Below, piece by piece: positions 1-64,000 of a stretch of 64,000 bases of DNA. How positions within the stretch are numbered: the stretch's first letter is position 1; every line of letters begins with the position of its first letter. The stretch spans positions 15,748,001-15,812,000 of the forward strand of contig OZ059898.1 in the NCBI GenBank assembly GCA_964057225.1, written 5' to 3'. A model generated the notes under the pieces. The model saw only the letters and a program-made list of their open reading frames with translations. It was not told the DNA's origin and did not search any database. A program made the translations under genes and the position numbers. The stretch is from Auanema rhodensis. Lineage: Eukaryota; Animalia; Nematoda.

Positions 1-185
1 TGTTATATTTTCATAGCCATTGTTTTGATTATATCACTCAGTTTGAACTTTAAAAGAACTTCATTTCAGCTTAGTTCTTTCTCTTTTGGCGTTGTGATGG
101 TTGTGCTCGCTTTTTGTTAAAGTTGTTTTTGTGATTGTGGCCAGCCTGTTTGTCTCTGTGATACTTCTCAGTTCCATTATACAGA

Positions 186-3100
186 ATGGACTCGTTATAT
201 TTGAATACTCCTAAACCTTTTACCAAATATCCCACTGGCTATAGGCCAGTAAACTCAAGTTTAGCTGGTGCTCGTCGTTTCGGCAGTGTATCGTCGTTGA
301 GCAATAATTACAATTTTAATGATTGCTCACCAAATCAGCAGCATCATCACTCAACGTCCTATCATCAACAGTATAGTCCCAATAACCCGAATTCTTTTGC
401 GGAAGTGACTTCTCAGAGCAGCAAAAGCTATCGCTATGGTAGTGTTGGACCCTATGGTGAAATGCCTCAGGATAATAGCGCTCTTTCATCTAGAGCTGCT
501 TCGCCACAGAGATACATCTTCCCACAAACACCAAATCTACTCGAAAGCTCAGTAATTCACAGTGAAGTTCCACGAACAATGACAGGTGAAGAATTTCTTG
601 AAAAACTTCGTCGACAAAAAGAAGAAATCGAGCGTACGCTATCCAAGCCTTTGGTCTCCAGTTACATTCAATCACCTCCTCCCTATGGATCCGAAGAGTG
701 TTCCCCTATGATGAAGGCCAACTTTCATGTTCATGATAACATGCCAAATCACGATTCTCGCTTCTACACTAACTCAGCTCCAACACCGTTGTTCAAAACT
801 CGATCAGAATCAGTAATAGATTATGACAGAAAATCTTATCCACATATTTCTCCAATGAATGATCAAAAGATGTGTTCTTCATTTAATGGCCAATTTCATA
901 ATTCTGATCAATTCTCTCCTCCACAACATTTTAATCGTTTGAGTATGCCACCTCCTCCTACTCGTTCGATTGATGATCAAAATCTTCACTGTGAATCTAA
1001 CTGGATGACCCATCCCCCTCCACCTATCAATATGGATCCAAAGCCACATCGGAAGGATTTCAACGGAAACTATGGAGATTCACTTTCATTTAATTTAAAT
1101 GAATCGTTCAAAAATGGACAAACAATTGTTCCTATTAAGCTGGATGATGATAGAATTTTGAAGATTTATGCTCCTCAAATACAACCACAGAATGATGCTG
1201 TTTCTTCTCCTCTAAATATCAAGACTGGTCAACACACACCTGTTTCTAATCCATTGCTTCCGGCATCTGTTCCAAGAGAAGTTAAACCATTTGAGTCAAA
1301 TAGTTATCCTACTTCACCTTACGATTTACGATTTGAACCGTCATCTGATAATGGACCTACATGGAACAGTCCGGTTTCTGCTCCAAATTCTTTTATCCAA
1401 CCTCCACCTCCAAAATACCACCAGCACAACCCTCGGGCAGATTCTACAACCAGCCGATCTATGAGAGTTGGTAGTGTTCAAGATGTTAGCCGAGATAGTT
1501 ATATAGCGAAGGATTATGACAGCAACAATTTCCCAGAAATACCATTAAGTGTGCGGGAAAATAACATACCTGTCGTTTCGCAGCGAACCCGACCTTCACC
1601 ATTTAATTCGCGCCTGGATGAACCTAGCAGAAGAGATTCTTTCTTTGGTCCCGTATCTTCAAAAGTATTTCCAGGTCACAGCCGAATTAACGGCTTCATA
1701 AATGATTCTACACAAGCTTCAGCAGGAACATTCCAACAGGTGGAGCAAACACGAACATCAGCACCCAAGGAGAGATCCTTTGCTATTGTTTCCCGACCAA
1801 GCTCTCCTCCTGTTTCTGTGGAAAGCACAACACGAACGATTCCTAACCATACATTGCGCCAAAGAGATTTTTCCCCTTCCCGAATGAACGAACGACCTTT
1901 TACCTTATCTTCACCGACACAAGAGCCCAGCTCCCCACGATCTATCAGCTTCAGCCCGACGAACTCAATTACAACAAGAAGCTTGGGTTCTCCTATGTCA
2001 TGCTATGATAATGATTCTGAAACAGAACCTCAGCAGAATAAATGGAATTTGCGAAATGATAATGTTTCTCAACATCGCGCAATCCAACCTCTTGCCCAAT
2101 CTACACCACAAGGAATTTTGGTAAAGAATCATGATGGATCTCGCCCACAGAAGAGAGTTGTTTTCCAATGTGATGCAGAAATGATGGATCGCTTGCGTAC
2201 TGAATATGGTAAAGTTTGGAGCTTTCTAACGTAATTTAAGTTGAAACATAGGAATTGCATCTAGCCCAAGCGAAGCTCCTTCTCATGTTCAAGTTTATGA
2301 GGACATAGTCGAATCAGTTCTTGAACCTTTCTATAAGCTTTCCGATGAGATAGGAGGCGATGTTCAAGCTCTCGTAAGCGAATCTGTTTCAAGTTCTTTC
2401 ATATTATGTTTTTTTCAGAAAAACAAGATTGCTTCTACTTTTGACCATTTGAAGAACTTTCTTTGGATTGCCGCTGGAAGAACTGAACCAGCTGACAATG
2501 ATGTTCAAGGTTTAGTTGCTCCAATGGTAAAACTTCTTGGAGAAATCAGTGAATTCAAGGTGTTTATCTTCAATAGTTCTGTTTTACTTTACTCTGCTTT
2601 AGGACTCCAAGAAAGGTAGCGCAGTCTACAATCACTGTTGTGCGGTAGCAGAAGGAATACCCGCTGTTGGATGGGTTTTGATTAAGAAAACTCCCGCTGC
2701 CTACGTTAAAGATATGCTTGAAGCTTCGATGTTCTACGTCAACAAAATCCTCAAAGAATTCAAGGTTATCATATCTCCAGAATCCCGTGTACGCTGTTGT
2801 TTCAGGCCAGTGACCCTAAGCAAGCTGATTGGGCGAAAGCCTGGAAAGAAATTTTGGAATTGATGTGTACCTTTGTCCGTAAAACTCATACAACCGGCCT
2901 TGTATGGAACAGCGCACCTGTAAGTTCTTCGTGTTAAACTTCTAATCTCTTGTCTCAACAGGGAAGCGTTCCACCAAGTGGTTCTGCCGCTCCCGCTAAG
3001 AGTGGTCCACCACCTCCACCTGCAGGAGGACCTCCTCCACCTCCTCCTCCACCACCAACAAGTATGCTCTTCTTGTATAAGCTCTAAATTCTGACTTGGT

Positions 3101-4037
3101 TTCAGATCTGATGGCCGGAATTTCTTCGGGTCCCAGACCAGTCAACGGGAAGGTCGGAAGAAATGCTTTGTTCGCTGAAATTAACAAGGGTGAAAACATT
3201 ACTGCAAACTTGAAGAAGGTTCATGCCGATATGCAAAATCATAAAAATTCTAATACAAATGCTTCGGTGAGTTTAAAGTTCATTCTTTCTAATAGAACTA
3301 TTTATGTAGTCATATGCCTCGGTTAAACATACAGGAGGACTGAACGGGCATGTAGCGTCCAAAGTGTCTGGTTCACGGACACCTAAAATTGAACTTCATG
3401 ATGGCAAGCAATGGAACATTGTAAGTTGTTGAGTAGTTTTGAACGAATCTTATGAGATTTTGTAGGAATATCAAGTGAACAACAGAAATATTGTAATCAA
3501 TATTGATGATAAGAAACAAACTATGTATGTTTTTAAATGCGAAAATTGCGTTATTCAGGTATTTTTTCATAGAAAGTTTCAAAAAATATATTTCTCTTCT
3601 TTAGGTTAAAGGAAAATTGAATTCCATAACTTTGGATGGATGTAAGAAGACTTCAATTGTCTTTGATGCTCTTGTAGCCCAATGTGAAACTATTAACTGT
3701 CAAAGTGTCCAGATTCAGGTTCGAACTCATCGAGGTTTCGCTGAACCTTTTAATCCTTCTGTTTCTAGACTATGGGAGAGATGCCAACTCTTTCAATCCA
3801 GAAAACGGATGGATGCCAAGTGTACTTGAGCGAAGCTTCCCTCGGAGCTGAGATTGTTACTAGTAAATCCAGCGAAATGAACATTCTCATCCCTGGAGCT
3901 GACGGCGAATTCGTAAGCATTGAAAAGCAAAAACGTTGATAAAAATTTGTTTTCAGAATGAATTAGCCGTACCTGAGCAGTTCAAGACGGTTATTGAGCG
4001 GGGAAAACTCGTAACTGTCGCCTCTGACATAATTTAA
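186..4037 (+). CDS. Adenylyl cyclase-associated protein (CAP/Srv2) paralog, copy A, with a ~675-aa Ser/Pro-rich N-terminal extension (~1121 aa if it starts at ATG 186; may have an upstream exon outside the window)
   Basis: Exons joined in frame through GT-AG introns of 41-50 bp: 186-2208, 2252-2373, 2419-2559, 2603-2764, 2806-2919, 2962-3061, 3106-3266, 3310-3420, 3466-3558, 3605-3718, 3769-3912, 3957-4037. The translation shows the CAP helical domain ([32 protein letters not shown]), a polyproline P1 region, WH2 ([19 protein letters not shown]) and the CARP domain ([33 protein letters not shown]). Confidence 0.9.
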
Positions 4038-4258
4038 TTTAAAATTGCAAACCTCGCATGATATTTTCGTTTCTAGCTTTTCGAATTTTGTAAAAATGTC
4101 CTTTTTCGGAATGTTAATGCTCAACAATACGAGTTTTCATCGTTGCAAGCTTTTATTGTGTGAATATATTTATTATTTCACGTGGTTTGAATTTGGATTC
4201 TTGTGTCTTGTCATAATCTCAATTATACTGAAAATATGCAATAATCCTTAATAAATTC
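2315..4258 (+). repeat. Tandem duplication/conversion unit, copy A (pairs with 7617-9562)
   Basis: Aligns to copy B at offset +5302, then +5304. By eye there are ~4 mismatches in 2315-3127 and ~4 in 3394-4258; 3128-3393 is strongly diverged. Confidence 0.95.
4250..4255 (+). terminator. Poly(A) signal of CAP copy A
   Basis: AATAAA ~210 nt after the stop codon; same position in copy B. Confidence 0.65.
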
Positions 4259-6560
4259 ATTAAAATTTATTATCGCCGAATACAATCACGTGTATATTTT
4301 TTAAATTGTGGAAAAAAGTTTTGATTGTATATTTACTACTTCAACAAAACCATTTACTCCTTGAGTCTGTTTGTTTTAAAAGTAATAAAATTTATAAAAT
4401 AACTCTTTCTTTGTTACAATTCATCACTCTTTCAACATTTTTTTCGTAAATCGTGTAACACTAATTATCAAACGTTTAATTTGAGCTCTTCAAAATATTC
4501 ACGTAACGTGAAACAGATTTTATTGCAAATATTGTTGTTGCGAAGAACGGTTGGTTTCTTTTTCACCGAAAATTCCTTGCTTTCCATCGGTATCTGTTGT
4601 GTTTTTCAATTTCTCCGATTCCCCAATAGTTGTATAATTGTAGAACATCTGTAGTTTCTGGTTATTTTATATTGATTACACAAAAATCCAATTTTTACAG
4701 TCTTGTATTAGGCGGAGGTCAAACATTAATTTCAGCGAATGTGTTTTTGAGCTGACCTGCATAAGCTGAGAAAGACAGGTAGAAGATACTAATAACTTTA
4801 TTAACTGCTGTTCATTGTCCTGCATGTGTCATTAGAAACGGGAGAAGAAAGTTTGAACAATGTGTTTGAACATATGGAGAAAAACGTCGAGGTGTTCAAG
4901 TTGAGGACGAAAGACGGCTGTCGATCATTATGCACCGTATCGATCGATGATTTGTCGACCCTCGACCTCCCCCACAGCGCGTCATCTATCTAAGCTCACA
5001 GCTGTCTCTAGAACTATATATCAGTTGCTCATTGATCTTTCTTTTACTTCGACAACATCTGAACAGTTCCCACCCAGCCTCCCCCGTTGTATCAATTTTT
5101 CTTAATACATTGTTAATCCACAGTTTAGTCGCATATAGGTGGCTATTGGAATCAATTGTAGGCAGTGCTTCTCTTTTTTGTTTTTAATTTATTATTTTAT
5201 TTACAAATATTCACTTGTTTTTTTGTCATCTTTTTCAATTATCTTCTTATTTCTATAACAATTATCTTTTTTTCTCGAAATGATCTTAAAATTGAGAATA
5301 GATCATCCCGCATCTATGAACAGACAATATCTACATGTTCACAAAGCGTTTACCTATTATATCATCTATATTGTTCATTTGTCAGTTCAAGTGTTGAATT
5401 CATCTAACGGTTATAACATCAGATTTTCTATTTCATTATTAAAATCAGTTTTCTTTTTAAATTTTTTTCTCAAATCCTGTCCTCTCTGAGTTGTCATAAT
5501 CCTGATTTTAGTGTTATTATCTCGACTTAGTGTATGGTGTTCTTATTGATAAAAGTTAAATCTTGTTGTTTGTCTTCATCATGACAAATGCTTGAGCCAA
5601 AGATTGTGTATATCAAGATACTTAACATCGATCACATGGGCCGACTGATAATTGTCAATTATCATCAACAGAATTTGAAACTGACTTCAATTTGTAAACC
5701 AACCTATTCGCAATACCAATTTCCTTTGAAGATTGATATTAAGGATAATTCCTGCTCAAGTGGAGTGGTATCTCCAATTTCAAGCTTTTCCATAATTTGC
5801 TCTATTGGAGTGCTTGAATGTTTCTTCTGCGACTGCTATTTTCGAACAAACGGTGATAATTTGAACCGTTTGTTAAATATTTGTATTGATGAAAATTTCT
5901 TATACCTGTAACAAAAAGTTTCATTGGCTATTTTTATCAGGTAGAAATCTATATAAGTGTGCCATTAGGAGTACAATCTGCTATCTCTCCATGTTGAGAC
6001 TTTTTTCTCTTCTCTCTTAGTGTTCTGTTACCTATCTCTATCTTTCTGGTTTTTTTAGACATTCATAATGCGCATTCTATGAGTCAACAACCGATCGAGA
6101 GATTTTTCATCGTTTCTTTAGTGTTAATGACGGTTGCATAAATGTTGACTGAGCTTCGCGTTTCTGTTTTTGGTATTGAAGATTATGTTATACTTCTTCA
6201 TATTCGGCTTCTCAGTTTGTTATGTTCTACAAAGCCTACTTTCTCATCACTTATGCTGTAATTGTTGCGTTCAATTACCAGTGAAACCAGACTATGCCCA
6301 CCTTGTAATACATATACGTCTTTCTTTATTCCGAGTAAACCTCTGCATATCCCATGCCTCGTTATGAACTATATACTCTGTTGCAAATATTCTAAATCAC
6401 CTTCAATAATTTCAACTCCAATACGTGCATATGATGATAATATTGTTTATTCGATTCGACATGTGAGTGTTCATGAAAACACCTGAGAAAGCTTCAAATT
6501 AATGTTTCATATCTGGAACGCTTTAGAGCATTTCCTACTTTAATGTCTGAAACCTAATTC

Positions 6561-6566
6561 TTTCAG
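6561..6566 (+). promoter_or_regulatory. Probable trans-splice (outron) acceptor of CAP copy B
   Basis: TTTCAG 12 nt upstream of ATG 6579, with no obvious paired donor. Confidence 0.55.
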
Positions 6567-6578
6567 AACGAGTCAAAT

Positions 6579-9341
6579 ATGGATGATAAGATGGAAAAAC
6601 TTTTACAAAGGCTCGAAATCGCCACCAGCAAGTTAGAAAACTTGACTAGCCAAAAGCCTCCACTTGCTCCCAAGCCAGCAGGTATGGCTGGTGCTGGTTC
6701 TGCCGGTAAGTTTTTCTTTTTCCCCAAACTTTGTCTCCCAAAACAGTATTGCCTGTGTTTTCATTTTGTAATCTTGAATTTTTCTAATGTTTCTTTTAAT
6801 ATATTGATGACGTAAAAGAAACGCATTCCTTTCTCTTGTGAATCATGTCAATTTCGTGTCGACAGTACCAAATCTGTCCTCACTCTTAACATGTCTCTGC
6901 GGAAGCGGATTATTAGTAAAGATCGCCTGCTTACAAGGTTACCAACGTTCCGGTTACCGAGTAAGTTCAATCTTTGTTATTTGGAATTTATTTGTCTGCG
7001 GATTTTGTGGGCAATGATGATTAGTAGTTTTGGTTGGTCGAGGTCCTTTTAATATGGAACTTCGATCTAGTTTCTTGTTTGTTTTTGAACGTTGTTTGGA
7101 ATTAGGCAACATTCACTCATTTTGACCATCTCTTCTAACTCCTCGCTCCGTTTTATACAATGTGTGAGACGATACACGGTGTCTCTCAGCACCTAGAACT
7201 AAGGCGAGTGCCTGAAAAATGTGTCGAACTTATATTTACGTCCTCTGCCACTCTAAATCTTAAAATTAAAAAAATACCAAAGCTAGTTGTTAGGAATTGT
7301 AAGTTATACTCCCTAATTTGAATGTTTGAGAATGTACTCGTATTCTTGAAAGTTTCATTTTTGATTGCTCGACATTAGTAGCGTTTTCCAATATTCTTTC
7401 GAAATATTTATTCTGTTTTTTTAGAAGAAACGGCGATTTCTAGACTTTTCTTTTTCACCTAGATTTAAATTTTCAATAAAATATCCGTTTACCTTTTCAA
7501 ACAAACAAATATGCTAAAATTAGAAAAATTAATTTCAAGCTCAAGTAATTCAGGTGTTGCTGCAAGCTCAGGAGATGCTCCTGCTCATGTTCAAGCTTAT
7601 GAGCAGTCAATGGAGGCAGTTCTTGAACCTTTCTATAAGCTTTCCGATGAGATAGGAGGCGATGTTCAAGCTCTCGTAAGCGAATCTGTTTCAAGTTCTT
7701 TCATATTATGTTTTTTTCAGAAAAACAAAATTGCTTCTACTTTTGACCATTTGAAGAACTTTCTTTGGATTGCCGCTGGAAGAACTGAACCAGCTGACAA
7801 TGATGTTCAAGGTTTAGTTGCTCCAATGGTAAAACTTCTTGGAGAAATCAGTGAATTCAAGGTGTTTATCTTCAATAGTTCTGTTTTACTTTACTCTGCT
7901 TTAGGACTCCAAGAAAGGTAGCGCAGTCTACAATCACTGTTGTGCGGTAGCAGAAGGAATACCCGCTGTTGGATGGGTTTTGATTAAGAAAACTCCCGCT
8001 GCCTACGTTAAAGATATGCTTGAAGCTTCGATGTTCTACGTCAACAAAATCCTCAAAGAATTCAAGGTTATCATATCTCCAGAATCCCGTGTACGCTGTT
8101 GTTTCAGGCCAGTGACCCTAAGCAAGCTGATTGGGCGAAAGCCTGGAAAGAAATTTTGGAATTGATGTGTACCTTTGTCCGTAAAACTCATACAACCGGC
8201 CTTGTATGGAACAGCGCACCTGTAAGTTCTTCGTGTTAAACTTCTAATCTCTTGTCTCAACAGGGAAGCGTTCCACCAAGTGGTTCTGCCGCTCCCGCTA
8301 AGAGTGGCCCACCACCTCCACCTGCAGGAGGACCTCCTCCACCTCCTCCTCCACCACCAACAAGTATGTTCTTCTTGTATAAGCTCTAAATTCTGACTTG
8401 GTTTCAGATCTTATGGCCGGAATTTCTTCCAGTTCGGCCCCTAGTGATGATAAGTCTGGTAGAGATGCTTTGTTCGCTGCAATTAACAAGGGTGAAAACA
8501 TTACTTCGGGTTTGAAGAAAGTAACCGCTGATATGCAGACTCACAAGAATCCAAATCTACGTTCTTCGGTAAAGTTATTAAGTGCCTATTGTTATTAACT
8601 TAGTATTTAGTCTACCGTTTCTGGAGCTATCGGATCTTCTGCCGCGAAGGCTGCCCCCGCTGCTGCTAAGCCTGTCGTTCGGCCACCAAAGATGGAGCTT
8701 CATGATGGCAAGCAATGGAACATTGTAAGTTGTTGAGTAGTTTTGAACGAATCTTATGAGATTTTGTAGGAATATCAAGTGAACAACAGAAATATTGTAA
8801 TCAATATTGATGATAAGAAACAAACTATGTATGTTTTTAAATGCGAAAATTGCGTTATTCAGGTATTTTTTCATAGAAAGTTTCAAAAAATATATTTCTC
8901 TTCTTTAGGTTAAAGGAAAATTGAATTCCATAACTTTGGATGGATGTAAGAAGACTTCAATTGTCTTTGATGCTCTTGTAGCCCAATGTGAAACTATTAA
9001 CTGTCAAAGTGTCCAGATTCAGGTTCGAACTCATCGAGGTTTCGCTGAACCTTTTAATCCGCCTGTTTCTAGACTATGGGAGAGATGCCAACTCTTTCAA
9101 TCCAGAAAACGGATGGATGCCAAGTGTACTTGAGCGAAGCTTCCCTCGGAGCTGAGATTGTTACCAGTAAATCCAGCGAAATGAACATTCTCATCCCTGG
9201 AGCTGACGGCGAATTCGTAAGCATTGAAAAGCAAAAACGTTGATAAAAATTTGTTTTCAGAATGAATTAGCCGTACCTGAGCAGTTCAAGACGGTTATTA
9301 AGCGGGGAAAACTCGTAACTGTCGCCTCTGACATAATTTAA
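6579..9341 (+). CDS. cas-1: Adenylyl cyclase-associated protein (CAP/Srv2), conventional copy B, ~490 aa
   Basis: Exons 6579-6705, 7554-7675, 7721-7861, 7905-8066, 8108-8221, 8264-8363, 8408-8568, 8611-8724, 8770-8862, 8909-9022, 9073-9216, 9261-9341, all in frame. Has the N-terminal RLE oligomerisation motif ([13 protein letters not shown]), helical domain, P1, canonical WH2 ([33 protein letters not shown]) and CARP. The CAP call is firm; cas-1 versus cas-2 is from memory of the N-terminal KPPLAPKP and is less sure. Confidence 0.93.
6891..6960 (+). CDS. Candidate alternative first coding exon of CAP copy B ([23 protein letters not shown])
   Basis: ATG at 6891 and a consensus GTAAGT donor at 6961; phase 1 matches the exon-2 acceptor at 7553. 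Confidence 0.4.
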
Positions 9342-9562
9342 TTTAAAATTGCAAACCTCGCATGATATTTTCGTTTCTAGCTTTTCGAATTTTGTAAAAA
9401 TGTCCTTTTTCGGAATGTTAATGCTCAACAATACGAGTTTTCATCGTTGCAAGCTTTTATTGTGTGAATATATTTATTATTTCACGTGGTTTGAATTTGG
9501 ATTCTTGTGTCTTGTCATAATCTCAATTATACTGAAAATATGCAATAATCCTTAATAAATTC
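7617..9562 (+). repeat. Tandem duplication/conversion unit, copy B
   Basis: Near-identical to 2315-4258 except for 8430-8697. Confidence 0.95.
9554..9559 (+). terminator. Poly(A) signal of CAP copy B
   Basis: AATAAA followed by a T-rich stretch (9577-9603). Confidence 0.65.
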
Positions 9563-9666
9563 GTCCTTACAATATGTTATTTGATTCTAAGTTTTTTCTT
9601 TTTCATATATAGTGAACTCATGGAAGTGAATTCATTGTGCTAGTTTAGTTAGCAATCATCATAGGA

Positions 9667-10991
9667 ATGAAATCTAACGGACAATTACTAGCAGCATCTA
9701 AAATTTCAATTATTCTGAAGGAAATCCTAAACAAAATTTGCTGCTTGAATGATGCTTCTAAACAAAATGGTAATGTGTATATCTGGATACTGAATTTGCG
9801 TTGGTGGTTCAGGATCAACGGAGTTTTATGAATACCTTTCTTCAATGGCTGCTCTGATAGGAGATGAAATTGTTATAAACGGTTTATCAATTGTTGAATC
9901 ATATGGTGTCTCGTTACATTATGATGAAAGTAATCCCGGGATGATGGTTTCTTATATTTGTTTTCAATAGACTCATGTTAATGTTTGTAGAAGAAAGATC
10001 CAAACGAAATTGAAAAAAGCGAAGTTACACATTCCATGGTTTGATTGTTATAACACATTTGTTTCACATTCTTATACTAGGAAGATAATGTTGATCCATT
10101 GGCATTAGATCAATTGCTTCAAGATGATAATGAGGGTATGCTTCAATGTTCTAAATATGTATTCTTCTCTTAAGTTTCATTTGGATAATAGCTCAATTCA
10201 TATGCAACCGCTCATTCGTAATATGCGATTTGAAATAAAAATCGTTTTACAGATTATGCTAATGATGTATTTGAACATTTAACTGAGGATAAACCAAATA
10301 TATCTGTTTTGAATATGGTAAACTCTTAGAGCACTCATATTTAAAATCTGTATTTGGTGTTACTATAGAATAGTTCCCAAATCTCTAATCCTCGAAAAGA
10401 TAGTAATGACAGTACGGATCTATTCTCCGATACTGGTAATCAGGTAGTTACAAATTAGATCTTTGAAGTTTGTTAGATATATTTATAGTCTCTGGAATAT
10501 AAAGATGAAACATCAATCAAATTAGAATCTACTGATGATTTACCAAAAGAAATGTCTGATTATCATTCTGATGCATTAGCATTCTACGAAGTTGATCATA
10601 TGAGAAGAGAAACACAGTATTTTATTTTATTTTTTCAGGTGATTTATAGCCCGTATACACAAAACACATGTTATATTATGCCAGATGTTAACTATTGCTG
10701 CTGTAATCGTTTCCAGGCAAGTCTTAAATGGCACTTCTGATGTTGTCTTTTTATTGTTTTCTTTCATTCTTCACTCTTCTACCTTTCAGATTTTATTTCT
10801 TTTAACTCTTCTCATCTTCTTCTTTTTTTCAGAAAAATGTCGTAGAAGATGAAATTGAATATACTTGTTCTCATATAGTTGCAACATGGCTAGCTAAAGC
10901 TCTGAATAATATACGATACATTCCTGAAAAACCTGAAGCTCTTCATATTATTTCTCGTTCTTTTATTGAAATGGTCAACGAATTCCACTAG
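9667..10991 (+). CDS. sws-1: SWIM zinc-finger protein, SWS1/ZSWIM7-like (Shu complex, homologous recombination), ~272 aa
   Basis: Not in the ORF track as a whole. Exons 9667-9769, 9813-9946, 9991-10038, 10081-10135, 10253-10317, 10369-10443, 10489-10590, 10639-10716, 10833-10991 splice in frame; the last intron is GC-AG. The C-terminus NYCCCNRFQKNVVEDEIEYTCSHIVATWLAKAL fits SWIM CxC-x15-CxH followed by the xxAxxLA helix typical of SWS1/ZSWIM7. The N-terminal EYLSSMAALIGDEIVINGLSIVE resembles the ZSWIM7 N-terminal helices as I recall them. Confidence 0.8.
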
Positions 10992-13900
10992 TCATGATAT
11001 ATCTATCTATATATATATATATATATTAGGATCTTTTCTGCTCCGAGTAGACTTCAATAATCTTCAGTTTCAAGAATAGAATTTTTATTTGTTTTACTTG
11101 TGACGTAAATTCCAATTAAAGTCTTGCGATATTTTTTCTTGAACACGAAATTAACAAAAAATAGCTTAATCAGTAGCTCCCTTCTAAATTTAAATATTGT
11201 TTTGATTTCGAAAATTTTTAGAAATTATGTATTTCGTGTTATCGGTTCTACGCTTTTGATGAAGAAATGCTAAAAAATCTTTTTTTGACAGCCTGTTAAT
11301 AGCATGTCCGCCTACGCACAACGGATCTTTTCATTACAACTAGCAACCGAAAACTTTGGTGTTCTGGATGATAGAAAGTCAAAATGCCTTCTGGATGTCT
11401 GTTCATGTGACTCAAACATCAAAGTGACGTTTACTTTTTGAAAAATTTCATTTTCTTTTCAGGTGTTGAAGTTGATCCCACTTTTCAATATTCTTAAAAA
11501 AAGAAATATAGGGTATAGAGAGTGAACCAGCTATGTATGAACATAGAAATAAATAGAAAATGAATAGAAAAAAACAATAAAAAAGAAAAAACTTGAAGAA
11601 GAAATCAAAAAGGTTATTAAGCTCAAACATAAATTGGTGTTGATGCTAAAATACGGAATTGAACACAGAGAGCTTTTTCTTTTTTTCAGAAAATCATGAG
11701 AATAATGTTTTTTTTCTTCAAGCAATTGAATAACGGAACCAAAATTCTCAAAAAATATAATTTGACATGAGGAACATCTATGTATGATCATCTTGAATCA
11801 GATACTCATTAGTTTCATGAACACGTAAATAAACCTTAGAATGTTCAAACATGAGTTCACTTTGTGTTTCCTCATCATTCTGGAAACTATGTATGAACAC
11901 GAATCAGTGCTTTTATGATGACTATATTAGCTTTCACAGTGAATTCTTGAGCTAAAAAGATCAACTGGTTTTTCATAATTTACCAAAAAAAAGTTAATTT
12001 GTTTCAAAAATTAAAACTAAAATCTGGTATTGCTTGTATGGCCTATGCGAATGTTTCGTTCATTAAAATGGTCTTCAGAAATTTGAACGCTAAGCTTATT
12101 TTATATTTCGAAAACCTGATTTCTGCTCATTAGCTAATCGATGAGACAATTTGAGAAATTAATTTTTTTTGGTTTAATTGGTCAAGTACAATGTGCGGAG
12201 CTAATAGCTTTCTGAAGCTTTTTGGCAAAAATCTTAATTTTGAAAGCATGTGGACAGAGAGCAATTGGCATTAGCTGATAATGCTGATACAAATTTGAAG
12301 CATTGTCGCAGCAAAGTAAGACGATAATCAAGATGCTTGAAGTAAAGCTCATATTCCAATATAAGTTTATACTATTTATGATACGTATTAGTTCGTATGT
12401 TACTTTATGATTCCATGAATTGCCAAGTTCTAGTCATAAAAATGGTCAGTTAGGCGACAATCATAAGTTGGAACAGCCAAAAGAGCAGAGAGCATTTACA
12501 TGACAGGACTGGACGTTTCGTCGAAAGCAAAGACCAGTTTGGACTTTGTAAACATGTAAACAGATTAAAGAACATGGAAAGGATGTTTTGATTCCGAAAT
12601 TGAAACATAAAAGACAACAGCAACAGATGCAGCAAAGCTGTAACATGCAACATGCATGGTATAAGCTAAATGATTACCAGGAAGCTGATGATTAGAAATG
12701 CCTTTTGAACATTTGTCATCAAAAGCTATGAAATCTCACAGACATTTTCAATTAAACCTGAACACAAGCCTTCCACCATTTGTTTCTTTCCATTCCAGCA
12801 CCTACTCTATTCTAATACTAGTGATAAAGAACATTATTTCAAGAATATCAATTAAAATTTAAGTGGCTGGCTGATTGTTGTGTATGTATGTGAGTTTTGA
12901 TGATCAAGAGTTTCCAAATATAATACATCAACTTCACGTTTCAAAAGGGAAAGCCTTGTTCCACTTATATTGTTTCACATACATACATGTACATATGTAT
13001 ATACACATACACATACATGTATGATGAAAAATCTGAGAGAAATGATGAAAAGAGCTGATAGAGAGATGAGGTTACAAAGAGAAATATTTAGTATATCATA
13101 TATACATATATGTATATTAAATATATTTATGCATTATGTTATTTAAATTTAATTTTGTTTTCAAAATTCAAACTCTTTAATTTCAATTTGATATCATTGG
13201 AACAACTTTTATGTATTTTTCGAATATTATTTCAATTTTTCAAATATACGCATATATTACTTTTCTTTTTTCTCTCTTTTTTCATAATAAAAATTAATAA
13301 AAAGAAAAATATGAAAGAAACTATTTTTATTCATATTATTACTACTAAGATTAGAATTCCGTAACCAAATTAACATCAAGTAGCTATCAGAAAACCAAAA
13401 AAAAAATTCGTTTTACAAGCCAATCTTCCACATTTCATAATGAAATAGCAGCCTATTAAAGGGTGATTGTCTAGAATTGATCAAGGAAAATGTGATTTAT
13501 CAAGTCTATGCTTTGATTTGGCTTCTATTTCCTTTTATCATATAAGAGTTTGAGCAACATATAGCATTATATATTTGTTTTTTCAATGTTTTCAGACATC
13601 AATAATAATTTTTTAAAAAAAAAATGTAAATATAAAAATATAATTTCTATAATTTTCTTTTTTCATAATTCAATAATTATTATAAATATTAATATTTGTA
13701 GAATTATTAGACATATACATGCATATACATGTATGCTAAGAAGCAGCAATTTATGCTTCTTTTTGAAATAATTAAATAGATTGAATATTTCATGAAATCT
13801 TAAAGTCATTCATCAAACTTTATATCTTTTGATACATAATAATTGAAAATAATACTTTTTCTTTGGATTATAAAAGAGTAAAAACGAATTAAACTCTGAT

Positions 13901-14909
13901 GTTTTACTACTATTAGAATATGTGTTTCTTTATGTTTTGTAATATTTAATTTTAAAAAATAATTAAGAAATATGATCAACCGTTTAACTGATCCATTCAA
14001 AATTAAATAATCAAACCCACGTTTCACGTAACTCTCTCCCTCTTTCTCTCTCTCTCTCTATCTCTCTCTCTCTCTACGTTCATTTATCTCAATATCACGT
14101 ATAGTTCTTCATTAGAGTATTGAAATATGTACTACATATAATCAAGTTTTTAATAATTTTATTTTTTACTTTTTAAACATTTGAGCTTTTAGTTTTATCC
14201 GTTTTTTTCTGATAACTCTCAATACTTTTTTTGAATCTCTTTACTTGAATCTAGACATTTCTAGTGGAAAATAACTAAATTAATTTCTTTTCTTCAATAT
14301 TTCTCTGGCCAATGAATGTTTCAAATTAAAATTTTGTTCTTCAACAGAGGAAAAAAAACTTTTTTTCAGGAAATTTCTAATTGAATTTGTTTTATTATTT
14401 ATTAATATATAATATATGTATGATAGTTAACTGCATATACATAGTATATATCATTCACGTCATTTGCAAATTCATAATTCTTCGTGACACCTACTTCCAT
14501 CTAAAAACCAAAACAAAATTTAGATCGAATGAATTCATTAACTATACCTTCTTCAATGTTTCATAATAATTGCATATTTATCATCTGAGAAACTTGAGCT
14601 TTTTTTTGTGTCTCACCTTCAACTTAACCAGCATTAGCTATTCATCTGAGCAACTTAGCTGCACTCAAATCAACGATATGAATAGATTTCCTGTTTTCTT
14701 CTAATATGAGATATTCAATATCGATAATAGTTTAACTTCGATAATAGTTTTTCCATGTACTACAAGTTCAGTGATAGTCGAAAGAGTGATAGAGTTTGGG
14801 TCAACAAGTATGACTGTATGTAACATCAAAACTTGATGTTTCCCTCATTTAGAATAAGCGTTATGTAAATTCTGCAAATGTTTCGTCTACTCTCAAAAGG
14901 GCTAAACGA

Positions 14910-14913
<4 letters not shown>

Positions 14914-14958
<45 letters not shown>

Positions 14959-14965
14959 TTCTCTC
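14914..14965. repeat. (CT)n microsatellite
   Basis: Dinucleotide run seen directly. Confidence 0.95.
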
Positions 14966-17900
14966 TTTTTCGCTTTTTATATTCCATTTTTTATCCTCCC
15001 ACAAAGTCTTGTTTCTCATTCACAACAATGTCCACTAGGCCTTTATTTTAGAATCAATTTGGCCAATTCCTTGGGGCCATGCCAGCTTCATGTTACTTTG
15101 GCCTGGTTATGGAACCCATTTCGTTTGGTCCGTCTTCTCTATCGCAACATTCTTGCTCACGTTTGTTTGTTGTTCGCTTGATCGTTGCTCTATCCCTGCT
15201 GTCCGACCCCTCCCCTTTTCCTCTCTATTACTCTCTACTCCTTTCATCTGTATCTCTGTCCACTTCTGGATACTTCAGTATCTCTCTTCCGTTATCTTCC
15301 TCCTCTTTCACCTTCTATTCCTCACACGTTACTATTCTCTCTCTGTTTCTCTTATATGCCTATCTTGGGACCACACCCTCCTTCACTCTCTTCCTTTTTT
15401 TTGAATTTGCTATTTCTCTTTTTTTCGTTCACTGCTCCACTCTCAGGACGAAACATTGGCGCTGGCGACAACGTTTGAAAACCTCAATGCTTTCTTTCCA
15501 AGGGGCTACTAACAGAAAGTTCCGGAACGCCCACTACTTTTGATTCGGTTGAAACTCGAAAAAGTGATGAAAATAGAATAGAATTGGAGAAAATATGATC
15601 GCAATAGAGGACAAAAAACTTCAGAAAAATATGCAAAACGGCTTTCCAAATGACATTTGGAGATGTGAGTCTTAATCCGGAAAAAGTCTTTCCAAAATTC
15701 AAAATGCGCAGGTAAAACCAATCCAGAAACTTATTTTTCAGCTTGATTAGAGGAAAATAGCTAAATATGACTATAAATTCATATTTGTGTACAGCTTAAT
15801 AGCTTAACTATGTCATATATACGGAAATGGATAGGTTTGCAGAACAGCTTAATCCATTTTCTATCAATTTCTTGCTGATTCTCTGCTTGTTTCTTGTTGA
15901 AACAGCAGTTTCATTGCATCAACATTTGCCAAATTCATTGCTGAAAATTGAATTTCCAAAAAAAAAAATCGAACAGCTGAAATTACAATTGAAGCAGGAA
16001 TCTGATTTTGTTTTTTATCAGAGGCCATAAGGTTATTGATCTTGTAATAGTATTTTCATGTTTGTGCTATCCATCTACTTCCTAGGATCCAGAATTTGCA
16101 ACTTCGATTCATCAATCTACCGCCTTATTTCATCTACAGTTGTACTTTTCCTTTGAGGTTATTTGGAAGACAAGCATAAAGATTGAAGATGATATATCAT
16201 TCTGGGTTGCTGAAGTTTTTTGTTTCTCAGTCTGTCAAGTTGAAACTAAGTTTTGAAACTGCTAAACTTCACGGAAATATGAAAAGAGGGAAAAGAAACT
16301 GAATCATTAGTATTATCTAGGAGTATATTCATATTTTACTGAGTTCGTATAGATTTCATTATTTGAAAACAAATAAAATGAAATAATTTATAACAAAATA
16401 AGTAATAGTAACATGTAGCTTCATACATATGTGATTAATCAGAAAATATAAATTAAGCATTATAACGAAATGCAAACTTGAGCTGCAACAACATTCAGGC
16501 CACTAGGTATGTTACTAGATAGGCTACTAGACATAGGTGGATTGAAACTTGTAAGCATCCACACACCAAACTTCTTTATTCAGCATTTTCTGATGAAGGT
16601 TTTTGTTTCTTTCAACCTCTATCCTATCATTTCATTGTTTCTCTGTTTTATATCATTTTCTACTCCTCTCTGTACACATTCAATCGACCTACGCAGCATT
16701 AAGTTCGCAGATTTGATTTGTTTATGTTTGTAAACTATCACATTGACATTTCATTTTGAAACATTTAAACGAACAAAAAGTAAAATAATGAAAGCAAATT
16801 GCCAAATGTTAGCCATATGTCAACTGTGTTTATGATACAAAACTTTGTTTTTTTTTTAAATATTCCTTTCTCTTCTCTTCTTTTCTTCTGTTCTTCCTCT
16901 CATATTCTCACAAATTTACAATATTCTTCTTATATGTATGAATCTTTACATTGATATATCATGTTTTGAATATAAACTTCCATCTATCTTACCTTTCAAC
17001 TTAATTTTCAAATCTGATTCATAATTCAAAAGTTCATTTTTTTTCTGCTAATTTTAATAACACAAATTAATATTTAAAATTGTGCAAAGCATTAGAAATT
17101 AGAATTACAAATACAAAAGAATTATTAGTTTTGAACATTATAATGAGAAAAAAAAACTTTTTATTTTATTTATTTATTTCGTTTTTTATTCAACTGAATA
17201 TTTTTTCTCCATTTTCAATTTGTCTTCAAGCTTTCATTAATCATTGGCCCAATATCTAAGTAGTTTGCTTTGCTTAATTTGAAATTCTCACCTTTTCTGC
17301 TAAAAATGTGTTCATTCATCATGGATACAATTAAAAACTACATCTGGTCTTGCCAATTCATCTCGATTTTCTTTTTTTTCTCTTTAAGTAGTTTGACGTA
17401 TTTTGAGAAAATGCTGTCAAAACCTGGCGAAGAGAAACAAATCAGAATAAACAATTTGCAGCCATCGCTAAAGCATTCTACATTATACTGATACGATCCA
17501 TGAAATCGAATTTAGCAATAGAATCTGATGATTGGCAAACGTTTCGTTATTTGTATTGGCAAGAGTAAAGCTCATATTCCTATGCCTGATATCAAACATG
17601 CAATTTTTCTCCTCGGTTTGTTCAAAATTCTATTGTGACCATATTGAATTGAGGAGTATATGGGTATGGAACGTTGTGTTTTTTCCTTGTTTTATTTCAT
17701 ATATTTTTATTGAATTAAGTGAAAGAAAGCTTCCAATATATAGCATGACAATTGAGGAATAATATCATGAAGTGAGTGGTCATTGGAAACATGCAACGTA
17801 ATATAGAATAATCAAGAATCAACTGAGTTGATTGAAATAGAGATGAAGGCAAAACATACGAGAGGGAGAGAGAGAGAGAGAGAGATGCAAAGTGAACGTA

Positions 17901-18983
17901 AATGAGAGAAAAAGCTGGAAAATGTCTGAATGCGGGTTTCCAGAGTAAGGAGACAGACTTACATCCGTGTTCAGTGTTTGATTTTCACAAAGTAATTCAG
18001 TTAATTATGTCTGATATTACGTGCACACGTTGTTGTATGCAAATTTTCACGTTGCTCTCTAAACGCTTAATTGTATGTGGAGATGCAAATAAGAACATAG
18101 ATTGCATAAGCTAATTCTCTCATAAATTTTATAATTTACTAACTATAATATAATATTTTATAATTAATCAATATATATATATATATATATTCTTTTTTTT
18201 TTGTTTCTCAAATATTTATATTTAGTTCATATTTAAAAATTGTACTTTTCACACAAAATCATAAATTAGTATAAAATGTAAGCTGATCAATAATCAAATA
18301 ATACATTTTAAGTTAATTACAACTCAACTACATTACATTCTTATGACTAGAATACAAAAAAATGAAAATCTTTTCTTCTTTTTCATTATATTTTTCCATT
18401 TACTCTCCGTTAGTGGTGAACTTCAGCAAATACGATCGTGCTGGAGGTCATCAGGCATGAGGCAGCCTGGCGAATGCTCATATCAAGGCTGCAAAGCTAT
18501 CAAAAACTTGCATTGATAGACTACGCTTATTTGATTCATGAGCATTACTTGTTATATCATTTTCATCTAATCACGTACGATTTTTCCGAGTTTTCATGAA
18601 GTTCCTTCATGTCTCTCTCTTTCATTCGCTTTATGTTTTTCTTCTTTTTTTTATCTTTCTCTTTGTTTCCCTTTCTCTCCCACCCCCTCTCCCTCTCTCT
18701 CGATCTCTTTAACTGCCCTTCCAATCCATTTTGCTAGCTTCTTCTTTGGTTTTTACTCATCTTAACTCATTCTTGTTATCGTCCACGAAAAAAAGCGCTA
18801 GAGTCCATAGAAATATTCACTTGTTGCGCATACTCTATTATTCGTCCTAAAAGGCGATGAAATTCAATTACTTTTCACTTTACTGCTCTCTACAACAGCT
18901 GTTCCGTTTTTGAAATATATTTTTCTTCATGTATGTATGCATCATTCATATATTCATATGGTGTTTCTCCATCAATTCTAATA

Positions 18984-18986
<3 letters not shown>

Positions 18987-19021
<35 letters not shown>

Positions 19022-19045
19022 ACCTTTTTCTCTCTCTCTCTTTCT
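18987..19045. repeat. (CT)n microsatellite
   Basis: Dinucleotide run with an interruption. Confidence 0.9.
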
Positions 19046-19340
19046 CACCCTCTTTACTTCTCTCTATCACTCTCACTTTCTTCTTATACCAATATATATC
19101 TTTTATCTTGCTTAATATTCAAATCTGAATACATTATATCAACACAACCTACCGTAATCATAAATATCTTCGGCCATAATTTAAAGAAATTATTATTTTT
19201 TTCTCAATCACAAGCTCTCTCCTGAGGACAAACAAGCAATGTGATTATTAATTTCGGTAAAGCGCTTATTTGTTCTCTCATTATGGTCATATTAGTTGAT
19301 TTATATGTTCACACTCTCATAAACCTTTACTAACTCACCC

Positions 19341-19392
19341 CCTCTTTCTGTCTCTCTCTGTCTCTCTCTGTTTCTCTCTCTCTGTCTCTCTC

Positions 19393-19477
<85 letters not shown>
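19341..19477. repeat. (CT)n microsatellite with CTGT-variant units
   Basis: One of the longest CT tracts in the window. Confidence 0.95.
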
Positions 19478-19479
<2 letters not shown>

Positions 19480-20745
19480 TCAATCACACAAAATTTGAAT
19501 AACTATATCGGCTAACTATTATCAAGAGTAATCAGTCATTTTTCTGTATTTTTAGTCGAAAAATTCCAATTAAATATAACGACTATGAAAAGTTTTTTTT
19601 TCATTTAAAACTTTATTATACTATAGCTATCATTTTTCTTTATTATTATTATAATATACTATACCATATAAAGCATTTTCTATCATCTATCTTTTTGAAA
19701 TTTGATGTCAAAAATACTTTTTTTCCCAATGATTATTCTAACTTTACTCAGAAATTCATGAGACAAATTGCCAACATACATTGTTCATTCTTTAAACATT
19801 TTCTACACCCAATTCAGCTAATCATTCAATGTATTTTGAACCAAATTCAAATTTCTCGGACAATCTTTTGCTCAATTGCTTGTTTCCGTTTCATAAATAT
19901 CCGTGGTTGTTATTTCGGTAGGGTATTTCTTTGAAACTTTTGTCTCAATGTTCAGCTTACAATGTGACTTCATACTCGGCTATTTGTGTCTTTTTGTATT
20001 CTTTCTTCAATCTCTTTTAAATGTCTCTCTCTCTCTCTCTTTATTCTCTCTCACTCTCTCTCACTCTCTGCCTATTGCTCACATTCTCTCTACTTTATAT
20101 CTTTATAATGACCGCACACTTCTCTCTCTACCTTTTACGCTCTCTCATAATTTTACTCTGAGATCTCCATGAACTATGAATGTTTGTATGTATTATGTGA
20201 GAAAATATGTATATAAAGCTGTCCTCTACTACAAACTATTGTTGTACCAAGCCTACATGGCTTTTCGATTTGAAGACCATAGTTGAGGCCAGCCGTAAAT
20301 GGTCCAAGAAATTGCTCTCTAAGCATTCTGCTACTATCATTCGGCTCGTTTGGGCAAAATAGAAATGTTTTGTTTCAAAACATCCCCGCATTTCTTGTTC
20401 ATCCCGCTTTTCCCATTTCATTCAGGAGGCACTGCTTCTCCTGTTTTAGCATTTTTCTACTTAGTATGTTCAAGTATACTTTGAATGTTTCCCTATTTTT
20501 CATTCAAATAGATATCTCTCCTCCCACACTCCATATCTGAGCATCTAGCCTCGTATTTCCCATATTATCCTATCGTTTTCTCGGTCGACTTATCCCTCTA
20601 GTTCCACTTCTTTTTTTGCCGACAATTTCCGAATTGAAATCAACCATTGCACCATACCTCAACTACAATATCTACTACAATCTTTCCCTCCCCCCCCCTT
20701 TTTCTCAACTCTCTCTCTCTCTCAAGTCTCCATCTCTCTCTCTCT

Positions 20746-20788
<43 letters not shown>

Positions 20789-22430
20789 CCTCTCTCTGTC
20801 CTTCTCGAACTCTCTACCGTTTCCTATTCATCTTTATTCTTTTTGCCACTTGTTCTGCCCTTCCATTTTTTTGCATTTTTTCTTTCTGTCTTCATCACCT
20901 CTCTCCATTCTCCCACTCCTCCTATCTCTCGCTCATAACATTAGTAGTAGGCTCAATTTTCTTCAAAACTGTTCTTTAATGTTATTGCTCTCTGGGACGT
21001 AATATTTGCCCAGTTCAAACCATGAGTTTGCTGATTTTTAAATATTTACTCTACTGCCAACAGCGGCTCTCCGGAACCTCAAGCCTTCTCAGCTTGCTGT
21101 AACTTACCTCTAACCATCCAATTGCTTTTTATTCTGTTCACTCATACCGTTATGTCAATGTATAAGAAGAACGCAAAGTTTTATTTCGCAACATCAAAAC
21201 TGGAGAAGTTCAAGGATTGTTGTGAGATGAATATGAGATTCAAAGACTAAAGACAATATTGTTTTTACAATATATGTATTTGGCCACCTTCATACCACCT
21301 TCATACCCTCATTATACATAATAAACTGAACAAAATTGTATTATTAATATATAATTAAAACTAATTATATATATAATAACGTTCAAAAAAAATAAGATAA
21401 TATTGAGATTATATAGTTAAAGCAAGAAGATAGCAATGCAATCGACCACAGCTGAAGTTGCTACTTTCCAAAACTAGTTGGATTATATGCTTTTCCCCTC
21501 TTTCCTCTCAACTTTACAATTTATTTGCATAAGGTAAAACTAAAATTACCTTTATATGTTCAGTTGTTAACATACATACTATGTATATCTGAACTATGTT
21601 TCAAATTCTGGGAAGAAACAAAAAGAAAGAAAGAAAAGAAACAGTAGTTTTCAGTTCCATATTCATCTATAATTCATAAAGCATTGCTGATGAAGCTTCT
21701 CATGTTGCATCACACAATACGCTTTCATTTTTTTCCTTTTTCTTTCATACATCTTCCATCACTTTTTTTTTCTCGCAGTCAAGTTTGCCCTTTCGCTCCA
21801 TCATTACACCTACGCTATACAATATTTTTCATTTGTGATTAGATAATATTTTTTGATTTTATCTTCCTATTTGTAATTGTTTCCTTCATTTGCATCAAAT
21901 ATCGTCTTCTTCTTGAATATGTTATATGTCAATTTCTCCCCTTTTCTCCTTTAATCTTACATGAGTTTCAGCTTCTGCACTCAATTTTTAGATTAATTCT
22001 CTTCGTGTTTTGCCTGCTCTCTCCCTCTCAATCTCTCACTCTCCCTTTCAATATCTCTAGATATATCTTTCATTTTTGTTATGTTCGTTTGCGACTAAGT
22101 TATTTGAATTTGAAAATTGGTCAACATGTGTCCACGTCACCGGATGCTCATCTTGGGTGGCTTCAGAATATGGCAACATAGCATAACAGCTGCAGCTAGC
22201 CGTTCATTGCTCGCTCTATAGACTTTTGGTCAAACTTTTCATTTGCTTCAGCTTTAAACCCCCTGGGGTTAAATTTGATAATTCTTTTCGACACGATTGA
22301 TGTTCTTTTTGAAAAGTGATTGAAATCACAGAGTGACTACCGTTGCGTTCTCATTTTCTCTTAAGAATTTCGATTCATCATACTCAGCTTCTTTACTGTT
22401 TCAGCCAATTTGATAATTGTGACTGAACTT

Positions 22431-22433
<3 letters not shown>

Positions 22434-22491
<58 letters not shown>

Positions 22492-22500
22492 TCTCTATCT
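22434..22500. repeat. (CT)n microsatellite
   Basis: Dinucleotide run. Confidence 0.95.
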
Positions 22501-23256
22501 CGCTATCTCCCTCTCGCTCTATCGGAGTGTTATTATACTCAATCTTTGCTTTCATTTCTCTCTTAGTAGTATTCTTTTTACTTTTTTTTTTAAAAAACGT
22601 CATTTTTTTCTGAATGAAAATCCCTCACTCAAACCAAAAATTTAATTTTTTTTGAGCCGTCAAATTCAATTTTGAAACACAGCAAACGTTTTTCCGTTTT
22701 TGTGAATGTTTTTGGTGAAGACAAACAAATGGCATTCAGCAAACTTTCCGAATGAATTTTATTTACTTTTCAAGCATTTATCATCGTTTAAACTATTATC
22801 TTTCTGTACATTTATTATCATATTTATAAATATAAATAAATATATAGATAGATATAGATATAGATATAGATAGATCTAATTATATATAATATTTAAATAT
22901 ATTTAATTTATGTATATACATATAGTGATATGCAATAGATATTCATAGACAATTTCTATTTTTTCTCATTTCTGCAGGTCAATTTTAATATTTTATTTCT
23001 TTTTCTCTTTAATACATATATAAGTTGATTTGAAAATAGTATAAAGATTGAAAAAAAAATAGTTTTAAACACAAAGTTTTATTAACAAGTTTCTTCTTTT
23101 ATTTAAATAATTTTATAAATATAGTTTTAGCTTTTTCAACTAAACTAATATAACTAGATATTCATCATTATGACAAAAAAAAAAGAATTTCGGTTAAAAT
23201 TAATTTTTTTTCTTATACTTGCGTGATAAAATAATATTTTATTTAATGCTAATATA

Positions 23257-23297
23257 TCACGTAAAATGTTTATGTGTTCACGTGAAATACACGTGAA
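23257..23297. promoter_or_regulatory. Cluster of ACGT-core (E-box/CLEAR-like) motifs
   Basis: TCACGTAA at 23257; TTCACGTG-aaata-CACGTGAA inverted pair at 23277-23297, in very AT-rich flanks. Function is inferred. Confidence 0.5.
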
Positions 23298-23805
23298 TCC
23301 TATTCTCATTCAATTCATTTAATTTGAATTCAAATGCACTAGTTGGTTGCTTACGTTTTTGAAAGCTAAACGATAAACTATATATATACAATTAATTTTC
23401 TGCCGGATGGCAAGGAAATTTTTCTATTTGAAATTCATGTTTGATAGCTAAAAGCAATAGTTAATTAATAAGATTATCTATACTGTAATACTACATAGGA
23501 AACAATTATATTAACATAAAATAACTATTTATATTTCTTAGTTTTGAAAAAAAAATTTTTTTTTCAATTTTAAAACTTTTTCTCACTGAGTTTTATATGC
23601 TATAAATTATATATATTATATGTATATATATATATACATATATGTATAGATATATATATGTACATATGTAGTTGAATGTATATAGTATAAACTTAATTTT
23701 TATATTTATATATATATATATATATCATAACACTAACTATAAACGAGTATAGATAGATATTTTCATATCTATTAGTTATACCTACTAGAGAGAGGGATAT
23801 AGCTA

Positions 23806-23808
23806 GAA

Positions 23809-23863
<55 letters not shown>
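23806..23863. repeat. (GA)n microsatellite
   Basis: Dinucleotide run. Confidence 0.95.
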
Positions 23864-23864
<1 letters not shown>

Positions 23865-25500
23865 GTTGAAAAAGAAAGAAAGAAATATTGAGATCAAAGA
23901 CTGCCAAATGAGTTGTTTACTTGTCTGAATAGCTTGCGCACAAACTCTCAAAAACCTACTATGACTCCGGCAGTTCATTTCTCATTTTGTTGTTTCATCA
24001 TTATAGAAATTAGAATCTGTTATCATTCTTCATTATAAAAACTATGTTTATATTGTATTCTTTTCAAAGGTTATTTGAAAGAGACAAAGCTCTTAAATAG
24101 AAACATAGAGAGAGAGAATAAGGGAAAAAGAGGAGGAAAAGCATTAATTTGTATATGAAAAGAGGATGAAGGTTTATACTTATTCATGATGATCATACTA
24201 TTAAAATAATTATAAAAATATATGAATTATCGAATAAAGATGTTGATATAATTTATTCAAACTGAAAACAATTTCATTGTTTTATTTCAAAAAAAAATGA
24301 GAAGTAAAAGAAAATTAAAAGAATAATTGATGCATTTACAGCCGATCAAAGTTCGATATAAAGAATGTAGCTGAATTTTTGAATGAAATAAAATAAAAAA
24401 AGTTTAAATATTCTATTTGTATTCAAGCCAAAATATTCTTCTAACTTGTGATATGTTGAACCTAAGCTTGGAAGAGCATATTATATAGTATAGTCTAGTT
24501 TGTTCCGTCTTTTCACCTGCCTTCTCTCCTCGTCAAATTTCAAATTTGTATATTTTTGATTATTTTTTTCTTTCTTTCGTATTTTTGGCGGTCTTCTGTT
24601 CGTTTGCTGTAAAGTACGACGAGCCTCCTGAATTGAATCAGGCATCACTTGTTTCTGACAAAACGTTCAATCTGAAGACGCATGAATATGATATGGATCG
24701 TCAGTACTTTGCAAATACATGATTCATCTCATTGTAAATGAAAAAAGTTTTAGGCTTGTTTTGCCTAGCTATTTGTTGAAAAAAAAGTTTTTTTTTCTCT
24801 CTCTCTCTAAGAGATAAAAGAGAGAAAAAGAAGCGTAAACCGTTTTATGACATGACATCATTCATCCTTCCATCAATCGCACTATTAGCACATCCCTCTT
24901 TCTTTCATTGTCTCTCCCTCTCTCTCTCTCTTTCTTTCTCTCTCCCCCCCCCCTCTCTCTCTCTCTCTCTCATCTCTTCGTGTTTTCTAGCATTCATAAA
25001 TTCTGATGGATTTTTGTATTTTCAAACTGTTCTTCCTCTTTTTTTTGGCAACACAAAGAGGATTTGGTTCAAATCATCATTGTTGAACTTGATATTTGGA
25101 TATCATGAACCCCATCTCGAACGTCATAGCATCCCCCACATTCATCATTCACCTTGGAATTTTCCTCTTTTTTTTTTCAAATATATCTCTCTGTAGATCC
25201 CTTATTCTTGTTTTTCTTTTATTTTCTTTCCTCTTATCTCTCTCTCTTTCTCTCTCTCTATATCTCTAGGTACCTCTCGGTTTCCCGATTTATAATGTTC
25301 GGAAGAATATAAACCGTGTTTACAACGACGTGGTCATGAGGTGCGCAATGCCAAAAATTCGAACACATAAGCCTATTATTTGATCGAAAAATCTGCCTAT
25401 TGTTCAAATATTTTGTTTGTCCTACATCAACAACTTCACATTCTTTCTAATTGGCATAAAGTCCGTTTCAAACTTTCAGCCTGAGATTGGCTCTCTGAAA

Positions 25501-25524
25501 GAGAGAAAGAGAAAGAGAAAGAGA

Positions 25525-25583
<59 letters not shown>
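25501..25583. repeat. (GAAAGA)n + (GA)n compound microsatellite
   Basis: Hexamer units grading into a GA run. Confidence 0.95.
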
Positions 25584-25588
<5 letters not shown>

Positions 25589-28500
25589 AAAAACAGGGAG
25601 AGGCTTCATCACAGGAATATGAAGCATAAAACACAAAAAAACCATCCCTGACCTCTAGATCAAGCTATAGAGGATATGTGGTTAGCAAACAAGGCAACAG
25701 CGAAATCATATGCTAAACCATGGCGATGAAGACCTTATAAAGCTGAAAGATCAAAATTAAAAATTGTTTTTCTTTGTTTGAAAAATTAAAATAATGAAGA
25801 AGATAAACGAAAAGCTGCTCATTCTCAATTGAATTTCAAACTAATTTTCAAGCTCTGTGCAAGAGCAGTATAAGACGAAAAACCACGATGTCCTCCTCGT
25901 GAAAACAAGAAGGCCAACGAGCCGCATGACGACGTCTGATTGCGGTCACTCGAAATTCATTCACACACATACACACAATCAGAAAGGCTTTTTATCAAAG
26001 CATTTGATTGAAAAATTCAAAGTTTTATCCTCTCAGTTTTTTAGAAAAAAAACGAGAAGCTATATGGCAAAAGAGATGAAATCACCGAGACAACGGTGAA
26101 TACGAACATGATATCAACCACGCCAACGACGACGTTGAGAAGAATAGAAAGAAAAAAAACGAAAGTCCTAGCATTTGCAAATAGAAAAAGAATAAAAAAA
26201 TATGAAATAGTAAGGAAACGGTGGAATTCGATAGGTTTTGACGTTTACTTTTTTTTTCTAAATTCGATTTTACTTCTTCAATATTTTCAAAATGCTCTGA
26301 ACTATTACTATACATGTCTCATATCACAATGAAGTATTCCATTTTCTCTCGCCCCCCCCCTCCTACCCTCTTCGTAACTTCTAAAATCAGTGCTTGTTCT
26401 ATGTTTCTTTCTCTATTTTTCTCTATTTTTCTCTTTTTTTTTATCTCACTTTTTGTATTTTCAGAGAAATTTTGTTGAGATGAGATTAGTTCCTGTTTGA
26501 AGGCGTATTTTGATTGGTTAAGGTTCAAAAAATTAAAAAGGCAATAGCTAAGTGTTCATATGTTCCTTCTACTGAAAGAAACGACATATAAGCTGACATC
26601 ACATGATTTGATGACTTTCTCTCTCAACATCTATAAAGTGGTTTGGAAACCTTTGTATAGTTGAAAAGCTGAGACAAGAACTCAGATGTGGTACACACTT
26701 GCTCTATATGAAACAACATTCATTGATCCGATGATATTAATCTTTTTTTTTCTTTTTTTTTCAATTGATCCTGGAGATGAGAGGGGAAGGTATTTAGCTA
26801 ACAAGGTTGTAGTAAAGCTTGTTATTATATATTTATATATCAAAATCAGGTTGAAGATCATCTCTCCAGAAAGGCAGCAGCTGTTAGTTGATGCTGCAGA
26901 ATCTCTTTTCGACGAAGTGGCAACAAGCAATGCTTTGCGAAAGGTTGAAGAGCAGATACGTATAACAAAAGATATGGGAGAGATGTGAATTTGGAAGAAA
27001 AAAAGAAATAAGAGTGACGAAGAGAGAAGGAAAGAGAGATATAGAGAAAAAGAAGAAAGAAGGGAGGGAGCAAAACAAGCTTGAAAAGAAGGTATGAGAG
27101 ATAAAACGAGGGATAAATGCTGGAAGAAAAATCCCTTCGAATATGAGAAGGAGGAAAAGAAACAACATTTGTTCATGTTTTTGTTGGTTTAATCCACGGT
27201 TCTCAACACGTTGGGTTGTTTCTTCGCAACGTTTCCAAAGAAAAAAAACACCAAAATCACCATAAGTCATATCAAATTGATATTTTTTTTCTCTTTTTGG
27301 TTTTTTTTAAGAAATAATCACGATTGAGTTCTTTTCAATTTTTTTCATTTTTGTCTTTTTTAATTTGAATTTTCAATTAGTACACAGACTAATTGATCGA
27401 TAAAGTTTTGCTCTTTCAAAAACTTGACAAATACATTTTTTTTTATTCACTTTTTCATCATCTCATTCCTTCTATTCGCTCTTTCTCTCTCTCTTCTTGT
27501 TCACTCTCTCTATCTCTTTCTCTCTCTCTCCCTCCCTCTATCTCTCTTACCCTCTTTCTCTCTTCCTCGCTTTCTTTCTGCTTTCTTAACTTTCAACCAT
27601 CTTCTCTTCATCTGCAGTTATTTTGTGATTTTTTGAAAAAGCAAAGTACTTACAAAATGGTTTTTCTCACACTTTTTCACCGAAAAAAGTAAATAAACAA
27701 ACAATTTTTCATCTGAAACAGATCTCTTTTTCGTTTTTCTCTAGCATCCTTGTTAGTTTCACAAGGTTTCGTCATTGCTTTTAGCTTGGACAGCTGTTCC
27801 CGAGGTTTTTTTGTTAAAGCTGCAGCAGAAATTTTGGAGCAGACGAGGTTCAGATAAGAACTATGAGGACGAGTCCGAAAGATTAAGCATTATAAAGAGA
27901 ATAAGAGACACGTGATATGAAAAGAGAAAAGGAATTAGATAGAGAGAAACTCAAGCGAGGGTGAGGAACAGATCACTTTTTTCCATTTTTCAACCTCATC
28001 CCTTCTCTATTCATCTTACCCATTTTCACCTTCTCTCAATCTCTTTTCCTATTTATCTCCCTGTTTTTCTTCGTTTTTATTCTGAGAACATATCTTCGGA
28101 CGTTTTGTGACCAAAGTCACCTGTACAACTGCAGGATGTCTTATTCTCTTCCCTCCTTCTCCTATATACTTTGATCATTTACCATCTTTCTTTCCTCTCT
28201 TTTTTCCATTTTCTCTCTCTCACTAACTCATAGATATTTTCTCTGAATATCTCTCTGATATGTTCACTTTCTTGGTTTTTTGAGCTCACATTAAGAAATT
28301 CGCAAGAAAAGACAAGAAATTACAAAAAAAAGCATTTTTCGCTTCTTTTATCAATTAGATTCCCCCACTTCTGCCATACTTGTAATCTTGTCAGTCTATC
28401 ATCTGAAGTTCATCTCTGTATCTTCAGCTTTAGGTCTCTTTCTACTTAAATAGTTTTTTTTCAATTCAAATGTTAATTCTTTTTCTTTATTTCTATAGAA

Positions 28501-29873
28501 AAACGTGAAAATATAAAAAATGTAATCAAAGGCCTCTGATCTTAGTGAAACAGTTTATTCATTTCCACCTTCTTTTTGTCATTTTTTGTGCCAACTTTCT
28601 CATTCTCACTGCATGAGCTGAATGTTTGGCCAAAAAAAAATTGCGTTTGATTGGGATATTTAAGCTCGACATTTGACGGTCTTGTTTCAAAATCTTTTCG
28701 TTTTTTTTCTTTCAAAAAAATCAAAAAACTAAGAAGAAGAAGAAGAAAAGAAGTTTTTTTTGGTTGAAATAAAAAACTAATTAGATGTCTTCTTCTAAAT
28801 GTTGCTTCTCTTTTCCTCAAAATTATGACTATTGTTATTAAAAAGTGAAAAAGATGACATTGTATTTGAATAAGTTTGAATATCTATATCTCCAATTAGT
28901 TTTTGTTGTCCAATCATTTTCTTTTTCAAAACTAAAAGAAGAAATTTACAATGACAATGAAGCCAAAGAGGAAGAAGATGTGATGAATGTGATAGATGTA
29001 TTCTAAATATTCCATGTTGTTCCTACTTTCCTTCTACTTCCACAAGTCACCCCCTCCTTCTAACCTTTCTCGTTGCTCACCCCCCTCCCCTTCAACCCTG
29101 CTGTAGACGACGTGTAAGATTGTTTCTTTTTTTTCTTCTAAAATCTCTTTTTTTTTAGTCATTTTCTGCGACGAATTCAGTTTCCGTCCAACTTCAAAAC
29201 TTTAAGCTTATCCTGACGTCTACAGCATTAAGCTTGTCTTGCTTTCATAGTACATTTGTGAAGTAGTACTACTTCACATGCAAACCTAATTTTGCAACAT
29301 TTTTGATCGTAAGCTTGACATATCAACTAGTTCAACCATTCCAGAAATTCGTTTTCTACTTCTTTTACTTCAAATTCTACTAATACTCTGGATATGTAGA
29401 TGAATATGTACCTACATGCATATTTCTTACTTACTATAACCTTTATCTTTGGTCTTTTCTTCCGTTTTTTGCTTCAAATATTGCTTCCACCCTCCTTCTT
29501 TCTTTTACCTTTTTTTCAATATTTCTTCTTTTTTATGTGAATATGAAAGTATACATAATATATAGTTATTCATTAGCTATATCCTAGATCTCATATAAAT
29601 TTTATTCGAATCTTGTCTCGTTTTCAGACTTAATAGTTCATTCATCAACTTGATCCTATCGTTCGTTCATTCAAAGTTCAAACATACGAAAAATTAGTAT
29701 TTTTTTCATTTTCTCCACATTACCGTCTTGAGACATATCTAATGACTGATTTTCATTATTTTTTCTTTCTTATTTTTAGTTTTAAATTTAATTTTCATAA
29801 GTATAATCAACTTTTATTATATGAATAACATAAGTATCTTTTTTATTTTGTTATCTTCAACTTTCACAACAAC

Positions 29874-29899
29874 TCTCTCTCACTCTCTCTCACTCTCTT

Positions 29900-29940
<41 letters not shown>
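29874..29940. repeat. (CT)n microsatellite
   Basis: Dinucleotide run. Confidence 0.9.
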
Positions 29941-29944
<4 letters not shown>

Positions 29945-30604
29945 ACATTACTTTTTTTTGGATCATTTGTTTCAAATACATCGTATCTACCTCTTCCTTC
30001 TACACTTATTTCTACTTCTATTTCGTATATTATAGCTTTTCTCTCTTTTTGCTCTTCACTCATATCAAATTATCAAAAACTATACATTTAATTTTAAAGC
30101 AACTGATGTTTCAGATACGAACAGCTATTGTGATATGAACAAACCGCTGGGAGCAGAAGCCTAATGTGTTCCTGTCCACATAGTGTAAGCCCCCAATGAG
30201 CGCATACGTATGTATGTAGTATGCGGTCTCATCCAACGACAATCTAACCAATCCGCACTCAACTAACTTAGAGAAAGAAAGAACAAACGATCAACCAAAC
30301 TAACCAACCAACTAACCAACCACCCGACCGACCGACCGACCGACGGAGAGACCGGCTGTCGGAAACGGCAATCTGTTTGTTATTCTTTTTTGAACCACTC
30401 TCACATTAAGAGAATAAGATGGAAGAAACAGCTGCCATACAGATCAGATGCTTACGTTTTCTTCGTAAAAATTGAAACAAAAATTCGACAACTATACTAT
30501 ACTATTCTTTTTTGTATTCTTTGCTCTCTCTTAATCTCGTTTTTCCCTCTCTCTTTCTCTCTCTCTCGCGCGCGCTATACCCGAGAACCATGTGATTTTA
30601 TTTT

Positions 30605-30635
30605 TTACGTGAATTTGTCAGTTAGTTTCACGTGA
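30605..30635. promoter_or_regulatory. Inverted pair of ACGT-core motifs
   Basis: TTACGTGAA at 30605 and TTCACGTGA at 30627. Confidence 0.4.
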
Positions 30636-33600
30636 TTCAGTAACGCTCTACAGCTAACAATGAATTTCACATCTTATATAGTGTGCTGAAGAGAACAGTT
30701 AGCTGTGAGTTGATGGGTGTTCGTCAAGTAACAACCGGCTCTTTTCATCTTCATTTTTCTTTTTCTGATCCTTATCTTTTTATCTTCGACAACCAACTAT
30801 TTCTTTCTATCTTTTTATAACTTAAAATAAACATATTATTCTTTATTTTTTCCGAATAAACATTGTTTACAACTGTGAAATTGGAGCCTACTGCGATAAT
30901 CTTCCCCAATTTTCTTGCGCATATGTTGCGTCTAGTCTTGCTGTTCTTCAAACTCTAGATCTTATTTCGCTCTGTTTGAACAAAATTATCATACTATTTT
31001 CATTCTCTATATTTTCTTTGCTTTTTTTGAATATTTTTTTTCTGATTTACTTGTCAATTACATTCATTTTTCCTTCTTTCTATTCTCATTTCAACATTTG
31101 GGCTGTCATTTGAGCTTCTTCCGTCCAATGAGAAATTGACAAGACATGAAAATTCTTTATTTTTCTTTTTTTTTGAACAAAAAAAGGAAGAAATAGACTT
31201 AGTTTATGATATCATGATGCTTCTAAGAAGACTAAGATGCCATCTAGCTTTTGTAATGACGAATTCATGAATATAAGTATGATCTGATAGTGTTTTGATC
31301 ATTATTTATTTGGTTAATAACTCAAGAGTCTATTCATAATTCTTAGAATTCACGCATTGTATGTATATGTATGTCAACGATCTGTTAGAAAAAAGTGAAT
31401 AATTGCCTTGAGAGAATTGAATATGCTTCCTCCTCCCCTTTCTTGTTCCAAAGCTTTGTTTTTGCGAACATGAGGAAACAACATAGCACCCCGGAATCCC
31501 TAGAGAGAGACTCTTCAGATTGGTGCTCAGCTTGCCTATAACTTCATAATCGGATATTTTATTGATGAAAAGATGGGCAGACAGTTGGAATTTTGAAGAA
31601 AAAAAATGAGAAGTTTAATCCAGTCAATCAGTTAGTCTCTGCATTTTCCTATCATTTCATCCTTCTATTACTTGTTTTCAAGTTTTAATGATTTTCCGAG
31701 AAGGGAGAGCAGAGTAGAAAGAGAAATAGAGGCAATGTTAGAAAGAGAGAGAGAACGAGAATTAAGAGAGAAATATAACTTTTTTTCCCGTTAGTCATAG
31801 CACTAAGGGTCAGTATGCTTCAGTGACTCAACGAAAAGAAATAAAAGAGAAAAAAGAAAGAATAGAAGAAGGATCATAGCAGCAAAAGAATTGGATATGC
31901 ATAGAGAGTCTGAGAGAAAACTATGGAAAACTTATCCTTCTAGTTGAAACTTTACTAACATTTTATGCAAAAAAGACTGTGTGAGACATACGTGGAGATA
32001 TTATAAACGGATTTCGATGTCAATATTATCTGAGACTATTTGAATACCAAGATCTTTCTACAATGCCATTTCATATCATCTTTATTCGAAAAAAAGAGAT
32101 GGTTTTCGTTTTTCTAGTCTATTTCGTTAATCGTTAGAAGCATGATCAACTAGCATAATGTTCAGCTATTTATGGAAATTTATATTCTCTTTCTCCCTCT
32201 CTGCCTCATTCAATCCATCACCACAAAAGTTTGGACACATTGACATATCCATCAAAATACAACCTCCAATGTCTACTTAAGACATTTTTTCTTTTGTCTT
32301 CAGCCTTACTAGATTCTCATATTTTCTAATATTGTGCTTGAAACGCATGAAAAATCAGTTTTTAATGAAAAAAATTGAAAAAATGTGACGAGCAAAAATG
32401 GCTGTCCAGCATTTTTTTCGGCTAGAATGGAAGAATAATATTGCAACATGCTTGTTGTTCTTGGAATGTGTGTATGGGTGTGTGTGTGTTTCGTCGTCAA
32501 GCGAACAAGATCTGGAAAATTGAGAAAATATTGAGAGAAACAGAGAGAATAAGAGCAATAGACTCAGAGAAATGCCGAATGTTGCATAAACATATGCAGA
32601 GCATCTAGAGAAACATGGCCGAAACGGTCATTCATCCTTCTGAGAGAGGGAGTTGAAAAGAGATGGAATAGGAAGCTAAATTTTGATGCTGCTGAGAAAA
32701 AGCCTTCTCATCTTGCTCCATTTCTCTTTTGTTGTTGTTCTGGATTTCAATTCCATCATCAGGGAGCATGCCCGAGAGTGCCGGACCCTTGGTCAATGCT
32801 TTTTCCTCTCGTTTCAATGTTTCTTTTTTAGCTTTTTCTCGTCTGTGTTTATCTCTCTGTTTCTCTGTTCGCTTTGCATACGCCTCACTCTATCAGAGAC
32901 ACCCTCCACGACATTGACGTTTTTCCTTCTCTCTTGGTCTTTATTTCTTATATTTCACGTTGTTTTTTCTCTCTTTCTCTATATTTTACCCTCTCTCTCA
33001 CTTCCTCTCTCTCCCTCACTCATTTTCTTTCTCTTGTATTGGTTTTTTTCGTCCAATTTCCATGAGACATACGTGCTTTGTTCTCAACCATGGCTATTTC
33101 AAAGGGCTTTTCCCTACTTTTCTAAACAGAAGTCACATTCGTATGCTTCTCAACAATCTTTATTATGAAGTACACGATAAAGAGATTTTTCCCTCGTAAT
33201 GTTTTTCATTTATTTTAATGTTTCACTGATTATCTTTTCCAATTGTTTCAATGTTTCATACTTTGAGAAATTTCATTTTCTTTCACAAATTCCATTGAAA
33301 TACTGAACATCCATTTTTCATTTGAAATCAAATCAAATTAAAAATATAGCAATATGGAACCAATATCCATGTCTAATATCATGAAACTATAGCTAATTAA
33401 TCATTTTCTTCCCAATATTTTTCAAATTAAATATTTATATTCTTGATTACTTTCTCATTTTATTTTTAATTTTCGTTCTACTTTCAAATTATGTGTTCAA
33501 ATTAACTGATAACACTACAAGTGTTCGTTGAAATCTCTTTCTAATTAATTTTTTGTTTCATTCAGATCACATTCAATTCAATACTATTACGCTCAACATA

Positions 33601-33737
33601 TGTGATTTTCGTATTTATTTCAATCATTTGTTTATTTTTCATTCTATTCTCAATTTTACGTTTTCAAACTCGCATTTCCAAACAGTTGATTTACAGACTA
33701 TTCATAACTCTTTCACAAATTTTCAACGTTATTGCGC

Positions 33738-33773
<36 letters not shown>

Positions 33774-33849
33774 TGGTCTTTCGCAATCTTTCATCCTCTC
33801 ATCTCTTTTTTTATTTCAAACTGTTTTATTTATTTTTAATCTCAGTTTT

Positions 33850-33913
33850 TTACGTGAACTCTGGAATATTCCACGTGGGCGCGTAAATCATTAAAACATT
33901 TCGCATTCACGTT
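33850..33913. promoter_or_regulatory. Cluster of ACGT-core motifs
   Basis: TTACGTGAA 33850, CCACGTGG 33871, TTCACGTT 33906. Confidence 0.4.
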
Positions 33914-36900
33914 TATTTCGAAACAAATGGCTATTGAACGGTTGTGTTTTTCGTAAAATCCCTACTCCATTTCTCTCTCCCCCTTCTCTCTTTCTCCCTT
34001 CTCTCTTATTCCAAATCTTACTATTACAAGGTATCTCAAATATTTTATGATATTACTCTCTTTTTTCATTTATTTAACAGAAAAAACTAGATATATACAT
34101 AGCACTTGTTTTGCTCTTAAGATTGTTGCTAATCTCCTTAATTACAAACATATTACTTATGCTCTGAGTTTTTTCAATATAGTATTGGCGTTATGCAGCT
34201 GCTTAACATGTGGGGAGGTAGAGATGAAACCGTTTGGAAAATGATGCAAAGAAATTACGAAAAATAATAGAAAAGGAGAAGGGAGGTCTGATAGCTCTGA
34301 GATACAACAGCTGAAAGAAGAAAGTGTTCGTTTTCTGTTACTTAATGAATGTGAAGAGACAGAAAGATAGAAAAATAAAGAGATGGGATGTAGTGAGGGG
34401 ATGATGAAAGAGAAGAGGTATATATCTATGTAGAGAGAGAGAGAGAATAGACTATTTCTTCAGTATATAAAAGGATTGAAAGAAGATAGTTGCATGTATT
34501 TTGATATAATGAAAAAGATTAAAAGAATAAAGCAGAAGAAAGAAAATAAAAAAAGAAAATTGTTGCCAGAATATGTTCTTTGCTCGTCTTCTTTAATGAC
34601 ATGCTAATCAACATTGGTATTTCGTTCTCACGCCGATTTTCGTCCTTGCACCTCAATTCTTTGAATAAAAACACACAAGAGATGTAGAAGAAGCAAAAAG
34701 ATTATTAAAATCTAAAAAAGAACGATGAAATGGATAAAAAATCCGCACGAAACGAACAAATTTTGGCAAAAAAAAATGCAATTTCTCTTTATTTTTTCTT
34801 CTTTGCAGCTATTGAGAGCTCACGCTACGCCAAACCTACACTAATCCAAATCCAATTAATAATTTGGAAAAGTAAAAAAGGAAAAAGAAGAAGAAGAAGA
34901 AGAAGAAGAATATGATGATTATTATGAGGAACAATAAGAAATAATCTTTCTTATAATAATCAATAAAAGAAAATATAAAAGGGAAACACCTTGCTTTCAT
35001 TACAAAACATTGAACAAATCTTGCAATTGAGTTTGTTTTCTATCAAGCAGATCATCAGATAAAGAGATATCGAGAATGAGAAATAGCATCCAGGAAGTCC
35101 AATTGTTCTTTTCATTCATTTTCTCTTTTGGACTCTTCTAGTTTCATCAAAAAAACGTTATTTTTTAGGTTTTTATCGTTATTATTCTCTTCTTCTTTTT
35201 TTCTCTTTTGTTCAGCCTATCAGGTAGATTCTCTCTCTTATTCTACGTTGTTACTTTGATCTTTCTGCGAATATTTGCAAAAATTATATTCCAAGCATCT
35301 ATTTGAGGCAAAATTATGTTGCTGGAAAGCTTTTAGAACAAGCAAGATTTACAGCTATTAAATCTGTTTTCCAAAATATTTCTTGGCGATTTCTCACCAA
35401 ATAGCCAATGAACAAGCTTAATATATATGCTGTAAGCCTTGATCAAACTATAACCATCGATATGATGCAATAAAACAAACAAATAAACAATTTCTTTCCA
35501 ATAGAATGTTTCAGGGAATAATTAAAGAGCTTACTAGGACAGAATGCTATAGTCCTCGATGCTCCATCTCATCGATCGACGGCAACTACAGCGGGTGCCC
35601 TGTGACCACAACCATTGCCTGAAGCTCAACAACAGCTTCAGCCACTCGACCACGTTGATCGTCAATTTCCCGTGTCTGTTTTTCGATCGGAAACGAGTAC
35701 ATGAACAAAGCGCAAATTGGTTAGATGGTTTGACGGCTCCAGCTCCGCGAGCCACAATCTGATTCACATTAGTAACTGCGACCCTCAGCAAAGTGAGCTG
35801 ATCAACCTCGGAACTGGGGGAAAGCTATTTCGATTCTACCCGCCACGCTGTTTACTAGTTTTGTTTCTGTCACAAAATCTAGAATCTAGTATATATACTA
35901 ATAGATTCATGATCAAACATGAAGTTCGACCGAAACAAAACAGGATCGCACCAATTTTGAAACAAAGGTCATGAAAATAATTCCAAAACGAACTTGCGAA
36001 AAAGTTTTTTTTGGATTATATAAACTGCGAATTTTAAATATTGATTCAACACAGTTGCTATATTTAAGATTTTTATTTTTGTATATTTTAGAAAGAGATG
36101 TGAAGCAAAAATCTAAAAAAAACATAAAAATGTTAGAAGTTTTTTGAATAAAACAATCGCTTCCCATATTTATTTCAATGTACTCTTCTTTTTTAAGATC
36201 AGATTTCGAAATGAATGTTCTTCATATCCCAAATGTGGTTCATCTTTCTCAAAACTATTGCAGTTCGATATCGAATCACATTTCACATAAACATCACAAA
36301 AGCATACTTCGACAATGAACTGAAGCAATGCTTCAACAGACATTTCTATTGAAATGTCTAAATATGAATGTATAGTCTAAGGGAGTTTGTGCTTGACTGA
36401 ATTCAACAAATCTCTTCTAACTTATCATTTCAAATCAAAAATGATTATATAAAAGTATTTTTATATCAAATAACAAGCACTTGTTTCAATAACTTTTGAT
36501 AAATTTCGTATTTCAGATGGAGGTAGATGAAGAGGATACTATAGTATTGTAGAATTCAAATGATGGATATGAATATACTATGAAAAAAAGAGAAGTAGAA
36601 ACTTGGATAGAAAAAGAGAAAAAAAAATAAAAAAGAGGGAGAGAGAGAGAGAAAGAGAGAGAGAGAACAAGAGATTGGATACGAGGTGATGTTGCCTGTA
36701 GAGTTATGTCATCTCTCGATATTCACCAACCACAAACATGATTGAATTAACAAGGAACAATTGTATTTTTTGATCAAAATTCGGATTTAACAGTTATAAA
36801 TAGTTTTTGTGTTTAAAGAATTTAGCAAAGATAGATAGATTCTATCCAATTTTTAGTCTATTCATCTCGTAATATACACCACCCTACATATCTACTATTA

Positions 36901-38945
36901 CATACTCATAGATGAGGTTTTTGAGCTATTTTTTTTCTGAAAAACCTGAACCATTCTGTATTTTTCTTTTTTTTTTCTTATTCTTTACTATATTTTTTGA
37001 ACTTCAGGCTTTTCTCTCTCTATCTCTCTCTATCTCTCTCTTTCTCTCTCTATCTACCACACTTCCTTTCTTTATTCAATGTTCTATATTTTTGATATAG
37101 AGCCTACAACAACCATTCGAAGATTTCTGACTCATTCTGAGAGCCAGATACGTTTTGTTCTCCATGAACCTCTAGGCTTTCTTGTTAAGTTTACTTCTCT
37201 CTGCTATACCCCATAGCAAGCTTATCTAATAAGTTTTGGAGCAAAATAATATTTTCTTTTTTAGTTTAAGCTAATCCATCTCACGAAACATCCAAATACA
37301 TGTATAAATTTAGCGATCGCGTTTTCCGATGTCTTATGTCATAATCCATTCGTTTCATCTCATAAACACTCTTCATTTCTTCCTCTCTCTAACTCTCTCT
37401 CTATCTCTCTTCTTTTTTTCTTTTTTTTTCTGCTCATTTTGTTGTTTATTCCTTTTCTATATTTCTCTCTTTTTCTCCTACTCTCTATCTGTCTTTCTCT
37501 TCCTTGTTCTTCTTTTTTTCTTCCATTTTTTTTCATTTAGCACGGCTTTTGCTGAAACTCCTTGAGGCAAGAAGTTTCATTCTTCTTTCGTCTTCTACAG
37601 AATAAATGGGTTGCTTTCTGTCTCCTTCTTTATTTTTTCATTTTTTTCCTCATCTTAGTTGGCCATACATGGCAATGTTTCGAGATATGTATGTGTCCCC
37701 CTCACTACCACCACTCCCAATAAGACAAGAGCGAATGACAGGGCCAGAGGGCAGCCAAAGAGACAAAAACAGGCAGAGAGAGAGGGAAAAAGCATGAAAA
37801 GAGCAGAAGAAGGCAAGAGGAAGCCGACAAACTGGACAGAAAGCAGCCTTTTTCAGCTTCGTCGCCCATCTTCATCCTGCTTCAAACCTCGCGTGCCCAT
37901 GCGTCCAGGCCCATAGCCCCATGTTGCAATGTTTTTTCCGTACTTTTCCTCTTCTCTCGTTCAGCTACACCTAATTTTCCTTCAGCTTTCCACTTAATAT
38001 CCGCTATATGCATAAAGCATACATTGAGATATCGGCTCAAAAGCTATTCTATAATTTTAAACTTATATTAATCGGCTTTTACCTATTCATCAGGGTATTT
38101 CCCTAATGTTTCTTTTTCCGCTATGCAAATCGAACAGTGAAGAAGAGGGGCAGAAAGCCAAACCCCTCTATGTATGAATATTTGGACATTCACGTTGATA
38201 GCAACACATGACGTCATGTATTCCATGAAACATCAGAAGGCGTTCGTAGACATTAAGCACAACGGTTCTTTCAGCTTACATGTAAATCATCTCATCAACT
38301 TATATTACAACTAAAATATTTTTAAATGTTATGATATTATACTTTATTCTTTTTCTTATAATTCTTATTCTTTCTTGTTCATTTTTGTAGTTTTTCTTAT
38401 ATGCAAATATATATTGCACACATATATTCACATATAAGGCAATCCTTCAATATATTGCTTCCTTGATTTTTAACTATTTTTTATCCGATTTTCAATGTAC
38501 TTTCAACCATAAGAATATCTTAATCCTTCTCATTTTATAAATACAAAAAAAGATTTTTTTAACTCTCTCTCTCTCTTTCTCTCTCTCCTTCTCTCTCTCT
38601 CTCTTTCTGTCTCTCCTTCTCTCTCTCCTTCTCTCTCGTAAAAAATGAGAAAAAAAGTGAATGTAGCATGAAATTAAATGTATATCTGTTTCATAAAATA
38701 GAAAATATGGTTTTTAATACTACTAATTTTGTGGTATTATGCTTTTTGATTTCAAAAATACATAAACTATGCCATTTATTTCTTTCTTTTTTTTTCGCCT
38801 GCCGTGAACAATTTAATTACGACAAGGGCATAATGCTGCTAGTTGATCAAAAAAATTTTTCTATTCAATTGTTTGATTAAAGCTTGAAAGCTTCTGTGAT
38901 ACCATTTGTCTCATTAAATTTGCTTCTCTTGCTTCATCCTCCCCT

Positions 38946-38952
<7 letters not shown>

Positions 38953-39025
<73 letters not shown>
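38953..39025. repeat. (CT)n microsatellite
   Basis: Pure dinucleotide run. Confidence 0.95.
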
Positions 39026-39028
<3 letters not shown>

Positions 39029-39257
39029 GGCTGATTCACTACTTCATTCCTTTTCAATGGTTTTTCTTTATCTTTTTTTCATAACAGAAACTTTCATCTT
39101 TCATATTCTAAGTGCTTAAGAACTTGAGAAAATGCTAAAACTTTAAATGAATTTCTTCAAGTTTAAAGCAGTTTATACATAACGATGTTTCAATTTTAAT
39201 CAAGAGCATAATCTTGTTTTTTACTAATTTCCGTTTAAATTTGAACAACTGTTCAAC

Positions 39258-39343
39258 TCACGTACACTCTAGTCAAATGAGTTTCACGTGAAAGTGCACG
39301 TATGGTCAATGTGCATTAACCATTTGACGTAAAAGTTCACGTA
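39258..39343. promoter_or_regulatory. Cluster of five ACGT-core motifs
   Basis: TCACGTA 39258, TTTCACGTGAAA 39282, GCACGTA 39296, TGACGTAA 39325, TTCACGTA 39336. Confidence 0.5.
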
Positions 39344-40783
39344 GATCAACTAGAACATACATCTAAACTGAGACACATGTTTCAGTTTTCTTTTTGTCTC
39401 CAAATGTATTCCAAAGCATTACGCAGCTGTCTATCTTGCTCAATGTATGTATTTTTCTATTTTTAATATTCAAATTGATTATTCTGAATATGAAGATGAA
39501 GTTGAACAATAGATTCGGGAATGAGGAAGAGGTACTAAATGAAATTATCTTAATACATGAGACTTCATCAAGTAGATCAAGCTCACTACTGAGCTTCTGA
39601 AGGCTGCTTTCAGCTTCCTTAGCCTTCTGTTCAGGTCGTTATGGACAGCATGAAATGCCTTTGGATGCCGGACAGGAAGAAACGAACTATGTTTTCGTTA
39701 TAATGAAGGTCTGCTGAATACTTGAAAAGGTTCTGCGCGTGCACGTCTTTTGTCTATTTTTCTTCAGCCTCCCCCTTCCCTCCTTCCCTCCTTCTCTCTC
39801 TCTTTCTCTATCTCTCTCACTCACTCTCTTCACCTCTTTTGCTCTTTTACACTCTATACATATACTGGCATAAAACTCTTGAATTGCCTGATCTTTATGT
39901 TTCTTAGTGCTTTTGAATGTTTTGAACTACATAATGCTTTGCTTTCTTTATAAGCTACCAGCCCACCTGCTCTCCCAACTTTACGTTCTATGTACCTATT
40001 TCTTCTCATAAATTACCAATTGTTGGCATTGTTTCAGTTTTTTGTTTGTATTCCCAATATGTCACATGATGCAAAAGCAACATCAACAAACTGTGTGACG
40101 AAAATTGAAAATTGTTAATTTTCCCAGCACATTATCCAGATGTCAGTTTAGTTGCAGAAGAGAGGGGTCGCCTACGGCTCAGAATAAAGTAGCCAGTGTC
40201 AAAAGTCACCTTTGGTATCCTCATATCTAGCTGGTTTTCACCTTTTAAATAATTTTCTTTTTTCTTCTTCTAAATTTCTTTTCTCTCTCTCTTTCTCTCT
40301 GTCCCTCCCTCTCTCTTTATATATTTTTCTCTTATAATCGTTTTATTCAAGTCCACTTTGAACATCTTCCCAGGACAATTATACTTTAACCTCTTGTGGT
40401 GTCTTTTAGTTATATCCTATCTTGTCGCACTTCTTGTTTCTCTATCACGTCGTGTACCTCTCTCTACACTCCAGATGATGATGATGATGATGATGATCGT
40501 TTCCGAAGCTATTGTGGGTCAAACGTTCCAACTGGATAGAGACCAATAATGAATGAGAGAATTTTGAAGAGAAAATAGTGGAAAAATGAAAAAATGCGAA
40601 ACATACTAGATATACTTCACATTAAACATAAAGAAACATTGTACATACAGTGTTGTTGTCAATCTTGAACTTGTTTTCTACAGTTTTACATCCGGACTTT
40701 CTGTCGTCATTGAAAAATTAAATCCGCTTATGGATGTGTAGTCCATTTGCCGGTCTCTCTCAATTGTTTCTTCTTTCTCGTTC

Positions 40784-40785
<2 letters not shown>

Positions 40786-40842
<57 letters not shown>

Positions 40843-40848
40843 TTCTCT
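40786..40848. repeat. (CT)n microsatellite
   Basis: Dinucleotide run. Confidence 0.9.
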
Positions 40849-42249
40849 TCTACCACCATTTCTCTCTATTACCTCTCTTCATACTCAATACCTTTAGTTC
40901 ATTCCTTCTCACTAACTATTCTATTGAATTTTTGTATTCTATGAATAATACTTGTCAAATACATTATTATATTTGGAAAATTTGTGTCATTCTAAATACA
41001 CCAAACCTTTTCTATATTTTTGGAAATTCTACTGAATCTCCTATAAGCATTTGTCTGATAACTATAGAAACATATATTTATATCTAACTATACTCTATCT
41101 ACAACTTGAAAATGATTCATCTATTAGCTTTACAACATTTTTTCTTATCTTATCTTTAATCTTTTAATTTTTTTCAATATCTCTCACCTTCTATTCATTT
41201 TCAAAACAAGCATGGCGCATCTAAGTTCATCGATTTTCAGTTTAAAAACGAAACATAATCTACAACAACCTAGTAAGCAGTAACCTTTTTTTTATTATTT
41301 TCAAACCAGCTCTAGTATATGAAAGTAGACATTACTAGTCATATGAAACCAAAAACCAAATGGCCTAACATGTTTCCCTTTTACCCCCTCTGGCAATTTT
41401 TTCTTTTTGCACTTTGCTAGAAAACCAAATGTCTCGCCCGTATGAGCACTAGCAGTAGGCTTTTTTTCCTTTTTTCTTTTTTTTTGTGAATTCTATATGG
41501 TTTCTCTCCATCTTTTGCACTCTCTTTTCACGCAAGTGCTCTCAAAAATATTCTCATTTTCAATTCTTTTGACACTAGAAGCTTATTTTTGAGCAACAGC
41601 TCTCGGTCTTTCGTCTTGTAGAAGTTTTTTTGAGTTCAACAATGGGGTGAAAAAAAGAGATGAAAATTGCTAATAAAGCATGTGAAATCCGCTTTTTGAA
41701 CTTTCTGCTCAAGAGATTAGGTGAGGTATTACTGTGTTCTGTGTTTTCTGAACTTTCTTTTCCATATTTCGACAATTAAAATTTGCAGTATTCAAGTTTT
41801 TAGGTATGTCTATATGTTTCAACATCTAGTTTATACTTCATCAATTTTTTCATCAAAGTCCCTCCTCTTGGAGTTAAATGTGCAAAAACTTTAAAATCTC
41901 CCTCTTGCACAGTGTGTATTATGATTTTCTTTTACCTTCCCCCCGGACAGAATACAAAAAAAAACACGTTGAAACGTTTTGTTGGCACACATTATCGTAG
42001 ACCGGTTAGTTGTATGGCTCCAACTATCATCTTTTCTCATAAAAACCTTGATATTCTCTCTCATATGCTCACAATCTCTATGTGTCTGGTCTGCAGAGCA
42101 GTTTCACAATTCTGGAATCCGGAAGAGAACAGATGAAACACGCACGGCCATAGATTGCAACACAAACAAACAAACAAACGGAATAGAAGATGATGATTAT
42201 GATGACGAGGAAAAGCAAAAGAGGACAAGAGAGGCAATGATGGTTCAAG

Positions 42250-42258
42250 GAGAGAGAA

Positions 42259-42337
<79 letters not shown>
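42250..42337. repeat. (GA)n microsatellite
   Basis: Long GA run. Confidence 0.95.
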
Positions 42338-45300
42338 AGGGTAATGCACAAAGAAAGTAAAGGAAATGATGAAGCTAACATAAGTAGCAGAATAATAGTA
42401 CTGTTTTTAGCTTCATCTTCAGTTTTTTAACAGCAAAGTGATTTCGATCTTAATTTAAGAAAATCCATGTGAAGCATTTCAGATGAAAAAAGGTTATTTT
42501 CAATAAAGAAAATGCTTAAAGAAGTAATATTCAGCATAATTAACATCATTTTCATCTATTACCTATTACCATACATGTTTTCTTCATTCTTTTTCTAAAC
42601 TTTTTTTCTTCAAAAGGTGATATAAGTTGAAAAAAAATAGAATAGATCTGGATACATAGGAGTGAACATGATGTATATTCATTAAAACTAGTTAAAATTC
42701 ATTTGTATATATTACATATGTATATTATATATACTATATATTATATGATATATGCTATTTTCTTCATTTTTTTTGTCTTTTTCTTTCTCTTTTTCCCGTT
42801 ATATTCTATTCTTCAATTTCTTCAAACAGCTAATGAGGAAATACAAAACCTTTCGTTTTTTTGTTCGTCCCCCCTTTCCCCTCTCACTCTTCTCGCAGCT
42901 CTCATACTTTCTGTCCTATTCATAGAGGAAAAAAAATAAGTTTTCATTCAAAACTAAACAAGAAAGGCGGGAGAGTCGTTTGACATGCAACTGGGCAAAC
43001 GTTTCCAATTTTTCCTATTTTTCAGTTTATACCTGGCTTTCCCTCTCTCTCTCTATCTCGCGCGCTCTCTCTCTTTCTCTTTTTCATTTTTTATCCTTTT
43101 TCTCTCTTCTATTCCCGTCATCTTTCTGCAGCTTTCTTTCATTTCGCTTTTTATTCAGAACTTCAGTTGGCAATGCTTGAGTCATGTGTTTATTCAAGCT
43201 ACGACATGGACTTGTTTGCTTTTGAAAAGCTTTTCTATTTACCCAACTTATCAATGGCAGAACTGTGTGTTTCAAAGCCATTTTTGCTATTTCCTTCATC
43301 TTCTTGCATCACTCACTGCCCTTTTTTGGAAAAGCACACGAGAAAAACTCCAATCAAACGTAAAGCCAGCAGTTGTATGAACGTCATTTCAGGAAGGATA
43401 TTACACATCTTTCAATATTCGATCATTTCTTCTAATATATGCTTGTTTATCTCTCTAAATCAAACGAATAACAATGCTCATTTAGATGCGCTTCTCAACT
43501 TGATATTCCGTTTCTATAATTCTTCTCGTCTTTAATCCGTCATTGCTCATTATCATTGATTTCTATTATGATTGGAAAGAAAAATGAATAATACTGTTCT
43601 TTCTACTTACTTGTTCCATTACTCAAAGCAATCTTCTCTTTCATATTAAGAAGATGAGCTGAAACTTGAAAAAACTTTGATTGTAGCTTGTTCTGCTATT
43701 TCTCACCGCTCCCTTCCTTCATAGGTCATACTATTGTGGCTGTGTTTTTACGATGCATTCTCTTTGCTCTCTGCTTCTACTATCGAACATTTTCTTTTTT
43801 TTCTTTTTCATATTCTACTTCGTCGTATTGATATCATGACGTCAAACATTTTTTTTATATTTCAGGGTTTGAGCCAACATGCTGTTACGATGCTTTGAAT
43901 TGCAATTGCGATGACGAAAATCCACCTGAGATCACAATACTCATGCCCATCGTTATCCTCATTCCACCCGCATTCAATTTCCCATAACTTTTCTATAATC
44001 CTATTAAGAAATAATAGGAATAGTAAGATTTTTTTGACTAAAAATTGAACTTCTCTTCGTCCTACTTTCCTCATATTCAAGAACATGAAACAATTTGAGT
44101 GTATGTTTAGATATTCACTTTCTCAATCAGCCGCATACCAGCCTGTTTCGCGCTCACGTCGTCGTCAATTTCCTCTAATATATCGCCCAAAACAGAATTG
44201 TCACACCTTTTCACTCATTTCATTTGCTTCGGACACAGCTCCTGTACGTACTGTACAGCCGGCCTCAATCCGGATTCGTCGGCCTTTCGTCATGTATCCA
44301 GAATACACTATTGAGTGTCTTCCTTCTTCGACCTTTTCCACATATCACCATCGTTGTCGTCGTCGTTGTCCTCTACTTGAGCGACACATCATCGTTATGG
44401 CTATTCTAATTTCTGTAATTCCTTTCAACGACATCGTCGTTGTTGTGTTTCTCATCATCCAAGTTGTCATCATCATGTAGTTTGTGAAACATTTGTCGGT
44501 TGTCGGTCGGTCGGTCGGTCGTCCATCGCACGTGGCCGGATCCGACGACCTATTTTCGCCCTCGGGGCCAGTACAACGAACACCTTCATGCATGTATTTG
44601 TATCTCTTCAATTTATATATTCTCTCGATCATCTTTTAACCGCATCAAATCTATGTATATGTATTTCTACTTTGTCCAGTATCGTATACGATCCACATTT
44701 TCAGTCAGAGCCTTTCACTTCTCCTTTCTCATTCAACTCTCTGATCCTACTTCTCTATCTCTCACTCATCCTCTTAGTCAGCGTCTTAATCAATTTAATT
44801 TCTCTTTCATTTTCCATTTAAATGTTTATTTTTATCTGAGTTCATTTAAAACATTTGAATTTCTTTCATCAAGTTGGCGTCTTAACTTCAAACTTCACGT
44901 TTTTCACGTTTCAATCAAAGGTAAGACTATAGATCATTCTTCGAGTGATAAGCAGGATGAACGGTTGTTTCTATATTTATTCCAAGTGTTTCCACTACAT
45001 TTCATTCTCTGTTTTTCTGATTTCTCGTTTTTTTCAATTGAATTGCCACAAAGCTTCACGATCTTCATGCTACTACTCCGCATGTCCTGTGTTTCTAGAC
45101 CCTACACTACTACTCTCATGAGCTTCACCTTATTCATCCGAATATTTTATCATGACGTCAACTCACCATCGTGCCTCCTTTCGCTTTCTGTCAACTTTGC
45201 GAAACTTCAACTTAGCCACCTCTCAAAACGATCATTCCAAACTAGGTCATGCTGTCCTCAAACGCCTGTCTATAGCCCTACTGCACGTTTGTTCTGTTTT

Positions 45301-47185
45301 CCGAATTGTTACCATAACACGGTGGAAACTCTTAGAAACATACGAACATACATACATATACTATCTGAAATTGAACCATCGTACCCATTATGATCTCTCG
45401 TTTGGCCTGAATCTTGAAGCCAAATCAAGATGATTCAATGAAACTAAGTCTGAATCAACTCTATGCCAACTACCTTCAAATCCTAATTACCTGTCTATAT
45501 TCAATAAAAAAAAGCCAAAAAAAAGTATTTATCAAATGAAACTTCATATATGTTATTTAGGTCGCGTTATTTAAACTTTGTCACCTCCTCTATGTCTATC
45601 TATCAGTTTATCATTTTTTTTTATTTTGAACTTGAATTGATCTCATTATTTTCTGCTCGTCGTGTCTCCAAATAACATCAAGGTAATTGACCTCTTCTCC
45701 TCCTATTTTTTTAATATTTTTTTATACTTTTTACTATTAGCTATTCCACTTATTTTGTGACATTTTATAGGCTTTAACCGCAGTTTCATTTTACTTGGCT
45801 TGTTTGACCTTGTTTTTTCCAACTTTGAATACAGCAATTAGATGTCTGAACGACACATGAATCCCATATTCTCATTTAATTCTGAATTTTATCAGAATCA
45901 TCACGGTACCGTTTGATGGTTGAATCAATTCCTCTTCATCATGCTATCATCATCGTCTTACTATCATTTTATTGTTGCCCCGTGTCATGATTGTCATGTC
46001 TAATATTCTTAGGCGAAATCTTAATTTCATCATTTTTCAGGATTTGCATCCATCAGACGTTGCTTCATCGTCAAGAGTTCGGAGTTAAAGCTAACGACTA
46101 GATAGCTCAATAGAATTGAACTGAAGTAACAATGCCTTGTCAGTCTTGGCTGGCATTTCATTTGGCATCCCATTTTCTGAAACTTTTTCATCAATTTCAT
46201 GATGTTTCACATAGCATTCTCATGTTTCAAATAGTTTTCATGAGACGCGAAACACTAAATTTCAAAAAGATTTCAGTTTTTTGCATTTATAGTCTCAGCA
46301 TATCATGCACAAGTTTCACAATCTTGTTCTGGTAATCATATTGACATACATATACGTATGTATGTTGCCATATCATGTATATGCCCGACAGCAATGAGTA
46401 GTATCATTAGCCATCATCGTTAAACTAAACCAGCAAAAGCTTTATGCTTCAACTTTTGTTTCTTCTATTCTTAACATTTGTCTTCTCGATAGTCTCATCA
46501 ACAACCTTTTCCTTCTTAGTCTTCATATGTTTCTATCTTTACGTTTTCATGATGAGAAAGCTGAAAACGGCAAAACTTGATTAGCCAACATACATCATTG
46601 ATGTCTTTTCTGCCAAAGATAAACTATTGTCTCTCTTTCTCCTCCTCTTTCTCTCTATTTCCTCTATTCTCGTCTGTGACTTATACAGGTTTCACAACAA
46701 TTTATCGAGATTTTATGCCATTTCTCGAAAAGCTTTTCATATGTTTCTTCTTTTGAATATCAACCAAGTTTTCAACGCTATCACATAATGATAGTTAAGT
46801 TAATATATATAAGAATGAAAAACTTTTATAAAAATCAAAAGAAATAGTATTTTACTTAAAACTTAATTGTTTTTCTTTCTCGTCTGATTCATATCTAATA
46901 TTAAAATATTTAAAAAAATGATGAAATGAGAGAATTCCAACATATCTTCAGCTCTTCAATGAATGAATTCTCGGCGATATGATCATTTTCTTCGAAGTTT
47001 TTGCACGTAAGATCAATCAAACTAACTATGATAATGGATGTTTGTTGATTGAACTTGAAATAGAATATTTTCATTTTCTGACACGTATATATCTACGAAC
47101 AAGCTGATAATCTATTATTTCTTTCTATTGTTCTTGTAGTTTTTATAAATTTCTCTCATCAATTACCTATCTATCACCTAATTAA

Positions 47186-47238
47186 TCACGTGCGTCATAT
47201 TTCACGTACACGTCAAATCGTATGACGTGACACGTGAA
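47186..47238. promoter_or_regulatory. Densest ACGT-core cluster (five motifs in 53 bp)
   Basis: TCACGTG 47186, TTCACGTA 47201, CACGTCA 47209, TGACGTGA 47223, CACGTGAA 47231. Confidence 0.55.
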
Positions 47239-47955
47239 TGAATATGAAAGCTTTGTGTTGAAAGATTTTTATTTCAAAGTTAGCAAGTGCTTGCAAGTAT
47301 TCAACTCAACTATCATCTGAATCATTGAAAATAGCTCAAAAACATGATGTTCTCATGTATTATGTGAGTAAAATGTCATCACTTTGCCGACTAAGTTTCA
47401 TAATTATCGTGTTTCTCTCATTTTTTTCTCCCGAATTAACCGCTCAACCAACTCTAATAAATTCCGCTTAGATTTTCATGGAATTTCACTTCCGTTTGAG
47501 GTTGCATCTATGACAACTCCAGCACACTAGATGTTCAACAACAAATCTCATGTCTACCATTAAGACATCACTTTTAACCTATCGATATAGAGACAGCCCA
47601 AATACAACGATCATCTGTTTTGAGAAAATAGTTCAAACGGCTTGGCTTGTTTGTCCAAACAGCCCTAACACAATTGTCCGTGTGACCTTTTTAGGGGCAC
47701 CAGAATCACACAACCAGCACTACCATCATGCGGAAAAATCACCCATCCTCCACCTGCCCGATTATTGTATTTTGTTTCTTCTTTTTTTTCATCGTCTTCT
47801 TCTTCTTTTCATCTCTTTTTCCCCTCTCACCCTTTTTTTCTCATTTGTCTCTCCACTCAATCTCTTCTATTCTCTGCATTTTCTAAGTATTATGATTAGA
47901 CGTCGTCAATGTTGTCATCCTTGTGTTCCTCTCTATTTTCTTCTTCTTCTACTTC

Positions 47956-48070
<115 letters not shown>

Positions 48071-49242
48071 TTGCCTTCTTTATCTACATCTTTAACTTCT
48101 TCTTGTATCTTTATATGTAAAATCTGCATCTCTCCATTCAGCACTTTCTATCATTTTCCTTCCGTTTTCCCATTTTTTGCGACAATACGATTTCTTAAAA
48201 TGGGGCGGGACAACCAAAACAGTGACTTCTCATCGGAAAGTTGCAGGTTTCTTAGGTCGTTTTATCAGTCTGTTTATTTTGAAAATTATTTTCTTGTTTT
48301 TAATTTTTTTATTTACAAACTTCAACAAAATTATTTTCACTTTTTCCATTTTTGATACTGTCTAAAAGCTTTTTTAAGCTTATTGTCTCAGTATATATGA
48401 CATTGTATTCATTTCTCTGTTTCTCAGAATAATCTTTCTCTGTGTGCCACTCTTCCTTATCGTGAATCTATCATGGCACGTGTTTTCTTAACGAATCCTG
48501 ATTAAATTCTTGATTTTCTCGAAGTTTCCCATCCAAAAATTCATAAATGTAATAAAAAGCGTGATGAATTCTTAACTTTCTTGTATGCCCTTCAAACAAC
48601 AACCAAACTTCTCTTGTCAATTATTTCATTCTAGAAAAAACGAGGAAGAAAAGTACAGAGACAAAGAATTTAAAGCAAACTCTTCCTCTCTAAAAACTTT
48701 ATTTCTTCCAGTTCTATATCGTCATATGTATAAGCAATTCGAATTATTCATTTATATAACACACAGTGTCCTCCTTTTCCTTCTAAATCCTGTGTGTTAA
48801 TCGTTAAGTCGCCAACAATTTTTTCGTATTTATTTCGCAATTGACCTTTTTTGACCATCCTCTGTCCTTCTGATGACTGCTGGGGGGTGGATGGTTGTTG
48901 CAATTGAAACTCTCAGATTCGAACTAAAAGTAACAATCAACTTAACACATCATTATTGGATGAAACAAAAAAAACATCAAAGTTTCTATCTCTCTACCTT
49001 TACATACTAATGTGTAGCATGTGTCATACATTCAATTCTGTTTTGTCAAGATCTGAGCACATTCAGAAGCATATACAGAAGAATATGAATACGACAAGAC
49101 AAGCTGATTTGACCATTATTGTACAGATTCTTTCATTTGATTGTTGCCCCCTGATTTTCATTAATAGTTCACAGTATCAGGAAGTATTGCTCATGATAAC
49201 TGATCCCATCCTCTAACCTTTCGAGATCAAAAAGCTAGAGAG

Positions 49243-49274
<32 letters not shown>

Positions 49275-49847
49275 GAGAATGGGGGGTTCTCTTAGCGACA
49301 AAATCAAGATTGAACAAAGACTATGACGAACTTCCTTCTAGGAAATGTTATGAAACAGCAGTGAAATCAAGAATAACTTCTAATTTCTGTTATTTTTATC
49401 AGAAAAAATAATTTATTATGGTTAAGAAGGGTGGTTGAAATATCTTTTCGTATCGGTCCATTCATAAACCTAAGCGAATGTCTGAAAGTCTATTGAATGC
49501 TTCGAAAAATAAAAAAATTGTCATGACTGTTTGGAATGCAGGAGAGAAGAATAACTGAGTTAAAAAGTTAATGACGAGGACGTATAGGTCATGTCTGTCT
49601 GATGCTGATCTTGCTGCTGCTACTGCTGCTAGTAGTTGGCTGGTATCTTCAGTCGCCATTTTTTCTTCGTTCACCATCCATTATTTTTTCGTTTATCTAT
49701 CTGTTCTTTGCTTCCGCACTACTGTGTGTTTTGACGCTATTTCTATTCCGATCACCAATTTTCGTTGTCTGATTCGGTCATTCTTTGTGAAGTGAACTAG
49801 AGAAATCAGAAATGTTTTTAATATAACTCATAGTATATTGCTTCCTT

Positions 49848-49887
49848 TCTCTCTCTCTCTTTCTCTCTCTCTCCCTCTCTCTCTTTC

Positions 49888-49935
<48 letters not shown>
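49848..49935. repeat. (CT)n microsatellite
   Basis: Interrupted CT run. Confidence 0.9.
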
Positions 49936-49938
<3 letters not shown>

Positions 49939-51816
49939 CATTTGATACCTCTATATCACAATCATAAAACTCATGTGAAACATATCTAAAAACTCCATAT
50001 TATCGTTCTTTCATTACGAACGTAGAATATATGTTTTCATAGCATCGACGACATCACTGACCGATTCGAACTCTCCAAAATGATCTCATTATCATTCTCA
50101 TCATCGTCTGCATAGTATCAATGTTAATAGTGTATGTAATCAGAAACCACTCGTCGTCTTTATTGATGTGATGATGTCAACTCTGTACCGATTAGTTCAA
50201 TATACGGATACAGTTTATTCTGAAACTACATATTCATACATATATACATACATACATGTCCATAGAACGACAATTGCTATCCTTCTGATGACCAAATTGA
50301 CGTGAACTGTATGTCTGTCTAACTGAATTGATTGAATTCATTTCAAAATCTATCATTTATGTTTTAAGGTATGCTATCCAAAAATATATAGAAATTGAAA
50401 ACATTCTTGCAAAACCAAAGAGGAGATCGAAGCGAGAGATGAAAAACGTTGCGAGAACAATTTATAAGGAATTTGATTAGATGAGAAAAGAATTTCATTT
50501 TTATTCTTCATCATCATCATCATTTTGAACGATAAGAGTATGAACTTTTGCTAATATCACAGAGATAAAACTATTATTAGTCGTTGATAATTAATTAAAA
50601 TTACATATAATATTATAATGATTATATACAAATTATATAATATATTTGTAGTTATATATGTATATATGAGTATAGTTATATTTTACATATAAATCTGTAT
50701 ACACATACATACAATCAGACACATATATATCTTTGAATTTTCAATTTTTGAAACTTCTAAACCATATAATATACTTGAAAAATGAGAGAGTAAGAATATA
50801 GAGAATAGAAAAAGCTCAAGATAATGACGAGATACTACATGTAAAAGGAGTTGCACATACATACATACACATGCATACATTGTAGCTCGAACGGGGAAAT
50901 GATACAATGAGCTGTGCTCAAGCTGAATAAAAACATCATCTACGATCATTAAATTCAAGAAATGCCCATATATCATTTGGTAATAATTCTATAAATATAT
51001 ATTGGAACATAAAGATATATAATTCTTAATTATATGTATACATATACATATATAGTTATAAGAAATATCGTTTATACCTTTAATACATATATTTAGATTT
51101 AAACTAACAATGTTCACCAACTTCCCTCTCTTCTATTTCCAAGTATTTCTTACCAAATCTCCTTTTTCAGTACTTTATTCACCACAAATTATATGGATGT
51201 TAATATTAGATCTCAAGCATTAAAGCATTCCTCCTTTTCTCTTTTACTCTCCCACCTTCATCAATCCCTCCCTCATACCCTTCATTATCTTCTCTCTATA
51301 AGATCAAACAACAAAAATATTTTTTTTTCTCTGAAAACGCTTTGTTCATTACATCTAGTAACCATATATGCATGTATCATATACATATGTATAGATGTCG
51401 ATGTCGTATATCACCTGCTAAGTCTAACCGTTGATACACGTATTGATGACTTTCTTTTTAAATATTATTTTTATATATTTTAGTATAGTATTTCTCAAAT
51501 CTTACCAATATATCTTTCTTTCTTTCTCTCTATCTTTTTCTTCTTTTTTTTTTCATTTTCGAGATGCTTATGCACAAGTCTACTAGCATATAATCTGCTT
51601 TTCGTAATTTGTGGTCAAGAATTGCAAAGAAAAACAACTTTTGTCATGAATTACACAGCGTTTTCGATGCTTCTTTACCTTTTTTCATTATATGTTCTCT
51701 GTCATTTTTATTCTATGCTCTCTTAGGCAATAAACAAATAACAATAGTCTACAACAGCTCTACTGCTTTCCTTACTCTGCGGTTGTTGAGCCAGCTATTA
51801 ATTAAGAGAAATCTAA

Positions 51817-51817
<1 letters not shown>

Positions 51818-51881
<64 letters not shown>
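51818..51881. repeat. (GA)n microsatellite with GATA variants
   Basis: Dinucleotide run. Confidence 0.9.
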
Positions 51882-52428
51882 AAGGGTTAGTAGAGAAATA
51901 TAAATCAGATGTTATGGTTTTCATTTTTAGATAACTATCATATCATTCAATAGTTTATAACTAAGTTAGATATGAATAAGTCATATTGTTTTTCACACCA
52001 TAACAACAATACAATGAATATAATCATATAGATAGATACATTCATACATAGTAGATAGATATATGGTTAGATATATAGATGATATATATATATATATAAT
52101 ATAAAAGATATAGCTAAATATCAGTTATCATATCATCCAACTAGTCTCTTTTTGTCTTTTTTTTTCTTTTCTTCTATTAACACCCTATTTTCAGAATAAA
52201 AATATTTCATCAAATAGATACTTTATGAAAATTACTTGAAAAAATCTGTCTTATCAGATATATATTATATCAATGACGACAAAATAATAATTGTATATGC
52301 AACCGTTTAATATTTTTTTCAATTCTAGAATATCTTTTTCACGTAATTCTCACGTATATTTAAATTAAAATATCTATATTTATGCTAATTATCTTATTTC
52401 GTCTAATAAGCTAAGCTTTTCAAATCGA

Positions 52429-52431
<3 letters not shown>

Positions 52432-52469
<38 letters not shown>
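52432..52469. repeat. (CT)n microsatellite
   Basis: Dinucleotide run. Confidence 0.9.
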
Positions 52470-52472
<3 letters not shown>

Positions 52473-55400
52473 CCTCATATACAACACACTCTTTCTATCT
52501 CTCTCTCAATTTCTCAGTCTTTTTCTTGAATTAGCACTCTTCTACCTTTCTTTGTATTTTCTTATCGTTTTCGCGTAGTTTCTTTTTCTCAAACAAAATT
52601 TTAAAATAAACATATTTCTATTCTCATTTCCGCCATTGCTCCCCTTCTTTCCCTTTTTGATCTTATTTTCTCTATCATTTTTTCTTCTTTTAAAATTCGG
52701 TCGTCTTATTTTACTTCGTTTTTCCGTCGCTCACCTGGACCAAAACATTAGCTCCACCCCTCTCCACCCCCCACACCACTTTTATTCCAATATTTCCATT
52801 TGTTTGACGAGCACGATCGGCTCTTTTTCTTTTCATCAGTCTCTTCAAGTTTCTATGCCATTACAGCTTTTACTTTTCATCATCCTCACTTTCCTCTAGC
52901 TTTTGCTCGTTCTTCTCCTGCATGCAGTCTAGTTCTCTTCAAAACGTTTCTCTCATTTTGTAACTTCTATCGTCTCTATTTCTCTTTATTTCCTTTTCTC
53001 ATTGTATTCCGTATTTACTCAACTTTTTACTGCAATCGCTCAGCTCAGGCAACGCTTTTGTTTCAACATGTTTCTATCATCAGAACGACAACATTTTCGA
53101 ATGCCATGACGTTCAATTATGAAAAAAATTGGATGCAAACTTTCATCGAGTTCTTATTATTTTGTCCTCATTTCCATCATTGTCCTAGCCTTTCGTATAC
53201 TTCTATACCCCTTTTGTACCTTCCTCATTCTCAATCATTTCATGACCAAAATAATATATTGCCCTACGACTTAAGTTCAAGTTCTTTTACATCTCTTTCA
53301 CGTTGACTTCATCGCTTCACTATTCGGCCCCAATTTCATGTTTGAACCCTCTATTGTTGGCTTTTTTCGTTCTTCGTTTTTGCCCTCGTTTTGTCATGTT
53401 GTTCCTTTTTAAACAATTTTTATTTTATCATCTTGCAGGAAATGCTGTGTCACGATGCCAGGCAGCAGATTCGAAGAATGCCTTTTCCGATTTTTTGCCC
53501 ATTCTCTCTTTCTATCGTTGTTGCTGTTACCGTGGCTAGCTACGGCGCCATCGTGATGGTATGGCATGCTTCAACATACCTGATACAAGAAGACAACTAT
53601 CCATGCCATAATATTCTCATCACCATAAAGCAATAGACAGAAAGACATTGCTAGTAGCAGCAACAGAAATATCAACGCCGAAACATCGTCAACCATAAAC
53701 GTTTTTCATTTAAACAAAAACGTCTCACGTTCTTCATTTGGCCTTCTGTCCTTTCGTTCATCTCACCAAAGTCGTCATCGTCATCGTTGTCGTTGTTCGT
53801 GACACAGAAACTATTAGAAGTTTAATATAGATTTGCCATTCGACTAATAGAAATTGGGGAAATTTCTCATTTTTCACGGCACGCTTCTGTTTGCCTAGTC
53901 AAGGAAGAGAAAGCTCTTAGTCCCTCTTCTCTTGTTTTCCTCGCAACCTGCCTTGCTTTTTCTACATCTATCTATCTTCATTCTTTCAGACATCGTTTCC
54001 GTTTATCTTTTTATAAATTCCCTCTCTCTCTCTCTTTATCTTCATCTCACTTGGTTTCAAAGGTAAAAAGAGAAACACAGTGGAAAAGAAAGAAAAATAA
54101 AGAGAGAATGTTAACGAGAGTAGATGAAGCAAATGTAGGGCAAATGTGCGCAAGATGTCAAGCCTTGTCATGCTTTTCAACAGCAGTCATAACAGTAACA
54201 AAAGTTGTCAACCTCGTTGAACATCAGCCAAACGTTTCCATTTGTTTGACCAAATATCCCAGAGACTTTCGGCATTTAGTTTGTCTACTATTTCGTTTAT
54301 TTTCTTTTCTACTTCATCTACGTGTACCTTTCGTTTTGCTTTTCAATGTTGCAACGGAATCACTATTCTCTCTACTCTCATACTATTAACATTTCTTTTT
54401 GTCCTTTTAATTCTTTCCCTAAATGTACTTCTCTTTCTAAACTATTTTATTACTTTTATTCTATATACAGCCTGTTGTAAATGCTTTCAACTTATTCCAA
54501 AGTTGGTTTTTCTGAGCTCAAGTTCATTTTCGGTGAAACCTGTTCACCCTTTTATTGAGTGGATTCCGGAAAACGATTGGCCAAAAAAAGCATGAAGAAG
54601 ACCTTCTCGGCTTGTAGCCAGTCAGTCAATCCTATTCATCGTCTTCCTATTTCCTGCATATTCTGTTTCCAATCATCCATACACCATGAATGTTTCATAT
54701 TGAACGATTTCTCATCATTGTCGTTTACGACTAACAACAACAGTCATCAATCTCCACTTCGTCTGCACAGGTGCGTAGGCTTCTGACGACGTTGGCATCG
54801 CGGACACAAGAACTACCGTCTGATTCATCGCTTAAATCACTAAACACAAATCAACATGTACCTCCAGCTCTAGTTCTTTGACTAATTCGTTTCCTTGTTC
54901 GTGTTATTACCCTGATCGTTAACATAGTCGTCATCTTGCTTGTGACCGAACCTTTTTTGTCCGGCCACCAGATGGTATCTGGTCCCGGCGCCAGCAAACT
55001 AACGTTTACCATCTCGCTCTTCTGTCCTCGTTGACATCAAAGTTCTATTTCATTTTTAGTATTCGAAACAACATACAAGGAACTATTTGAATACTATATA
55101 TTCATTCTGTTGATAACTCCGCCTTCTAATGACTTGAAGCAGAAATTCAATTCTTGCTTTGTTTCAATCATTGGCAGTGAAATATTCTCGTGAAACACTT
55201 CAAATCACTCTTATTTCTCTAAATATTCATTATTTCCCTTTATTATTCTGAATTTCAAATGATTCCAAACAGTCCAATGTGATCTTTCTATCGTCAAAAC
55301 ATCATTGCTCTTTCAATGCGATATGAATTCAGATGTGTACTTGATGACGTCTGATGCACTTTCATCAGATGGGAATCCATGTTAACCCAAGATCAAAGCA

Positions 55401-58400
55401 ACCAAAATACGAAAGTAAACTTGCTGCTTTCCGTTTTGGCTCTATCATTCGCACAATTCCTGTTCCGCAGTGTTTCAGCAACTTCCGGTCTTTTTGAAAC
55501 TTCTCACACTTGCTGTTGTTCCGGTCAGCATCAATATCGCCTCTAGGTACACACTGTTCGGACGAAAATCATGATCTTAGACGAAAGTGTTGTCCGCTAC
55601 GTCAGATTGTCATTTCTCTTCTTGCGAAGCTTTTCGTCCGCTTGCACCGGAAAACCGGGAGTTGATGACGTAAACATTTGGAATCCAGTTTTGCCGTGAG
55701 GAGCGTACATTGAGCGGCTAGCGTGAGCACAACGAGAGCACACCGTGTTTGTGCTTCATTGTCGTTTTCGTTCTTCCGGCCTCGTCGTTGAAACTCTTCG
55801 ATAGAGTGTTTGTACCAGCACTTGCTCCACTAGAACGTTCTGGCAACAACTACCTATATCACCGCTATTGCATGGTGTTTCAGCATATTATTGCATATTT
55901 GCCCTGGAAGCAATCTAACTTTCCAACCATTTTTTCGTTTTTCTTATTAGTATTACAGTTCTTTTTCAGATCTTATTCTCACTCTTTCACTTTATCAGTC
56001 ATGTTGTCATAATGTATTTTCATTTTACTTTATAATCTCAAATTATTTCCCCCGTGAGGCGCCTCAGGCTTAGTATTATCACTGCTCTGCTTTCGTTCTT
56101 TTTTTGCTCAAACTCATATACTAAACATTGATAGATACAGAAAAAGCATTTGATTCTTAGAGAAAAAAGTGAAGAATAATAGTCAAAGAGATTGAAAGCT
56201 TCTGTCCGTCTATTTTCATTTCGACATAAACTCTCTTGTTACTTCTTGTCCCATGTTATCTCTCTCTCCATTTCTCTTTATCTCTCTCTCATTTTTCTCT
56301 TCTTCTCTCTTCTTTCAATTCTTTATATCACATGAGGCCGGCTATTCTTCTCCCATCACATTATCACGTATTCTAATTGTACTGTTTATTCATTGGCGCC
56401 ATTCCCATTTTCTTATCAGAGAAACGATGTTGCTCTTACTTTGCCTTCAGGGCATTTACGGCACAACACGTCTTACTATCTACATTTCATATTCAGAAAA
56501 ACGATAAGGTGATATGCAAGAAAGAAACAAAGCCGTATATGGCGATGAACTGTTCTTCTTTTGGAGTTCCGCCTCATTATATAGTTCTATAGAAATTTTG
56601 TATTTCTCTCTTCTTTCTTTTTGCCCTCCGGCTATGAGAAGGCAGAAGCATAATCGTTTTTCTTATCTTGTGCTTGTGTCATTTGGAGAGCTGCAAAACA
56701 GCAACTATACTAAAAATCATTGCCCTTCGGACTCTGTATGATGAAAGCTGAGAGATTGAGGCCATTGATAGACGAAAATAATATAGGAAGAAGGCGCAAC
56801 AAAAAGAGATAAAAATACTCTCAAAGCATGGAGGGAAGAGAAACAGGCGAAAGTTCAATTTCTTTTTCATCTGAAACATTTGGAAACATTTTCGGATTAC
56901 TGTATACTATACAGTTTTGACTTTTGATTATTTTCAAAAAAGCTTATCAGATATTTTAAATTTTATCATAATCTATACTTTATAACCTATTACTAACTTT
57001 TTCGATTATTACGAAGATAACTAATTTTATAACATTCATTCAAAAAAGAAATAATACAAAGTATCTGTGCTTATATTCAAACTGTTTTTTTCATATAAAA
57101 TAAAAAAAAAATTGCCTGATAATGAATATAATCCAGAGCATATCGCGGATATTGCATCATATTATTTTTATTTTTCTATCCATAGATATTACCTCCCCCC
57201 CACCCTCACCATACCTCCCTCAACTCTCGATCCATTTTTCGTTTGGAACATTTTGGACGATGTTTCCGAATATTTTGATATTATTTGTTTTTATTATTTT
57301 TTTTTGCAATTTGCAAGCTAAACCAATCACTGATGATAAAAAGCCTACATTTACCGACTTCACTGTACTTTCCATCTCTACACAGCTGAGTAGTGATAAG
57401 TGAAACATCATGCGCCAGCTGGAGAATTATCGTTCTCCCCCTATTCTGCTAGTTCTTCCTGATTTACATTGTGATTTTGTTTTCCTTTAATCTAATTTCG
57501 TGCAAATCAGTAGTGAAATTCACAAAATATCCTCTACAACAGAAGAAAAGACATTTTTCTTCTATTGTTCATATTAAAATTGGCTTTTGAGACTAAAAAA
57601 GTACTTCCTATTTTCTTTTCTCAATACTTACTTACGTCTACTATGCTTTCCTTTCCCTCTTTATCTCTCTCCACTTTTCTCTCTCTTTCCGACATTTTTC
57701 ACAATAGTCTTCAGAATAAGCACTAAATTTTAATTTTTAATATTCATGCTACTCGATTTTTCATCAATGAACCAATTTAAAAGTGCATTTTGTTTCCCCC
57801 CTACCCCAAAAAATCAATTTTCTTGAACAAAATAGAAATTTCACTCCAATACCTTTCCTTCGATAACATTCGTTTCCGGTTTTTTACTTCAATATTCCAT
57901 TCGGTTTTTACTTATTTGTTTTCCTCATTCTCTAGTTGGGCGTGTAATCTCAAAATTCTGGAACAGCCATAAATGAAATGATAGTTTCTATCTAATATGA
58001 TCGGCTGACAGTATGTTTTGATATTAGCTAGTTCTTCACACCAAGGCTTTGTCAGATAGCAAATGAAAAAAGGTTCAGCCCACATTTCATTCTGAAAAGA
58101 TGTACTTTACAACTGTCAAAGTATGTGTGTATATATATCTGCGTGTGTCTGTGTGTATGTGTGTGCAAGCTCAATTTGTTCTTCTGAACTTCAGAATCTA
58201 CCGTAGATGCTTTTCCTTCCTCTAACTTCTTTTTCCACTTGAAACTTTCAAAGCTTTTGACACTGGTGGGAGGAGCCAAAAGCTGGTGGCCCACTGAATG
58301 AAGCTTTCAAGACCCCTCCAGTCGTCAGCATTCATCTTGCAGTTCTATTTTTCAACATTTTTTAGTCGTAATGGTTCAATTCGAACAACATGTATTAGGA

Positions 58401-58465
58401 GAAGTACTTTAATGATTTGTAAATCAATAATTCTCATTTCTGTTGTTTTATCTACTTGCACTTTG

Positions 58466-58491
58466 TACGTGAATTTCACGTGCCACGTGAA
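58466..58491. promoter_or_regulatory. Triple ACGT-core motif forming overlapping palindromes
   Basis: TACGTGAA-T-TTCACGTG-C-CACGTGAA. Confidence 0.5.
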
Positions 58492-59493
58492 TTACCATTA
58501 ATCGAGCAAAATGAAGCCCCCCTTTCATTTTTATCTCACGTTTGCCATTTGAACGGTTCCTATCAGCAGCATTTGGTACTATTTTTCAAATTGTTTTTTT
58601 TCTTTGCAAATTACAAATTTGTCGAATGATATCATCGAAAAATTTCTCATTCACTTCATTATCACTTGCTTCTGCTATTTCAACTTGTAACTATGCCGCA
58701 ATTCTTTAACTATATTCAATTTTTTCCTTTTTTTTCATCCATCTATTTCAGCATTAAAAACCTTTTCTTTTATTCTTTTTGTCTTCATTCTAATTTCGCT
58801 CCCTGTTTCATCTTATTTCATCAGCCCCTTCACAGACATACACACACATACACACACATATGTATATATTCCAACAAAAATAATTTTCTTTTTATCGCAA
58901 TTTTTTATCATTTTCAACGCCTGTTTCTTCACATATATCTATAACAGACAATTTTTTTGTTACTCTTATTACAACTATATATCATTCACTATTTATTTCA
59001 CATTCTTCATTTTCGGCGCATTTGAGGTCATCTGGAAGATGCCTCCTATGTTATGAACATTCAGAAAGAGCTGATAGATGGACAGAGGGTAGTGAGAGGC
59101 AAAAAAGAAAGAAAGAAAGAGAAATGACATTTTTTTTCTCGTGGGGTGCGTGAGCATTGAACAAAACATTGTTCCGCATAAAACAACATGCACTTTTACT
59201 TGAAAGAGCAAGTCAAAACTACAACGATCTCTGGACTTTTTCTCATCTCGTCAAGGCTCTCTGTATTTTTCTATTTCTTTCCATGGATTTCTCTCGTTTT
59301 TAACTTATCTCTATGTTTCTCTCTTCCCTCTCAAGAATTTCTCAGTTCGTGTAGCATAGGCATAGGAATGCATGTCGTAAAGTACTTTCAGCCTTCTGCT
59401 TCTAAAGAAAGGTTCCATATTTTTGGTCGACAAAACATGACCCAGGATCATTTCTTTATTATGTCCCATGCCTTCTCTTACTCTTTTTAGTCC

Positions 59494-59535
59494 TTCTCTC
59501 TCTCTCTCTCTCCCATTTACTCATTTACACTCACA

Positions 59536-59600
<65 letters not shown>
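59494..59600. repeat. (CT)n microsatellite
   Basis: Dinucleotide runs; pure at ~59541-59600. Confidence 0.9.
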
Positions 59601-59606
<6 letters not shown>

Positions 59607-62100
59607 GTTCTTCACTCTCTTCGATAACAATACTATATCTTCACAATACTGAAAGCCTTCACTTCCTCCCTGTTCTTTTCTACGGCCAGCCCTCCATCAG
59701 ATCAACTTTTCTTTTGCTCATGAACGAAGCTTCTGTTTCATTTTATTTTTCATTTTAGTTGAAACTGAAGATCATTCCTTATCAATAATTCTTCGAAGCA
59801 TACACAGTGATGACATCAGTATCACCCCTTCTTTCTGTAATGTTGGTGTTGCTATTCTTTAGAATTTATCTCCTTTTTCAATTTCTCCTTATCATTTAAA
59901 ATTATGCTTTCTTTCTTGTATTATCTCTCTATCATACCATCTTTGTATTTCTTTCTTTCCCTCTCTTCAACCCTGCACCCCCCCTCAGGGTCTTTATCTC
60001 TTCGTCTATTCACTTCTCTTTCTACTAATTATTTCATTCTTTTATGTTTTTCGAATACTAACTGCTATTCACATTTGCAAACTAAGTCTTCACACTTGAT
60101 TCACCGTTCCAAACTTCTGGCATGTATTAATAGGCATTCTTTACCCCCAGGCTTCTTAATCGTTTTTTTCTAGTCTTCCATCAATCTGATCGGCTTCTGT
60201 TTCTGGTCAACGACTTCCTCCTTATTGAGACATTTGAACTCTTATGCACCGAGAGAGAACTTCATCCTTGCATCTTGCAATGCTACAATCTAAAAAAACA
60301 CTTTACAACTTATTTTGATGACTTAAAGCCTATATTGTGCTATTTCTTTCCAATGCGTTTTTTTTTCTAAATATTTCACGTCATTACAAATCGTTCTGTG
60401 TCCTCTCTTTTCCTCTTTACATATCTGGGAAGAAATCATTAGAGACAATGAATACTGAAGAGGGTATGAGACAGATACGAGATGAAACACTTTTGAAACA
60501 GATGGCTTATGATGCATTCGGCTTACGAATGTCTGTGTATGTGCGTGTTTTTCTTCATTCAGTACTCGAAAAAGAGAAGATGCCATGTCGAACCACGTTT
60601 CGCCATATTATTGAACTTATTCCAACTTTATTTTTTTTTTATACTTTGCTATTCCAAACACCGTACATCTTCATTCAGGTGTGGTAATCTGTTTCACTCC
60701 GATCATTCTTCAATTTGAGTTGAGACAGAATCATCAGTTGATTCCTGACCACACCTCCAATTCACAAATTTATGTTCAAGGATCATACTTTGTCATGTTA
60801 TTCTACTATTCATGATGTTGAGAAGTACGTATTAACTTCTTTTCTGGCGGATTGAATTGAATGATTCGCAGCCAAGTGAGCCTGTCATGATTGCATCAAT
60901 CATGAGAAACTCTTGTTTTGCAATTTACTTGTCTTTTCCCTTCTTTAGGTAAAAGTTGCGGTTGGATTCGAGAATATTAGCAACTGTTGACCAATTCTCC
61001 AGAAAACTATATTCTTGTGGTCATTCTCTCTCTCTCTCTCTCTATCAATCTCCCTTTCTCTCTCTCTCTGTTTTCTTTGTATAGCTGTTAGCTATCAATG
61101 CCAATTTCTCTTTTTTTCTCTGATAACAATAACCTCTTTAACAGCTGTATGACCTTTTAAAATATTTTATCTTTTACTTCTTATTTATATTTTTCTTTTC
61201 AAATATATATATATATATATTTATATTTAAACACATATATATATAGTTGTTTTTATGAAGATTATTAATATACAGTCATATATTCACGTGCTCTTGTTTC
61301 AGATCATCATTTAAAAAGTTATCATATCAATCCGCCTTGTTTCCTATTGGATCTGTTCATTAAGCATTGATAAGAAAATGTTTTTTGATGAAAATATTGA
61401 ATAAGAGCGACGTATTAGATAGAGAGGTGCATGAATCTGAATATGAGACAGTATTTTATGCTCAGTTGTTCCATTCATTCATTACATCCTTATCCTTTTA
61501 GCTCATGTTCTTCCCTCTCATCCATTCATTCCTACTCTCTATTTCTCTATCTCTGTTTCTGCGTCTGCGGAGGATACTCTGGAAAACTCACTTCTATTCA
61601 TTTTTCCTTCGTTCTTATCCCTATAATTCCCCACATGTACGTATGATGTATGTATGCTTTCTGGCTTTAACCATAATTCATTTGAAATGTCTGCGAACTA
61701 TCCACTTCAGGCCAGCCGTTGATGTGCTTCTGAAGGACTTTTTTTCCCGAATACTTACATTCGTGATACTATATCCTTCAGCCTAGTCTCAGCTTCCTTT
61801 TTTCGTTCTAGTTGACTGCACTTACTGGTCACATTGTTTATGTATTTGTATTCTTTTTCTTTTCTTTCATTAATTTGCCCTATCGTGTATCATAACGTGC
61901 TATAATAGTCACGTGAACTTATTATTTTTCCATTTTGATTCGAGATGAGCGGTTGCACTTTCATGACCATAATTGCTTTATATTACGTAATATCTCTCTT
62001 CACTTATTATATATATATATGTTTTCTTTATTACATTCTTGTCTTAATTCTTCTGTTTATTTGAAACTTCATTTATTTTTCTTGTAACTCATCAGCATGA

Positions 62101-62106
62101 TTTCAG
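62101..62106 (+). promoter_or_regulatory. Splice/trans-splice acceptor directly abutting the ATG of the forkhead exon
   Basis: TTTCAG immediately followed by ATG. Confidence 0.7.
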
Positions 62107-62352
62107 ATGGACTTCCTGTCATCTACACAATCGACAGGCCTTTTGTCTTCAGCAGCCGCAGCTGCTGCAGCTGTAGCTGCTGTCGGAGTTCAGCAGGCAA
62201 CATCAGAAGAGAAGGATTTGTTAGCTGTGATCGAAGCTAATGTTAGGCCATCAGATACCTATGAAAGACCTTCGCTTAGCTACAAAGATTTGATTATTGA
62301 AGCTATTGAGAGTAGCCCAGAGAAGAGATTGAAATTAAATGAAATTTACCAG
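62107..62352 (+). CDS. fkh-9: Forkhead transcription factor, exon encoding the N-terminus and start of the forkhead domain (partial; rest lies beyond the window)
   Basis: ERPSLSYKDLIIEAIESSPEKRLKLNEIYQ matches forkhead helices 1-2 (the RPxxSY...I..AI..SPEKRL.L.EIY pattern). The YKDLIIEAI/LKLNEIYQ variant is what I recall for C. elegans FKH-9. Donor CAG|GTACGT at 62353, phase 0. I found no further exon before 64000. Confidence 0.85.
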
Positions 62353-64000
62353 GTACGTATTTTCCTAATATAATATGTTTTTCATACAGTCAGGCCTTTG
62401 TTCAATTTTGACATTTTGTGAGTGCACTAACCTCTATTTATGACCATCGCCTACAGTTATTACTCGATGACGTAAAGTTCCTCCGACATGATAAAAAGCA
62501 GAGATATTCTGTCATTCGTCGTAAATTAGGATCTGACTCATACAGGGTTGAAATCATTTTTCGATTATCTTGCCATCATCAGATAGCTAGCAAAGCATAT
62601 ACACATAAGAAGTATTTCGATTTTGCCTGAATCATAATGTTTTTAGCCTGATTACACATTATTTTTCTCTCTTTTTCTTTTTTTTGTCGTTTATATCAAG
62701 CTCAACGGTTCGCATACTAGTTTTGCTCGTTGATAACATGATGTAATGATACGGCTAGTCATATGAGCTCTTTCAACTTTCAAAATATGGAAAAGAGCTC
62801 AGCTCAGTAGACTGGTGTTTCAATTTTAAAAATATATGTCGCTTTTTGGCTTCGGCTTAGTCATTCGTCTAAGTTTATATTATGAATACTTTAGACTTGC
62901 TGAATGCAATGTTTACACTTCCTGTCCTTAGCTTTGATCGCTTTGACTTTGACTTTTAGGATTTTGGTTGCTTTTTTTGGAACTTCACAAGAATTAAACA
63001 ACACAATATGTAATGTGTATATGTGTTTATTTAATTCTTGATTGTCTTTCCAAAATGTAAAGCTCAAAATACCGTCAGGAGGCCGTATGATGAGAATTGA
63101 AAGAAGAGTGGCCAGAAGCAGAAAAAATAAAAAAGGGGGAGCGATCTGTTAAAGGGTTATGAAGCAAAAGTGACGTTCTTTGAAAGCTGAGGCACTTTGG
63201 CAACTTTTTAGTATATAAAGGGACCTTTTCTGAATCGTTTTCTGATCAACAAATATACCAAGCAAGCAATCCAATACGTTCTATAGTCGTGCGCATTCTC
63301 ACCCTCAAATTAATTATTCTGCCTTTTCTGCCATTTTTGGAAAATAGAGCAATAAACGCTCTTACTTTTGGATTCTATGTCCTTACTGGCCTACTCTCTA
63401 TATTCCCGAAACTTTTATTCCGTGTTTCTGCTCTATAGTTTTCTCTTCATATGTTCCAATAGTTCAGGAGAACAAAATAATAATCGGAAACAGATTCAGT
63501 TGCCATGGGGGGAACCCTAGAAGAGAAACATGAGAATACCTCAGTTTCCTATATTTGGAAGTAGCTTACCCAATAACTTAATATTAAATCGTTATTACAG
63601 TGTAGTTTTCAAATATAATTTCGATCATGAAATAGCGAATATCCTGCTAAATGTAATGTGGAGGTAATAGCAACATGAGCCAAATTATCAGCGTTTTTCC
63701 ACTAACAACATGCTGCTGATATTTGTGTCACAAAATACGGGCAAAGCCTCCGATAGCTTCCGGCAGATTTCGCAACAACTTGATTGCTTTGAGTTCCAGA
63801 GTTCATAGCTCTTTTCTGAAACGATTTCCTTTCTTGTGTCCTTGTTGCAAGCATATAATGTAACATTGAAGTTATCCATGAAGAACAGGGCTGTTATGCT
63901 ATAAGATGAACGGAATTATTGGTTTTTTCTTCTTAATTTCATCATTGTCAGTCATTGTTTGAACGTTTCTATTAATCAAAAAATGAAAAATAGACTTAAT

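What the first reader, a model, noticed from the sequence alone, without database searches (positions are those of the whole stretch)
2252..9562. Tandem CAP paralogs are a gene-conversion mosaic with sharply bounded divergent islands
Seen: across ~1.68 kb I count only ~8 mismatches by eye (A 2315-3127 vs B 7617-8429; A 3394-4258 vs B 8698-9562), and these blocks include nine introns and the 3'UTR. In contrast A 3128-3393 vs B 8430-8697 (WH2 exon, intron 7, P2 linker) and the first ~63 nt of exon 2 are old-divergent, and intron 7 cannot be aligned. A recent duplication alone cannot give identical introns flanking a saturated one. Inference: an old duplication is repeatedly homogenised by conversion, while selection keeps the actin-binding WH2/linker and the N-termini different. 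This would be concerted evolution with protected specificity modules.
Basis: partly seen in the sequence, partly recalled or inferred. Interest (0 to 1): 0.78.

Follow-up and report, generated by a model that had tools for sequence, protein, structure and literature searches.

The report
Gene-conversion mosaic between tandem CAP genes
Two neighbouring copies of a worm actin-regulator gene (CAP) are letter-identical over most of their length, because one copy was copied onto the other, but keep an old, very different 266-letter stretch encoding one actin-binding motif; this is a clean example of a well-known process, not a new one.

Summary
Block A 2315-3127 / B 7617-8429 has 4 mismatches in 813 bp. 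Block A 3394-4258 / B 8698-9562 has 4 in 865 bp. Together they span nine introns (3 differences in 400 nt) and the 3'UTR (0 in 221). Between them lies a 266/268-bp island (55% identity; intron 7 37%; synonymous divergence about 1 or saturated, against 0.01-0.03 in the blocks). The first 63 nt of exon 2 are 70% identical.

Both copies are intact cyclase-associated protein genes and the only CAP loci in the 181-Mb assembly, so no third donor exists.

New context:
- Copy A is the "long" CAP, with a 674-codon first exon spliced in frame to exon 2. Copy B is the canonical short CAP.
- The nearest available relative, Auanema sp. JU1783, has both first exons on one body.
- In the island, copy A is the derived one (24 unique residues against 3) and changes WH2 positions invariant in 160 animal CAPs.

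Selection protecting the island is plausible but unproven. The different N-termini need no selection, and "repeated" homogenisation is not shown. Earlier notes of this scan report similar mosaics at other loci of this genome.

The parts
186..2208 (+). Copy A first coding exon: a 674-codon low-complexity 'giant' exon with its own ATG and a phase-1 donor (G|GTAAAG)
   Evidence: Open frame 186-2234. It is 48% identical to Auanema sp. JU1783 P0001. Its N-terminal 33 residues are conserved with Caenorhabditis long CAPs. The start context is conserved with JU1783, with in-frame stops upstream. Splicing 2208 to 2252 keeps the frame and gives an intact 1,121-aa model.
2252..2314 (+). Copy A, first 63 nt of exon 2: old-divergent 5' margin (partner B 7554-7616)
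   Evidence: 69.8% identity; dS 0.46 and dN 0.33 over 21 codons; symmetric change against the outgroup, 3 against 3.
2315..3127 (+). Converted block 1 in copy A: rest of exon 2, exons 3-6, start of exon 7, introns 2-6 (HFD domain and P1 polyproline)
   Evidence: 809/813 identical to B 7617-8429. Exon-wise Pfam CAP_N PF21938 hits are contiguous across exons.
3128..3393 (+). Divergent island in copy A: WH2 motif (exon 7), intron 7 (3267-3309), P2 linker (exon 8 start)
   Evidence: 55.5% identical to B 8430-8697. dS is 1.07 in exon 7 and saturated in exon 8; WH2 core dN/dS is 0.12. A end branch 2.15 against B 0.10. KVT>KVH and THKNP>NHKNS. WH2 Pfam 19.0 bits.
3394..4258 (+). Converted block 2 in copy A: end of exon 8, exons 9-12 (CARP domain), introns 8-11, stop at 4035-4037, 3'UTR with AATAAA at 4250-4255
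   Evidence: 861/865 identical to B 8698-9562. CAP_C PF08603 hits per exon.
6579..6705 (+). Copy B exon 1: canonical CAP N-terminal oligomerisation motif, phase-1 donor
   Evidence: PF01213 CAP_N-CM, 27.8 bits. 68% identical to JU1783 exon 1. No counterpart within 6 kb upstream of copy A.
7554..7616 (+). Copy B, first 63 nt of exon 2 (partner of A 2252-2314)
7617..8429 (+). Converted block 1 in copy B
8430..8697 (+). Island in copy B: canonical WH2, intron 7 (8569-8610), P2 linker
   Evidence: B keeps the nematode consensus ([23 protein letters not shown]; AKPVVRPPK) and is 73% identical to JU1783 here. WH2 Pfam 20.8 bits.
8698..9562 (+). Converted block 2 in copy B: CARP exons, stop 9339-9341, 3'UTR

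Best explanation
Shown: two intact, same-strand CAP (cyclase-associated protein) genes lie 5.3 kb apart and are the only CAP loci in the assembly. Copy A encodes a long form: a 674-codon disordered first exon plus exons 2-12, without the oligomerisation exon. Copy B encodes the canonical 490-aa form. Exons 2-12 and their introns are a mosaic. Two tracts of 813 and 865 bp are 99.5% identical through introns, synonymous sites and the 3'UTR. They flank a 266-bp island (WH2 motif, intron 7, P2 linker) whose synonymous sites are at or near saturation.

Inferred, with good support: the duplication is old (island dS about 1 or more). The ancestral gene carried both first exons on one body, as Auanema sp. 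JU1783 still does, and each copy then lost one first exon. Much later, non-allelic (interlocus) gene conversion copied one body onto the other in at least two tracts that stop at the island.

Inferred, weaker: the island survives because copy A's WH2/P2 module has acquired a different function. It has replacements at positions invariant in other animal CAPs, including the THKN cluster that tunes ATP-G-actin binding in mouse CAP1. On this view, convertants that overwrite it are removed by selection.
For: Mosaic and its statistics. Exon models, intact frames and canonical splice sites in both copies. CAP domains found exon by exon, with contiguous profile coordinates. Only two CAP loci in the 181-Mb genome and no other match to the island. 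dS is 0.01-0.03 in the blocks, 0.46 in the 5' margin and at least 1.07 in the island; WH2 core dN/dS is 0.12. The JU1783 locus is syntenic (PARP2 upstream) and holds short exon 1, the giant exon and one body with the same intron positions. Long CAPs are found across Nematoda. Copy A is the derived copy: Tajima counts of 24 against 3 (chi2 16.3) and an end branch of 2.15 against 0.10. In 160 animal CAPs the T of THKN is 160/160, T/S after LKKV is 160/160 and P is 156/160, and copy A differs at all three. THKN>AAAA lowers ATP-G-actin binding only (Kotila et al. 2018, PMC5951797).
Against: No reads, population data or RNA data could be examined, so the exact identity level of the blocks and the expression of the fused copy A model are unverified. 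The island tree cannot place the duplication relative to the JU1783 split: (A,B) has support 22/49, and (B,JU1783) is not rejected (p-AU 0.3). Both blocks have the same divergence, so only one or two events are needed, and this weakens any argument for selection from 'persistence'. Block 2 runs identical to the last homologous base (4258), which is unusual for ordinary conversion. Copy A's fast island could reflect relaxed constraint rather than a new function.
Confidence: 0.8

Rival explanations
1. The mosaic is real and made by conversion, but the island persists passively. Few conversion events have occurred. A stretch only 55% identical cannot initiate or anchor a tract. Copy A's island is simply under relaxed constraint, while the rest of copy A is kept looking healthy by copying from B.
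For: Equal divergence of the two blocks (4/813 and 4/865) fits one or two events. Copy A's linker has dN 0.5 and has lost the prolines of P2. The change is asymmetric, 24 against 3. Three of the four block-1 mismatches lie within 122 bp of the island edge, as an edge effect would predict.
Against: The WH2 core of copy A is still constrained (dN/dS 0.12 at dS about 1). It keeps an open frame, working splice sites and the LKKV and RxALF..IN.GE.IT clusters, and it still scores as WH2 (19.0 against 20.8 bits). Identical flanks of more than 800 bp on both sides would allow gap repair straight across the island.
Confidence: 0.4
2. Assembly or polishing artefact: reads from one copy were used to correct the other, creating false identity.
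For: No reads could be checked. Other notes of this scan report many letter-identical tracts between paralogs in this genome, which could in principle have a technical cause.
Against: Cross-mapping needs copies that are already very similar. It cannot turn introns diverged like intron 7 (37% identity) into 99% identical ones. Eight mismatches remain, so the copies were resolved. The copies have different first exons and flanks, there are no N, the contig is 21.6 Mb long, and there is no haplotig copy elsewhere. At most, the degree of identity is inflated.
Confidence: 0.05
3. A recent duplication of exons 2-12, after which the island and the 5' 63 nt of one copy were replaced from a third, diverged CAP sequence or changed by local hypermutation.
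For: The blocks alone look like a young duplicate. Homology ends abruptly at both ends.
Against: The genome holds no third CAP locus or island-like sequence. The island is homologous, with saturated synonymous sites and an unalignable intron, which point mutation cannot produce in the time that left 0.5% in the flanks. Two separate replacements would be needed.
Confidence: 0.03
4. Homogenisation came from unequal crossing-over cycles or replication template switching rather than classical conversion.
For: Block 2 is identical right up to the last homologous base, with no unconverted margin. Tandem orientation permits unequal exchange.
Against: Unequal crossover changes copy number and would give hybrid genes, not two internal tracts around a retained island with both gene-specific first exons kept. 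Two template switches with precise in-register junctions would be needed.
Confidence: 0.1

Closest known systems
Interlocus (non-allelic) gene conversion between tandem paralogs with unconverted, functionally diverged segments. From my own knowledge, not checked here: primate red/green opsins, RHD/RHCE, gamma-globins; genome surveys in C. elegans (Semple & Wolfe 1999) and Drosophila; theory by Teshima & Innan 2004.
   Same: Old duplicates. Tracts of near-identity run through introns and synonymous sites. The borders are sharp. A retained divergent segment covers a functional module.
   Different: Here the two genes also carry non-homologous first exons, descended from alternative first exons of one ancestral gene. 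No population or multi-species data yet show recurrent conversion or selection.
Nematode CAP genes: C. elegans CAS-1/CAS-2 (review PMC7543520) and the long CAP forms of 1000-1260 aa annotated across Nematoda
   Same: Same domain order: OD, HFD, P1, WH2, P2, CARP. The giant N-terminal exon and its conserved first 33 residues are shared with Caenorhabditis, strongylid, ascarid and filarial long forms.
   Different: In JU1783 the long and short first exons share one body. Here each has its own body in tandem, and the long-form gene has a WH2 with replacements not seen in 160 other CAPs. Whether CAS-1/CAS-2 correspond to this pair was not tested.
Other conversion mosaics noted by this scan in the same genome (vms-1, pha-4, BarH, smc-3, FAS pairs)
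   Same: Tandem old paralogs with letter-identical tracts and old islands.
   Different: They are different loci. Those notes are unchecked here.

Membership tests
CAP/Srv2 (cyclase-associated protein) | N-terminal oligomerisation motif (Pfam CAP_N-CM, PF01213) | tested here: met
   Copy B exon 1 scores 27.8 bits against a cut-off of 19. Copy A lacks it: no counterpart in the giant exon or within 6 kb upstream, as expected for the nematode long form.
CAP/Srv2 (cyclase-associated protein) | Helical folded domain (PF21938) | tested here: met
   Exons 3-5 hit profile positions 29-73, 74-127 and 129-159; exon 4 scores 68.3 bits. Both loci were found genome-wide.
CAP/Srv2 (cyclase-associated protein) | WH2 motif between two proline-rich stretches | tested here: inconclusive
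   Pfam WH2 gives 20.8 bits for B and 19.0 bits for A, both under the 23.1 cut-off. By alignment, B matches the nematode CAP WH2 consensus. A keeps RxALF, IN.GE.IT and LKKV but changes T>H, T>N and P>S. P1 polyproline is present in both; P2 prolines are lost in A.
CAP/Srv2 (cyclase-associated protein) | C-terminal CARP beta-helix domain (PF08603) | tested here: met
   Exons 9-11 hit profile positions 15-45, 46-83 and 85-131, with 49.9 and 59.7 bits. Both loci hit.
Interlocus gene conversion / concerted evolution | Tracts far more similar than adjacent homologous sequence, beyond chance | tested here: met
   99.5% against 55-70% identity. Longest identical run 578, against at most 185 in 20,000 shuffles.
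Interlocus gene conversion / concerted evolution | Identity extends through neutral sites, so constraint cannot explain it | tested here: met
   Nine introns differ at 3/400, the 3'UTR at 0/221, and intron 7 at 27/43. dS is 0.01-0.03 against at least 1.07.
Interlocus gene conversion / concerted evolution | Tree conflict: converted blocks group by species, unconverted block by paralog | tested here: inconclusive
   The only near relative in the databases (JU1783, 70.6% aa) has one body. The island tree gives (A,B) support 22/49, and (B,JU1783) is not rejected, p-AU 0.3.
Interlocus gene conversion / concerted evolution | Not an assembly artefact (reads span both copies) | not testable with these tools
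   No reads were available. Indirect arguments only.
Subfunctionalisation by partition of alternative first exons | Ancestral single gene carrying both first exons | tested here: met
   JU1783 locus L016 has exon 1 at 10001-10112, the giant exon at 11174-13154 and one body at 13225-14950, with PARP2 upstream as here. Long forms are found across Nematoda.
Subfunctionalisation by partition of alternative first exons | Reciprocal loss in the two copies, and separate expression | tested here: inconclusive
   Reciprocal absence is shown: there is no OD exon upstream of A and no trace of the giant exon in B intron 1. Expression could not be tested.

The most novel reading that the evidence does not exclude
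After a two-promoter CAP gene split into a long-form gene and a short-form gene, the long-form copy evolved its own WH2-P2 actin-monomer module, changing residues otherwise invariant in animal CAPs. Selection now shields exactly that module from ongoing conversion, which keeps every other exon and intron identical. This would be escape from adaptive conflict between isoforms, visible at nucleotide resolution. It would also be a natural domain-swap pair for asking what the unstudied long CAP isoform of nematodes does.
Probability: 0.3. Interest if true: 0.6.

Novelty: new member of a known kind. Interest (0 to 1): 0.4.

Why it matters
The process itself, conversion between tandem duplicates that leaves diverged islands, is textbook. 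The scan's own notes suggest it is common in this genome.

The local value is twofold. First, it gives a very clean, statistically unambiguous example, with borders resolved to a few bases. Second, it yields two natural CAP proteins that are identical except for the N-terminal exon and the WH2-P2 module. The WH2 changes include the THKN cluster, which is known from mouse CAP1 mutagenesis to affect ATP-G-actin binding only. That makes a specific biochemical comparison possible. It also draws attention to the conserved but apparently unstudied long CAP isoform of nematodes.

Tried and rejected
- Third-donor idea. Whole-genome searches with the body DNA, the island DNA, the copy A WH2 exon, PF08603 and PF21938 found only the two loci. 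Rejected.
- Remnants of reciprocal loss. No trace of the OD exon was found within 6 kb upstream of copy A, and no trace of the giant exon in B intron 1 or the A-B spacer. The flanks share no DNA similarity.
- Closer relatives. The giant-exon word search found only JU1783. Two further word searches, using P0001 residues 640-1081 and P0021 residues 347-801, found nothing closer than 70.6% to copy B and no second Auanema CAP. This used all three word searches.
- Dating the duplication against the JU1783 split with an island tree and AU tests: unresolved. Synonymous distances to JU1783 are saturated.
- Mesorhabditis spiculigera as a parallel tandem case. Its P0021 locus has no second CAP within 10 kb, and P0121 is a near-identical model. 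This was not pursued.
- An Rfam scan of window 1-12000 found nothing.
- Literature search for CAP gene conversion in nematodes found no specific report.

Not run:
- The large representative-protein search, which the operators flagged as costly. It would not add close relatives, because it holds 50% cluster representatives.
- Structure prediction.

The joined (spliced) protein models of A and B were never handed to a database tool. Those searches were done exon by exon, by reference. Joined models were used only inside local scripts, for translation, dN/dS and comparison with proteins already fetched.
Full report
**What is there**

A seed search and a BLAST comparison found one collinear match between window 2263-4258 and 7565-9562, at 94% identity overall. 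A global alignment resolves this match into a mosaic:

| Segment | A coordinates | B coordinates | Identity |
|---|---|---|---|
| Upstream | before 2245 | | about 36% (unrelated level) |
| 5' margin (start of exon 2) | 2252-2314 | 7554-7616 | 69.8% |
| Block 1 | 2315-3127 | 7617-8429 | 809/813 |
| Central island | 3128-3393 | 8430-8697 | 55.5% |
| Block 2 | 3394-4258 | 8698-9562 | 861/865 |
| Downstream | after 4258 | | about 36% (unrelated level) |

The eight mismatches lie at A 2427, 3006, 3067, 3110, 3757, 3758, 3861 and 3996.

**Gene models**

The small introns (41-50 nt) with GT...AG ends fit a rhabditid nematode. Earlier notes of this scan call the genome Auanema-like, and my closest protein match agrees.

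- Copy B has 12 exons: 6579-6705, 7554-7675, 7721-7861, 7905-8066, 8108-8221, 8264-8363, 8408-8568, 8611-8724, 8770-8862, 8909-9022, 9073-9216 and 9261-9341. They encode 490 aa.
- Copy A has exons 2-12 at the matching places: 2252-2373, 2419-2559, 2603-2764, 2806-2919, 2962-3061, 3106-3266, 3310-3420, 3466-3558, 3605-3718, 3769-3912 and 3957-4037.
- Copy A has no counterpart of exon 1. Instead, the 2,023-nt open exon 186-2208 ends in a phase-1 donor (G|GTAAAG), 43 nt before exon 2. This is the same phase as B exon 1.
- The joined copy A frame is intact and encodes 1,121 aa.

Searched exon by exon, by reference, copy B gives CAP_N-CM (exon 1), CAP_N/HFD (exons 3-5, with contiguous profile coordinates), WH2 (exon 7) and CAP_C/CARP (exons 9-11). 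Copy A's exon 7 still scores as WH2, at 19.0 bits against 20.8 for B. The joined models were not given to any database tool. They were used only in local scripts.

**More than chance, and not constraint**

- The longest identical run is 578 columns. In 20,000 column shuffles the maximum was 185.
- The nine introns inside the blocks differ at 3 of 400 positions, and the 3'UTR at 0 of 221.
- Intron 7 differs at 27 of 43 columns (Fisher p = 8e-29).
- Nei-Gojobori synonymous divergence is 0.03 in block 1 and 0.01 in block 2. It is 0.46 in the 63-nt 5' margin (21 codons), 1.07 in the exon 7 part of the island, and saturated in the exon 8 part.

The blocks are thus roughly two orders of magnitude younger than the island at neutral sites.

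**No third donor**

The assembly has 181 Mb in 112 contigs, and the window lies on a 21.6-Mb contig. It holds only these two matches to the body DNA, to PF08603, to PF21938, to the island DNA and to copy A's WH2 exon. A young duplication whose island was imported from elsewhere is therefore not supported. The remaining reading is an old duplication followed by interlocus recombination.

**Context from relatives**

The giant exon has a single database relative, a 1,081-aa protein of Auanema sp. JU1783 (48% identical). Its locus is syntenic, with PARP2 upstream in both species. It contains, in order:

- a short OD exon 1 (L016 10001-10112);
- the giant exon (11174-13154, with its own ATG);
- one CAP body (13225-14950), with the same intron positions as here except that intron 10 is absent.

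The giant exon's start codon, its first 30 residues and the sequence just upstream are conserved. In-frame stops lie upstream in both species, so it is an alternative first exon, not an internal one.

The two-first-exon gene is therefore ancestral.

In the window the order is giant exon, body A, exon 1, body B. Neither copy retains a trace of the other's first exon. The simplest history is a tandem duplication of the whole gene with reciprocal loss of one first exon in each copy. This agrees with the separate note s1-429915 on this window.

No relative closer than JU1783 (70.6% aa to copy B) is in the searchable collections, and only one Auanema CAP was listed.

**Which copy changed**

In the island, copy B is canonical. 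It reads [35 protein letters not shown], then AKPVVRPPK, nearly as in JU1783. Copy A reads [35 protein letters not shown] and has lost the prolines of P2.

- With JU1783 as outgroup, A has 24 unique residues against 3 for B (chi2 16.3). Distant outgroups give the same direction.
- In a maximum-likelihood tree of the island, A's end branch is 2.15 against 0.10 for B.
The residue after LKKV is T or S in all of them, and the P is present in 156. Copy A differs at all three positions.
- In mouse CAP1, THKN>AAAA lowers ATP-G-actin binding but leaves ADP-actin binding and nucleotide exchange intact (Kotila et al. 2018, PMC5951797).
- The WH2 core is still constrained (dN/dS 0.12 at dS about 1).

Copy A's island therefore looks like a constrained but shifted module rather than decay. 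Relaxed constraint in the linker cannot be excluded.

**Age of the duplication**

The island tree puts A and B together inside an A+B+JU1783 group, but with weak support (22/49). The alternative (B,JU1783) is not rejected (p-AU 0.3). Synonymous distances to JU1783 are saturated. The duplication may post-date the split from JU1783, which has one body. Loss of a copy in JU1783 is not excluded.

- The conversion mosaic on an old duplicate is supported.
- "Repeatedly homogenised" is not shown. The two blocks have the same divergence (0.49% and 0.46%), so one or two events suffice.
- "Selection keeps the N-termini different" is not needed. The N-termini are non-homologous exons. The 63-nt margin lies at the edge of homology, where conversion is mechanically disfavoured. 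It evolves symmetrically and is poorly conserved in all nematodes.
- Selection protecting WH2/P2 is plausible, for two reasons. Copy A carries derived changes at invariant positions but stays constrained. Identical flanks of more than 800 bp on each side would allow repair straight across the island. It remains an inference.

**Artefact check**

Reads could not be examined. Mis-polishing needs copies that are already very similar, and it cannot create 99% identical introns from sequence diverged like intron 7. Eight mismatches remain. The copies have different first exons and flanks. There are no N and no haplotig copy. At most, the level of identity is inflated.

Earlier notes report similar mosaics at several other loci of this genome. 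I did not check them. They suggest either frequent conversion in this species or a shared technical cause, which makes read-level validation the first thing to do.

**Unexplained**

Block 2 is identical for its last 262 bp, right up to the end of all homology, 3 nt after the AATAAA signal. The 5' edge, in contrast, keeps a divergent margin.

**Verdict**

This is a real, clean and ordinary-in-kind gene-conversion mosaic. It has an interesting local twist: two CAP genes descended from alternative isoforms, identical except for the first exon and a derived WH2-P2 module.

Noticed in passing
window 4896-5067 and 6891-7273: Two non-coding elements are conserved with Auanema sp. JU1783 despite saturated synonymous distance. 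The first is 77% identical over 173 bp and lies upstream of the short CAP exon 1. The second is 68% identical over 391 bp and lies inside intron 1 just after exon 1. Both keep the same relative position in the two species, and neither has an Rfam match. They are probably regulatory elements of the short isoform.
   Followed up: partly
L016 10001-13154 (Auanema sp. JU1783): The public gene model P0001 joins the short exon 1 to the giant exon through an internal 'intron' (11276-11427). However, the giant ORF is continuous from its own conserved ATG at 11174. The model probably merges two alternative first exons.
   Followed up: partly
window 3719-3768 and 9023-9072; L016 14567-14824: Intron 10 is present in both window copies but absent in JU1783, where exons 10 and 11 are fused. 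This is an intron gain or loss between the species.
   Followed up: no
P0021/P0121 (L018) and P0034, Mesorhabditis spiculigera: Mesorhabditis spiculigera carries a long-form CAP gene, and a CAP with the OD exon on a different contig. Their bodies are clearly diverged and both have canonical WH2 motifs. The split of long and short CAP forms into two genes may have happened more than once in nematodes.
   Followed up: partly
window 186-290: The first 33 residues of the giant exon ([25 protein letters not shown]...) are about 60% identical to the N-termini of Caenorhabditis remanei and C. brenneri long CAPs. Its last residues (KRVVFQCD...RLR.EYG) are conserved across nematode long forms. These are short conserved motifs in an otherwise fast-evolving disordered region.
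   Followed up: partly
window 3006-3127: Three of the four block-1 mismatches (3006, 3067, 3110) cluster within 122 bp of the island's left border. The 363 bp to the right of the island are perfect. This may be an edge gradient of conversion frequency.
   Followed up: no
window 4250-4262 / 9554-9569: Identity ends 3 nt after the AATAAA polyadenylation signal, with no divergent margin. The end of the converted tract coincides with the end of detectable homology and nearly with the end of the transcript.
   Followed up: no
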